A DNA stretch of 53,376 nt from Bacilli bacterium (GCA_023268805.1 JALRKT010000005.1:2413-55788); one strand, 5' to 3'; positions 1 to 53,376 are shown, numbered from the stretch's first letter. Numbers and translations are program-made. Notes: generated from the sequence alone by a model not told the origin.

Positions 1-24
1 GTATCTTGTAACGGTGTGTTCATC

Positions 25-49
25 AATAAAAGCAGCCCTTATCGGGCTG
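25..49 (-). terminator. Intrinsic terminator of the rpmH-rnpA-yidC-jag unit
   Basis: CAGCCC(33-38)/GGGCTG(44-49) stem followed on the minus strand by CTTTTATT, just past the jag stop. Confidence 0.65.
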
Positions 50-57
50 GGTTCTTT

Positions 58-657
58 TTAACCAACGTAGCGAATGCAGATCGCGCGGCGATGTCCTTCG
101 CCCACACTTTCTGTTTTAATGCCCGGCATACCCGATAACGCATTGTGAATCACACGACGTTCATCCGCAGGCATCGGATCAAGGGTAATATCTTGTTTGT
201 TTTTGGCCACATCACGGGCAAGACGACGCGCCATCGAGGTAATTTTTTCATATTTTGCATCTTTGTATTCGTTAATGTCTAAAAGAATGCGGTAACGTTT
301 ACGGAATTTGCTCGAAGTCGCTAATCGTGTGAGTTCATTGAGTGCTTGTAAGGTTTTACCGTTTTTTCCAATTAAAATCGGATTACGGGAGGTGTCTAAG
401 GTAATGTGAATAATATCACCTCTGAGTTCCGCTTTGGTTTTGACTTCAAACCCGAATTGAGAAATCGTTTTGACTAAATAGCTTTCGGCAAAGGCAACTG
501 CGTCGGCAAGTTCATAGACTTCGACGACAACCTTCTTAGAGAACAACCCTGCTTTTTCTTCGACGACTTTGTAGGCAAGTTCTTGATAAGGCGTTAAGAG
601 TTCGGCTTCAGCCGCTTTTAAGGCTTCTTCGAGGGATTTAGCAGTGTATGTTTTCAT
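58..657 (-). CDS. jag: Jag/KhpB RNA-binding protein (Jag_N, KH, R3H)
   Basis: N-terminal AKSLEEAL...GLFS, KH motif LIGKNGKTLQAL, R3H motif ERRVIH; conserved position after yidC. Confidence 0.95.
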   Translation of the reverse strand: MKTYTAKSLEEALKAAEAELLTPYQELAYKVVEEKAGLFSKKVVVEVYELADAVAFAESYLVKTISQFGFEVKTKAELRGDIIHITLDTSRNPILIGKNGKTLQALNELTRLATSSKFRKRYRILLDINEYKDAKYEKITSMARRLARDVAKNKQDITLDPMPADERRVIHNALSGMPGIKTESVGEGHRRAICIRYVG

Positions 658-1988
658 TTTTTAATCTCCATTAATTTTCGTGTTAATAATGTTTGTCCTA
701 AGGAAATAAGTGCCCCTACAAACCAATACACACCCATCGCGCTCGGTAATGAGAATCCCATCACAATAATCATGACAAACATCACGTTGCTAATCGTGTT
801 AGCTTGGGATTGCGAGGCAGAAGCGGCATTATTTTTCATCGTAGATCCCACTTCTTTGCGTGCTTTCTTTTGGAGCCACATCGGTAATTTCATCGCTACA
901 AATTGGGCCGCTGTCATGAGTAAGAAAATAACAATAGCAGTCCACCATTTCGCTTCAAACCAACTTGACGTAATCACACCACCGAGTGGGGAAGATAAGT
1001 TCAAGCCGAGGAAACTTCCAGTTGCCAGCACCGCTGATCCCGTCATGGCACCCCATACGGCAATAAAGACGGGGAATTGGACAAAGGCGACCAGGATTTG
1101 ATTAAACGGATTGACCCCGTGTTTTTTATACAAAGCCATCTGTTCTTGCGCCAAACGTTGACGTTCAAACTGATTGGTGTTGGAGTTGGGATATTTATTT
1201 TGAAGCTTGGCGATTTCCGGTTGAAGTAACGACATTTTTTGCGTCGCCACGGTGGACTTGAAAGTTGCGGCAATCATTAATCCACGTACAATTAAGGTTG
1301 TCAATAAAATCGCAAGCACTTGGCTTAGTCCAGAAATCGGACTCGCAAAAGCATTATTAAAGGTTTCAATTAAGAAGGCAATGGGGTAGACAAACAATCC
1401 TTCAATGAGGCCACGGTTAAAGGCTTCAGCCCACGTTTTTCCTTCAAAGAAAAACTCACCATCCGGACCATAATTTCCCGAAGTGGTGGTGATGCAGCTA
1501 CGGTACGTAGCGACGGCACGATCAACTTCTGATTTATAAAGGGTTGTGAAGTCACGGTTGGGGGTTTCTGCTAAAGGAAGATCGGTTTTGATTTCTCCGA
1601 CCCACTTATCCCAATTGGACCAAACGACAGAATTAGGTCCTAAGAATTTTACATATCCATAACTTAATAAAACTTCTTCATCGGACAGACTTTCTTCTCC
1701 GTTGTTAATCGCTTCTGCACGGGCCGCAGTTAAGACTTTATTATCCAAGGCTAACCAGAAAGCTTCGGAAGGGGTATCAATACCATCCTCTGCCGCTTGA
1801 TCGAGAATTTGTTGAAGACCTGGATTGGTTTCGTACACTTGGCTTGTCGCGTTATAGGACAAACCAGAATCATACGCATACATCATCCGGGTTAAATCGA
1901 CCTCTGAACAAAAGCTAGCCGTACACGAGGAAAGGACAAAAAGTCCACCCACCAATATCAAGGTCTTGTGTAGTTTATTCAGTTTCAT
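654..1988 (-). CDS. yidC: Membrane protein insertase YidC with lipoprotein signal and long N-terminal extracytoplasmic domain
   Basis: LQPEIAKLQNKY, LYKKHGVNP, QFPVFIA, PSAMGVYW motifs; lipobox LSSC; synteny rnpA-yidC-jag. Confidence 0.93.
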   Translation of the reverse strand: MKLNKLHKTLILVGGLFVLSSCTASFCSEVDLTRMMYAYDSGLSYNATSQVYETNPGLQQILDQAAEDGIDTPSEAFWLALDNKVLTAARAEAINNGEESLSDEEVLLSYGYVKFLGPNSVVWSNWDKWVGEIKTDLPLAETPNRDFTTLYKSEVDRAVATYRSCITTTSGNYGPDGEFFFEGKTWAEAFNRGLIEGLFVYPIAFLIETFNNAFASPISGLSQVLAILLTTLIVRGLMIAATFKSTVATQKMSLLQPEIAKLQNKYPNSNTNQFERQRLAQEQMALYKKHGVNPFNQILVAFVQFPVFIAVWGAMTGSAVLATGSFLGLNLSSPLGGVITSSWFEAKWWTAIVIFLLMTAAQFVAMKLPMWLQKKARKEVGSTMKNNAASASQSQANTISNVMFVMIIVMGFSLPSAMGVYWFVGALISLGQTLLTRKLMEIKK

Positions 1989-2323
1989 GATAATAACGAT
2001 CCTCCTAAAGATCGAATCAGTGTGAGAAGTTGTTGTTCGTTATCGAGAAAAGAATGGGTAAGATAATCATTTTTAACGATAATGACAAGATCAAGGGATT
2101 GATCGACAACCAGTCGGTGCTGAATCATAGAACGAACTTGGCGACGAATGCGATTACGAACGACGGCGATGCCGAGTTTTTTGCTAGTGGAGATGCCCAC
2201 ACGGACATGACCAAGTTCGTTTCGAGTTAAGTATATCGTAAAGCTCGAATTTCCGAGACGTTTTTTACCGGAAATTGTGTGTTGAAAGTCCTCGTTTTTC
2301 TTTAGCCGATAGACTTTATTCAC
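1985..2323 (-). CDS. rnpA: Ribonuclease P protein component
   Basis: YRLKKNEDFQ, RVGISTSKKLGIAVVRNRIRR (RNR motif); GTG start. Confidence 0.96.
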   Translation of the reverse strand: MNKVYRLKKNEDFQHTISGKKRLGNSSFTIYLTRNELGHVRVGISTSKKLGIAVVRNRIRRQVRSMIQHRLVVDQSLDLVIIVKNDYLTHSFLDNEQQLLTLIRSLGGSLLS

Positions 2324-2327
2324 AGCG

Positions 2328-2462
2328 TTACGCCGAAAGCTTTTTACGACCTTCTTGACGACGTTTGCTTAAAATGGTTCGACCGGTTTTGGTCGCCATA
2401 CGGGCACGGAAGCCGTGCACTGTTTGGTGTTTTCTTTTGCTAGGTTGATAAGTACGTTTCAT
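2328..2462 (-). CDS. rpmH: 50S ribosomal protein L34 (44 aa, absent from the ORF track)
   Basis: Manual translation [44 protein letters not shown]; GGAGG SD at 2470-2474 (minus strand). Confidence 0.97.
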
Positions 2463-2500
2463 AGCGAGTCCTCCAAGCCGTATAAAAATACGCGCATAAA

Positions 2501-2530
2501 ATTATAGTCACTTAATCCGTAAAAAGTCAA
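2501..2530 (-). promoter_or_regulatory. Sigma-A type promoter of rpmH
   Basis: TTGACT-18 nt-TATAAT on the minus strand. Confidence 0.7.
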
Positions 2531-2562
2531 AGAAAATAACGCATTGACGCGATTGTTTTTAA

Positions 2563-2768
2563 CTATTCACACTCTAAGAAATAAATAACATCGATGGAAT
2601 CAACGCATTTCAAGTTATCCACATTTTCCACTGTTGAAATATGTTTTCCACATAGTTATCCACATAAAAAAGATGTGGAAAGTGTGGAAATCGCTATTTT
2701 TTCGGTGTTTTTTTGGGTTATCTTGTGGAAAGTATTATTTTACAAATAAAATTATATACTTATGCACA
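2563..2768. other. oriC DnaA-box cluster upstream of dnaA
   Basis: TTATCCACA at 2615 and 2656; near-consensus TTTTCCACT 2624, TTTTCCACA 2644, reverse boxes at 2674, 2683 and 2724, TTATGCACA 2760, CTATTCACA 2563. Confidence 0.92.
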
Positions 2769-2792
2769 TTATCTTTTTATAATACAAACATC

Positions 2793-4163
2793 ATGGTGAA
2801 TGCAACCTTATCGGAAATTGCCCAAATTTGGGAACGTGTATTGGATCGTTTGAGCCAAAAGATTAACGATCGCCATATTTTTGATTCTTTTTTTGCTGAT
2901 TCTTACATTCACACGATTCAAAACGATGAAATTGTTGTGGTGGTTAACTCGGGCCTCGCTGTTAATTTATTAAATACGCGCTATTTAGATATGGTGAGTC
3001 AAACTGTTCTTGATGTCACTCAATCTAATTTTAAACTTAAATTTGTTCAAAAGAGTGAACTTGAAAAAATTCCTGTCAATAAACCTCAAAAATCAAGCTT
3101 CTTTGCTAATTCCTTCGTTAACCGCAAATTTACGTTTGATAATTTTGTCGTTGGGACATCCAATCGAGAAGCCTATCAAGCCGCGTTACTCATTGCTTCA
3201 AATCCAGGAAAATTATTCAACTACAACCCACTTTTTATTTATTCCCAATCGGGTTTAGGTAAAACGCACTTACTCCACGCGATTGGTAATTACATCAAAG
3301 AAAATGCGTCTGCATTAAATGTTCTTTACATCACCACGGATGATTTTGTTGATGAATTCATCAAATATGTAAGTGGTGAAAAAGACAAAGATAACATGAA
3401 GGATTTCTTCAAAAACGTAGATGTCCTCATGGTGGATGATATTCAATTTTTAGCAGAGAAAACAAAAACCGAAGAAATGTTTTTTTACATCTTCAATAAC
3501 CTTGTCAATGACGGAAAGCAAATCATCTTAACGAGCGATCGGCATCCGAGTGAAATTCGTGGCATTGAAAGTCGCCTTGTTTCTCGCTTCAATTCAGGGT
3601 TAACCATGAATATTTTAGTGCCTGATTTATCCACCCGAGTCGCCATTCTTAAGAATAAAATTCAAGCCAATGGTTTGGATATTACGTATTTCGAGGAAGA
3701 TGTTCTTGATTTCTTCGCAGAACGCTTTTCCAACAACGTGCGTGAGCTTGAAGGGGCACTCAATCGTTTGTTATTTTATGTGATTAATATCAAACAAACT
3801 AAACACATTACCATGGAACTCGCGATGGAATCCGTTCAACCGTTAATGGGATCGAGCTCACCTACCAGTTCTTTAACCGAAACTCGCATAATTAATACGG
3901 TGGCAGACTACTATAACTTAACTTCTAACCAGATTACGGGTCGTATTCGTACAAATCAAATTGCCATGGCCCGCCATATCGCCATGTACCTCATTCGTAC
4001 CTTACTCGATATGCCCTTTTTGAAGATTGGAAGTTTATTCGGTGGCAAGGATCATTCCACGGTGATGAACGCGGTGTCAAAAGTGGAAAAATCGTTGAAA
4101 GTTGACAGTGCGATTGCGACCGCTGTCCAACAACTCAACCAACGCTTAAAAAAGATTGCTTAA
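2793..4163 (+). CDS. dnaA: Chromosomal replication initiator DnaA (start moved to ATG 2793)
   Basis: YNPLFIYSQSGLGKTHLL Walker A, DDIQF Walker B, NVRELEGAL, GGKDHSTV; the ORF-track extension 2634-2792 runs through DnaA boxes. Confidence 0.97.
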   Translation: MVNATLSEIAQIWERVLDRLSQKINDRHIFDSFFADSYIHTIQNDEIVVVVNSGLAVNLLNTRYLDMVSQTVLDVTQSNFKLKFVQKSELEKIPVNKPQKSSFFANSFVNRKFTFDNFVVGTSNREAYQAALLIASNPGKLFNYNPLFIYSQSGLGKTHLLHAIGNYIKENASALNVLYITTDDFVDEFIKYVSGEKDKDNMKDFFKNVDVLMVDDIQFLAEKTKTEEMFFYIFNNLVNDGKQIILTSDRHPSEIRGIESRLVSRFNSGLTMNILVPDLSTRVAILKNKIQANGLDITYFEEDVLDFFAERFSNNVRELEGALNRLLFYVINIKQTKHITMELAMESVQPLMGSSSPTSSLTETRIINTVADYYNLTSNQITGRIRTNQIAMARHIAMYLIRTLLDMPFLKIGSLFGGKDHSTVMNAVSKVEKSLKVDSAIATAVQQLNQRLKKIA

Positions 4164-4236
4164 ATCGATAAAAATTGCTCGTTCTTTCCTAACTCAAATA
4201 TGGTAAAATAGAGGAGCAAATAAGGGGAAATACGAC

Positions 4237-4276
4237 TTATCCACACTTACCACATGCCTTATTATGATTATTATCT
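4237..4276 (+). other. oriC basal unwinding element: tandem DnaA boxes, GC spacer, DnaA-trios
   Basis: TTATCCACA(4237) CTTACCACA(4246) TGCC then TTA TTA TGA TTA TTA in the dnaA-dnaN gap, the same layout as the B. subtilis incC unwinding region. Confidence 0.85.
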
Positions 4277-4297
4277 TTAAGGAGATAGAAAGATTAT

Positions 4298-5419
4298 ATG
4301 AAATTCAAAGTGCTTCGCGACGAATTATTAAAGAATGTCCAAATCGCTTCACGTGCGATTGCTGCCAAGAACCCAATCCCCGTTTTAGCCAATTTTAAAC
4401 TGGTTATTGATGAAAAGGGATTAACGATTTTAAGTTCGAATAACGAACTCTCCATCCTCACGCGTGTTCCGATTGCTTCGCAAGGAAAAACCATTCTTTC
4501 CGATATGGAAGAAGGGGGAACCTTAGTGAATGCTAAACTCTTTGCCGACATTGCTCGCAAAGTGGAAGGTGAAACCCTCTCCGTTGAATTGTTTGATGGT
4601 ACCGTTGTTCAAGTCAGTGACGGTCGATCCACGTATAAACTAAATTCCGTCAAAGTCGAAGAATATCCTGAACTTGATCTTGATCGATCGGGTGTCAAAT
4701 TAGATATTAACGCAAAAGTTCTTAAGAAGATTGTTGAACAAACAGCCTTCGCAGCGTCCACCAAAGAACAACGTCCGATTATGACCGCGGTCAATTTAGA
4801 TGTGGGAGATGGCAAACTCGTCGCAACAGCAACAGACTCTGCACGCTTATCCCGTAAGGAAGTTGCCATTGAAGCACCGGTTAAATTTACAGCCAATGTT
4901 CCCGCTAAAGCGCTAGTGGATGTGGTTGGATTAGCAGACAACGAAGAAACGGTCACGTTATCCACGACGGATAAACGTATTACCTTTGAATTTGGTACAA
5001 CCACGCTGATTTCTCGATTGGTGGGTGGAGATTACCCCAATACCGCGAATATCATTCCGAAAACAACCAACTTTGCGCTTATTGCCAACGCCAAAGAACT
5101 CATGGCCGCGATGGAACGTGTTGCCTTGCTTTCGGTCGAACGTGAAAATGTGATTAAACTCTCCCTTTCAGAAACGTCTGTTGAAGTTTCGAGTAAATCC
5201 GCTCAAGTCGGATCGGCAGTTGAAGCGTTATCTCATTTTTCCTTCAATGGTGACAAATTCGAAATTAGTTTTAATGCGGCGTATTTAATGGAAGCCATTC
5301 GCGCTGCGGATGCGGAAGATATTAAAATCGGCTTTTTAGGCGAAATGAGACCATTTGTCATCAAGAACGATAAAGATGACTCCCTCATTCAACTTGCCAC
5401 ACCAGTGCGTACATATTAG
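4298..5419 (+). CDS. dnaN: DNA polymerase III beta sliding clamp
   Basis: NPIPVLAN, ATDSARLS, SRLVGGDYP, ISFNAAYLMEAI, C-terminal PVRTY; SD AAGGAG. Confidence 0.97.
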   Translation: MKFKVLRDELLKNVQIASRAIAAKNPIPVLANFKLVIDEKGLTILSSNNELSILTRVPIASQGKTILSDMEEGGTLVNAKLFADIARKVEGETLSVELFDGTVVQVSDGRSTYKLNSVKVEEYPELDLDRSGVKLDINAKVLKKIVEQTAFAASTKEQRPIMTAVNLDVGDGKLVATATDSARLSRKEVAIEAPVKFTANVPAKALVDVVGLADNEETVTLSTTDKRITFEFGTTTLISRLVGGDYPNTANIIPKTTNFALIANAKELMAAMERVALLSVERENVIKLSLSETSVEVSSKSAQVGSAVEALSHFSFNGDKFEISFNAAYLMEAIRAADAEDIKIGFLGEMRPFVIKNDKDDSLIQLATPVRTY

Positions 5420-5445
5420 GTCTTAAAATCGATTTTAGAAGGGTG

Positions 5446-5481
5446 TTAGGGAATATAAATATTCCCTAATTTTTCTTTTTT
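5446..5481 (+). terminator. Intrinsic terminator after dnaN
   Basis: TTAGGGAATAT/ATATTCCCTAA 11-bp inverted repeat followed by TTTTTCTTTTTT. Confidence 0.8.
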
Positions 5482-5512
5482 GTGCTATAATAATTGAGGT
5501 TTGAATGTGTTT

Positions 5513-5736
5513 ATGACGAACAAAACACCGGAAGAAGTCCTCATTCGTACCCCCTATCTCCAATTGGGGCAACTTTTAAAAATGACAGGACTTATTGCCA
5601 CCGGGGGTGAAGTCAAAACCTATCTCCAATATCATGTTGTTTTAGTTAACGAACAACCTGATCAACGACGCGGGCGAAAACTTTATCCAGGTGATACTTT
5701 GCTCATTGAAGGTCGTCACTTTATCATTCGCTCCGC

Positions 5737-5740
<4 letters not shown>
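5513..5740 (+). CDS. yaaA: S4-domain RNA-binding protein YaaA
   Basis: LGQLLK..G...TGGEVK, RRGRKLYPGD; between dnaN and recF; extended -10 TGcTATAAT at 5483-5491; start could be 5507 (GTG) or 5513. Confidence 0.9.
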
Positions 5741-8788
<3,048 letters not shown>

Positions 8789-8798
8789 GGAGAACACC

Positions 8799-11294
8799 AT
8801 GGAAGATAACAAAGAAGATTTCATTCAAGAGGGGATTGAAGCGGGATTAAAAGACGTTGATATTTCCAGTGAAGTTAAAACCGCCTTTTTAGACTACTCG
8901 ATGTCGGTGATTGTCTCCCGCGCCATCCCAGATGTTCGTGATGGGTTAAAACCTGTTCATCGCCGCATTATTTTTGGCATGAATGAATTAGGCATGCAAT
9001 CGGACAAACCGTATAAAAAATCCGCCCGTATTGTCGGGGACGTCATGGGTAAATTTCACCCCCACGGTGATCAAGCGATTTACTCCACCCTTGTGCGTTT
9101 AGCCCAGCCATTTTCCATGCGTTATACCTTAGTGGATGGACACGGAAACTTTGGTTCGATTGATGGTGATGAAGCGGCAGCCATGCGTTATACCGAAGCG
9201 CGTATGGCAAAAATGGCGATGGAAATGGTGAAAGATATTAATTCAGACACCGTGGATTTCGTCGATAACTATGATGGGACTGAAAAAGAACCGGTCGTAC
9301 TTCCTTCACGTTTCCCGAACTTACTCGTCAATGGGGGTTCAGGGATTGCGGTCGGGATGGCAACGAATATGCCGACGCACAACTTACGCGAAGTGGTCAA
9401 TGCGATCAAGGCGTACGTCGCCAACCCAGAAATTACCGTCCCAGACCTTCTTGACATTATTCAAGGTCCTGATTTCCCAACAGGTGGGATTATTTTGGGA
9501 CGTGCTGGTATCCGCGATGCGTTTACTAACGGGACCGGCTCGGTCGTTATTCGTTCCAAAACCGACATCGAAGAAATGGATAATGGCAAAAAGCGCATTG
9601 TTGTGAATGAAATCCCGTATCAAGTGAATAAAGCGACCATGATTGAAACCATTGCGCGTTTAGCCAATGAAAAAGTGGTCGAAGGCATTACCGACATTCG
9701 CGATGAATCCAACAAAGACGGGATTCGCGTGGTCATCGAATTGAAAAAAGAAGTCATCCCCGAAGTCATTTTGAACCAACTCTTTAAACATAGCCAAATG
9801 CAAGTGAGTTTTGGCATTATTAACCTCGCACTTGTCAATGGTCAGCCCAAAGTGTTGAATCTTAAACAACTCATGCAGCACTATATGGACCACCAAATCG
9901 AAGTGGTGGAACGTCGTACGCGCTTCCAATTAGGAAAAGCCCTCGATCGTATTCATATCGTGGAAGGGTTTTTAATTGGGATTAACAACATCGATGAAAT
10001 TATTCAAATCCTGAAACAATCGGCTAACACCGAAACAGCACGATTAGCCCTAGGTCAACGGTTCTCGTTATCGGAACGTCAAACGAAAGAAATTGTCGAT
10101 ATGCCACTTCGTCGTTTAACCGGGTTAGAAAAACAAAAACTCGAAGACGAAAAGGTATCGCTCGAAAAAGATATTGCCTACTATAACCAATTATTAGCAG
10201 ACCGTAATCTCGTTCAAAGCGTTATTTTGACCGATCTTGATGCGATTGCAGATAAATTTGGCGATGATCGCGCGACAGAAATTACCGATGATACGTCGTC
10301 CATTGAAGACGAAGATCTCATTCCAGTGAGTCCGATCGTTGTGACCGTTACCAAAAACGGCTACATCAAACGCTTAGACCCCGAAGTGTTCAAAACCCAA
10401 CACAAAGGGGGGCGTGGGGTTAAAGGAACAGGTTTGAATGAAAATGATGCTGTTGAAATCATTATTCACGCGAGCACCCATACGGATATCCTCTTTTTCT
10501 CCAACCTAGGACGCATCTATCGTTTACGTGGATATCAAATCCCCGAAATGAGCAAGAATGCGAAGGGTATTCCTGCGGTCAACTTATTGCCCCTTGAAAA
10601 AGAAGAAGCCATTAAAACTATTATTCACGTGGACGAATACTTACCGAATCACCAACTTCTGTTTGTCACGCAACGGGGTGTTGTCAAACGTTCTCCGATT
10701 GAAGAGTTTGCTAAAATTAACCGTAACGGAAAGATTGCGATTACGCTTCGTGAAGGAGACATGCTTCTTGATGTTAAACACACCGATGGTCAACAACGGA
10801 TCGGTTTAGCCTCCTCGGAAGGGAAACTCGTTGCCTTTGATGAAAACGATGTTCGCGTCATGGGTCGTACTGCGGCGGGGGTTCGCGGCATGAGTGTTCC
10901 AAAAAACCATCAAGTGGTCAGTGTGACAACCTCCTCAGAAGGACGATTCATTCTTGTTGTCAGTGAAAATGGTTACGGAAAGAAAACACCGTTTGAAGAT
11001 TATCGCGAAACAAAACGCGGCGCAAAAGGTGTCTACACTATTAAATCCGATGCCAAGATTGGTAAACTGGTCGCGATGAATGCGGTCAATGGTGATGAAG
11101 ATTTACTCATTGTCACTAAAGCAGGTATTGTCATTCGTATTAATCTTGCACGTGTTAGTGAACAATCACGCAACACCATGGGGGTTCGCCTCATTCGTTT
11201 AGACGAAAAAGATCGTGTCTCTTCGTTAGCTGTGGTTGAAGCGTCAACGGATCCAGAAGACAATGTCGTTGAGGAGCTCCCTCAAGAGGAATAA
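8799..11294 (+). CDS. gyrA: DNA gyrase subunit A
   Basis: RDGLKPVHRR, HPHGD, catalytic AAMRYTE, GyrA-box QHKGGRGVKG, C-terminal pinwheel repeats. Confidence 0.98.
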   Translation: MEDNKEDFIQEGIEAGLKDVDISSEVKTAFLDYSMSVIVSRAIPDVRDGLKPVHRRIIFGMNELGMQSDKPYKKSARIVGDVMGKFHPHGDQAIYSTLVRLAQPFSMRYTLVDGHGNFGSIDGDEAAAMRYTEARMAKMAMEMVKDINSDTVDFVDNYDGTEKEPVVLPSRFPNLLVNGGSGIAVGMATNMPTHNLREVVNAIKAYVANPEITVPDLLDIIQGPDFPTGGIILGRAGIRDAFTNGTGSVVIRSKTDIEEMDNGKKRIVVNEIPYQVNKATMIETIARLANEKVVEGITDIRDESNKDGIRVVIELKKEVIPEVILNQLFKHSQMQVSFGIINLALVNGQPKVLNLKQLMQHYMDHQIEVVERRTRFQLGKALDRIHIVEGFLIGINNIDEIIQILKQSANTETARLALGQRFSLSERQTKEIVDMPLRRLTGLEKQKLEDEKVSLEKDIAYYNQLLADRNLVQSVILTDLDAIADKFGDDRATEITDDTSSIEDEDLIPVSPIVVTVTKNGYIKRLDPEVFKTQHKGGRGVKGTGLNENDAVEIIIHASTHTDILFFSNLGRIYRLRGYQIPEMSKNAKGIPAVNLLPLEKEEAIKTIIHVDEYLPNHQLLFVTQRGVVKRSPIEEFAKINRNGKIAITLREGDMLLDVKHTDGQQRIGLASSEGKLVAFDENDVRVMGRTAAGVRGMSVPKNHQVVSVTTSSEGRFILVVSENGYGKKTPFEDYRETKRGAKGVYTIKSDAKIGKLVAMNAVNGDEDLLIVTKAGIVIRINLARVSEQSRNTMGVRLIRLDEKDRVSSLAVVEASTDPEDNVVEELPQEE

Positions 11295-11297
11295 CAT

Positions 11298-12572
11298 ATG
11301 CTTGATTTTAACCTTATCAAAGCTCAGCCTGACATCATCGCAAAACGATTACAAAACAAAGGATTTGTGGTGGATTTCACCGAAATCCTTCGTGATGACC
11401 AACAACGAAAAACATGGTTATTAGAAATCGAACAAGTCAAGGCGGAAGTCAACCGCTTGTCTGCCAGTGTTCCTATTAAAAAGAAAGCAGGGGAAGATGT
11501 ACAACCCATTTTCCAACAAGTCAAACAACTCTACGCCTCCATCGCTGAAAAAGAAAAGGCGATGAAAGCCCTTGAAGTTAAAATGGATGCATTCTTATCG
11601 GAATTACCCAATCTTCCCGATGAAGACTTACTTGCCGGTGGCAAAGAAAACAACAAGGTTTTGCACGAAATTAACCCCAAACCTTCGTTTAATTTCCCCA
11701 TCAAAGATCACGTTGATCTTGCCGAATCGTTGCATTTAGTGGACTATCAACGGGCCGCAAAAATCTCGGGCGCTGGAACATGGATTTATACAGGTATTGG
11801 TGCACAACTCGAATGGGCTCTCTTAAATTTCTTTATCCAAGAACATTTAAAAGATGGTTACCAAATGATTCTTTTACCCCACCTTTTAAATTACGAATCA
11901 GGGTTAACCGCGGGACAATTTCCAAAATTTAAACAAGATGTGTTTTGGTTAGAACGTACAGAACCTGAAAAATTCTTATTACCGACCGCAGAAACAGGCT
12001 TAGTAAATCTTCATCGTAATGAAATTCTGAATGAGTCGGACTTACCCAAGAAATATTTTGCCTATTCTCCTTGCTATCGTTTTGAAGCGGGTAGTTATCG
12101 TTCTGAAGAACGAGGGATGATCCGTGGCTACCAATTTAACAAAGTTGAACTCGTTCAATACACCAAACCTGACCAAAGTGATGCGATGTTTGATGAATTG
12201 GTAAAAAAAGCGTCCTCCTTGGTAGAAAAGCTTGGTCTACATTTCCGAGTCTCCAAACTCGCAGCCGGGGATTGTTCGCATGCGATGGCAAGAACCTATG
12301 ATATCGAAGTGTTTATTCCTTCGTTAAATATTTATAAGGAAGTAAGTAGTGTGTCTAACGCCCGTGATTACCAAGCACGTCGGGGTATGGTTCGCTATAA
12401 AGACACCACTTTGAACAAAAATGTCTTTGCGCATACCTTAAACGCTTCTGCCTTAGCAACCTCTCGAATTTTGCCTGCCATTCTCGAACAATATCAAACC
12501 AAAGAAGGATGGGTTCGTGTTCCTACTGTTTTACAACCCTTTCTAGAGGGGCTTACTGTTTTACAACCATGA
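11298..12572 (+). CDS. serS: Seryl-tRNA synthetase
   Basis: LLPTAE, CYRFEAG, GMIRGYQFNKVE, EVSSVSN, HTLNASALATSR. Confidence 0.96.
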   Translation: MLDFNLIKAQPDIIAKRLQNKGFVVDFTEILRDDQQRKTWLLEIEQVKAEVNRLSASVPIKKKAGEDVQPIFQQVKQLYASIAEKEKAMKALEVKMDAFLSELPNLPDEDLLAGGKENNKVLHEINPKPSFNFPIKDHVDLAESLHLVDYQRAAKISGAGTWIYTGIGAQLEWALLNFFIQEHLKDGYQMILLPHLLNYESGLTAGQFPKFKQDVFWLERTEPEKFLLPTAETGLVNLHRNEILNESDLPKKYFAYSPCYRFEAGSYRSEERGMIRGYQFNKVELVQYTKPDQSDAMFDELVKKASSLVEKLGLHFRVSKLAAGDCSHAMARTYDIEVFIPSLNIYKEVSSVSNARDYQARRGMVRYKDTTLNKNVFAHTLNASALATSRILPAILEQYQTKEGWVRVPTVLQPFLEGLTVLQP

Positions 12573-13027
12573 TCGAACATAACGACGCTCATTGGATGAA
12601 TTTAGCACTTGAAGAAGCTCGCAAAGCCGCTTTTTTGGGGGAAGTTCCTGTGGGTGCCGTTTTAGTCCATCACAATACATTGCTCGCCCAAGCGCATAAC
12701 ACAAGGGAAACAACCCAACAAATTTCGGGACATGCTGAAATTAAGGTGCTTGAAAAAGCGGGTGAAGGGATTCAATCATGGCGTTTACCAGAAACAACCC
12801 TTTATGTCACGGTAGAACCGTGCTTGATGTGCGTAGGTGCTATTCTTCAAGCCCGTGTTCGACGGGTCGTCTTTGGGGTAAGGGAACCTAAATCAGGGAG
12901 TTTAGTATCAAATCTTCAACTTCTAAAAATCCCTAACACGCCTAAGGTTGAGATTACCGAAGGAATTCTTTCTTCGGAATGTCGATCATTAATGAAATCA
13001 TTTTTCGGAGTTCAACGTGAAAGCTAG
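12569..13027 (+). CDS. tadA: tRNA adenosine(34) deaminase (start ATG 12569, ATGA overlap with serS)
   Basis: EVPVGAV, HAE, YVTVEPCLMC zinc motif. Confidence 0.92.
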   Translation: MIEHNDAHWMNLALEEARKAAFLGEVPVGAVLVHHNTLLAQAHNTRETTQQISGHAEIKVLEKAGEGIQSWRLPETTLYVTVEPCLMCVGAILQARVRRVVFGVREPKSGSLVSNLQLLKIPNTPKVEITEGILSSECRSLMKSFFGVQRES

Positions 13028-14036
13028 ATGGCGTTTATTGTTTGTGGTTTTTATGGTGGGATGCACACCTACTTCGCCAACGAGTAACTTAAACAATTCA
13101 AGTGTGTTGACAAGCATTCCTCAACCCGATGATTTTGACAAAAACCGCGATGGAAAAACTGTTTTGATAGAATTGAATAAGTCGATTAACTTTTCACGTG
13201 AAAACAACAATGTGGGTGATTTTGTTCGCCTCTTCCCGGAAAACTATCGTGAGACAGAGGATGTCTGGGTACCCTATGCAACCGCAGAAGGGCCGGCGCT
13301 TGATCCTACATTTACAACCCGTGTTTGGACGGAAAATGAGTGGGACACAACCATAGCTCAACTCACCTCTCCTACTCAAGAAGCTTTTTTAGCGTTGTTA
13401 CAATCCTGGTTACCCTTTGATGATGTCTTTGTGTACCGTGAAGAAGTTGTGAATTTTAAAGATTTGAGTCACGAATTTTATGGTGGCGATTATTATTGGT
13501 TTAATAACCATATCGACACGTACACCACACGGTACGCACGGATGGATAACCAATTCATAACGGGTCGAGCAGAGGTACAAAGAACCTTTCAAACATTGAA
13601 CGAAATCTCGTTTGAACGCCTTCATGATGTGCAATTCAACGATGACACTATTTTTTCCTTGCAGGATGAAACTTTCCCCGCTGGCTATTTTGGGGCGGTT
13701 GATCAAAAATTAATGACGCCACGCGCCGGAAACAACACGAAGCATGCCTTGTCGTTAGGACCGGCTCGTTATTTATTAGACACCCTTGCCTATTGGGATT
13801 ATTTGATTCAAATGAGTCAGTCGGATAACACGATTAGTCCATATGCCCTTCAATTTACGTTTCAAAAACTTGCCGATGATGATCTTAATTTGCAATTTAA
13901 TATCACACAACCGCTCGAATCCTTACGCACAGAGGAGTATTATGAACATGTTGTTGACGTTCAAATACGTCAACGAGAATGGGTCGCATTCCATGAAGCC
14001 TCGTATCTATGGCTTGCTGACCATAGTGAGGGATAA
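13017..14036 (+). CDS. Uncharacterised lipoprotein
   Basis: 339-aa ORF overlapping the tadA end; signal peptide with lipobox MVGC followed by a S/T/P/N-rich linker. Confidence 0.75.
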   Translation: MKARWRLLFVVFMVGCTPTSPTSNLNNSSVLTSIPQPDDFDKNRDGKTVLIELNKSINFSRENNNVGDFVRLFPENYRETEDVWVPYATAEGPALDPTFTTRVWTENEWDTTIAQLTSPTQEAFLALLQSWLPFDDVFVYREEVVNFKDLSHEFYGGDYYWFNNHIDTYTTRYARMDNQFITGRAEVQRTFQTLNEISFERLHDVQFNDDTIFSLQDETFPAGYFGAVDQKLMTPRAGNNTKHALSLGPARYLLDTLAYWDYLIQMSQSDNTISPYALQFTFQKLADDDLNLQFNITQPLESLRTEEYYEHVVDVQIRQREWVAFHEASYLWLADHSEG

Positions 14037-14060
14037 GAAAGCGTGGTAAAATAAAAACCG

Positions 14061-15164
14061 ATGAAAAAAGAAGATATTTATAGCCTTGTTGTTTATGGGG
14101 TGATGGTTGCCATTGCCTTATTTGTGGGTTTAGAAATCATTGCACCCGCTTTTCGTACCCTTGGTATTGTAGGTGCAAGTCAATACGGATATGCAATTAT
14201 CACCATCGTGGCGGCTTTTCTCATTAATGTCATCTTATTAGAATTAGGCCACGTCTTGGGTGCGATCGTAGGAGGCTATGATATTAAATCCGTGAACATC
14301 CTTGGTCTTGCTCTTTATCGTTCTGAAAAAGGATGGCGAGTTGGCTTTAAATCGTTTGAAGGATTATCGGGAGAAACCGTTGTTGCTCCGAAAAACGCCA
14401 AATCCAAACCCGTTCTTAATCTCTGGGGTGGATTAATTCTTTACATGGTCGAAGTTGTTGTTGGCTTTTATCTTGCTTACTACGTATTTCTCGCTGAACA
14501 GTGGGGTCGTTACGCCTCCATTATTGTGATTGCCATCGGCGGGATGTTAATGATGTATAACTTTATGCCTTTCCGCATGGATACCGTGACGGATGGATAT
14601 CGTTTAGCGACCTTATCTAACGAAAAAGGAAACGAAGCGTACAACGAACTCATTCGCATTGAAAAAGCGTATAAAGATAACAGAGATCCAAAACCCTTCA
14701 AAACCTTCAAAGAAGTGAACAATCTCACCGCACAAATTCTCGTTTATAAAATTTATGACGCGCTTATCAATGAACAATATGATGATGCGTTAGGTTTTTT
14801 AGAACGCATTGAAGCGCATCCCCGCCTCGGTGAACTCTACCAACAACGCGCATTTTCCATTCGTTCTTTCATCACCTTATGGACGAGTAAGAAAAAAGAA
14901 GCGAGTGATTATTTTTATAATCTTTCCGCTAAAGATCGTAAATTTTTAGCTAATCATAACGCGATGCTCACGATGGCGGCTTATTTAATTGTCGCGGGAA
15001 CCATTGAAGATTCCTATTCTGAAGCCCGCTTTTGTGTGGACCGTCGTCCGGGATCCCTTGCCAAAATCAAAGAACCTGGTCGTGCCGAGATTGAAAATAA
15101 ACTCTTTGAAAGCGTCCTTGTCAAAGTCCAAAAGAAACATCCCAATTGGGATCTTAACCCTTAA
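14061..15164 (+). CDS. M50 (site-2 protease)-like membrane protein with degenerate HExxH and helical C-terminus
   Basis: Several TM segments, LELGH in place of HELGH, NFMP...DG motif, soluble helical tail. Confidence 0.7.
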   Translation: MKKEDIYSLVVYGVMVAIALFVGLEIIAPAFRTLGIVGASQYGYAIITIVAAFLINVILLELGHVLGAIVGGYDIKSVNILGLALYRSEKGWRVGFKSFEGLSGETVVAPKNAKSKPVLNLWGGLILYMVEVVVGFYLAYYVFLAEQWGRYASIIVIAIGGMLMMYNFMPFRMDTVTDGYRLATLSNEKGNEAYNELIRIEKAYKDNRDPKPFKTFKEVNNLTAQILVYKIYDALINEQYDDALGFLERIEAHPRLGELYQQRAFSIRSFITLWTSKKKEASDYFYNLSAKDRKFLANHNAMLTMAAYLIVAGTIEDSYSEARFCVDRRPGSLAKIKEPGRAEIENKLFESVLVKVQKKHPNWDLNP

Positions 15165-15579
15165 TTTCCTTTTTACTTTCTTTTTTCTTTTTTAAAAGAT
15201 CTTTTTCGATTCTTAAACGCACTTTTTCAGAATACGCGACCGCTTTGACCACAAAGAACAAGAGCAAGGCAATGAGTAAAAAGTCGATTAAAGATTGGAT
15301 TAGTAACCCATATTGAAGTCGGATGGGAAGGGTTTCCCATCCACTCGGTGGATTCATTAAGTCCATTTCTTCAGGATTAACGGGAACTCCCGGTTGTAGC
15401 GTTATAAACCAACTCGATAAATCTGTGGATACAAGCCAACTGATGAGCGGCATAAAAATATTATTCACAAGGCTTGAGACAATCTTTTGAAATGAGGTCC
15501 CAATCATGATCCCGACAGCAAGATCAATTACGTTGCCTTTGGATATAAATTTTGAAAATTCTTGAACAAATTTTTTCAT
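15154..15579 (-). CDS. mscL: Large-conductance mechanosensitive channel
   Basis: EFSKFISKGNVIDLAVGIMIG...IVSSLV..IFMP; YG.LIQSLIDFLLIA. Confidence 0.95.
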   Translation of the reverse strand: MKKFVQEFSKFISKGNVIDLAVGIMIGTSFQKIVSSLVNNIFMPLISWLVSTDLSSWFITLQPGVPVNPEEMDLMNPPSGWETLPIRLQYGLLIQSLIDFLLIALLLFFVVKAVAYSEKVRLRIEKDLLKKKKESKKEIKG

Positions 15580-15668
15580 CGTAAACTCCTTTTTTATATC
15601 GTAATCAAAATAAGACGAAGTAGCAAATGAAGAAGATTGTCTTACAATACATGTTAGAGGTACTTTGT

Positions 15669-15956
15669 ATGCAAGATTCTATTTTTTATTTGATCGCACT
15701 ATCCCTCGTCGTTCTCGTGCAAATATCCGTTTATCTCATTTATCAAAAGACCCAACAACAAAAAATCGCACTCCTACCGAATCTTGCCGTTTTAGTGGGC
15801 GGACTCGGTGTGAGTGCGTATCTTCGTTTTTTTGCCCCGATGGATGGGTGGAATGATCTTGCGGGCACGGTGATAGTTATTTTAACCATCGTCGCTACCT
15901 TGGCCAGTTTACTAACGTCGTTTTTGATGCTTTATTTCATCAAGAACAAAAAGTAA
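15669..15956 (+). CDS. Small 3-TM membrane protein (YesK-like)
   Basis: Three hydrophobic segments with a DGWNDLAG loop; SD GAGGT before ATG 15669. Confidence 0.6.
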   Translation: MQDSIFYLIALSLVVLVQISVYLIYQKTQQQKIALLPNLAVLVGGLGVSAYLRFFAPMDGWNDLAGTVIVILTIVATLASLLTSFLMLYFIKNKK

Positions 15957-17282
15957 TTATTTACCGGAAACGGTTAAGGATTTAATAAAGACACTGGGAA
16001 CGTTGTAGGACGATAAAAGAAGTTCGTTATCATTCGCAACTTCTTTGACGTTCATGAACACATCCACTAAGTTACCTGCGACGGTAATGAGGGTTAATGG
16101 GGTCGCTTTTTGACCTTTTTCAATCATAAAACCATTCGCTTGTAAGGAGAAATTACCAGATTGCGGGTTTAATCCAGCATGGACACCCATGAGTTCGGTA
16201 ATATAAACCCCTTCTTTGACTTGGCCAAAGAGTTGTTGAAGTGATTTTTTGCCCGGTTTTAAGACGATGTTGTTAAATCCAACCCCGACTTTACCGCCGC
16301 CACGATAGCCGTTTCCGGTGGTGGTTACACCATCTTTTTTTGCGGTGGTCAAGTTATAGAAGTACGTTTGTAAAACACCCTTTTTGATGACCGTCTTGTT
16401 ATAGGTTGCAACGCCTTCGTCATCAAAGTACGTAAAGAATTGGTTTTTTGTTAACGGCATTTCCATGACGGTGACTTTCTTACTGGCGACCGGTTGTTGC
16501 AGTTTGCCAAGCATCAAGGATGTTTTCTTTTGCACTTCTTCTGCAGAGGCGTTTTCTAAATAGGCTTCGAGTAAATCGGCCACGACATCCTTATCAAGAA
16601 CAACTTTGTAATTTTTCGATTTACATTGCGTTCCACCAAATTTTTCGACCGCTTTTTCGACAATTTTTTTGGCAAACGCATCTAAATCAAAGTCTGCGGG
16701 ATCGTTGGATAAGTGAACTTCCCCCGAACTCTTACGTTCCCCACTAGCTTCTGCAAGGACGCCAGCGTAGTAATAGTAGTAATTCGATTTGCGTTTGAGT
16801 TTTAAGCCATACGAGTTAATGAGCATCGCTTCGGATTCTCGTTCGTTGTATGTACATGCATTCACTTGGGTCACGCGGTTATCGAGTGCTTTTAATTTCT
16901 TTTCTAAAGCAAATAAACGTTCTTTTTTCGTTTCAATCGGTAATTCAGCAATCGCGGGATTAAAGACATTACGCTTTTTGTATTTTTCTGAACCCTCAAA
17001 AATAATCGCGAGTTCTTCTTTGGTGACTGTACCCGCGTTCGTTAAGATTTCTTGGATTAAAAAAGCAGGGGTATCTTTGGTGATTTTTTCCGTCGAAGCA
17101 TACCCAATTTTTCCGTTGACGATACCACGGGCATAAAGTGAAATATCTTCGGCGATTTTATACCCCTCAATTTGGGAGTTATAAAGTTTAAAGCTTGTGG
17201 ATTTTCCACGCGAAAAATAAAGTTCTAAGACATCAATTCCTTTTGCTTTTGCTAACGCAAAATAAGCATCAAATTTCGCCAT
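15957..17282 (-). CDS. pmbA: TldE/PmbA family protein (non-catalytic partner)
   Basis: FDDEGV, TGNGYR, G.HAGLNPQSGNFS, ITVAGNL; SD AGGAGG before ATG 17282. Confidence 0.9.
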   Translation of the reverse strand: MAKFDAYFALAKAKGIDVLELYFSRGKSTSFKLYNSQIEGYKIAEDISLYARGIVNGKIGYASTEKITKDTPAFLIQEILTNAGTVTKEELAIIFEGSEKYKKRNVFNPAIAELPIETKKERLFALEKKLKALDNRVTQVNACTYNERESEAMLINSYGLKLKRKSNYYYYYAGVLAEASGERKSSGEVHLSNDPADFDLDAFAKKIVEKAVEKFGGTQCKSKNYKVVLDKDVVADLLEAYLENASAEEVQKKTSLMLGKLQQPVASKKVTVMEMPLTKNQFFTYFDDEGVATYNKTVIKKGVLQTYFYNLTTAKKDGVTTTGNGYRGGGKVGVGFNNIVLKPGKKSLQQLFGQVKEGVYITELMGVHAGLNPQSGNFSLQANGFMIEKGQKATPLTLITVAGNLVDVFMNVKEVANDNELLLSSYNVPSVFIKSLTVSGK

Positions 17283-17283
17283 A

Positions 17284-18681
17284 TTATTGTCCTCCTCGGC
17301 GACCACCGACGGTAATTTCGGTTACTCGTAAGGTGGGTTGTCCAACATCGGTTGGAATACTACCGGATGCGGCACCGCACATCCCTTGGGCGCGGGCTAA
17401 GTCATTGGCAATCATATCGATTCGGGGAAGAATTTCGTCTCCCTTACCGACTAAAGCAGCGCCTTTGACCGCTTCGGCAATTTTTCCATCGCGGATCATG
17501 TAGCCTTCTGAGACGGTAAAGTTAAATTCACCGGTTGCAGGATTAACCGATCCACCCCCCATTTTTTTAGCGTATAAACCATAAGGGGTCGCGGCAATAA
17601 TTTCTTCGACGGTATGAGGACCGTTTTCAATAAAGGTGTTCGTCATACGGGACGTTGGTTCAAATTTGTAGTTTTGACGACGGGAGTGACCATTTTGTGG
17701 CGTATTCATACGGCGACCATTGAATTGGTCCACCATAAAATTCACAAGTACCCCATTTTTAATAAGTTGGGTTTTTTCGGTGGGGAATCCTTCATCATCG
17801 ACGTTCGTTGAACCCCAAGCATTTTGAATCGTACCATCATCCACCGCGTTCACGATGGGATTAGCGACTTGTTTACCTAATTTATCCCAGAAAACAGAAA
17901 GTTTCTTTGAAACGGCAGACGCTTCAAAGGGGTGACCACATGCTTCGTGGAAAATAACACCACCAAAGCCGTTTCCAATGACAACAGGCATTTTTCCGGA
18001 GGGGCATTCTACAGCGCCTAATAAGGTAATGGCACCCTTGGCAGTTTCTAACGCTAATTCTTTGAGTTTGATTTTATCCGTGAAGAATTCTAAACCATCA
18101 CTGGCACCAGGACCTTCACCCGAGGTTTCAAATCGACCATTTTCGGCAGCAATCGCAATCATGTACATACGACCACGACGACGTTCATCTTCAACGAGAC
18201 GTCCGAGGGTATTAAAAATAGTGACCTTTTTGACCATTTCTGAAAAGTACACATTGGTACGAACAATCCGTGGGTCGTAGGCGGCCATGATATCATTGGC
18301 TTCTTTCATGAGGGCGATTTTTTCTTGAACACTCACGGACTCTAATGGTTTTTCTGTCGCATTTAAATCCTTACGAGTGCGAACTTTTTTGAGTTCGGGG
18401 ACGTCAATCACGCGTTTATCTTGAAAAGCTTTTGAGATATTGGTTGCTAATTCAACTAAACTCTTTTTGGATAGGTCGGATGTATAGGCATACGCACTTT
18501 GTAGGTTTTTCAAGACGCGAATCCCAACACCATAACCGTTATTGGATGTGCGTTCTTCAATTTTGCCGTTTTCCATGATGGTGGTTTGACCCACAACATC
18601 TTCAAAATACAATTCGGCAAAATCCGCTCCGTTTGCTGTGGCTAAAACGAGCAACTCTTTCGCAAATTTCTTTGAAATCAT
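17284..18681 (-). CDS. tldD: TldD family metalloprotease
   Basis: GADFAELYFE, HEACGH zinc motif, DDEG, SRMTNTF, GMCG..SG..P. Confidence 0.93.
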   Translation of the reverse strand: MISKKFAKELLVLATANGADFAELYFEDVVGQTTIMENGKIEERTSNNGYGVGIRVLKNLQSAYAYTSDLSKKSLVELATNISKAFQDKRVIDVPELKKVRTRKDLNATEKPLESVSVQEKIALMKEANDIMAAYDPRIVRTNVYFSEMVKKVTIFNTLGRLVEDERRRGRMYMIAIAAENGRFETSGEGPGASDGLEFFTDKIKLKELALETAKGAITLLGAVECPSGKMPVVIGNGFGGVIFHEACGHPFEASAVSKKLSVFWDKLGKQVANPIVNAVDDGTIQNAWGSTNVDDEGFPTEKTQLIKNGVLVNFMVDQFNGRRMNTPQNGHSRRQNYKFEPTSRMTNTFIENGPHTVEEIIAATPYGLYAKKMGGGSVNPATGEFNFTVSEGYMIRDGKIAEAVKGAALVGKGDEILPRIDMIANDLARAQGMCGAASGSIPTDVGQPTLRVTEITVGGRRGGQ

Positions 18682-18892
18682 AATTTTCCTCCGCGATATT
18701 TCATTATTTTAACAAGTTATTTTTATAAAGGTTAGTCAAATTCATTGAAACTTGGTTGAAACTTGACATTTTCTTGATGTATTTTGGCTGGTTTGACGGT
18801 AAGTTTTTTAGTAGATAAGGTAGTAATCATCTCCCCCTACCCGCTTCCACTTCATCGACCCAAGATTCGCACTGAAGAGGGAAGAATTATCT

Positions 18893-18926
18893 AAAAACGC
18901 TTAGGTTAAGGAGCGTTTTTTCTTTT
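18893..18926 (+). terminator. Intrinsic-terminator-like hairpin inside the tldD/lipoprotein intergenic region
   Basis: AAAAACGCT(18893-18901)/AGCGTTTTT(18912-18920) then TCTTTT; no gene ends immediately upstream. Confidence 0.55.
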
Positions 18927-19008
18927 GATAAGATGATTTCTGTGTTATAAAGAAGTGTCTAGCAAATAAAATTGCTGTCTCGATTGTTAACTTGATAGAG
19001 GAAAAGAA

Positions 19009-19779
19009 ATGAAAATTAACAAAACTATTTTAGCTTTAGGCGCGACGACCGCCTTTTTAACGTCCTGCTTGGGACCACAAACTTATTTTTCAGAAGTCTT
19101 TAATACATTATACGACACCTATTTTCCAACCCAAGATGCCCAAGATCGCTTGAACATGAACTATCGTGTTGATGCGGAAATCGTTCAAGACACGAATGTT
19201 TATACTTTTGAAGTGGATTTCTTTGGAACGGGCTTAAAACTTGTTCAAATTAGTCCTGCGACAGTCAACGGGGTGGAAACCACACGCACATTAACCGTGA
19301 TCTATGATTATGCAGAAGAAGGTATGTTTGCCTCACGTACGTATGCGAACAACCCAACTGTCACCGATAAAGTTTTTGAAGCGTTTGATGACAACTCCTT
19401 CGATTTATTTAACGAAGCTGTCTCTGTTGCCGAAGCAACGTTAACCGAAGAAATTAAAGGAATTATTAACAACCAAGCGACCAACTTAGTCATTGGAGGT
19501 CAACCTGCCGATCAAGACGTCAAAGTTTACACCCTTCCTGTCGCTCAATTTGTCGATCTCGCTTCCTTTGAAGATGTGGCGGGCTTTGTTCCAACCGAAC
19601 TTACCGTGAAAGTCACATTTACGGCCAGTACGACTGCTGCCATGTTTGAAATTGATGCCGCGTCGACGGATAAGTCTTACAGTGCAACCGTTGAACTTTC
19701 TAATCCCGATGGACTTGTTGCCAGTAATTTCTTATTAACAGCCGAACAAAAAGCCACCTATGAAGGCTACGCTGCTTAA
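19009..19779 (+). CDS. Uncharacterised acidic lipoprotein
   Basis: MKINK signal, lipobox LTSC, host-like codon usage, own terminator. Confidence 0.8.
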   Translation: MKINKTILALGATTAFLTSCLGPQTYFSEVFNTLYDTYFPTQDAQDRLNMNYRVDAEIVQDTNVYTFEVDFFGTGLKLVQISPATVNGVETTRTLTVIYDYAEEGMFASRTYANNPTVTDKVFEAFDDNSFDLFNEAVSVAEATLTEEIKGIINNQATNLVIGGQPADQDVKVYTLPVAQFVDLASFEDVAGFVPTELTVKVTFTASTTAAMFEIDAASTDKSYSATVELSNPDGLVASNFLLTAEQKATYEGYAA

Positions 19780-19801
19780 GTAAAAGTCATCAAAACAAAA
19801 T

Positions 19802-19831
19802 AAAAAGAGAGGCTAATAACCTCTCTTTTTT
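19802..19831. terminator. Bidirectional intrinsic terminator
   Basis: AAAAAGAGAGG-7 nt-CCTCTCTTTTT between convergent genes. Confidence 0.88.
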
Positions 19832-19844
19832 GTATGAAATTTAC

Positions 19845-20516
19845 CTATTTTAAAGTGGGATGGAGTTTGTTTTTAACTTGAATTAATCCAAAGCCTAAGG
19901 CTCCAAAGATGCCCACTAACAACACAATAATAAACACGAATATTCCTAAATTACTGTAATTGTTAGGATTCACAAAGCCGTAATTGAATGCGGCTTCCCC
20001 GCTTTTAAACGTAAAGCTTAAACCAATGATGGTGTGAAAAATAAAATAAACAAACGGATAGATTAAAACGGTGATTGCGTTGCTATTTTTTAACGTACCA
20101 ACACCAGGGATCATAAAGAAAACCATGGTCATAAGGACGGTGGATAAATTGTGGTTGAGTAATTCCGAAAGACTCGAAACAGGATTCCATTGTCCTTGAA
20201 GCACGGGGTTGAGAACAAAGAATACGATAAAGAACACAATCAACGTATTAACGGTAATGATAATGACAAGTAATTTGTTCGTAATAAAGGTGAGTGTTTT
20301 TTCCCATTGAAATAGTTTACTCAAACCATAGGTGACAGACCAACCCGCAACCATTACATTGGTTTGATAGGTAAATAAATACCAAAATCGCCACCAGTCA
20401 TCGGTTTCGTCTAAAAGAAAATCGGCCACAAATTTTTCGACAAGAACGGCGGTTAACAATAATCCATACGCAAGAATGACCCAAGTTAACCAATGTTGTT
20501 TTAGTGTAAGTTTCAT
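19845..20516 (-). CDS. Pr6Pr / FAR-17a-AIG1-like integral membrane protein
   Basis: Six TM segments, FTYQTN, conserved His (LLNH), YPFVY, YGF motifs. Confidence 0.7.
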   Translation of the reverse strand: MKLTLKQHWLTWVILAYGLLLTAVLVEKFVADFLLDETDDWWRFWYLFTYQTNVMVAGWSVTYGLSKLFQWEKTLTFITNKLLVIIITVNTLIVFFIVFFVLNPVLQGQWNPVSSLSELLNHNLSTVLMTMVFFMIPGVGTLKNSNAITVLIYPFVYFIFHTIIGLSFTFKSGEAAFNYGFVNPNNYSNLGIFVFIIVLLVGIFGALGFGLIQVKNKLHPTLK

Positions 20517-20586
20517 CCATTTAACTCCTTTTAAATTGATATCATTATAATTCCAAAAAAAATATTTACAATTACACTCGTAAACA

Positions 20587-20615
20587 TTGCACGAAATCTC
20601 GTTAAATGATACTAT
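20587..20615 (+). promoter_or_regulatory. rpmE promoter
   Basis: TTGCAC-17 nt-TACTAT with extended TG at 20607-20608. Confidence 0.7.
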
Positions 20616-20626
20616 ACGTTAGCACT

Positions 20627-20663
20627 TACTTTAAATCCGCTTGAGATTTAAGGCAGAAGGGAG
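20627..20663 (+). promoter_or_regulatory. Putative L31 ribosomal leader hairpin
   Basis: CTTTAAATC(20629-20637)/GATTTAAGG(20645-20653) stem immediately before the SD of rpmE. Confidence 0.5.
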
Positions 20664-20671
20664 CAACATTT

Positions 20672-20881
20672 ATGAAAAAAGGACTTCACCCCAACTACAA
20701 ATCTGTGACGGTGACGTGCATTAGCTGCGGTAACACCTTTGAATCGGGATCCATTCTTGATGAAATTCGTGTCGATACCTGCAACCAATGCCACCCATTC
20801 TTTACAGGTAAAGATCGTTCGACGAAGGTCGATGGTCGCGTGGATCGTTTCAATAAACGTTACGGCAACTTAAACAAATAA
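20672..20881 (+). CDS. rpmE: 50S ribosomal protein L31 (zinc-binding type)
   Basis: MKKGLHPNY, CISCG, CNQCHPFFTG, GRVDRFNKRY. Confidence 0.97.
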   Translation: MKKGLHPNYKSVTVTCISCGNTFESGSILDEIRVDTCNQCHPFFTGKDRSTKVDGRVDRFNKRYGNLNK

Positions 20882-20889
20882 GGATTGTT

Positions 20890-20926
20890 AAAAAACCACA
20901 GGACGTCCATTCTGTGGTTTTTTCTT
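20890..20926 (+). terminator. Intrinsic terminator after rpmE
   Basis: AAAAAACCACAGGA/TTCTGTGGTTTTTT hairpin with T tail. Confidence 0.85.
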
Positions 20927-20939
20927 TATAATAAACATC

Positions 20940-22526
20940 ATGAAAAATAAATTTTATATCACCACCCCCATTTATTACCCAAGTGCCAAGTTACACATTG
21001 GCCATGCGTATTCTACGACGGTCACCGATGTGTTAGCCCGTTATAAACGACTCAAAGGCGTTCCTACTTATTTTTTAACAGGAACCGATGAACACGGCCA
21101 AAAGATTCAAGAAACTGCAGAAAAAAACAGTAAAACACCGCAAGTGTTTGTCGATGATATAGTCGTGGGTATTAAAGACCTATGGGCAAAAATGCACATT
21201 TCTTATGATGATTTTATTCGCACGACCGAACCCCGTCACGAACAAAGGGTTCAAGACATTTTTTCGCAACTTCTAAAACAAGGAGATATTTACTTATCCA
21301 AATATGCAGGGTGGTATTGCACGTATTGCGAATCCTTTTGGACAGAAACCCAAGTGGGTGAGCAACACCTTTGTCCGGATTGCCAACGCCCCGTTCATTT
21401 AGAAGAAGAGGATGCTTATTTTTTCCGCATGAGTAAGTATGCCGACCGATTGGTGGAATATTACGAAAAAAATCCTTTGTTTATTACACCTGAATCGCGT
21501 AAAAACGAAATGTTGAATACGTTTATTAAGCCGGGATTAGAAGACCTTTGTGTTTCAAGAACATCCTTCACTTGGGGGGTACAAGTGAAAGAAGATCCTC
21601 GCCATGTCGTTTATGTTTGGTTAGACGCTTTAACAAACTATATTACCGCGCTTGGTTATGGTACCAAAGAGGATGAAAAATATCAGTCCTTTTGGGTAGA
21701 TCCCGAAAGTGAAATTGTGCACATTGTCGGTAGTGACATTACTCGATTCCATGTGATTTATTGGCCGATTTTTTTGATGGCGTTAGGTCTACGATTACCC
21801 GACCGCGTCGTTGCCCATGGTCTACTCATGATGAAAGATGGGAAAATGTCGAAGTCCAAAGGCAACGTCATTGACCCGCTCCCCATTATTGAAAAATACG
21901 GGGTGGATACACTTCGCTATTACATCGTCCGCGAAACCATTTTTGGCAGTGACGGTCAATTTACACCTGAACAATTTATTGAACGTACGAATATTGATTT
22001 AGTCAACGACTATGGTAATTTGTTAAATCGCACCCTTAACATGGTGAAAAAGTATTTTAATGGAGCGGTTCCTAGCAAGGTGAGTAACTATACAGAGTTT
22101 GATGATCAACTCGTAGGCTTGCTCGAAGTCACACTTTCCCAATTTGAAAACCTCATGGATCAACTCAAAGTAACGGAGGCCTACATGGTGGTTAATCAAC
22201 TCGTTTCCCGGGCGAATAAATACATTGATGAATCACAACCTTGGGTGCTTGCGAAAGACCCTGAAAAGAAGGCTCAACTCGAAACCGTCATGCATCACTT
22301 GATTGATGTATTAGTGACGGCAACCACATTATATAGCCCGATTTTGGTGGAAACTGCACCCAAAGCATATTATCAACTTGGTATCACCAATCCGCCCTCC
22401 TTTTATGTTTTAAAGAAACGTGATTATGTGGACGGATTATTGAACCAATCCCCTCAACCCTTATTCCCACGATTAGATCCAACACTTGAAATAAGCAACA
22501 TTCAATCGATGATTGTAAAAAAATAA
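20940..22526 (+). CDS. metG: Methionyl-tRNA synthetase (short form without C-terminal tRNA-binding domain)
   Basis: YITTPIYYP, HIGH, GTDEHG, two CxxC, YVWLDAL, KMSKS, ends near LFPR. Confidence 0.96.
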   Translation: MKNKFYITTPIYYPSAKLHIGHAYSTTVTDVLARYKRLKGVPTYFLTGTDEHGQKIQETAEKNSKTPQVFVDDIVVGIKDLWAKMHISYDDFIRTTEPRHEQRVQDIFSQLLKQGDIYLSKYAGWYCTYCESFWTETQVGEQHLCPDCQRPVHLEEEDAYFFRMSKYADRLVEYYEKNPLFITPESRKNEMLNTFIKPGLEDLCVSRTSFTWGVQVKEDPRHVVYVWLDALTNYITALGYGTKEDEKYQSFWVDPESEIVHIVGSDITRFHVIYWPIFLMALGLRLPDRVVAHGLLMMKDGKMSKSKGNVIDPLPIIEKYGVDTLRYYIVRETIFGSDGQFTPEQFIERTNIDLVNDYGNLLNRTLNMVKKYFNGAVPSKVSNYTEFDDQLVGLLEVTLSQFENLMDQLKVTEAYMVVNQLVSRANKYIDESQPWVLAKDPEKKAQLETVMHHLIDVLVTATTLYSPILVETAPKAYYQLGITNPPSFYVLKKRDYVDGLLNQSPQPLFPRLDPTLEISNIQSMIVKK

Positions 22527-22574
22527 AAGCGCTTACAAGAAAGTATTGAAATCGCTTTCATTTTTTACTATTCT
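22524..22574 (+). promoter_or_regulatory. Sugar-operon promoter with two LacI/CcpA(cre)-type operators
   Basis: TAAAAGCGCTTACA (22524-22537) and TGAAATCGCTTTCA (22547-22560); TTGAAA(22546)-17 nt-TATTCT(22569). Confidence 0.72.
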
Positions 22575-22616
22575 AAAAGTATCAAATCCGTAAGAAACGG
22601 AGGAAGGAAGTAGAAA

Positions 22617-23912
22617 ATGAAAAAGTTAGGCTTTTTCGCAAGTTCATTGTTAGCCGTTACTGCATTGGCTGGCTGTGGTGGATCAAGTGATTCGATTTAC
22701 ATGCTCCAAAACAAACCAGAAATCGATGCAGCGCTTCAAGCATTCGCTGAAGCTTACACCGAAGAAACCGGTGTAGAAATGAAAGTCACGTCGTGTGGTG
22801 GGGATCTTTGCCAATTAGGAACCCAACTCCAAGCTGACATCGCCGCGGGGGAAGCCCCAGACATCTTTGTTATTGATGGTATCCCAGCATACGAACAATA
22901 CGAGGATATGATTGCTGATCTTTCTGACGAACCATGGGTTGAAGACACGGATGTGGCCTTCAAAGTCGATGGTAAGGTTGTTGGTTTCCCTGTTGCCATT
23001 GAAGGTTGGGGTATGGCCTACAACAAAGACTTAATTGACGAATTTAACGCGTTACCAGGTGTGACACCTATCGATGTCACCGAACTTACCAATTATGACG
23101 CTTATGTTGCTGCCTTTGCTGCTTTAGATGCAGAAAAAGTCGCCTTAGGCATTGATTCGGTCGTTTCGATGGCAGGTGGTGCCGCGGGGATGAGTTGGGT
23201 CACCAATGACCACAACTTTAACAGTTTACTTTCTGCAGGTCTTGAATACGGTGATTTATCCGTGGTTGAAGATCTTTTAGAAGGAACCGTTGATCGTACC
23301 CGTTTAGGCTATTATGCTGACTGGGTCAACCTCCTCTTTACCTACGCAGACGAAACCGTCTTACGTACGGGTGGTTATAACGAACAAGTCGGTGCTTTCG
23401 CGGAAGAAAAAGCCGTCTTCTTACACCAAGGTAACTGGGTTGAACCATTCTTGGGTGATGCCGAAGCGACCTTCGCTCGTGGCTTTGCTCCTCATGGTGT
23501 GTTCCCAGCCAGTGTCCAAGAAACCGATGGTATCTTCGTTGCCGCTCCTTCATGGTATGTGGTGAATGCCCAAGCTCCTGAAGCGCGTCAACAATTAGCC
23601 AAAGATTTCTTAACCTACATGGCGACAACGGAAGCCGGTCATAAATACATGGTTGAAGAAGCCGGTAATATTCCTGCCTTCAAATCCGTGGAATTATCAC
23701 CCACCGCTCCTTTATCTGTCTCGGTCCAAGAATGGGCTGCAGAAGGTAAAATCTATAGCTGGAACCAATACTACTTTAACGGTGATTTCCGTTATAACGA
23801 ATTAGGTCCTATCTATACCCGCTTAGCCAATGGTGAAATTACTCCAGGACAATTTGAAACCCTCATGACCATTGCCTTAGAAGGGTATCCAGATTTCCTT
23901 GCCAACCTTTAA
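22617..23912 (+). CDS. Carbohydrate ABC transporter substrate-binding lipoprotein
   Basis: Lipobox LAGC, APDIF, DLSDEPW, GFPVAIEGWG, QGNW; SD GGAGG. Confidence 0.9.
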   Translation: MKKLGFFASSLLAVTALAGCGGSSDSIYMLQNKPEIDAALQAFAEAYTEETGVEMKVTSCGGDLCQLGTQLQADIAAGEAPDIFVIDGIPAYEQYEDMIADLSDEPWVEDTDVAFKVDGKVVGFPVAIEGWGMAYNKDLIDEFNALPGVTPIDVTELTNYDAYVAAFAALDAEKVALGIDSVVSMAGGAAGMSWVTNDHNFNSLLSAGLEYGDLSVVEDLLEGTVDRTRLGYYADWVNLLFTYADETVLRTGGYNEQVGAFAEEKAVFLHQGNWVEPFLGDAEATFARGFAPHGVFPASVQETDGIFVAAPSWYVVNAQAPEARQQLAKDFLTYMATTEAGHKYMVEEAGNIPAFKSVELSPTAPLSVSVQEWAAEGKIYSWNQYYFNGDFRYNELGPIYTRLANGEITPGQFETLMTIALEGYPDFLANL

Positions 23913-23933
23913 TTCGTAGCTAATTAGACATAC

Positions 23934-23968
23934 GAAGGAAAGGGATTTACCTCCCTTTCCTTTCTTTT
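23934..23968 (+). terminator. Internal terminator/stabilising hairpin after the binding-protein gene
   Basis: AAGGAAAGGGA/TCCCTTTCCTT stem plus TCTTTT. Confidence 0.75.
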
Positions 23969-23983
23969 GTTGGAGGATACGGT

Positions 23984-24919
23984 GTGATCAAACAATCATC
24001 AAAAATCTCATTATTTTTTAAAAAACATCAAAAATCGTTAGTTTTTTGGGGATTTCTCGCACCGGCTCTTCTTGCGTTCGTTTTTACAATTATTATTCCG
24101 TTTTTCTTGGGACTTTATTATTCCTTTACCGACTGGCGTGGTTTCGGAACCCCGGAATTCATTGGTTTTGAAAATTACATTCGTTTATTTACCGCAGGTG
24201 GGAATGAAAGCATTCGCTTTATTTATTCACTCATCATTACGTTTGTTTTTGCGGCCATCAATATTGTCTTACTTAACATTATTTCTTTCTCGCTCGCCTT
24301 GCTTGTGACCCGCGGATTAAAGTTTCAAAACTTTTATCGCGTTGGATTCTTCCTACCCAATCTCATTGGGGGTATCGTCTTAGGTTACTTATGGAAATTT
24401 ATTTTTAATAACGTCGTTCCTGATGTGACATTGCTCGCGAGTGGTGAATCCTTTTTAATGCTCGCGGATCGTAACACCGCCATCTTAGGTATCTCTTTAA
24501 CTTGGGGTTGGCAGTACGCGGGTTATCTCATGATGATTTATGTCACCGCGATTCAAAATATCCCTCAAGATATTGTGGAAGCCTCGGAGATTGATGGTGC
24601 CAAATTTATGCAACGCATTCGGCATATTATGCTACCCATGGTTGCTCCAGCCTTTACCGTGACGTTATTTTTAACCTTAATTAATTCTTTTAAGCAATTT
24701 GATGTGAACTTCGCTTTAACCGCTGGAGGTCCATCCACTGAATTCCAAGGCTTATCCTTATGGGGGACCAAACTCATCTCCATGTACATTCTTGATACGT
24801 ATCAAGTAAGTTTGAGACCTGCGCTTGCCCAAGCTCAAGCAGTCATATTTTTTATCGTATTAACACTCATATCAATCATTCAAGTGCAATATAACAAACG
24901 TAAGGAGATTGAAGCATGA
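23984..24919 (+). CDS. Carbohydrate ABC transporter permease (MalF/MsmF-like)
   Basis: YYSFTDW, FIGFENY, EAA loop EASEIDGA, LTAGGP. Confidence 0.92.
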   Translation: MIKQSSKISLFFKKHQKSLVFWGFLAPALLAFVFTIIIPFFLGLYYSFTDWRGFGTPEFIGFENYIRLFTAGGNESIRFIYSLIITFVFAAINIVLLNIISFSLALLVTRGLKFQNFYRVGFFLPNLIGGIVLGYLWKFIFNNVVPDVTLLASGESFLMLADRNTAILGISLTWGWQYAGYLMMIYVTAIQNIPQDIVEASEIDGAKFMQRIRHIMLPMVAPAFTVTLFLTLINSFKQFDVNFALTAGGPSTEFQGLSLWGTKLISMYILDTYQVSLRPALAQAQAVIFFIVLTLISIIQVQYNKRKEIEA

Positions 24920-25776
24920 CCCGTAAAAAACGAAGCACCCTCTTGCTTGAAATCCTCACGATTCTTTTGTTTGTCATTTTCTTTTCGCCGTTTGTCATAT
25001 TGTTAATGAATGCCTCGAAAGAAACTTCCTTTGAAGTGTTAACCGATCCGCTTGCGCTCACAGGAACATTCGCACAATTATTAACGAATATGGAGGAAGT
25101 CTGGACTTCTACGAACACGCAATATCAACAAGCCTTCGTTAACTCCATCATTATTACCACGGGCTCCTTGATTGCCATTGTCGTGGCATCGTCGATGGCC
25201 GCCTGGGTCCTTGTGCGAACAAAGACTAAGGTTTCCAATCTTATCTTTTTATTGTTTGTGGTCGCGATGATTATTCCGTTCCAAGTCGTTATGATTCCGC
25301 TTGTTTCATGGTTTAGAACGTTAAGGGATGTCACTGGCATTCCGTTTTTACGAAGTCATTTTGGTATGATTTTTGCGTACGTTGGGTTTGGTGCTCCGCT
25401 GTCTATCTTTATGTATCATGGTTTCATGAAATCCATTCCGTATGAACTTGAAGAAGCAGCAGAAATTGATGGGTGTAACAAAGTTCAAACGTTTATTTAC
25501 ATCGTTTTCCCCATCCTCAAACCGATTACGATTACGATTATGCTGTTGAATGGCATTTGGATTTGGAATGACTTCCTACTACCGTTATTAATCGTCGGAA
25601 AAGGCACGCCTTTCCAAACCGTTCCGTTGGCGATTGTAAACTATGTTGGCGCCTTCGTCGCCGAATACCAATTTCTCTTATCTGCCGTCTTAATTGCGAT
25701 GATTCCCGTGATTATTCTCTTCTTGTTTGCACAAAAGTATATTATTAAAGGGATGGTCGCAGGATCGATTAAATAA
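24916..25776 (+). CDS. Carbohydrate ABC transporter permease (MalG/MsmG-like)
   Basis: IPFQVVMIP, EAA loop EEAAEIDGC, WIWNDFLLP, QKYIIKGMVAGSIK. Confidence 0.92.
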   Translation: MTRKKRSTLLLEILTILLFVIFFSPFVILLMNASKETSFEVLTDPLALTGTFAQLLTNMEEVWTSTNTQYQQAFVNSIIITTGSLIAIVVASSMAAWVLVRTKTKVSNLIFLLFVVAMIIPFQVVMIPLVSWFRTLRDVTGIPFLRSHFGMIFAYVGFGAPLSIFMYHGFMKSIPYELEEAAEIDGCNKVQTFIYIVFPILKPITITIMLLNGIWIWNDFLLPLLIVGKGTPFQTVPLAIVNYVGAFVAEYQFLLSAVLIAMIPVIILFLFAQKYIIKGMVAGSIK

Positions 25777-25793
25777 CCCTTTGTGAGGAGTCT

Positions 25794-27605
25794 ATGATGG
25801 CGATTTCCCCGACGCTTTTGACTGAAATTGAAACCCTTTACCGCCGGATTTATGGTGATGAATTATTCGCAATTCACGGACGCGCTTTTTTCTCACTTCT
25901 TGAACGTTATCACTCAAAACGGCCTTCATGGTTAAAAAAGATGGACGAAAACCCTCAATGGTTTCAACAAGCCAATATGATTGGGATCACTTTATACATT
26001 GATTTATTTTCGAAGGATTTAACAGGACTTCAATCGAAAGTGGATTACTTTCAATCGATGGGTGTTCAATACATTCATCTCATGCCCTTACTAAAAGCGC
26101 GTGAAGGCAATAATGACGGTGGCTATGCGGTAGAAGATTATCAAGCCATTGAACCACGTCTGGGGGACATTGCTACCTTCCAAGACGTCATTAAAACCTA
26201 TATGGATCACGGTATTTATATCGCAATCGATTTTGTGCTCAATCACACGGCCAAAGAACATCGATGGGCTAAAAAAGCGCTTGAAGGTGATCCGTTTTAT
26301 CAGGCCTATTATTTGATGTATGACAATGAAGTGATTCCCAACGAATTCAATAAGACGGTACCCGAAGTCCTTCCCGACATTTATCCGGGTAACTTCACGT
26401 ATTATCCTGAGATTAAAAAACACGTTTTTACCTCCTTTTCGGAGTTCCAATGGGATTTAAATTTTGCGAACCCTTACGTCCTACATGACATCGTTGATAT
26501 CTTTTTATGGATGGCCGATATGGGGGTAGCGATGATTCGCCTCGATGCGATTCCCTTCTTATGGAAAGAACTTGGAACCACGTGTCGAAATTTACCCCGT
26601 GTTCACGATTTAATGCGGTTATTCCAAGCGGTAAAACAAGCGGTAGCCCCGGGCGTAGCGATTCTTGGAGAAGCGATTGTGGAACCCGAACAAATCTACC
26701 ATTACTTTGGTACAGAAAAACAACCCGAATGCGATGTTCTTTATAACGCGATTTCCATGGTGAATATTTGGGATGCCATCGCCACACGTGATACGCGGAT
26801 GATGGCCCATGAACTAACGCGCTTTCCTGCGCCCAAACACGCAACATGGATGAATTATGTCCGCTGCCATGATGATATTGGTTGGGGGTTTAATGAAGAT
26901 TTTATTCGTTCGACAGGAAGAGACCCTTATTTGCATAAACATTATTTGATTTCTTTTTTTAATGGGTCATTCCCCTATTCCTTTGCCCGTGGCCAAAACT
27001 ACCAAGAAAATGCCAAAACGGGTGATGCGCGTACAAACGGGACCCTTTCTGCGCTTTTAGGGTTTGAAGAAGCGATGGAAATCGGTCACCCGGAAATGAT
27101 CGAAAGAGCTTTTTTACGCTTTGAACTCATCCACAAGCTTTTATTTACGCTCCCCGGTATGCCTTTGATCTATTCCGGGGATGAATGGTTACAACCGAAT
27201 GATAAAAATCATGCTGATAAACCCGGTAAAAAAGATGGCCGGTGGATGCATCGACCTGTCTTTGCCTGGGAAAAAGTTCAGCATCCCGAAAAATATCCGC
27301 TTGAATCGCGTGCGTTTACATGGTTAAACACGTTGATTCGTTTTCGCCAAACCGAAGCCCGTTTTTCAAACCAAGCATCCTTTCAGGTGCTTCCAAGCAC
27401 AGAGGATGCGGTCTTAATCCTCCAACGCGATGAGGAAAAACCATTGATTGCCATTTTTAACTTTTCTGAATTCCCGAAAATGATTCATCTCCCGACCGGT
27501 CAAGGATCACTCGTTTTAACGGATCCTTTCACGTTAAAAACCAAAAACGTTTTTGACGGTCAATGTCATCTTGATCCATACGAATCGTGCTTTTTTAATC
27601 TTTGA
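25794..27605 (+). CDS. GH13 amylosucrase/sucrose hydrolase-like alpha-glucosidase
   Basis: HLMPLL, DGGYAV, DFVLNHT, RLDAIPFLWK (nucleophile), EAIV (acid/base), YVRCHDDIGW. Confidence 0.88.
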   Translation: MMAISPTLLTEIETLYRRIYGDELFAIHGRAFFSLLERYHSKRPSWLKKMDENPQWFQQANMIGITLYIDLFSKDLTGLQSKVDYFQSMGVQYIHLMPLLKAREGNNDGGYAVEDYQAIEPRLGDIATFQDVIKTYMDHGIYIAIDFVLNHTAKEHRWAKKALEGDPFYQAYYLMYDNEVIPNEFNKTVPEVLPDIYPGNFTYYPEIKKHVFTSFSEFQWDLNFANPYVLHDIVDIFLWMADMGVAMIRLDAIPFLWKELGTTCRNLPRVHDLMRLFQAVKQAVAPGVAILGEAIVEPEQIYHYFGTEKQPECDVLYNAISMVNIWDAIATRDTRMMAHELTRFPAPKHATWMNYVRCHDDIGWGFNEDFIRSTGRDPYLHKHYLISFFNGSFPYSFARGQNYQENAKTGDARTNGTLSALLGFEEAMEIGHPEMIERAFLRFELIHKLLFTLPGMPLIYSGDEWLQPNDKNHADKPGKKDGRWMHRPVFAWEKVQHPEKYPLESRAFTWLNTLIRFRQTEARFSNQASFQVLPSTEDAVLILQRDEEKPLIAIFNFSEFPKMIHLPTGQGSLVLTDPFTLKTKNVFDGQCHLDPYESCFFNL

Positions 27606-29673
27606 TATGACTTTGAATGGATGGAAGTTCATCCATGGATAGTTCAAGTGTCTCGCTGTGTTGTGGTGTGATTTTATCAATCACTTTAAAGGGAGTATTT
27701 TTTAAGACAAAATAAAGATGATCAAACGTTACAAAATAAGGATAAATGACATCCGATTCGGGAAAGGAAGCCCCGCGTTTTTCACGAAGTGCTTTTTGTA
27801 TCGCCCCTAAGCTTTCAAAGGTCGTAATGCGGACATCTTCATTGGTTTCTTCATGACGGATCACTCCATGTGTAATGAAATCATTCAACGGCATTGGGAT
27901 ATAGCCTTGAGATAACGCAAATGCAGATTGCCGTAGATGCTCTTGTTGGGCTAATAAGGAACGAGGTGTGATTTTTTTGGGGAAATATTTGGCAATATCC
28001 GCATCATTTCTCGCACGCAAGTGATCAAGATTTTCTGGTCGTAATTGCAGCGGATCATACGCTTCAAGGTATCGCCGTTCCGAGATGCCCTTGTCTTGTT
28101 GGACTAAATCAAAACCCATCAAATTTAAGCGAAAACGAATACTGACTGCTTCATAGAGGTATGCCTTCTTTTCTTGGAATTGAAGGCGATCAAAGTTATC
28201 TTTTGGGTGGAGTAAGGAAAAAATATTTTCCGCCATGGTTGTCAAAGTTGGACTCGTAATATGGCGGAGATTATAAATCGCATCGCCTTGGCCTAGTACA
28301 TGGACAAATGAATCTTGAAATAATTGACTATGATCTGCGTACGACTTATTCATCAACTGGACAAAAACTGTCACTTTGGAATGAAGTTTAAATTTTAAAA
28401 CATAATCACGAATTTCTTGTAAGACTTGTAAATTTTCTAAATCCGAATCGAGGGCAATGATCACAAATTGGGCATCATGTTTTTGATTTAAAAAAGGCAA
28501 CATTCCCTCAATATAATGTTGAACGGTATGCGTGTGCGTTTGTGAAGAAAGATTGGGTGAAGGAAGTTCGTTTTTATTCGCCTTTTGTGCGCGATTCAAG
28601 GTCGTTTTAGATTCGGGAATGGGTCGACGATCATAGAGGTGATAATGAAGTGGCTCCTTGCCAAACCAATCACTCAATAACGAGCTTGATGGGTTAGGAA
28701 ATTGGTTCGTCGTATAGAGATGTTGATAGATTGCTTGATTCGTTAAACCATAACCCACCAAGTGATAGGCGATGGAAGCTTTTTTTAAGGACGCTTTTTC
28801 CGTTTGAATCATCCCATAAGGAAGTAGGCGTGTGAGGGGGTAATCAAATAAAAAGCTTCTGGCGACAAGTTGATGATAAGAAAAGAAATTGATGCGATGG
28901 CGATACTCACTAAACGATTCATAGACAGGAAGTCGGACTTCTTGATCGTAAAGAACATAAACTTTTAACGCACTGGAAGAGTGTTTTCGAAAATACGTAT
29001 TGAGTTGCGCGATTAATGTTAAAACGTCTTCCTCTTTGGTGAGGAGGCTTACGATATAGGATTGGGACTCATTGCCAAGAAGATGGGCAAGCGATTGATG
29101 CTGAACATCAAAACTGGTCACCCCTGGTTTATAACGATAGTTGGTTTTGATTTCTTTGCTTTGAAGAAGTGTTTTGCTTAACGCGACATTAATCTTTAAT
29201 TTATTATGGCGAGACAATGAGGTGGCGTCAAACGATTCCATAAAATATTTTATGCGATCATCGTCGGCGAGAACTAACACATGAGGACGTGATTTTTGTA
29301 GGTGAAATCGCATTCTTAAATTGAGGTTTTTGAAGAAAATGGCAAAGACGAGGATGTATGTATAACCAAATCCCAGGACGTGAATAGCGTAGGCAGAAAT
29401 CAAGAATAATAAATCATTATTAATCCTAGGCATAATTTCGGAGGTGCGAAAAATACCACGTAAGATTTGCGATGTATTGCCAAATGCTTTTAAGACAACA
29501 TCCAAATAGTTCGGGGTGGGATCTTGGTAAATGAGCCCATACGTATACAAGGCGACACCCAGAACAATAATTGCACCAAAGTAATAATATTTATATTTGG
29601 ATAAATCCAAAAAGAGAATGGACCCGATGAGCACCATCGTCAGCACAAATAAAAGGACCGAGATTAAATCCAT
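27595..29673 (-). CDS. Membrane protein with N-terminal TM helices, RCK/TrkA-N-like Rossmann regions and degenerate RyR-like C-terminal domain
   Basis: 3 TM segments, LVGYGLTN and IIALDSDLEN Rossmann-like motifs, LAQQEHLRQSA...GY resembling the RyR motif LAxxEHxRWxA...GW. Confidence 0.6.
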   Translation of the reverse strand: MDLISVLLFVLTMVLIGSILFLDLSKYKYYYFGAIIVLGVALYTYGLIYQDPTPNYLDVVLKAFGNTSQILRGIFRTSEIMPRINNDLLFLISAYAIHVLGFGYTYILVFAIFFKNLNLRMRFHLQKSRPHVLVLADDDRIKYFMESFDATSLSRHNKLKINVALSKTLLQSKEIKTNYRYKPGVTSFDVQHQSLAHLLGNESQSYIVSLLTKEEDVLTLIAQLNTYFRKHSSSALKVYVLYDQEVRLPVYESFSEYRHRINFFSYHQLVARSFLFDYPLTRLLPYGMIQTEKASLKKASIAYHLVGYGLTNQAIYQHLYTTNQFPNPSSSLLSDWFGKEPLHYHLYDRRPIPESKTTLNRAQKANKNELPSPNLSSQTHTHTVQHYIEGMLPFLNQKHDAQFVIIALDSDLENLQVLQEIRDYVLKFKLHSKVTVFVQLMNKSYADHSQLFQDSFVHVLGQGDAIYNLRHITSPTLTTMAENIFSLLHPKDNFDRLQFQEKKAYLYEAVSIRFRLNLMGFDLVQQDKGISERRYLEAYDPLQLRPENLDHLRARNDADIAKYFPKKITPRSLLAQQEHLRQSAFALSQGYIPMPLNDFITHGVIRHEETNEDVRITTFESLGAIQKALREKRGASFPESDVIYPYFVTFDHLYFVLKNTPFKVIDKITPQHSETLELSMDELPSIQSHIKD

Positions 29674-30977
29674 TGAAACACCCCGTTTAATTGAACCCCA
29701 AGATAGATAATTAGTCCAAGGATAATTAATACAATTAACACTTTCCAGTTTCGAAGGATGAAGCGAATCATCTTAATGAGAACACCGCCTGCACCAAAGA
29801 TAAATTTAAAGGGAGCAACAACCGTTTGAAGGATTTGTTTCAAAACGCGCTTAAAACGATTGCGTAAACGGGGGAGTTGGCTTTTTTTGTCGGATTCATA
29901 AACCATGCTTGCAACAGGGACCGCATAACGATGGCCTTTTTGCTGATAGGTTAGGTTATAAATGGCAATATTTTTCAAGGTCGTGATGTCAAAATCAAAC
30001 ATGTATTTTTTTCCGCGTTGAAACGTCTCTTCACTGAGACGATAGCCAAGTTTTTGACCGATGACTAAAGCGTAAGTATAGTTTTTAGTTTCCGTACGAT
30101 CCATTTTCACTTGATTCGAGATTTTATAAATAGAATCAAATTGATAGGCTTTGTAGGTGAAAAAGTTTTGAATCATATTCCAAGCAGATTTTTCGCCGCT
30201 TTCAATGAGGCGAGGTTCTTTTTTGACGATTTCTTTTTTTGGAGTGGTAATGGTTTCACCGGCAGTACGAGGATTAATTTTTTCGTGTTTATCAGAAAGA
30301 GTGGCTTGATAAACATAACGAAGCTCATCGTACTTCACACGCATTTCAAGAATGTCTTCAGGAACAAAATAATGTTGTTTTTCATGATCAAACAAGTTAA
30401 AGGCGACGTAATAAAGTTTTAGAAACCGACTTTTGATATTTGCCACATCTTTATAGAGAAAAAGGCGACCGAGGACGTCATAAAACTTATCTTGAATTGT
30501 CGTCATATCAATAACTTCGTGAAAGAGTTCGCCGACTAATTCGATGGTGAAATAACGTTTTGAATCATAAAAATATTGATTATCATAGATACCAAAGACA
30601 TGTTCTTCGTGAACCTGTTTGGTGGTGCGCGTGAGACTGTCATCTAAAAACGCATAATGCGTTATTTTTAATGTTCCTGCGCGAAAACGTAAAGGGATAT
30701 GATACTTATGAACAAAACCATCTGCGTCTGCGAATTGACACCCATACGTTTTACCTTGGATGGTGATTTCAGATAGGCGTTGGCCAACGACGGGCAAATA
30801 GTAAAAAATGACCAATTCTTTCTGGTTCGAAAATAACGCTAAAATTGTCGCTTCAACCATCGAACCTTTTTTGCTGCGATAGGTCGAAAGATCTAAATGG
30901 AGCAAAATCGCATCTTCATGAATGGGAGAATAACGATCTAACTTATATTTTGAAATTAAGTCGGTATTACGTTTCAT
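29664..30977 (-). CDS. Hypothetical protein with C-terminal membrane anchor
   Basis: 437-aa ORF, basic amphipathic stretch then a single TM at the C-terminus; overlaps the next gene by 10 nt. Confidence 0.75.
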   Translation of the reverse strand: MKRNTDLISKYKLDRYSPIHEDAILLHLDLSTYRSKKGSMVEATILALFSNQKELVIFYYLPVVGQRLSEITIQGKTYGCQFADADGFVHKYHIPLRFRAGTLKITHYAFLDDSLTRTTKQVHEEHVFGIYDNQYFYDSKRYFTIELVGELFHEVIDMTTIQDKFYDVLGRLFLYKDVANIKSRFLKLYYVAFNLFDHEKQHYFVPEDILEMRVKYDELRYVYQATLSDKHEKINPRTAGETITTPKKEIVKKEPRLIESGEKSAWNMIQNFFTYKAYQFDSIYKISNQVKMDRTETKNYTYALVIGQKLGYRLSEETFQRGKKYMFDFDITTLKNIAIYNLTYQQKGHRYAVPVASMVYESDKKSQLPRLRNRFKRVLKQILQTVVAPFKFIFGAGGVLIKMIRFILRNWKVLIVLIILGLIIYLGVQLNGVFQWI

Positions 30978-31010
30978 AGTTCAATTATACTTGATAATAG
31001 GAGACCGGAA

Positions 31011-31460
31011 ATGAAAAGTTGGATACGTAAGTTTAAATTTTCTTCAACAAAATCAACATATTTTAAAGTCCATTTCGTATTACTGTTCGTGATAACGTTG
31101 ATTACCTTGATTCGTAGTTTGCTGCACATCTTTTTACCTGATGGAGGAGCGGGTGTTATTGCCACCATACCTTTAGAAAATTACAGTGAACCTGCTCAAG
31201 CAACCATTGTTTCGATGTTTGCCTTTTGGGGGTTATCACAAACAATGGTTGCCGTTGTTATGATCATCGTGCTCTGGAAAATGCCTCAATCAAGCCCCTT
31301 ACTCTATGTCTTAATAGCCTTTGAATATCTTTCGAGAATTTTAATTGGCCTTTATAAGCCCTTTGAAACCATTCAAACCGCGCCTGGTGTGTACGGAAAT
31401 TATCTTTTGCTTTTCATCGCCTTAGGCGCTTTATTGATTCACTTCATTCGAAACGATTAA
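31011..31460 (+). CDS. Hypothetical 4-TM membrane protein
   Basis: RSLLHIFLPDGGAGVIA motif, four hydrophobic segments, SD AGGAG. Confidence 0.7.
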   Translation: MKSWIRKFKFSSTKSTYFKVHFVLLFVITLITLIRSLLHIFLPDGGAGVIATIPLENYSEPAQATIVSMFAFWGLSQTMVAVVMIIVLWKMPQSSPLLYVLIAFEYLSRILIGLYKPFETIQTAPGVYGNYLLLFIALGALLIHFIRND

Positions 31461-31852
31461 AGCAGCAGCTGTCCGTCCGCGTCTTGATTGATTTGCCCTG
31501 ATAGAATTTGGACGCCTTCAATAAAACCCCAAATACCCGCGATAAACGGTCCCACGACAATAAACCACCCAAAGATGGATAAAAAGAGTTGGGTAAATCC
31601 GCGGTCGCGATAACCTAAATAAAAATTATGGACACCGAGATATCCTAAAAAGATACCAAGTAGACCGGCGATGAGTCGTTCACGCTGCTTGGGTGACGCA
31701 TTCTCGTTCGGCGAAAAAGGTAAGGGGTTGAAAGAAGGAGTTGATATCGTTGGTTTTTGTCTTGTCTGGAAAGGATTTTTTAAATTCGCTCCACACCAAA
31801 CACATTCTTTGGTTTTATCGTAGTTTTCGCGACCACATTTTGGACAATTCAT
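31457..31852 (-). CDS. Zinc-ribbon plus TM2 domain protein
   Basis: CPKCG...CVWCG; AGLLGIFLGYLGVHNFYLG...WGFIEG TM2 signature. Confidence 0.88.
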   Translation of the reverse strand: MNCPKCGRENYDKTKECVWCGANLKNPFQTRQKPTISTPSFNPLPFSPNENASPKQRERLIAGLLGIFLGYLGVHNFYLGYRDRGFTQLFLSIFGWFIVVGPFIAGIWGFIEGVQILSGQINQDADGQLLL

Positions 31853-31887
31853 TGTGAAACCTCAAGACTAAGTATAATATGAGCAAG

Positions 31888-32640
31888 ATGCATCTTAAAG
31901 TTCTTTCCCTTAATGTTCGCATTGATGTTCCGGTGGATGGGGTAAATCAATGGTCCTTTCGGCGTGATGCCATTCTTCAATATATTCAAACGCAACAACC
32001 GGATATTTGTTTTTTTCAAGAAGCGAACGCTTCGATGTACGCTTATCTTTCAGAACATCTCTCAGATTATGAAAGTGTTTATACTGGTAGGGATGCCAAC
32101 CGTCTTGGGGAGGGCTGCCCTATTTTTTTTAAAAAGAATCGTTTTGCCAGGGTGAGTGGGTATACGTTTTGGTTGTCGCATCATCCCCAAACCCCAGGTT
32201 CGATGGATGAAGAGGAAGGGTTTCCTCGGATCGCCACCCATCTTCGTTTAATGACTCAAGAAAAAAACACCATATCGTTTTTGAACACGCATCTTGCTTA
32301 TCGCTCTAAACGAAATCAAGATTTAAATTTGAAAGTACTTTTCGATTTTGTTCAATCCTTGCCAGTGGGTGAACCCCTCATCTTGGGTGGAGATTTCAAT
32401 ATGGAACGCTCCATCATTCAACCCTATAAACCAAGAAACCTTCATTTTGCTGGCGAATTCAATCATGATAAAACGTATCATGAGTTCCGTGGCGGAGAAG
32501 GCATCGCTCAAATCGACCATCTTTTACACTCTGATGTGGAAGAAGTGAATTTTCAGATTGATCAACGTCCCTTTTTAAATCGACAGTTATCAGACCATTA
32601 TCCTGTGATTGGAGAATTTCAAATATATGCCAACGCTTAA
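31888..32640 (+). CDS. Endonuclease/exonuclease/phosphatase (EEP) family protein
   Basis: SLNVR, PDICFFQE, TFWLS, NTHL, GGDFN, IDH, SDHYPV; start 31879 or 31888. Confidence 0.9.
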   Translation: MHLKVLSLNVRIDVPVDGVNQWSFRRDAILQYIQTQQPDICFFQEANASMYAYLSEHLSDYESVYTGRDANRLGEGCPIFFKKNRFARVSGYTFWLSHHPQTPGSMDEEEGFPRIATHLRLMTQEKNTISFLNTHLAYRSKRNQDLNLKVLFDFVQSLPVGEPLILGGDFNMERSIIQPYKPRNLHFAGEFNHDKTYHEFRGGEGIAQIDHLLHSDVEEVNFQIDQRPFLNRQLSDHYPVIGEFQIYANA

Positions 32641-33985
32641 TCGCCGCTTTAGAGGAACGTGTATTGACTACACCCACGATGGAAAAGGGGTGTTTAAGAT
32701 CGACCAACTTCCTGTTTTTATTGAGAATATTCTTGTCGGTGAGGAAGCCGATATTTTAATTACCAATCATCGTGGAAAATATGCAGAAGGACGCATAGAA
32801 AAGCGTTACACAACCTCATCTCAACGCGTGATACCACCCTGCCCATTTTATGAAGCATGTGGCGGGTGTCAAATTCAGCATTTATCGTATTCTGAACAAT
32901 TGAAAATGAAAAAAAGCCGTGTGGCAGAAGTGTTGCGACGGATGGGAGACTACAACGGAAAAGTAATGGACATTATCCCAAGTGAAATTCCTTTTCAGTA
33001 TCGAAATAAAGTTCAATTTCCTTTTGGTAAAAATGATAAGGGTGAATTAATCACAGGACTTTATCGTAAAGGAACACATCAAATTATCGACATTGATCAA
33101 TGTCTAATCGAACAAGCCGATGCCGATCAAATTGTTCAAGCGGTTAAAGCGTTTTGTATCGAACATCACCTTGAACCTTATGATCAAAAATATAAAAAAG
33201 GATTTTTACGCCATGTGATGGTGCGCAAAGCGACCGCTACAGGGGAGGTCATGGTCGTCCTTGTCACCGGCAAAGTGAACTTTCCTCAAAAACATGCTTT
33301 TGTCGAAGACCTTCAAAACAAATTCCCTCAAATTAAAACGATCATTCAAAACATTAATCCAGAGTTTACTGATGTGGTCTTGGGGTATCGCGAACACATC
33401 CTTTTTGGCCCAGGTTTTATTGAAGATGTTTTGGGTGGGTTACGCTTTAAAATTGCGGCTAAATCGTTTTACCAAGTGAATCCTGTTCAAACCGAAAAGC
33501 TTTATGCTAAAGCACTTGAATTAGCGAATATTCAAGCCACGGATTTGGTGTTAGATGCTTATTCAGGTGTAGGCACGATGACATTACTTGCTGCCCAACG
33601 TGCCAAACATGTCACTGGCGTAGAAATTGTCAAAGATGCGGTCATCAATGCGATTGAAAATGCGAAAGCAAATCACATTAAAAACGTTTCCTTTATTGAA
33701 GCCGATGCCGCACCCTATATGGTGGAGCGTACTTCCAAAGGTAAACAGTATGATGTGGTCATTGTCGATCCCCCACGACAAGGTTGTAGCACTGAGTTTT
33801 TAAATGCCTTAAAAATAATGAAGCCGAAACGATTTGTGTATGTTTCGTGTGAACCTTCTTCACTTGCGAGAGATATTAAAATACTCAGCGATTTTTATGA
33901 AGTAAAAGTGGTACAACCCGTTGATATGTTTTCTCAGACTTATCATGTGGAGACGGTGGTGTTGCTTGAGTTAAAAAACCGATAA
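32627..33985 (+). CDS. rlmD: 23S rRNA m5U1939 methyltransferase RlmD/RumA
   Basis: TRAM domain, CPFYEACGGC Fe-S motif, SFYQVN, DAYSGVG, DPPR, YVSC, VDMFSQTYHVE. Confidence 0.95.
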   Translation: MPTLNRRFRGTCIDYTHDGKGVFKIDQLPVFIENILVGEEADILITNHRGKYAEGRIEKRYTTSSQRVIPPCPFYEACGGCQIQHLSYSEQLKMKKSRVAEVLRRMGDYNGKVMDIIPSEIPFQYRNKVQFPFGKNDKGELITGLYRKGTHQIIDIDQCLIEQADADQIVQAVKAFCIEHHLEPYDQKYKKGFLRHVMVRKATATGEVMVVLVTGKVNFPQKHAFVEDLQNKFPQIKTIIQNINPEFTDVVLGYREHILFGPGFIEDVLGGLRFKIAAKSFYQVNPVQTEKLYAKALELANIQATDLVLDAYSGVGTMTLLAAQRAKHVTGVEIVKDAVINAIENAKANHIKNVSFIEADAAPYMVERTSKGKQYDVVIVDPPRQGCSTEFLNALKIMKPKRFVYVSCEPSSLARDIKILSDFYEVKVVQPVDMFSQTYHVETVVLLELKNR

Positions 33986-34071
33986 ATAAAGGGTTTTAGG
34001 ATATGTTCCCTGTTTCAACCCTTCGTTAAAACTCCTATCTTACTCGTGTTTTTTATTCAATCAAAAAATCG

Positions 34072-34088
34072 TTGTCTGTGGGAACATA
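34072..34088 (+). repeat. 17-bp direct repeat, copy 1 (TTGTCTGTGGGAACATA)
   Basis: 16/17 identical to 36563-36579; its 3' part is the inverted complement of TATGTTCCC at 34002-34010. Confidence 0.85.
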
Positions 34089-34309
34089 TTAAATAGCGAA
34101 AATAGGTTAATCTTTTAAGTGGTTTGTGAAGGTGAGCATATAAATCTAATGTTGTTCACTTTTTGGCTTACGTAAAACAAACCTATAAGCATTTGGAAAT
34201 ATTAATTAGCTGATTAATAATGACTTTACAATTTCTATTTATATTAGACAATTTAAAATTGAATTAACGATAGATTAATGTTAAAGTTAATAAAAATTGG
34301 GGAAATTGT

Positions 34310-35743
34310 GTGAAAAAATTTATTATTTTATTGTTTTCATTTTTGGTGTTAATACCAATCAAACCATTACCTGTAGATGCAGCAAACTTAATGATTTTGG
34401 ATGATCTAGGAACTTATGAGCAAGTTAGACCAGTCATGCAAACAGTCAAGGTAAATATTACTGCCGATATGGTTAGCAATATTCGAGCAACGGGGACAAA
34501 TGTGGTAACTGTAGAAACAAAACATTATTTTCTGTGGTTTTATACACACTCTACATATCAATACTATTACCTAACGGATATGTTCGTAGATCAAGTAGTA
34601 CAAACTAGAACTTTAAAAAATGATATTGACTCATTAATATTTGTAATTCAAGAGCTTGAGTATTTTACATCTATCTACGACAGTTGCAAAGGACAAGAGG
34701 CTACCGATTGTATTTTGGGCTTTGTTCGATCTATAAATAAGAATTATGTTGGAACTACCACTGAACTTGATATTTATAAAGCAGATGGTGTTTTTGATAA
34801 ATGGCTTGTAACATTGGGGCCAATTAATACCGATTTTGTAAGGTTTGTTGATACTAAAGATGGAAGTTTATTAGGTATTTCTGAATATTTTTCTAGTTTT
34901 GTTAAGGTTGGGGATTACAATGATAAAGTTCATCCAGTATTAACAAAAACCCCTATATTTAATGGCGGGTTGATTGATCCGTTTAATACAAGTGGAAGAA
35001 TAGATTTAACACATTTTTTTGCAAGCATGGACGGTATTTATAATCATACATCGGCTACTATTGATATTGGTTTGAGAAATTATGGGGATCAATTATCATG
35101 GGGTGGTGATTTACAAACTTTCGCACAAGAGCTACATAGCAAATCGCAAAATCTTAGCGTCATTGAAAACGAAATACTATCCTGGAACCCTTATGATAAT
35201 AGGCAACGTGATTTTTGTACGATTATAGGACTTAACAAATGCAGTTTTTCAAATAGTGACATGTTAGCTGACATTGATGCCAATAATGTTATGAGAGGAC
35301 TTATTAATAATGCTCCTGTCCCAATTTCCACTTACATTAACGGAATTACATACACTACATACCTTTACAATGACTTGAACAAACTTAGTGTTGCACTAGC
35401 AGGTTATTATAATGTTGTTAAATATGACAATAGTTATTTTCCAAATCGCTATTTAATGTTTATAAAAACTATCGGATTAAATGATGGAATGCAAACTATA
35501 ACTTCCACCAATCAACTTAGAGATAGAGTTTATAGAATGCTTAAAGTACAATACAATTCAACTGGAAATACAGATATGGGATTAGATTGGTATTCTGGAT
35601 TTAAAAACCTAGATTACTTAATGTGTATAGGTGGAAACCCAAATAACCCATTGGTAGACCTTAGATATCGTGAAATTGCCGCCAAATTGTTCTATGAATA
35701 CGTTATTCATATGAGTACAAAGCCAGCATACTATGGTTCATAA
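34310..35743 (+). CDS. Secreted hypothetical protein with DxxH...WxGDL...DxxxDxD motif set
   Basis: Signal peptide MKKFIILLF...VDA; motifs IDLTHFFASMDG, SWGGDLQT, SDMLADIDANN; AT-rich codons. Confidence 0.75.
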   Translation: MKKFIILLFSFLVLIPIKPLPVDAANLMILDDLGTYEQVRPVMQTVKVNITADMVSNIRATGTNVVTVETKHYFLWFYTHSTYQYYYLTDMFVDQVVQTRTLKNDIDSLIFVIQELEYFTSIYDSCKGQEATDCILGFVRSINKNYVGTTTELDIYKADGVFDKWLVTLGPINTDFVRFVDTKDGSLLGISEYFSSFVKVGDYNDKVHPVLTKTPIFNGGLIDPFNTSGRIDLTHFFASMDGIYNHTSATIDIGLRNYGDQLSWGGDLQTFAQELHSKSQNLSVIENEILSWNPYDNRQRDFCTIIGLNKCSFSNSDMLADIDANNVMRGLINNAPVPISTYINGITYTTYLYNDLNKLSVALAGYYNVVKYDNSYFPNRYLMFIKTIGLNDGMQTITSTNQLRDRVYRMLKVQYNSTGNTDMGLDWYSGFKNLDYLMCIGGNPNNPLVDLRYREIAAKLFYEYVIHMSTKPAYYGS

Positions 35744-36518
35744 CAATGCGTTTTCCCGGATAAAAATTTTTTTTCTATTGGTAATCCTATTCGATTTATT
35801 ACTAACTAGTTGTGTCGCCGGGAATCGTTATCAAAGCACAACATTGATAGTGGGGCCAATGGACTATAACTCAAACTACTACACTGAGAATGAGTTACTT
35901 TTTACATTGTTAGAATTCGATAAAGAAACTACCCTTGGTTTTGGGACAAGATACCGTACGGTCACTGAAGAGAATCAAACGTTAGGCTGGGCCATGTTAG
36001 ATGAAAAATATAGTCCTGAAGTTTATATTTATTCCGAAGATACTATTGACGAAATCACTTCAAAAATTAAAGACAGTTATTCAATCATTCACGAATATGT
36101 TAATCCGTACCCAGGAGGCACTGGTTTATTGAGTTCATTTATAAACTCTAAATTAATTTTTAATGATTCAAAAGGGGTGACTTTTACTTTTGATGTATAT
36201 GGAGGAGAAGTTGATTATTGCTCATGCAAAGCGGTGGTTCGCATGAACAAAATTATCTTCAGTATGGAAGAAGGTTATTTTGTTCCGGACATAATCAATT
36301 TTGTCGAATTCTTTTCTAACTCGAATGATTTTATTTCTTGGATGGATACTTTTTACAATCGGAGATTAATCGAGGGAGAATACTTGATTACATACTTGGG
36401 GTATGATTTCACAATTAATATCCCGAATAATTTTGATATCAGCATTTACCAAAGTTTATTAGGTAGTGGTTTTGATCCAATAAAATATTTTGATATTATA
36501 ATTACTAATCAAAACTAA
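35733..36518 (+). CDS. Hypothetical acidic lipoprotein
   Basis: Hydrophobic N-terminus with lipobox LTSC; overlaps the upstream gene by 11 nt. Confidence 0.7.
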   Translation: MVHNNAFSRIKIFFLLVILFDLLLTSCVAGNRYQSTTLIVGPMDYNSNYYTENELLFTLLEFDKETTLGFGTRYRTVTEENQTLGWAMLDEKYSPEVYIYSEDTIDEITSKIKDSYSIIHEYVNPYPGGTGLLSSFINSKLIFNDSKGVTFTFDVYGGEVDYCSCKAVVRMNKIIFSMEEGYFVPDIINFVEFFSNSNDFISWMDTFYNRRLIEGEYLITYLGYDFTINIPNNFDISIYQSLLGSGFDPIKYFDIIITNQN

Positions 36519-36562
36519 GGCTATAAATATGTTTCTCGACATCATCGAAAGTAGACTTAACT

Positions 36563-36579
36563 TTGTATGTGGGAACATA
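36563..36579 (+). repeat. 17-bp direct repeat, copy 2 (TTGTATGTGGGAACATA)
   Basis: 16/17 identical to 34072-34088; forms an imperfect inverted repeat with TATGTTTCTC at 36528. Confidence 0.85.
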
Positions 36580-36649
36580 AATGCCCCTAAAAATATGTTA
36601 CTTTACGCGTTTCAAGGCAAATTTTTCGAGCAATCGGGGAGTTTCAACG

Positions 36650-36688
36650 CACGTAGAAACCTGTGTATTGCTTCATTTAAAAGCATAA
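36650..36688 (+). pseudogene. Displaced rlmD 3' fragment (attR-like)
   Basis: CAC GTA GAA ACC TGT GTA TTG CTT CAT TTA AAA GCA TAA = HVETCVLLHLKA*. Confidence 0.85.
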
Positions 36689-36732
36689 TGCGTAATAATT
36701 TCTAATTCTAAACTTAAAGGAAAACGACAACA

Positions 36733-37512
36733 ATGCTTCTCCATAGTGTCCAAATCAAAGAATCGCAGAAAGACGTATTCCCATTTCACTTATCGTTTAT
36801 GAATCAAAAGATTATTTTTCGTCGTGAAGTGACGGTACTCATTGGTGAAAACGGTTCTGGCAAGTCCACATTGCTCGATTTAATGTCGCGAGAATTAAAT
36901 TTGTTTCGTATTGGAACGCCCATCCTTGATTTACCGACGATGAATATGGATTTAAGTTACCCTTTAACCAAACCCAAAGGTATTTATTTTTCGTCTGAAG
37001 ATTTTACCACCTATATTCACGAGATTGAAAGGGAAAAGAGGAGCGCGGCTGTGGAAATAGAAAGGGTTCAAATCGAGTATAAAAATCGTTCCCTTCTAGC
37101 ACAAAAACTTGCTTCCATGCCGCATCATCGCACCTTATCAGAGTTGACGAATCTCCACGATCGCGATTTACTTAAATCTTCTCACGGAGAAGCCTATCTA
37201 TCGTTTTTTAAATCAAGGATGAGAAAGAATCAACTCATGTTATTGGATGAACCAGAAACACCGTTGTCCTTTCAAAATCAATTAGTCTTACTGCTTTTGA
37301 TGAAAGAAGCGGTTAAGCAAGGGTGTCAACTCATTGTCGCCACCCATTCTCCCATTGTGATGTCCTATCCTAACGCATCGATTTTTGAAATTACAAAAAA
37401 AGGTTTGTCTGAGAAAAAGGTTGAAGAAGTTGAAAACATTTCGTTAATGAAACAATTTCTAAATCACCCGGAAGCCTTTTTGCATCATTTATTCAGCGAA
37501 CCCAATGAATAA
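36733..37512 (+). CDS. Stand-alone ABC/AAA-type ATPase (COG3910-like)
   Basis: GENGSGKST Walker A, SHGE signature, LLDEPE Walker B, ATHSP H-loop. Confidence 0.88.
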   Translation: MLLHSVQIKESQKDVFPFHLSFMNQKIIFRREVTVLIGENGSGKSTLLDLMSRELNLFRIGTPILDLPTMNMDLSYPLTKPKGIYFSSEDFTTYIHEIEREKRSAAVEIERVQIEYKNRSLLAQKLASMPHHRTLSELTNLHDRDLLKSSHGEAYLSFFKSRMRKNQLMLLDEPETPLSFQNQLVLLLLMKEAVKQGCQLIVATHSPIVMSYPNASIFEITKKGLSEKKVEEVENISLMKQFLNHPEAFLHHLFSEPNE

Positions 37513-37588
37513 GGCACATCATCGCTTTGTTTAGGGGTTTTGTTGTATTTCGTGGTGAGAAATCTATAATAGCGTTGAGGATAATAAT

Positions 37589-37822
37589 TTGTCATTTCAA
37601 GCGTATTTAGACACCATTAAAAAGCAAACCGGACTTGATCCCCAACAAATCAAAGAGAAATTTGATAAGCAAAGTATCTTGAAATCCACATTAACAGCGA
37701 CCGAATGGGTTGGTTGGTGTGAACATGATTTAAAACTAGGTCGTGGGCACGCGATGGCCTTGTGGAAATATTTTGTGGAAAAAGGTTGGTTTACACCTTC
37801 CACAACTCGATTAATAAAGTAA
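37589..37822 (+). CDS. DUF4287-like small protein
   Basis: MSFQAYLDTIKKQTG...LGRGHAMAL; TATAAT and GAGG upstream, TTG start. Confidence 0.75.
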   Translation: MSFQAYLDTIKKQTGLDPQQIKEKFDKQSILKSTLTATEWVGWCEHDLKLGRGHAMALWKYFVEKGWFTPSTTRLIK

Positions 37823-37866
37823 GAGTGTATCCATTTGTAAGTTTTAATGAATAGAGGTAGGGAATT

Positions 37867-38214
37867 ATGTTGTTTATGTTAATTATCAAAACGTCGCGAT
37901 TAGCCGAAAAAAATCCACCTCGTATGGATTTAAGGGAAAAAATGGATGTGTATAATGACGCGTTAGATGCTGCAGGAGTCAAAGTAATGGCAAAGGGTTT
38001 GTACCCTGATGCTCAAGGTTACAAACTTAAGTTTAAGAAGGACGGAAAAGAACCAGAATTGATTCAAGGTCCGTTCTTGAAAGATAGCAATCAAATCGCG
38101 GGATTTTTCATTCTCGAACTTCCTTCCATGACAGCGGCATTAGAGTGGCTCAAAAAAGCTCCTGATCCACAAGGTTTTGGCGAAGGAGAAATTGAATTAA
38201 GACAAATTCGTTAA
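37867..38214 (+). CDS. YciI/DGPF family protein
   Basis: M..YN.AL..AGV...GLYP, GPF, IAGFFIL, A.EW....P, IELRQ. Confidence 0.85.
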   Translation: MLFMLIIKTSRLAEKNPPRMDLREKMDVYNDALDAAGVKVMAKGLYPDAQGYKLKFKKDGKEPELIQGPFLKDSNQIAGFFILELPSMTAALEWLKKAPDPQGFGEGEIELRQIR

Positions 38215-38313
38215 ACAATTTACAGTAGAAATAATTTAATTAACACCTACTAACTTTCTCTAAAAGCACCTCTTTACAATAAGGTTGTTTTATGTGGTCC
38301 AACATTAATAATC

Positions 38314-38340
38314 AAAAAGAGCGACTCTGTCGCTCTTTTT
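38314..38340. terminator. Intrinsic terminator after the YciI gene
   Basis: AAAAAGAGCGAC-TCT-GTCGCTCTTTTT. Confidence 0.85.
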
Positions 38341-38427
38341 AACATTGATTCGAGTGACTCATAAGCGTATAATTTACACGCGGGGAACCGTGTGCTTTTT
38401 ACTTTATTTCATCCGTATAATAGGAGT

Positions 38428-38976
38428 ATGTCAAAACCACTATTAATTTCCGCCTTTGAACCTTTTGAAGGCCGTCTTAAAAATCAATCCATGGTCGTTT
38501 TAGAAAACCTTCAAGGCAAGATGATTCAGAAGGTTACCTTGCCCGTAGAATTTCAAAAAGGTTTTGACACCTTAAAAAGTTTTTGTGAACAAAATCAACC
38601 CAGTATTATCCTTTGTTTAGGGGAAGCGGCTGATGCGGTACCTCGCATCGAACATGTGGCTATTAATATGATGCATGCAAGAATCCCTGATAATTCAGGA
38701 TACCAACCTGAACTCGAACCCATCATTAAAAGTGGACCCACTTCGCGAACAACCCAGCTTGATTTAGAAGACCTAGGGAACTTTTTATCAAAAAAAGGGG
38801 TCTTATATCAACATAGTTTTCATGCAGGAACATATGTTTGTAACGACCTTTATTATCGTATGTTATCGGCATTTCCAGAACAACGCATCCTCTTTGTGCA
38901 TGTAAGTCATCGTGAAGAAAATCTTCAAACATCGATTCAAACCGTCCAAGCGATTTTGGATTATTTTAAAGAATAG
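38428..38976 (+). CDS. pcp: Pyroglutamyl peptidase I (start ATG 38428)
   Basis: AFEPF, RIEHVAIN, ARIPDNSGYQP, AGTYVCN, FVHV (Glu-Cys-His triad). Confidence 0.9.
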   Translation: MSKPLLISAFEPFEGRLKNQSMVVLENLQGKMIQKVTLPVEFQKGFDTLKSFCEQNQPSIILCLGEAADAVPRIEHVAINMMHARIPDNSGYQPELEPIIKSGPTSRTTQLDLEDLGNFLSKKGVLYQHSFHAGTYVCNDLYYRMLSAFPEQRILFVHVSHREENLQTSIQTVQAILDYFKE

Positions 38977-39673
38977 AATCAATTTTTAGGAGGAGATCAT
39001 CCATCGTCATTGATTCACATACCACATCATGGGGTTTTTCTTTCGTTGCGTGATCCGACACAATGGTTGTTTGAATACCCACACGAGCGGCGGCAGTATC
39101 TTCTACCCAATCATTGCCTATCATAAGGACCTCGTCTGCATGTACATGGGCTTCCTTCATAAGTTCGATAAAATATTCGGGATTAGGTTTACAGCGCTTG
39201 GCATTTTCCATCGTTGTTATTTTTTCAAACATATTAACATCAAGGCCTGCCCAAGCGACGCGTTGATGGGTTGCGAGGGCGGGAAATAACGGATTCGTCG
39301 CAAGAATGAGTCGCAACCCTTTTTCTTGTAAACGGTGAACGAATTGAACCGAACGAGCATCTAAAGAAGCGGATTTTTTGACTTCGGGGAACTTCGTTGT
39401 ATAAAACGTTTTTAAATGTGATTGAACGAACGGTGTTTCTTGGGGTAAATGGATCGAAAATGTTTGCCAAAACACCTCCATATTCGTTTTTTCAGATTCG
39501 TTCGCACGCATCGCGGCAGTTCCTTGTAAAATCGCATCAATGAGTAATTTTGGATTGACACCGAAGGGTGCAAAATATCGGCCTAATTCTCCGAAATAAA
39601 GTTGATAAAATAACGCTTCATCAATGGGAAGTAGGGTGTTGTCGAGGTCTAAAAAAACCACTTTTTTCATCAT
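38966..39673 (-). CDS. HAD superfamily hydrolase (start 39673 or 39670)
   Basis: FLDLDNTLL motif I, ATNPLFP, KP, MIGND...D; the ORF-track 5' extension overlaps the divergent gene. Confidence 0.88.
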   Translation of the reverse strand: MMKKVVFLDLDNTLLPIDEALFYQLYFGELGRYFAPFGVNPKLLIDAILQGTAAMRANESEKTNMEVFWQTFSIHLPQETPFVQSHLKTFYTTKFPEVKKSASLDARSVQFVHRLQEKGLRLILATNPLFPALATHQRVAWAGLDVNMFEKITTMENAKRCKPNPEYFIELMKEAHVHADEVLMIGNDWVEDTAAARVGIQTTIVSDHATKEKPHDVVCESMTMDDLLLKIDSIL

Positions 39674-39694
39674 TAATAAGAGTATAATCGAAGT

Positions 39695-39934
39695 ATGGTG
39701 AAGAAACCAAGTTGTGTGAACGAACACGGAGAAACCATCAAATATCACGCTAGTGGAAAAACCATCTGGTCGATGGGAAAGATAAAAAATGGTCAACCCG
39801 AAGGATACTGGCGTTGGTTCCGAATCGACGGCACCCTTAAGCGTTCGGGTTACTTTGAAAAAGGAAATCCCGTAGGAACATGGACAACCTATGATCACCA
39901 GGGCAAACCGTATAAAATCACAAAGAAGGGTTAA
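39695..39934 (+). CDS. Small MORN-variant repeat (YwqK-like) protein
   Basis: YHASG...G.IKNGQPEGYWRWFRIDGTLKRSGYF..G..VGTWTTYD..G. Confidence 0.75.
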   Translation: MVKKPSCVNEHGETIKYHASGKTIWSMGKIKNGQPEGYWRWFRIDGTLKRSGYFEKGNPVGTWTTYDHQGKPYKITKKG

Positions 39935-39937
39935 TGT

Positions 39938-40468
39938 ATGTCAAAAACACTTTTAGAAACCATCATGAAACGCTCAGAAACGTTTTTTAGCGAGGAAGAA
40001 CTTCTTCCCGTATATCAAGCGTTAGAACAACAACCCGACGCACTCAAGAAGCTTGAAGCAATGGAAGTGTCTCAAGGAGAACCCGCGGTCGTTAAAATCG
40101 AAAAAGATGCTGTGACGTTTATGGACACGAGCGTCGAATCTCCCAAAGGCCGTCGAAGTTTGTGCTTTGATGAAGCCGCGTGGCATTCGCGTAAGGAATA
40201 TAAACCAAAATCATCGGTCGAAGCGATGGTTAAAAGTATGGGTGTCACTTTACTCGATGAAGAAGACACATGGTATTTACAATCACTGGTTCCGGTGGAT
40301 CAAAAAACATCAAGCTGGATCCAAACCCCGGAAGTTTTACGACAAAAAGGTGGCGCGTTATTTATGGACCGCCGTTATGATCATATCTTTGTTTACCACA
40401 ACGGGGCCGAATCCTATTACGAAGCGCGTGGTTTTCGTACTAAACTCGTGCTTCCTTTAAAGCTGTAA
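39938..40468 (+). CDS. DUF4256 family protein
   Basis: ME..QGEP, ESPKGRRSLCFD, TSSW, GGALF.DRRY..FVYHNGAESYY.ARGFR. Confidence 0.85.
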   Translation: MSKTLLETIMKRSETFFSEEELLPVYQALEQQPDALKKLEAMEVSQGEPAVVKIEKDAVTFMDTSVESPKGRRSLCFDEAAWHSRKEYKPKSSVEAMVKSMGVTLLDEEDTWYLQSLVPVDQKTSSWIQTPEVLRQKGGALFMDRRYDHIFVYHNGAESYYEARGFRTKLVLPLKL

Positions 40469-41729
40469 TGGTTTCGTTGAGTTCTGCGAAAGGAAACATG
40501 CTAAATTCCTCATCAAAGAACATTTGAAAGGCAGCTAAAGAATAACCCCCTTCAATAAATTGAGGATTTAAATCTTCCATGGTGAGTTGGGGGATAAGCG
40601 TTGGTAAATCCACGAATGCAATGGGTTCATCCGGTGGAAAAGGATAAAAGAAGAAATCACTTTTATCCGAGAAAAACAACGTGATTTGTTGGGACGAAAA
40701 ATACGATTCAAAGGTATAAACTTCTCCTGTTTGATGATTTAGCGTAAAAAGTTGAACCATGGCAGGATGTTGGTTGCCTTTCTCTTCGCGGTACGTGACA
40801 AAATAAGAATGTTCTAAAGCGATAAGATTTTCAAAATACCAATAATGGGCATTATCTTCAATCGGGCGATTATAAGCGCCAAATAAGAGGGCATCAATCG
40901 CTGCTTCAACCTGTTTGACAAGCGCTTGATCGCCACCATAAATCGTTTCTAGGGAAAGGTCGATATCATAGCGATACACAAAGGAAGGATCAAATACTTC
41001 ATAACTGAACGTGTCATCCCCTGTTTTATACATCACGTATTTGATGTTATTGTGGATAATAAGTTGCTTGTTATCTTCATTCACAGAAGCAAAATCAAGA
41101 TATTCATAGGTTTTAATGACGCGTTCGGATAAAAAATATTGGTACATGGCATCATGAAGGGCGGATGAATGAACGCCAAAATCAAAATTCATAGAATCTA
41201 AGACTTTTTCCACATATTGTTTCTTAGGTAAGGTGTTAATCTCAGCGTTGGCCCGCCACACATATTGATCCATCAAAGAGTACACCAAATTGAGCTCGAC
41301 ATTGGTCATAATGCCCCCGGTAATACTGCGTTCAGTAAGCTCGTTAACAATGGAAGGGTCATCAATAAACTCACAATCTTCTTGACCATAGCAGGATTCA
41401 AGAGGGACGGTGGGGCTTGTACGACTGACCAAAAGTAATGCGGCAAAACTTAAGACAATGGACGCGATAGAAACGCCCGCAATCCAGGTTGCAGGTTTGT
41501 TTATTCTGTGAGTGGGAGGGGTTGATTCACCATGTTGGAAATAGGAGAGCTCAACGTTAAAATACGTTGCAATTTGTTGAAGTTGTTCGAGGTTAATTTT
41601 CCGAACATCCTTTTCCCAATTACTGATGGTGGTGTGTTGGACAAAAAGAGCATTAGCAAGTTGTTTTTGTGATAATTTACGGGAAACACGTAATTGACGT
41701 AATCGTTCCCCAGGCGAGACGTGTTTCAT
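40440..41729 (-). CDS. XRE-family HTH protein with one TM helix and a large C-terminal domain
   Basis: GERLRQLR...LSQKQLA..L.V...TISNWE HTH, TM around aa 80-100, ~330-aa acidic C-terminal domain. Confidence 0.82.
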   Translation of the reverse strand: MKHVSPGERLRQLRVSRKLSQKQLANALFVQHTTISNWEKDVRKINLEQLQQIATYFNVELSYFQHGESTPPTHRINKPATWIAGVSIASIVLSFAALLLVSRTSPTVPLESCYGQEDCEFIDDPSIVNELTERSITGGIMTNVELNLVYSLMDQYVWRANAEINTLPKKQYVEKVLDSMNFDFGVHSSALHDAMYQYFLSERVIKTYEYLDFASVNEDNKQLIIHNNIKYVMYKTGDDTFSYEVFDPSFVYRYDIDLSLETIYGGDQALVKQVEAAIDALLFGAYNRPIEDNAHYWYFENLIALEHSYFVTYREEKGNQHPAMVQLFTLNHQTGEVYTFESYFSSQQITLFFSDKSDFFFYPFPPDEPIAFVDLPTLIPQLTMEDLNPQFIEGGYSLAAFQMFFDEEFSMFPFAELNETITALKEARV

Positions 41730-41750
41730 AATTCTTTACTTAAAGATGAA

Positions 41751-42410
41751 TTATCGTTGTTCGTAAGCGTCAAGTAAGAAGAGCGTGCGCGCAGTTTGAT
41801 GACGTGGCACAACCCAAATCAGTAAGATACCTAACGTGAAAAGTGATAATAAATACCAACCAAAATAACTGAGATCGAGAAGGAATAATTGCATTTTCTT
41901 TCCGCGCATTAATTCTTGGGATTTATTTAAGACATCCATCACACGAACGTCTTTATCTTGCATAAGAATGAGGGTACCTAAACTATATGCATAGCTTTTA
42001 ACAATACCAGGAACAATTAATAAGAGGGTCCATAAACCCACAAATAAACTTGTTAAAAAGGTGAGAACGGGTGCGTTGATAGGCTGTTCTTTTACCCCTT
42101 TTAATAACACATCTTCTAAATCGGGTTTTTGATCTTTGGCCACTTGAATGAAGAGATGAAGCACAGAAAAGGCAACATACGCAGATACAATAAAGATAAT
42201 GAGATTAAATAACGAATAAACCGGAGGATTTCCCGGATCTATTTCTACGGGTGGAAAGACGGTATTATCGATTGTTGGTGCAAAAATTCCGGCGACTTGG
42301 CTTAAGACCCCAGTAACAATTGAAAAAATAATCAGTGGGAGGAGGATATCCCATAAGTTTTTCTTGACGGCTTCATAGGCTTGGCGGCGATATTCTTCGT
42401 TTGATTTCAT
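41751..42410 (-). CDS. DUF975 family membrane protein
   Basis: LWTLLLIVPGIVKSYAYS, S.ELMRGKKMQLFLLDLSYFGW. Confidence 0.88.
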   Translation of the reverse strand: MKSNEEYRRQAYEAVKKNLWDILLPLIIFSIVTGVLSQVAGIFAPTIDNTVFPPVEIDPGNPPVYSLFNLIIFIVSAYVAFSVLHLFIQVAKDQKPDLEDVLLKGVKEQPINAPVLTFLTSLFVGLWTLLLIVPGIVKSYAYSLGTLILMQDKDVRVMDVLNKSQELMRGKKMQLFLLDLSYFGWYLLSLFTLGILLIWVVPRHQTARTLFLLDAYEQR

Positions 42411-42421
42411 GAAGTACTCCT

Positions 42422-42853
42422 TTAGGGCAATAATAACAAATATGATGTGAATTTTTTAAATAAATTTTTAGGCAAAGGTTCGACTTTTTTCTCTTGGGCG
42501 TTCACGTGCATCACCGTCACTTCACTTGAGGCCACGATGTGGCCACTTACATAAAGGTTACTTCCGATGATTAAACTATTGGCGTTGATCCGTAGAATCC
42601 CCACGCCAATATCGACAGTATCGGGCCAATGTATTTCTCCTAACAGTTCCATGGTAATTTTGACAACGACAAATGTTGAATGACCTTCTAAGAGGGTTTG
42701 GTTGGGTTCATAAAGTAAGCGAACGCGTCCGGTTTCAAAATAGGTACCAAACACCGTGTTATTCACATGACCTTGTCGGTCGGTATCACGGTAGCGAACG
42801 TGCTCTTGTGTTTGAAAGGGAAAGCTAGATAAAGGTAGGTTTTTTAATCGCAT
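42422..42853 (-). CDS. Acyl-CoA thioesterase (hot-dog fold, 4HBT/FadM-like)
   Basis: VRYRDTDRQGHVNN..F..YFETGR; SD GAGGT before ATG 42853. Confidence 0.88.
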   Translation of the reverse strand: MRLKNLPLSSFPFQTQEHVRYRDTDRQGHVNNTVFGTYFETGRVRLLYEPNQTLLEGHSTFVVVKITMELLGEIHWPDTVDIGVGILRINANSLIIGSNLYVSGHIVASSEVTVMHVNAQEKKVEPLPKNLFKKFTSYLLLLP

Positions 42854-42921
42854 CGTTACCTCAAGTCTCATCATAGCAAAAGCTGTCGCTTTTGTTTAAA
42901 ATAAAACGCGAGGTATCAATC

Positions 42922-43320
42922 ATGAAACAAGACACGATTCAACTTGAATTTGCCAATACATTTGTCGGATCAGCTACGTCGCCATCCGGGCGTGTAGTTA
43001 TTGGTCAACAACCCGATGGGATGGCACCTTACCATCTTTTATTTTCTGCCCTGGGATCGTGTTTTTATGCAACCTTTTTAAGTGTTGCAAATAAAAAGCG
43101 TCTTCAATTTACTCGCGCCAACATTGTCATCAATGGTGTCAAACGAGATGCGGTACCGGCCACCCTCCAAGAAGTGGTGATGGATTTCACCATTGTCGGA
43201 GGAACGGATGAAGATGGTTTACGCCAATCCGCAGAATTAGGAGCAAAATACTGCTCTATTCACGAAACCATTTCTCAAGTTGCAGATGTTAAATTGAACG
43301 TTACGTTTGTTCGTGAATAA
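42922..43320 (+). CDS. OsmC/YhfA family protein
   Basis: APYHLLFSALGSC and KYCSI conserved cysteines; SD GAGGT before ATG 42922. Confidence 0.88.
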   Translation: MKQDTIQLEFANTFVGSATSPSGRVVIGQQPDGMAPYHLLFSALGSCFYATFLSVANKKRLQFTRANIVINGVKRDAVPATLQEVVMDFTIVGGTDEDGLRQSAELGAKYCSIHETISQVADVKLNVTFVRE

Positions 43321-44623
43321 ACGATTACCGCCACTTTTTCTTCAACGTATTCGTCACGAATTACCCTCGTTGTACGAGCATTATCTTCAACGATCCGATC
43401 GACCCCCATGGAAGGGGTTAAGAACGAATCCTCAAAAACCACTTCCCCCTTCTTTTTTAACCTCTTTAAAACCAATTCCTTGGTCACCCGTTGGGTTCTA
43501 TGTGGAAGAAAAATTGGGCCATCATCCCTTTCATCATGCGGGAATGTTTTATCTTCAAGAACCCTCCGCGATGGCGGTGGTTGAAACGATGCACATTCAA
43601 CCTGAAGACTGGGTGCTTGATGTTGCCGCGGCTCCCGGGGGAAAATCCACGCATATCGCAGGATACCTATCTTCCCATGGATTTCTATGGAGTCATGATA
43701 AAGACAGGCAACGGGCGACCCAACTCATGTTTAATTTAGAACGCATGGGTTTTTATCACGGGCTTGTAACAACCGGCGATATCGATGCCTTAATAGGCTC
43801 GATGCCAAGCTTTCATAAAATACTTTTAGATGCGCCATGTTCGGGTGAAGGTATGTTTCTCAAAGAGGAAAAAGCCATGGATCAATGGTCACCCGAACTC
43901 GTCTTAGCATGTGCTCGAGTCCAAAAAGAATTGCTGGAAAACGTGGCTCCGCTTTTGCTTGAAGGTGGAGAACTTACTTATTCTACCTGTACGTTCTCAC
44001 GCGAAGAAAACGAATTACAAATTCTTGATTTTTTAAAGAGACATCACGACTTTGAACTCGCACCAAGGACGTATCCCGACGCCTTTGATACAACTTCAAC
44101 GCAAGGCGTAGGCGCGCGCTTACTTCCTTCAGAATTGGAGGGCGAGGGTCATTATGTCGTGACCTTGCGAAAAAAGGGTACCGCAATTTTACCTGTTAGA
44201 AAAATTGCCCATTCTTCCATACCCCCCACCTTCCAACAATTTATGAAAACGCATCGTGTAGGGATTCCGGAGGGAGGTCATTACATTCAACTCCAAGAAC
44301 GGCTTTATTGGGCTCACCATACGTTTAATTTGTCCCCAAGACAATGTCTTAATCCGGGATTGTACGTCGGTAACATCAAAGAGTATGGTTTCATTCCGAG
44401 TCACGCCTTATCGCACGCGAATCATCTTGAATTACCCCGTGTCGAATTATCATGGGATGATCCGCGTGTGAAACGCTATTTAAAAGGGGAAACTTTTTCA
44501 TTCGATCAAAAGGATGGGTGGTACGTCTTCAGTGTTGAGGGACAAGGACTGGGGTGGATAAAAATGGTGAAAGGCCTTGCCAAAAATCATTTTCCAAAAG
44601 GATTAAGAATCCTACACGATTGA
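43307..44623 (+). CDS. rsmF: RsmF/RsmB (NOL1/NOP2/Sun) rRNA cytosine-C5 methyltransferase
   Basis: YLQEPSAM, DVAAAPGGKST, DAPCSGEGMF, YSTCTF, C-terminal KNHFPKGLR; start uncertain by a few codons. Confidence 0.88.
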   Translation: MFVNKRLPPLFLQRIRHELPSLYEHYLQRSDRPPWKGLRTNPQKPLPPSFLTSLKPIPWSPVGFYVEEKLGHHPFHHAGMFYLQEPSAMAVVETMHIQPEDWVLDVAAAPGGKSTHIAGYLSSHGFLWSHDKDRQRATQLMFNLERMGFYHGLVTTGDIDALIGSMPSFHKILLDAPCSGEGMFLKEEKAMDQWSPELVLACARVQKELLENVAPLLLEGGELTYSTCTFSREENELQILDFLKRHHDFELAPRTYPDAFDTTSTQGVGARLLPSELEGEGHYVVTLRKKGTAILPVRKIAHSSIPPTFQQFMKTHRVGIPEGGHYIQLQERLYWAHHTFNLSPRQCLNPGLYVGNIKEYGFIPSHALSHANHLELPRVELSWDDPRVKRYLKGETFSFDQKDGWYVFSVEGQGLGWIKMVKGLAKNHFPKGLRILHD

Positions 44624-44649
44624 GAAAAAAATTCAAGTATACTTAACCT

Positions 44650-45996
44650 ATGAACATTTACGAACAGTATCTTGCATTGCAAGCCAAAAAAACCACCGCG
44701 CTTTCCTTATTAAATGATGCGGTAGAGCGTTATCACAAGACAAAAGAAAAAAACCCAATCGGTGTTTTATCCCCTTGGGCTAAAAATCAAGCACGCAAGG
44801 CCGATCACGAACGACAAAAAGGGTTTTATCGCGGCCTTTTGCAAGGAATTCCATGCGTCATTAAAGACAATATTATGTATGCCGATGGAACACCCACCAC
44901 GGCTAATAGTTATGCCTTAAAAGATTTTATTCCTCAACACAATGCACCAATTGTGGAGCGGTTACTCTCCGCCGGGGCTGTGATTATGGGGAAAGCCAAT
45001 CTATCTGAATTTGCCTATTTTATGGGGGATGAAAAAATGCCCTCAGGGTATGGTTCAATGTATGGCCAGGTCAAACATCCCACCGATGAAACCATCGATC
45101 CCTATGGTTCAAGTACGGGTTCTGCAGTGGCAGTCGCGTTGGGTGTTGTACCATTTGCGATTGGAACAGAAACGAATGGATCGCTCATGGCACCCGCTCA
45201 TCAATGTCAAATTGTTGCTTTAAAGCCGACGCACGGGATTGTTTCTGCAGAAGGCATTATTCCTATTTCACCTACCCAAGATACCGCAGGTCCTATGGCG
45301 AATACGGTCTTTGATTGTGCTGCGGTGATGGACGTTCTTGTCGATGATCATCAGAAACCAAAACCCGGTTTTTCTTATGTAGATGACCTAAAATCGATGA
45401 AGAAAAAACCTCGAATCGGTATGCTTGAACTTACCAATTATCCTTATTCAGAGATTGAAAAGAAGCATTTAGAAGACGTTAAATCGAGAATGAACGCCTT
45501 AGGATGGGACATCCAATCGCTTTCCATAACGTATCCTCCCTTGGAAAATTTTGAAACATTAAAGCGTGAATTTAAAGTCTCGTTAAATGATTTCCTTAGC
45601 AAGCATGCGGGTGAAGGCGCACCCAAGGATTTAGCGGCAATCATCGCCTTTAACGAAGCAAACCAAGAACGATGCCTTCGCTATGGTCAAAAAACGCTGC
45701 TAGATAGTCAAGAAAAACCCGATCAATTGGATGTAGAATTCTTTCGATTAAAAAATGAATTAATGCAAGAAGCATCTCAATTAGATACGCTTCTTTATAC
45801 CCATCAACTCGATGCCATGGTGACCCTAGGATGGTTAAGCTTTGCTCCTATTTTTGGGAATCCTAGTTTGTGTACACCCGAAGGTTGGCTTGAAGGTCAA
45901 CCGAAAGGGTTAGTATGGGTGGGCAAAAAACACGACGATGGAACGTTACTACAACTCGGTCATGCATATTATGATCAAAGTAAGTTGTCTTCTTAA
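44650..45996 (+). CDS. Amidase signature family protein
   Basis: IKDN, GKANLSEFA, GSSTGSAVAV, GTETNGS, KPT.G.VS..GIIPIS..QDTAGP. Confidence 0.92.
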   Translation: MNIYEQYLALQAKKTTALSLLNDAVERYHKTKEKNPIGVLSPWAKNQARKADHERQKGFYRGLLQGIPCVIKDNIMYADGTPTTANSYALKDFIPQHNAPIVERLLSAGAVIMGKANLSEFAYFMGDEKMPSGYGSMYGQVKHPTDETIDPYGSSTGSAVAVALGVVPFAIGTETNGSLMAPAHQCQIVALKPTHGIVSAEGIIPISPTQDTAGPMANTVFDCAAVMDVLVDDHQKPKPGFSYVDDLKSMKKKPRIGMLELTNYPYSEIEKKHLEDVKSRMNALGWDIQSLSITYPPLENFETLKREFKVSLNDFLSKHAGEGAPKDLAAIIAFNEANQERCLRYGQKTLLDSQEKPDQLDVEFFRLKNELMQEASQLDTLLYTHQLDAMVTLGWLSFAPIFGNPSLCTPEGWLEGQPKGLVWVGKKHDDGTLLQLGHAYYDQSKLSS

Positions 45997-46029
45997 CAGA
46001 ACCTGTTGAAATCTTTTACAATAGAAGAG

Positions 46030-47070
46030 ATGGATAAAAATCTTTTAACGACCATTCCTACACGTTGGGTAGGACCCTTATTATTCCAATCCATGATGTC
46101 ACTTGGTAAAGCGGACTCGTTTCTTTCAAGCGATGTGGTTTTAGCTACTTTTGAAACAACCCTCTTTTTTTCGGTTTCACGAGGGATGCGTGCGATTGCG
46201 CAAGCAGGGGGCCTTACCTCGTCCCTCATTAAAGATACGATGGTTCGTTCTGTCACGTTAGAGGTTGATTCGGTTGCTCTTGGACAAACGGTTTTATCGA
46301 CGTTGAAGCAAGAAATTGACGTCCTTCAAAAAACGATTGTCGAACCGCGAAGTCGTTTTGCCCAACTTCAAGGCATTTCGGGTTATTTTGTTGCCAATTT
46401 GTTTTATTTACGAATTGAAATCTTCGCTAATAATGCCTCAGGACATAATATGGTGACGCTTATTGCCGATGCAATCTTAGATCATGTCCTGCAACGTTTC
46501 CCAGGGACGCGTTATGTTTCAGTTTCCGGGAATATGTGTGTTGATAAAAAGGTCAGTGTCATTAATGCCTTAGAAGGAAGGGGGAAACACGTGATTAGTG
46601 AAGTTTACCTTCCTCGAGATATCGTTGAAAAAACGTTGAAAACCACCCCGGAAAAAATCGTTGAACTAAACGTAAAGAAAAATATGTTGGGGTCCATCAT
46701 GGCAGGATCGGTTCATAGTGCCAACGCTCACTTCGCGAATATGCTCCTTGCAGCTTATTTGGCGACGGGGCAAGATGCAGCGAATATCGTGGAAGGATCT
46801 CAAGGCATTACCTTTGCCGAGATTCGTAACGATGGGTTATATTTTTCAGTGAACATTCCCAATATTATTGTGGGAACTGTCGGACACGGAAAACACGATG
46901 AAGCCATCGTGGCGCGGTTTGAAAAGATGCATTGTCTTGGTGAAGGAGGGGCGCAGCGTTATGCCCATCTTGTTGCCGGTACGGTTTTAGCCGGGGAATT
47001 GTCATTAATGGCCGCGCTTACCAACCCCCACGAGCTCGTCAAAGCGCACGTTGCCATCGAAAGAAAATAA
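46030..47070 (+). CDS. Class I HMG-CoA reductase, short Streptomyces-type (start ATG 46030)
   Basis: RWVGP, LATFET, NASGHNM, SGNMCVDKK, GRGK, ANAHFAN, ATGQDAANIVEGSQG, GELSL, C-terminal AH. Confidence 0.92.
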   Translation: MDKNLLTTIPTRWVGPLLFQSMMSLGKADSFLSSDVVLATFETTLFFSVSRGMRAIAQAGGLTSSLIKDTMVRSVTLEVDSVALGQTVLSTLKQEIDVLQKTIVEPRSRFAQLQGISGYFVANLFYLRIEIFANNASGHNMVTLIADAILDHVLQRFPGTRYVSVSGNMCVDKKVSVINALEGRGKHVISEVYLPRDIVEKTLKTTPEKIVELNVKKNMLGSIMAGSVHSANAHFANMLLAAYLATGQDAANIVEGSQGITFAEIRNDGLYFSVNIPNIIVGTVGHGKHDEAIVARFEKMHCLGEGGAQRYAHLVAGTVLAGELSLMAALTNPHELVKAHVAIERK

Positions 47071-47071
47071 T

Positions 47072-48205
47072 ATGGAAAAAACACGAAACATTGGAATTGA
47101 TCGCATTCATTTTTATGCCCCCAAAATGTATTTAGATTTGGAAGATTTAGCCACCGTTCGCAATACGGATGTGAATAAATTTAAAATCGGTATTGGCCAA
47201 GAAAAAATGGCGATTATTTCACCTAATGAAGATATTGTCACGATGGCGGCAGAAGCAGCATTTCCCATCCTTCAAGGGCAAGAAAATGACATTGGACTTT
47301 TACTTTTTGCAACCGAATCCGGCATTGATTACTCCAAAGCCGCAGGAATTTATTTGCATACATTATTAGGTCTTAATTCTCACTGTCGTGTTTTAGAAGT
47401 CAAACAAGCATGCTACGCCGCTACAGGTGCACTTCAACTTGCGAAAGATTATGTTTTGGCCAATCCTCACAAAAAAGCTTTAGTCGTTTCAAGCGATGTT
47501 GCCTGGTACGGATTTGAAACCCCGGGAGAAGTCACGCAAGGGGCAGGTGCTATCGCGATGATCGTGAGTCAAAACCCCACCCTTGGAATCGTTTCTGAAG
47601 GGGTACCGATTGTGCAAAACATTGAAGATTTTTATCGACCCTCTTTTCATGAAGTACCCATTGTGGACGGTAAATTATCGATTCGTAGCTATCGTGACTT
47701 ATTGAAAGCAGTTCGACCAGAAAAAGCGTTTGAGTTCATGTGTTTTCATATGCCATTCGCGGTCATGAGTGATAAAGCGAGTGAGGTATTAACTCATCCA
47801 TTATCATCGGAAGTTTTAGCCTACGCGAAAGCCTTTAATAAAGAAATCGGAAACATTTATAATGGATCCCTTTTCTTATCCTTATTATCGTTATTATCGT
47901 ATGCTCCTCCTTCCCGATTAAACCAACAAACGATTGGTATGTTTTCGTATGGATCGGGGGCCATTGGTGAGTTCTTCACGATTACGTTGCAACCTAATTA
48001 TCAAAAGGGGTTTGATCAAAACAAGCTTCTTAAGGATTTTGCACAACGAAAACGCATTGATTTTCAGACATACCATCAGATGATGGAAATCTATCGTCAC
48101 CGAGAATCTTCCCTTGAATTTACGCCCGATTTTTCTGCTGACAATCAACAAATTTTTGTCCTCGAATCCATTCATCAAGGGCACCGTCTCTATAAAAAAC
48201 GTTAA
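47072..48205 (+). CDS. mvaS: HMG-CoA synthase (start ATG 47072)
   Basis: IGIGQ, EDIVTMAA, ATESGID.SKA, KQACYAATGA catalytic Cys, GEVTQGAGA, HMPF, GNIYNGSL, FSYGSG. Confidence 0.93.
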   Translation: MEKTRNIGIDRIHFYAPKMYLDLEDLATVRNTDVNKFKIGIGQEKMAIISPNEDIVTMAAEAAFPILQGQENDIGLLLFATESGIDYSKAAGIYLHTLLGLNSHCRVLEVKQACYAATGALQLAKDYVLANPHKKALVVSSDVAWYGFETPGEVTQGAGAIAMIVSQNPTLGIVSEGVPIVQNIEDFYRPSFHEVPIVDGKLSIRSYRDLLKAVRPEKAFEFMCFHMPFAVMSDKASEVLTHPLSSEVLAYAKAFNKEIGNIYNGSLFLSLLSLLSYAPPSRLNQQTIGMFSYGSGAIGEFFTITLQPNYQKGFDQNKLLKDFAQRKRIDFQTYHQMMEIYRHRESSLEFTPDFSADNQQIFVLESIHQGHRLYKKR

Positions 48206-48208
48206 GTT

Positions 48209-48883
48209 ATGAAAAAATATGCTATTTACGATTTTGATGGAACCCTTTTATTAAAACAAACTGTTCCTCATTTGTTGAAGACGTGGAAGCATCGTCGCAT
48301 TGGATTACAAACCTATCAACGTATTTATCGTTGGATGATTCGGCGTTATTTGATGTATAAATCAAAGTTGTTTGGTCTTGATCAAAAAACGTTTCGCTTA
48401 CAGGCGATGCAACGGCTAGTGGAATTATTTCAGCTAGTTAGCCTCGAAGAATTGGGTCGTTTTTTCGATGAGGCGTATGATCGTGCGAAGCCATTTATCA
48501 ACAAGAATGTCATTAAAGCACTCAAGAAAGATAAGAAATTAGGCTATACAACTGTATTATTATCGGGAAACTATGATGTTTTTTTAGAGCGATTTCGCCA
48601 CCTTGGGTTTGATGAAATTATTGGTACGAGTCTCTATGATGTTCAAGGCCAACTTATTAAGCACCCCAAAATCATCATTGGGGATGAAAAAATCAATCAA
48701 TTAGAACAACGATTGCCGGAACTAGATTGGTTCCATACAAAAGGTTACGCGGATGCATATTATGACCTACCAATTTTATCGAAAGTCGCACAACCAATCT
48801 GCGTTTTCCCCGACAGAAAATTACTCAAGCACGCCAAACGTAAGGGATGGACTGTTTTGGGAAGGAAAGTAAAAAAAGAATGA
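48209..48883 (+). CDS. HAD-IB family phosphatase
   Basis: YDFDGTL, LLSG, GDEK, YADAYYDLP.L. Confidence 0.85.
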   Translation: MKKYAIYDFDGTLLLKQTVPHLLKTWKHRRIGLQTYQRIYRWMIRRYLMYKSKLFGLDQKTFRLQAMQRLVELFQLVSLEELGRFFDEAYDRAKPFINKNVIKALKKDKKLGYTTVLLSGNYDVFLERFRHLGFDEIIGTSLYDVQGQLIKHPKIIIGDEKINQLEQRLPELDWFHTKGYADAYYDLPILSKVAQPICVFPDRKLLKHAKRKGWTVLGRKVKKE

Positions 48884-49629
48884 AACGAGAAGAAGCAGCA
48901 CTTTTATTAAAACCCTTTTTAGAAACGCTTGAGTCGGTTGTTGCAGTTTGGGAAGCAGGTAGTCAAGCAACCGGACGAGTCGATGCCTATTCAGACCTTG
49001 ATTTGTTGATTATTACTCAAGATGAAGAAGTGGAAAAAACGCTACAAAAAACATATGAATTTTTAAAAAAGCACCTTTCTATTCGTCATTATATTCGTGC
49101 GCCAGAACCCACATGGCATGGTTTTTCTCAGTTCTTTGTCATCCCGGATGACCAAGATCTTTTTTACTTTGATTTGAGTTTTACTAAAGTGAGTCAACCC
49201 GATAAGTTTACCGATGTTGAACGACATGGAAAAGCAACAATCTGGTTTGAAAAAACACCTCTCTACTCCCCTACATCCTTTGAAAACGAGGAGAAAGAAA
49301 AAATGCTCGTTCGAATTAAACAATCTGCCTTACTCTATGCACCAATTATTGAAAGAGAAACACGCAAGGCGTGTAAACGAGATAGTTTTATGGATGCGAT
49401 GAGTATGTATCACACCTATTTAACACGTTTTCTTGTCCCTTTTATTAATCTTTTGTATCGGCCTAATAAAGCAGATTTTGGCGTTCGTTACTTAAAAAAT
49501 GATATTCCCTATGATGTTTACCTAAAAATTTCGACATTGTTTATCGCCCCGTCTTGCAATGTGATATCCGAGAAAATTAACGAAGCAGTTCGTTGGTACG
49601 AGGAGTTAAAAACCCTTTTAAATCAATAA
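48880..49629 (+). CDS. Nucleotidyltransferase (DNA pol beta superfamily) domain protein
   Basis: WEAGSQATGRVDAYSDLDL (GS...DxD); ATGA overlap with the HAD gene. Confidence 0.85.
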   Translation: MKREEAALLLKPFLETLESVVAVWEAGSQATGRVDAYSDLDLLIITQDEEVEKTLQKTYEFLKKHLSIRHYIRAPEPTWHGFSQFFVIPDDQDLFYFDLSFTKVSQPDKFTDVERHGKATIWFEKTPLYSPTSFENEEKEKMLVRIKQSALLYAPIIERETRKACKRDSFMDAMSMYHTYLTRFLVPFINLLYRPNKADFGVRYLKNDIPYDVYLKISTLFIAPSCNVISEKINEAVRWYEELKTLLNQ

Positions 49630-49669
49630 TCTATCGCGATATTGATTTATTTTCGTTACAATGTCGAAG

Positions 49670-50230
49670 ATGCTAAAAAAACAATTACAAGAGTATATTC
49701 CATTTAATGAGCAGGAAGCATTCGATCGCCAAGCAATGCTAATGTTTATCGATCGAAACCCTGATTATTTATTAAGAAGTAATTCGATTGCCCATGTCAC
49801 ATCGAGTTCAATTGTTGTCAATCCATCCATGGATAGGATTTTATTTGCCTATCACAATCTTTACCAATCTTGGGGTTGGTTGGGTGGCCATAATGATGGG
49901 GATGAGGACTGCCTCCGTGTGGCAATAAAAGAAACAACTGAAGAAACCGGCGTTACCAAGTTGAAACCATATTCAAACGATATCTTTATGATTGAAACCA
50001 TTATGGTGCCTAATCACATAAAAAAAGGAAAACATGTCTCTGATCATCTGCACCTTAATATCACGTATTTATTAATCGCAGATGAAAAAGAAACGTTGGT
50101 GATCAACCATGAGGAAAACTCGAATGTCGCATGGTTTACCTTTGAGGAAGCTTTGCAAAAAGTGACGGAACCACACATGATTCCAATTTATAAAAAAGCA
50201 CTGAAAAAAATTGAAAAATTATTGGGTTGA
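49670..50230 (+). CDS. NUDIX hydrolase
   Basis: HVTSS, GGHNDGDEDCLRVAIKETTEETG Nudix box, HLHLN; start 49661 or 49670. Confidence 0.9.
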   Translation: MLKKQLQEYIPFNEQEAFDRQAMLMFIDRNPDYLLRSNSIAHVTSSSIVVNPSMDRILFAYHNLYQSWGWLGGHNDGDEDCLRVAIKETTEETGVTKLKPYSNDIFMIETIMVPNHIKKGKHVSDHLHLNITYLLIADEKETLVINHEENSNVAWFTFEEALQKVTEPHMIPIYKKALKKIEKLLG

Positions 50231-51376
50231 TGTCGTTTTTTCCAGTTGTTTTAATAGCACTAGATTAACGATATTAATGATGACGATAAAACCATAGATG
50301 GGTAATGTCGATCCAAACAAATCAAGCACCGCACCAGAAAACAGCGTTCCTAATACAGCAGCAACACCATAAGCAGTAAACAATGTGCCATAAAGATGAG
50401 CATAATTGTGCGCACCAAATAATTTTTTGACGGCCAGGGGGGCAATAGCAACCCAACTCCCAAGACCAAACCAAAAGAAACCATAATTCAACGCGAATAA
50501 GACGGGCAGCTGACCTTGATTGAAGAATGCAATCAAACCAGACAACGCGATTAATACCAGCGATAAAGTCCCAGCAAAAAAGATATTTTTCTTATCAATA
50601 ATCCATCCAAACAAAGGCCTTGCTAACGCGTTTGCCACCGCAAAAATCGTTAAAAGACCCGCCACGAAAACACCGTCATAATCATAACTTAATACCCCAA
50701 TGCGATATGTTAAGCCGATGATCATTAAACCACTGATTAAACTGAACAAGAAAAGTCCATAAAGAAGACGAAAACTTCCCTTTGAAATCGGTGTTGCCGG
50801 ACGAGAGCGACCTTCTAAAGCGAGGACAGGCTGAATGAGAAAAGGAACCGTTAAGAAAAACACACCAAGAGAAATGAAAAACAACACCATAAACATGGAA
50901 GACAAAGGTCCATTGAGAAGTAAAAACTCAATTAATGGGGCCATAATCACACTTGAGAATCCAAAACCTAATAGTACTAATCCAGAAAAGAAACCGATTC
51001 GATCGGGAAATGTTTGGTTTATGACAAACAAAGGTACACCATAAATTAATCCAACACCTGTACCAACGAGTACCCCATACGATAATGTTAATGTGAAAAT
51101 ATTTACCGCCAAACTGGATAAAATGAGACCGAGCATAAAACTAACAGCCCCTAAAATGACAATCGCACGTTGATGTTTTTTAATTAATTTTCCTGCGATC
51201 AACATCGAGGTCGAATACGAGACAAGGCTGAACATATAAGGAAGCCCACTTTCAGTCGCGGAAACGTTAAATTCCGACTCCACGGAAACGCGAATTATAC
51301 TCCACGAATAAACTGACCCTAGCATGAGCATGACAAGGATCGAAGCGGCGATGAACCAAGAGCGTTTCTTAAACAT
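50219..51376 (-). CDS. MFS transporter, OFA/oxalate-formate antiporter-like
   Basis: 12 TM segments, LGSVYSWS, YGVLVGTGVG, FPDR.G, NALARP.FG.I.DK, FG..NY...YG.LFTAYG. Confidence 0.88.
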   Translation of the reverse strand: MFKKRSWFIAASILVMLMLGSVYSWSIIRVSVESEFNVSATESGLPYMFSLVSYSTSMLIAGKLIKKHQRAIVILGAVSFMLGLILSSLAVNIFTLTLSYGVLVGTGVGLIYGVPLFVINQTFPDRIGFFSGLVLLGFGFSSVIMAPLIEFLLLNGPLSSMFMVLFFISLGVFFLTVPFLIQPVLALEGRSRPATPISKGSFRLLYGLFLFSLISGLMIIGLTYRIGVLSYDYDGVFVAGLLTIFAVANALARPLFGWIIDKKNIFFAGTLSLVLIALSGLIAFFNQGQLPVLFALNYGFFWFGLGSWVAIAPLAVKKLFGAHNYAHLYGTLFTAYGVAAVLGTLFSGAVLDLFGSTLPIYGFIVIINIVNLVLLKQLEKTTSTQ

Positions 51377-51436
51377 ATGTCTATTTTAGCGAAAGATGTT
51401 AAAACCGCAACACCAAATTTGTGGAATAATGAGGGT

Positions 51437-51933
51437 GTGAACAAAGATACTTTATCCTACATAAATAGTCTAGAAAACGACAAAAAGTCATGGTTTATTC
51501 AAGTTTTTAGTGAGATTAAAAAGCTGATGCCTCTTGAAATTGAAGAAGGATTTCAGTATGGAATGCCCTCGTTTTATGTATCCTTTAAAACGTATCCGAA
51601 AGGGTATCATGTTGGGAAACATATTCCTTTACCCTTCATTGCCCTTGCGTATCAAAAGCATTATTTGGCAGTTTATTTTATGCCCTGGATGACAGAACTA
51701 ACGTTAAGCCATGACTTTAAAACTGACTATGCCATACGGACGGGAAAAAAGCTTAATGCAGGAAAAGTGTGTTTGCGGTTTCGTCGACCGGATGATTTGC
51801 CTATGGAATGGTTAAAAAAGTAGTAACGAGTGTTTCGGTGAAGGAATGGATCGAACGTTATGAAAAATCAGTGCGTGTTAGAGATCGTAAATCTCGGAAA
51901 ACTTCGTCTCAAGATAATCACAGTAATACGTAG
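51437..51933 (+). CDS. DUF1801 family protein, interrupted by a -1 frameshift at 51814-51820 (frame 0 stops at 51823)
   Basis: YGMPSFYV...YP.GYH, PLPFIALA.QKHYLAVY, GKVCLRF; family-like tail VSVKEWIERYE lies in the -1 frame. Confidence 0.72.
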
Positions 51934-53376
51934 GGTTTAAGTCTTCTTTCGTCACTTTCTTTAAGAGCACAAACGGGGGATAAAGTTTGCCAAAACGATA
52001 AATTTTTTCAGCGAACCATTCTCGAATGGGGATGAGATTTTTACTCTTAATTGTTTCCTCAAGCGACACATCTTTTTCCATCGTTTTAAGCAATTGAATT
52101 GATATCGCATTGCCCAATGCATATGAGGGGAAGTAACCAAAAGCACCTCCAGACCAATGGACGTCTTGTAAACATCCTTCTGCGTTAGTCGTTGGCGTAA
52201 TTCCTAAATACTCGGTGTAAAGTCGGTTCCATGCTTGGGGAAGATCGTTTACTTTTAAAGTTCCTGCGATCAGTTGTTTTTCAAGTTCATAACGGACCAT
52301 AATATGAAGACTGTACGTTAATTCATCGGCCTCTACGCGAATAAACGATGTTTGTACTTCATTGATAGCCTGATAAAATTCCCTTTCGGTGACATCGTGG
52401 AATTGATTTGGGAATTTCTTTTTTAAATCAGGAAACACAACATGTGTGAATGTTTTTGACCGACTAATGACGTTTTCATAAAAACGGGATTGTGATTCAT
52501 GGATTGACATCGCTGCACCATGACCAAGTAATGTGCCCTTTACTTTTTTTCCTAAATTTTGTTCGTAAATGCCGTGACCGCCTTCGTGAGCGGTGGAATA
52601 AATATTGGAAACAAAGTTATTTTCATAGATGCGCGTGGTAACCCGAACATCATTGGGAGAGATCTCGCTGGTGAAAGGGTGAACCGATTCTGATAAAGCG
52701 CCACGATCCAAGTCATACCCTAAGAAAGTAAGTAAGTCTTTGGCATACGCTAATTGTTCATGTTTGGGGAAGGAGCGGGACATAAAATCATTGCGAATGT
52801 TGATGTTGGATTGTTGAATCTTTTTAAGCAATGGAACAATCCGAGCTTTTAAGGTGGCAAAAAAATGATCTAGCTTTTCAATGGTATTTCCTTCTTCATA
52901 ATCATCAAGAAGTTGATTATAAAGAGGACCATCAACCGTTTTTGTGAGTTGAGTAAATTTGCGCGTATAGGTTAAGATTCGTTCTAAAAAGGGTGCATAG
53001 GCTGCAAAATCATTGGCAGCTTTAGCGTTTTCCCACGCGACTTGGGCTTGTGACAGTAAAATGGCGTAATCTTGGTAGTCTTTAGCGTCAATTTTCTTTA
53101 ATTTTTCAATATTTTTACGTTCAAGGTAGACAATACGTTGCGTTTCCGGACTTAAATCGTCATACACCGCTTCTAAATCCGTTAAGAGTTTGTCGTAGTG
53201 TTCTGAATTGTTATGTTTGAAGTCCTCTAAAGCAAAATAACCCATAGCTTCCGAACGCTCATTGACGGCATCTTTGTTTTTGGGGGCGACAGTTTGAGCA
53301 TCAAAACTTGCTACATTCGTCACGTAACTCATCGCTCGATTTTTTTGCTGATGAATTTCAAACGCCTTTAATAAAC
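51878..53376 (-). CDS. M32 family carboxypeptidase (5' end outside the window)
   Basis: HPF, HEGGH zinc motif, HESQSRF, IRVEADE, QDVHW, GYFPSYALG; frame open to the window edge. Confidence 0.93.
   Translation of the reverse strand, partial: LLKAFEIHQQKNRAMSYVTNVASFDAQTVAPKNKDAVNERSEAMGYFALEDFKHNNSEHYDKLLTDLEAVYDDLSPETQRIVYLERKNIEKLKKIDAKDYQDYAILLSQAQVAWENAKAANDFAAYAPFLERILTYTRKFTQLTKTVDGPLYNQLLDDYEEGNTIEKLDHFFATLKARIVPLLKKIQQSNINIRNDFMSRSFPKHEQLAYAKDLLTFLGYDLDRGALSESVHPFTSEISPNDVRVTTRIYENNFVSNIYSTAHEGGHGIYEQNLGKKVKGTLLGHGAAMSIHESQSRFYENVISRSKTFTHVVFPDLKKKFPNQFHDVTEREFYQAINEVQTSFIRVEADELTYSLHIMVRYELEKQLIAGTLKVNDLPQAWNRLYTEYLGITPTTNAEGCLQDVHWSGGAFGYFPSYALGNAISIQLLKTMEKDVSLEETIKSKNLIPIREWFAEKIYRFGKLYPPFVLLKKVTKEDLNPTYYCDYLETKFSEIYDL

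What the first reader, a model, noticed from the sequence alone, without database searches (positions are those of the whole stretch)
33944..36688. Recombinase-less islet integrated into the rlmD 3' end, with the displaced gene tail still readable
Seen: rlmD ends CAT GTG GAG ACG GTG GTG TTG CTT GAG TTA AAA (HVETVVLLELK). A second in-frame tail, CAC GTA GAA ACC TGT GTA TTG CTT CAT TTA AAA GCA TAA (HVETCVLLHLKA*), lies 2.7 kb downstream. The DNA between is markedly AT-richer and holds only two genes, with no integrase. Known: the rumA/rlmD 3' end is an integration hotspot for serine-integrase elements in Firmicutes, which restore the gene with a replacement tail. Inference: a minimal non-autonomous cargo islet mobilised in trans, or the remnant of a larger element. 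It marks a variable cassette slot about 30 kb from oriC.
Basis: partly seen in the sequence, partly recalled or inferred. Interest (0 to 1): 0.75.

Follow-up and report, generated by a model that had tools for sequence, protein, structure and literature searches.

The report
Integrase-less gene cassette in rlmD's tail
A 2.7-kb piece of foreign DNA carrying two exported proteins but no recombinase sits precisely inside the last codons of the rRNA methyltransferase gene rlmD, rebuilds the gene's end with its own copy, and belongs to a family of small swappable cassettes whose end sequences match those of serine-integrase prophage-like elements.

Summary
rlmD (32609-33985) ends HVETVVLLELKNR*. 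A second tail, HVETCVLLHLKA*, lies exactly 2706 nt downstream in the same frame. A matrix built from relatives' RlmD tails scores it far above anything else in the genome or in 30 random genomes. The DNA between is 32% GC (window 40.6%) and holds two exported-protein ORFs and no recombinase.

It is a discrete mobile unit. A metagenome contig from another species of the genus carries the same 2.7 kb at 98.8% identity, while its rlmD is 72% identical. That contig keeps its own, different displaced tail. A third genome (G007) has the matching empty site.

At least four cargo sets in 6 of 18 genus genomes share the same ends: a roughly 30-nt replacement tail on the left and a 65-130-nt arm on the right. 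One cargo set also occurs in another family.

In virus-collection contigs the two arms lie joined. Six of these 11 loci also hold a convergent large serine recombinase gene, and one element carries a 3-kb recombinase-less cassette in tandem.

Best reading: a CIME-like, pseudo-SCC-like cassette serviced in trans by such integrases. No serine recombinase was found in the 18 genus genomes. Excision was not observed. This is a new variant of a known kind.

The parts
32609..33985 (+). rlmD (23S rRNA U1939 methyltransferase), now a hybrid gene: host body joined to a cassette-supplied tail
   Evidence: TIGR00479 scores 475 bits, cut-off 183.55. PF05958. Identity to L067 is about 72% up to 33943 and 98.8% from 33953.
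33944..33954 (+). Left copy of the 11-nt core CAYGTNGARAC (codons H-V-E-T). This is attL. The exchange point lies inside it; CA at 33944-33945 is my inferred crossover dinucleotide.
   Evidence: Junction alignment of the window, L067 and the empty site in G007. The boundary of cassette B in two hosts. Dyad geometry read.
33946..33985 (+). Cassette-borne replacement tail (P' arm), encoding (H)VETVVLLELKNR*. It contains the conserved RTTGCTT.
   Evidence: Identical in the window and L067 from 33953 on. The P' arms of five cassettes share ACRGTGGYRTTGCTT..TTAAAR-stop.
34001..34090 (+). Left-end repeats of the motif TATGTT[ACT]C: forward at core+58, reverse (TGTGGGAACATAT) at core+137
   Evidence: The reverse copy also occurs at +170 in cassette B of G003 and G035. 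Genome background is 0.11 per kb.
34310..35743 (+). Cargo gene 1: a 477-aa protein with a signal-peptide-like N-terminus, of the YkzU (PF27189) family; function unknown
   Evidence: Ten homologues among 5.8 billion proteins, nine labelled PF27189. ESM Atlas names the family YkzU. No hit in the local Pfam, PHROGs, PADLOC or NCBIfam. Absent from 17 of 17 other genus genomes.
35733..36518 (+). Cargo gene 2: a 261-aa putative lipoprotein (LLTSC lipobox read from the sequence); function unknown
   Evidence: Only 3 homologues, all 85% identical or more. Absent from 17 of 17 other genus genomes. No family hits.
36521..36649 (+). Right arm (P arm): motif copies at -122 (forward), -78 (reverse) and -56 (forward), then CTTTAC-N6-CAAGG-N11-AGCAAT-N15
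   Evidence: Conserved across cassettes with different cargo. 64-73% identical over 63-99 nt to the arm at each of the 11 virus-contig att loci, and 81% over 67 nt to G414.
36650..36688 (+). Right copy of the core (attR) followed by the displaced native rlmD tail HVETCVLLHLKA*
   Evidence: Identity to L067 collapses here, and L067 carries its own different tail.
36733..37512 (+). 259-aa AAA_15/AAA_21 ATPase gene. It lies outside the cassette on the host-side flank, but is itself accessory.
   Evidence: Pfam. Absent from 17 of 17 other genus genomes. Best relative among 300 order genomes is 31% identical. G009 homology resumes only at 37561.

Best explanation
Window 33946-36651 is a 2.7-kb non-autonomous integrative cassette. 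It consists of a short left arm that encodes a substitute RlmD C-terminus, two co-oriented cargo genes (a secreted YkzU-family protein and a lipoprotein), and a roughly 130-nt right arm.

It entered by conservative site-specific recombination within the H-V-E-T codons, 11-13 codons from the end of rlmD. The gene stays intact, and the native tail is stranded 2706 nt downstream.

The cassette encodes no recombinase. Its arms are the two halves of the attachment site of a family of prophage-like elements that carry a large serine recombinase (LSR). The cassette is therefore integrated, excised and carried between hosts by such an element, either acting in trans or through tandem insertion at the same site followed by co-excision.

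Shown: the insertion, its exact limits to within 11 nt, its horizontal spread as a unit, the family of cassettes with shared ends, and the joined arms in LSR-bearing virus contigs.

Inferred: that an LSR is the acting enzyme, that CA of the His codon is the crossover dinucleotide, and that tandem arrays are the vehicle. The cargo's function is unknown.
For: The unit and its limits. Window versus L067: rlmD 865 of 1203 identical (71.9%), islet 2664 of 2697 (98.8%), unalignable beyond the second tail. Both copies measure 2706 nt core to core.

Empty site. L067 6827-9646 matches G007 (L010) at 94.3%, and L067 12341-13066 matches the adjoining G007 DNA at 97.2%, with a 12-nt overlap at the core.

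Three states in one clade. G007 is empty, L067 carries cassette A, and G003 carries cassette B with the same displaced tail as L067.

Cassette family. Displaced tails or right arms are present in G000, G001, G003, G012, G014 and G017, which is 6 of 18 genus genomes. Cargo differs between them: a YkzU-family protein with a lipoprotein; a PF00144-family protein; an HTH regulator with an unknown 316-aa protein; and an ArsR regulator with a P-type ATPase. The ends are conserved.

Spread across families. G003 versus G035: 289 of 500 identical before the core, 496 of 508 after it.

Link to LSRs. A pattern that requires the right arm, the core and the left arm to be contiguous finds 11 matches at 9 places in IMG/VR. 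I estimate under 0.1 matches by chance. All 11 also show the motif repeats and an ...LK-type tail, neither of which the pattern demands. Six of the 11 loci hold a 572-591-aa LSR gene 0.25-0.7 kb away on the opposite strand; it matches phrog_95 integrase at 1e-124. The left arm of cassette B is 94.9% identical for 234 nt to the left arm of one such element (G417), stopping about 15 nt short of its LSR stop codon. It is 99.9% identical over 735 nt to a copy in virus contig G416. Provirus G415 carries a 3039-nt LSR-less two-gene cassette between two att sites next to its LSR. In genomes of the same family, rlmD is followed directly by a convergent LSR gene (L092, L104).

Literature. Serine-recombinase elements insert after a GA dinucleotide in the 11th codon (GAG) from the 3' end of rumA in five species (PMC4120198, passages). 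In the window's rlmD that codon is GAG at 33950-33952, inside the core.
Against: No serine recombinase was found in the window's genome (90.7% complete) or in any of 18 genus genomes: PF00239 hit 0 of 18. A helper in this lineage is therefore inferred. These are fragmentary MAGs, and mobile elements are often left unbinned.

No excised circle or restored site was seen. The four runs I laid were contigs only, and none joined across the islet.

No virus contig carries cassette A itself.

The three wobble positions inside the core differ between attL and attR, and between the two 98.8%-identical copies. A single fixed 2-bp crossover explains this only if a few extra substitutions are assumed.

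The long right arm with repeated motifs at fixed offsets is not a known requirement of LSR sites. It looks more like the arm sites of tyrosine integrases.

The window's left side shows no similarity to the LSR elements beyond the roughly 30-nt tail.
Confidence: 0.8

Rival explanations
1. The cassettes are serviced by a tyrosine recombinase rather than a serine recombinase. Candidates are one of the three Xer-sized recombinases conserved in the genus, or an unseen lambda-type integrase. The repeated TATGTT[ACT]C motifs would act as arm-type binding sites, and the 7 nt YGTNGAR between the invariant CA and AC would be the overlap region.
For: Motif copies sit at fixed offsets in the arms of different cassettes: -56, -78 and -121/-122, plus +137 or +170. 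Variation between copies is confined to the three wobble positions of a 7-nt window bounded by invariant CA and AC. Heteroduplex resolution would produce exactly that. Most genus genomes have three Xer-sized tyrosine recombinases and none has a resolvase domain. Virus contigs G415 and G417 also carry a 305-306-aa tyrosine integrase two genes from the LSR.
Against: In autonomous relatives, the gene that lies 0.25-0.7 kb from the joined arms is an LSR (6 of 11 loci). Every published rumA-targeting element I read about uses serine integrases (PMC4701971, PMC4120198; passages). The inverted AGCAAT/RTTGCT motifs spanning about 45-50 bp match the size I recall for LSR attP sites. No arm-binding integrase lies near any cassette.
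Confidence: 0.12
2. No site-specific enzyme is involved. The interval downstream of rlmD is a recombination hotspot whose contents are swapped by transformation and homologous recombination, or homology-facilitated illegitimate recombination, anchored in the conserved 3' end of rlmD. The duplicated tail would be a by-product.
For: No recombinase was found in the genus MAGs. The whole rlmD-to-DUF4287 interval differs between G000, G009 and G010, and further indels occur downstream.
Against: The right boundary is as sharp as the left one and falls in the same 11-nt core in two hosts whose right flanks are unrelated, so there is no homology there to anchor a crossover. Non-coding arms of 65-130 nt are conserved across unrelated cargo. 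The same arms occur joined next to integrase genes. Insertion in L067 relative to G007 is precise, with no loss of host bases.
Confidence: 0.05
3. The islet is the stump of a larger integrase-bearing element that decayed in place in this genome and never moved as a 2.7-kb unit.
For: Cassette B's left arm stops about 15 nt from where the LSR gene ends in a related element, as expected if the LSR gene was deleted once. This is how CIMEs are said to arise (PMC5704250, passage).
Against: The same 2706-nt unit, with the same limits, sits at 98.8% identity in a species whose rlmD is 72% identical. Decay in place would have to happen identically twice. No recombinase pseudogene is present. A single ancestral decay followed by spread is simply the best explanation restated.
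Confidence: 0.03

Closest known systems
CIMEs (cis-mobilizable elements) of streptococci. [quoted passage not shown]
   Same: Flanked by attL and attR at the 3' end of a conserved gene. No integrase or transfer genes. Relatives sit in tandem with integrase-bearing elements (G415, G416).
   Different: These cassettes are very small (1.2-2.7 kb). They form a family of at least four cargo types with one set of ends. The related autonomous elements look like temperate phages (IMG/VR class provirus; Ant-like and repressor-like genes) rather than ICEs or IMEs. The host is an uncultured lineage with a roughly 1-Mb genome.
SCC and pseudo-SCC elements of staphylococci. They integrate at the 3' end of rlmH (orfX) through the CcrAB/CcrC large serine recombinases, and ccr-less pseudo-SCC elements are serviced in trans. 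This is recalled; I read no paper on it here.
   Same: The target is the last codons of an rRNA methyltransferase gene, which stays intact. The recombinase is of the large serine type. Recombinase-less cassettes with the same end repeats coexist with recombinase-bearing ones. Tandem composites occur.
   Different: The target gene differs (rlmD, not rlmH). The LSRs are not Ccr: the best NCBIfam hit for the G414 pair is CcrB at 131-132 bits against a cut-off of 900. The att-adjacent LSRs are single genes of 572-591 aa. The cassettes are far smaller.
rumA-targeting ICEs, vanG elements and ICE-r of streptococci, Roseburia and Clostridioides (PMC4701971 and PMC4120198; passages read)
   Same: Insertion is in the same short stretch of rumA/rlmD. 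The published site is the GA of the 11th codon from the end, GAG, which lies inside the core found here. A serine recombinase is implicated, and the gene's 3' end is exchanged.
   Different: There the recombinase gene sits at the right end, co-oriented with rumA, and attR lies inside it; the exchange changes the reading frame. Here the LSR of the autonomous relatives sits at the left end and is convergent. The element supplies an in-frame look-alike tail. My inferred crossover (CA of the His codon) lies 6 nt upstream of the published GA.
Integron gene cassettes
   Same: Small, recombinase-less, co-oriented cargo units. They share a recombination site, are inserted at one chromosomal position, and are exchanged among hosts.
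   Different: There is no intI next to the site. No hairpin-forming attC was found: the consensus fold of the right arm gives 0 of 16 pairs with compensatory change and -2.6 kcal/mol. Each cassette carries both halves of a phage-type att site and rebuilds a host gene's end.

Membership tests
RlmD/RumA (host gene) | Scores above the curated cut-off of the equivalog model | tested here: met
   TIGR00479 scores 475.1 bits against a cut-off of 183.55, aligned 22-448 of 458.
CIME (cis-mobilizable element) | Bounded by attL and attR that derive from site-specific integration | tested here: met
   Core repeats at 33944 and 36650. Empty site in G007. The same limits in a second host.
CIME (cis-mobilizable element) | Lacks integration and transfer genes | tested here: met
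   The two ORFs have no recombinase or transfer domains. The own genome has no PF00239 or PF07508 hit anywhere, and its five PF00589 hits lie on other contigs.
CIME (cis-mobilizable element) | Derived by decay of an ICE or IME | tested here: inconclusive
   Cassette B shares 234 nt of left arm with an LSR element, stopping about 15 nt short of the LSR stop codon. That element looks phage-like, not conjugative. No such comparison was possible for the window's cassette A.
CIME (cis-mobilizable element) | Mobilised with or by a co-resident integrase-bearing element (accretion) | tested here: inconclusive
   Tandem arrays occur in virus contigs G415 and G416. None is seen in the window. No excision product appears in the contigs of 4 runs.
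Large-serine-recombinase attachment site | The joined site (attP) lies next to an LSR gene in autonomous relatives | tested here: met
   Six of 11 virus-contig loci hold an LSR gene on the opposite strand beside the joined arms; it matches phrog_95 at 1e-124.
Large-serine-recombinase attachment site | A site of about 50 bp with inverted outer motifs around a non-palindromic central dinucleotide identical in attP and attB | tested here: inconclusive
   AGCAAT at -21..-16 and RTTGCT at +18..+23, centred on the invariant CA of the His codon (read). The pattern required these motifs, so its hits are not independent evidence. The wobble mosaic in the core is not cleanly explained.
Large-serine-recombinase attachment site | A cognate LSR is present in the host or its population | tested here: not met
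   PF00239 hit 0 of 18 genus genomes, which are 63-93% complete. PF07508 hit 144 of 301 order genomes.
Streptococcal rumA-ICE family | A single serine integrase gene at the right end, with attR inside it | tested here: not met
   There is no integrase in the cassette. In the autonomous relatives the LSR is at the left end and convergent, 0.25-0.7 kb from the site.
Integron cassette | An attC hairpin, and an adjacent intI with attI | tested here: not met
   0 of 16 predicted pairs show compensatory change. No tyrosine recombinase lies on the window's contig.
SCC / pseudo-SCC | ccrAB or ccrC recombinases and an rlmH target | tested here: not met
   The target is rlmD. The LSRs score 131-132 bits against CcrB, cut-off 900.

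The most novel reading that the evidence does not exclude
The 3' end of rlmD in this uncultured estuarine and marine lineage may be a true cassette platform. A standing pool of tiny recombinase-less cassettes carries surface proteins, a beta-lactamase-family protein, regulators and metal pumps. Each cassette holds both halves of a phage att site and a spare RlmD tail. Temperate LSR phages would shuttle the pool between species and even families, picking cassettes up and dropping them through tandem arrays. This would be an SCC-like or integron-like gene-capture system run by phages. The fixed-offset TATGTT[ACT]C repeats would bind an accessory factor not known for serine integrases.
Probability: 0.3. 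Interest if true: 0.75.

Novelty: new variant of a known kind. Interest (0 to 1): 0.58.

Why it matters
It is an unusually clean natural record of how genes without any mobility function of their own move. The same 2.7-kb unit sits in two species, and the empty site and alternative occupants are all visible.

It extends the rRNA-methyltransferase-tail logic known from SCCmec (rlmH) and the streptococcal rumA elements. The extension is to minimal cassettes in ~1-Mb-genome environmental bacteria, and it links those cassettes to phage serine integrases.

The conserved arms give a searchable signature for finding more cassettes and their cargo. The paired attB and attP sequences with candidate integrases are directly testable, and could be of interest as new site-specific integration tools.

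Tried and rejected
- Cargo function. The AlphaFold2 model of the 477-aa protein, built from a 9-sequence alignment, was poor (mean pLDDT 60.3). Foldseek against PDB found nothing at E <= 0.001. Local Pfam, PHROGs, PADLOC and NCBIfam gave no hits for either cargo protein.
- Right arm as a hairpin site. The consensus fold has no compensatory pairs.
- Excision. The four runs laid were contigs only. No contig joined 33953 to 36650 and there was no circle junction. This says nothing about absence.
- Stricter joined-arm pattern. A version fitted to cassette A's tail found 0 matches in viral contigs.
- Right-arm pattern alone in viral contigs. It gave 29 matches, about what I estimate for chance. Only one (G414) was a real arm.
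- G414. It has an LSR pair, an ArsR regulator with a P-type ATPase, and a right arm. What follows the arm is not rlmD-like, and no left end was found. Eighty viral loci related to its LSR show no rlmD and no arm.
- Tandem LSR pairs. In five genomes of the same family they are not next to rlmD.
- A third tail-like hit in the own genome (C66, HFETVVVCTLK*, 18.2 bits). It lies in a broken frame and falls within the null range.
- Contig C30's 418-aa tyrosine integrase. It sits beside an RHS-like fragment on a 3-kb contig, with no cassette motifs.
- An empty site for the window's own lineage. G009 has another tail and a 141-aa ORF instead.

Full report
**Observation.**
The ORF at 32609-33985 is RlmD. 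TIGR00479 scores 475 bits against a cut-off of 183.55, and PF05958 gives 4e-24. It ends ...DMFSQTYHVETVVLLELKNR*.

At 36650-36688 the same frame reads HVETCVLLHLKA*. This is exactly 2706 nt, or 902 codons, downstream. Only 35 codons are open before it.

I built a position matrix from the last 11 conserved residues of 27 relatives' RlmD, leaving out the window's own. It gives 38.4 bits to the real tail and 29.9 to the second. The next best hit in the six-frame translation of the whole 985-kb genome scores 19.9. Thirty Markov-2 random genomes peak between 12.4 and 24.8. A HMMER profile ranks the second tail second as well.

The interval is 32.0% GC, against 39.9% for rlmD and 40.6% for the window. 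It holds two ORFs. One encodes a 477-aa protein with a signal-peptide-like start. The other encodes a 261-aa protein with an LLTSC lipobox, which I read from the sequence. Neither has a recombinase domain.

**It is a discrete insertion.**
A metagenome contig, locus L067, comes from another species of the genus. Its EEP gene is 50% identical to the window's at the protein level, and its RlmD is 74% identical. It carries both cargo genes at 99%.

DNA identity between the window and L067 is 865 of 1203 (71.9%) through rlmD. It rises to 2664 of 2697 (98.8%) from 33953 to 36649. Beyond the second tail the two cannot be aligned.

L067 also has a second tail, but a different one: HVETILLLTLKNS*.

Genome G007 is 94.3% identical to L067's left flank and 97.2% identical to its right flank. 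The two alignments abut with a 12-nt overlap at the core, and G007's rlmD runs straight into ...HVETILLLTLKNN*. That is the empty site.

G003 is 97% identical to L067 on the left. It breaks at the same point, has another tail (HVESITLLSLK*) and different cargo. On a second contig it has a right arm followed by L067's displaced tail and right flank. One narrow clade therefore shows all three states: empty, cassette A and cassette B.

**A family of cassettes.**
Scanning every fetched locus with the tail matrix found displaced tails downstream of rlmD in G017, G001 and G014, at 1178, 1904 and 1840 nt core to core. Pattern searches added G003 and G012. The total is 6 of 18 genus genomes, each with one site and no hit for the control pattern.

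A longer pattern found only genus members among 401 genomes of the order.

Cargo differs between cassettes:
- a PF00144 beta-lactamase-family protein in G017;
- an HTH regulator plus an unknown 316-aa protein in G001 and G014;
- an ArsR regulator plus a P-type ATPase in cassette B;
- the YkzU-family protein plus a lipoprotein in cassette A.

All cargo genes run in the same direction as rlmD, and none is a recombinase.

The ends are conserved. On the left is ACRGTGGYRTTGCTT...TTAAAR-stop, which is a spare tail. On the right are 65-130 nt that end CTTTAC-N6-CAARG-N10/11-AGCAAT-N15-CAYGT.

The 8-nt motif TATGTT[ACT]C recurs at fixed offsets: -56, -78 (reversed) and -121/-122 on the right, and +58 and +137 (cassette A) or +170 (cassette B) on the left. 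The genome-wide background is 0.11 per kb.

Cassette B also sits in G035, a genome of another family. There, identity jumps from 289 of 500 before the core to 496 of 508 after it.

None of the three window genes in the interval (the 477-aa ORF, the 261-aa ORF, the ATPase gene) occurs in the other 17 genus genomes. The 477-aa protein has 10 relatives among 5.8 billion proteins, and the 261-aa protein has three, all near-identical.

The islet with its flanks is present in 20 runs from 10 studies of estuary, lagoon and seawater metagenomes. Fifteen of those runs may be the source of this DNA, so they are not independent.

**Who moves it.**
The window's genome has no resolvase or LSR-type recombinase domain. 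Neither does any of the 18 genus genomes. LSRs are nonetheless common in the order, at 144 of 301 genomes.

In two genomes of the same family, rlmD is followed directly by a convergent LSR gene of about 580 aa (L092, L104).

The decisive result came from a pattern that asks for the right arm, the core and the left arm to be contiguous. Contiguous arms are what an unintegrated site, or a junction between tandem elements, would look like. The pattern has 11 matches at 9 places in the IMG/VR virus collection. I estimate well under 0.1 matches by chance.

All 11 also show the motif repeats and a tail ending ...LK(TA)*, neither of which the pattern requires. Six of the 11 loci hold an LSR gene of 572-591 aa on the opposite strand, 0.25-0.7 kb from the site. 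It matches phrog_95 integrase at 1e-124, and its neighbours include Ant-like, repressor-like and tyrosine-integrase genes. IMG/VR classes two of these five records (G415, G419) as proviruses and the other three as linear; CheckV rates G415 92% complete.

Cassette B's left arm is 94.9% identical for 234 nt to the left arm of one such element (G417), ending about 15 nt before that element's LSR stop codon. Cassette B itself occurs at 99.9% identity over 735 nt in virus contig G416, preceded by a right arm.

Provirus G415 has two att sites 3039 nt apart. They enclose two co-oriented ORFs and no recombinase, and its LSR lies next to them. That is a cassette riding in tandem with an integrase-bearing element.

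The window's right arm aligns at 64-73% over 63-99 nt to the arm at every one of these sites, always ending at the core. Its left side matches only in the tail.

A further virus contig, G414, has an LSR pair, an ArsR regulator with a P-type ATPase, and a right arm 93.5% identical over 46 nt to the window's. Its junction is not rlmD-like.

**Mechanism, and what remains inferred.**
The exchange point lies within CAYGTNGARAC.

For L067 against the empty site, it can lie anywhere in GAAACG if the bases CATGTT at L067's attR came from the element. It lies at CA if they are the host's own.

Cassette B is identical in two unrelated hosts from the third base of the His codon onward. That places its crossover at or before CA.

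AGCAAT at -21..-16 and RTTGCT at +18..+23 are inverted around the C of CAY. CA is invariant in every site. It is also non-palindromic, as I recall is required of a serine-integrase central dinucleotide. I therefore infer CA as the crossover.

This model requires two wobble differences in the first 7 nt of cassette A's left arm between two copies that are otherwise 98.8% identical. That is somewhat unlikely.

The alternative is a 7-nt staggered overlap, YGTNGAR, resolved from heteroduplex by a tyrosine recombinase. It explains the mosaic better and would give the motif repeats a role as arm sites. I keep it as the main rival, at 0.12.

Published streptococcal vanG and ICE-r elements insert after GA in the 11th codon from the end of rumA, GAG (PMC4120198, passages). 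In the window's rlmD that codon is 33950-33952, inside the core and 6 nt from my inferred CA. In those elements the serine integrase gene is at the right end, with attR inside it (PMC4701971, passages). Here the arrangement differs.

rlmD and rum are again listed as recurrent integration hotspots in PMC13651849 (passages).

**Classification.**
Operationally this is a CIME: attL and attR are kept, and the integration and transfer genes are absent (definition in PMC5704250, passage). It works like the ccr-less pseudo-SCC cassettes at rlmH, which I recall rather than read. It is not an integron cassette, since it has no attC-like hairpin and no adjacent intI.

It differs from the known cases in several ways. 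The cassettes are very small. At least four cargo types share one pair of ends. The gene tail is rebuilt in frame. The autonomous relatives are phage-like. The host is an uncultured lineage.

My paper searches were: rumA with serine recombinase and integration; cis-mobilizable element with CIME and accretion; rlmD with integration site and integrase. Their listings included no description of such minimal cassettes at rlmD. Three searches cannot show that none exists.

**Limits.**
- No helper recombinase was found in this genome or genus. The genomes are MAGs, 63-93% complete, and mobile elements are often not binned.
- No excision product was seen, and only contigs could be laid.
- No empty site exists for the window's own lineage. 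The closest relative, G009, has another tail and a 141-aa ORF, and it also lacks the ATPase gene.
- The cargo's function is unknown.

Noticed in passing
window 36733-37512: A 259-aa AAA_15/AAA_21 ATPase gene lies just outside the cassette. It is absent from 17 of 17 other genus genomes, and its best relative among 300 order genomes is 31% identical. PADLOC hits (mad3, AriA, PtuA) are only partial. It is an orphan accessory gene whose origin I did not explain.
   Followed up: partly
L047 (G028:C3) 992-5180: An rlmD paralogue is followed by a 572-aa ORF with no family hit, then by a 70-codon rlmD C-terminal fragment with two stops about 2.7 kb downstream. This looks like a similar displaced-tail arrangement in another family.
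   Followed up: partly
L048 (G036:C29) 4618-4938: A 106-aa C-terminal fragment of rlmD sits between AbiE-like genes and a type I restriction-modification operon, away from that genome's intact rlmD.
   Followed up: no
L015 (G017) 2857-3924: The 1.2-kb cassette in G017 carries a single 355-aa PF00144 (beta-lactamase / penicillin-binding family) gene.
   Followed up: no
window 31879-32640: An endonuclease/exonuclease/phosphatase-family gene overlaps the rlmD start by 32 nt. The pair is conserved through the genus.
   Followed up: no
own genome contig C30 (L003): A 3-kb contig holds an RHS-like C-terminal fragment and a 418-aa tyrosine integrase. Long ORFs on both strands suggest a different composition, so it may be a mis-binned contig.
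   Followed up: no
L067 12918-13703 (-): A heliorhodopsin gene (PF18761, 7e-80) lies just beyond the cassette site in the second host.
   Followed up: no
window 33967 and 36682, in run X19: One contig follows rlmD up to 33967 and then continues with yet another tail (...LLSLKEFNA*). Another matches 36625-36682 with 5 differences and then continues with unrelated DNA. In that run the right part of the islet has depth 15-24 against 4-5 for the window's flanks, so the islet appears to sit in other backgrounds there.
   Followed up: no
L249 (G415) about 3052 (-): A third, degenerate core-like site (reading HVETIVTTYF*) lies 131 nt beyond the second att site, between it and the LSR gene.
   Followed up: no
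genus genomes: Most genomes of this ~1-Mb-genome genus carry three Xer-sized tyrosine recombinases (about 294, 309-321 and 286-338 aa). The role of the third is unknown.
   Followed up: no
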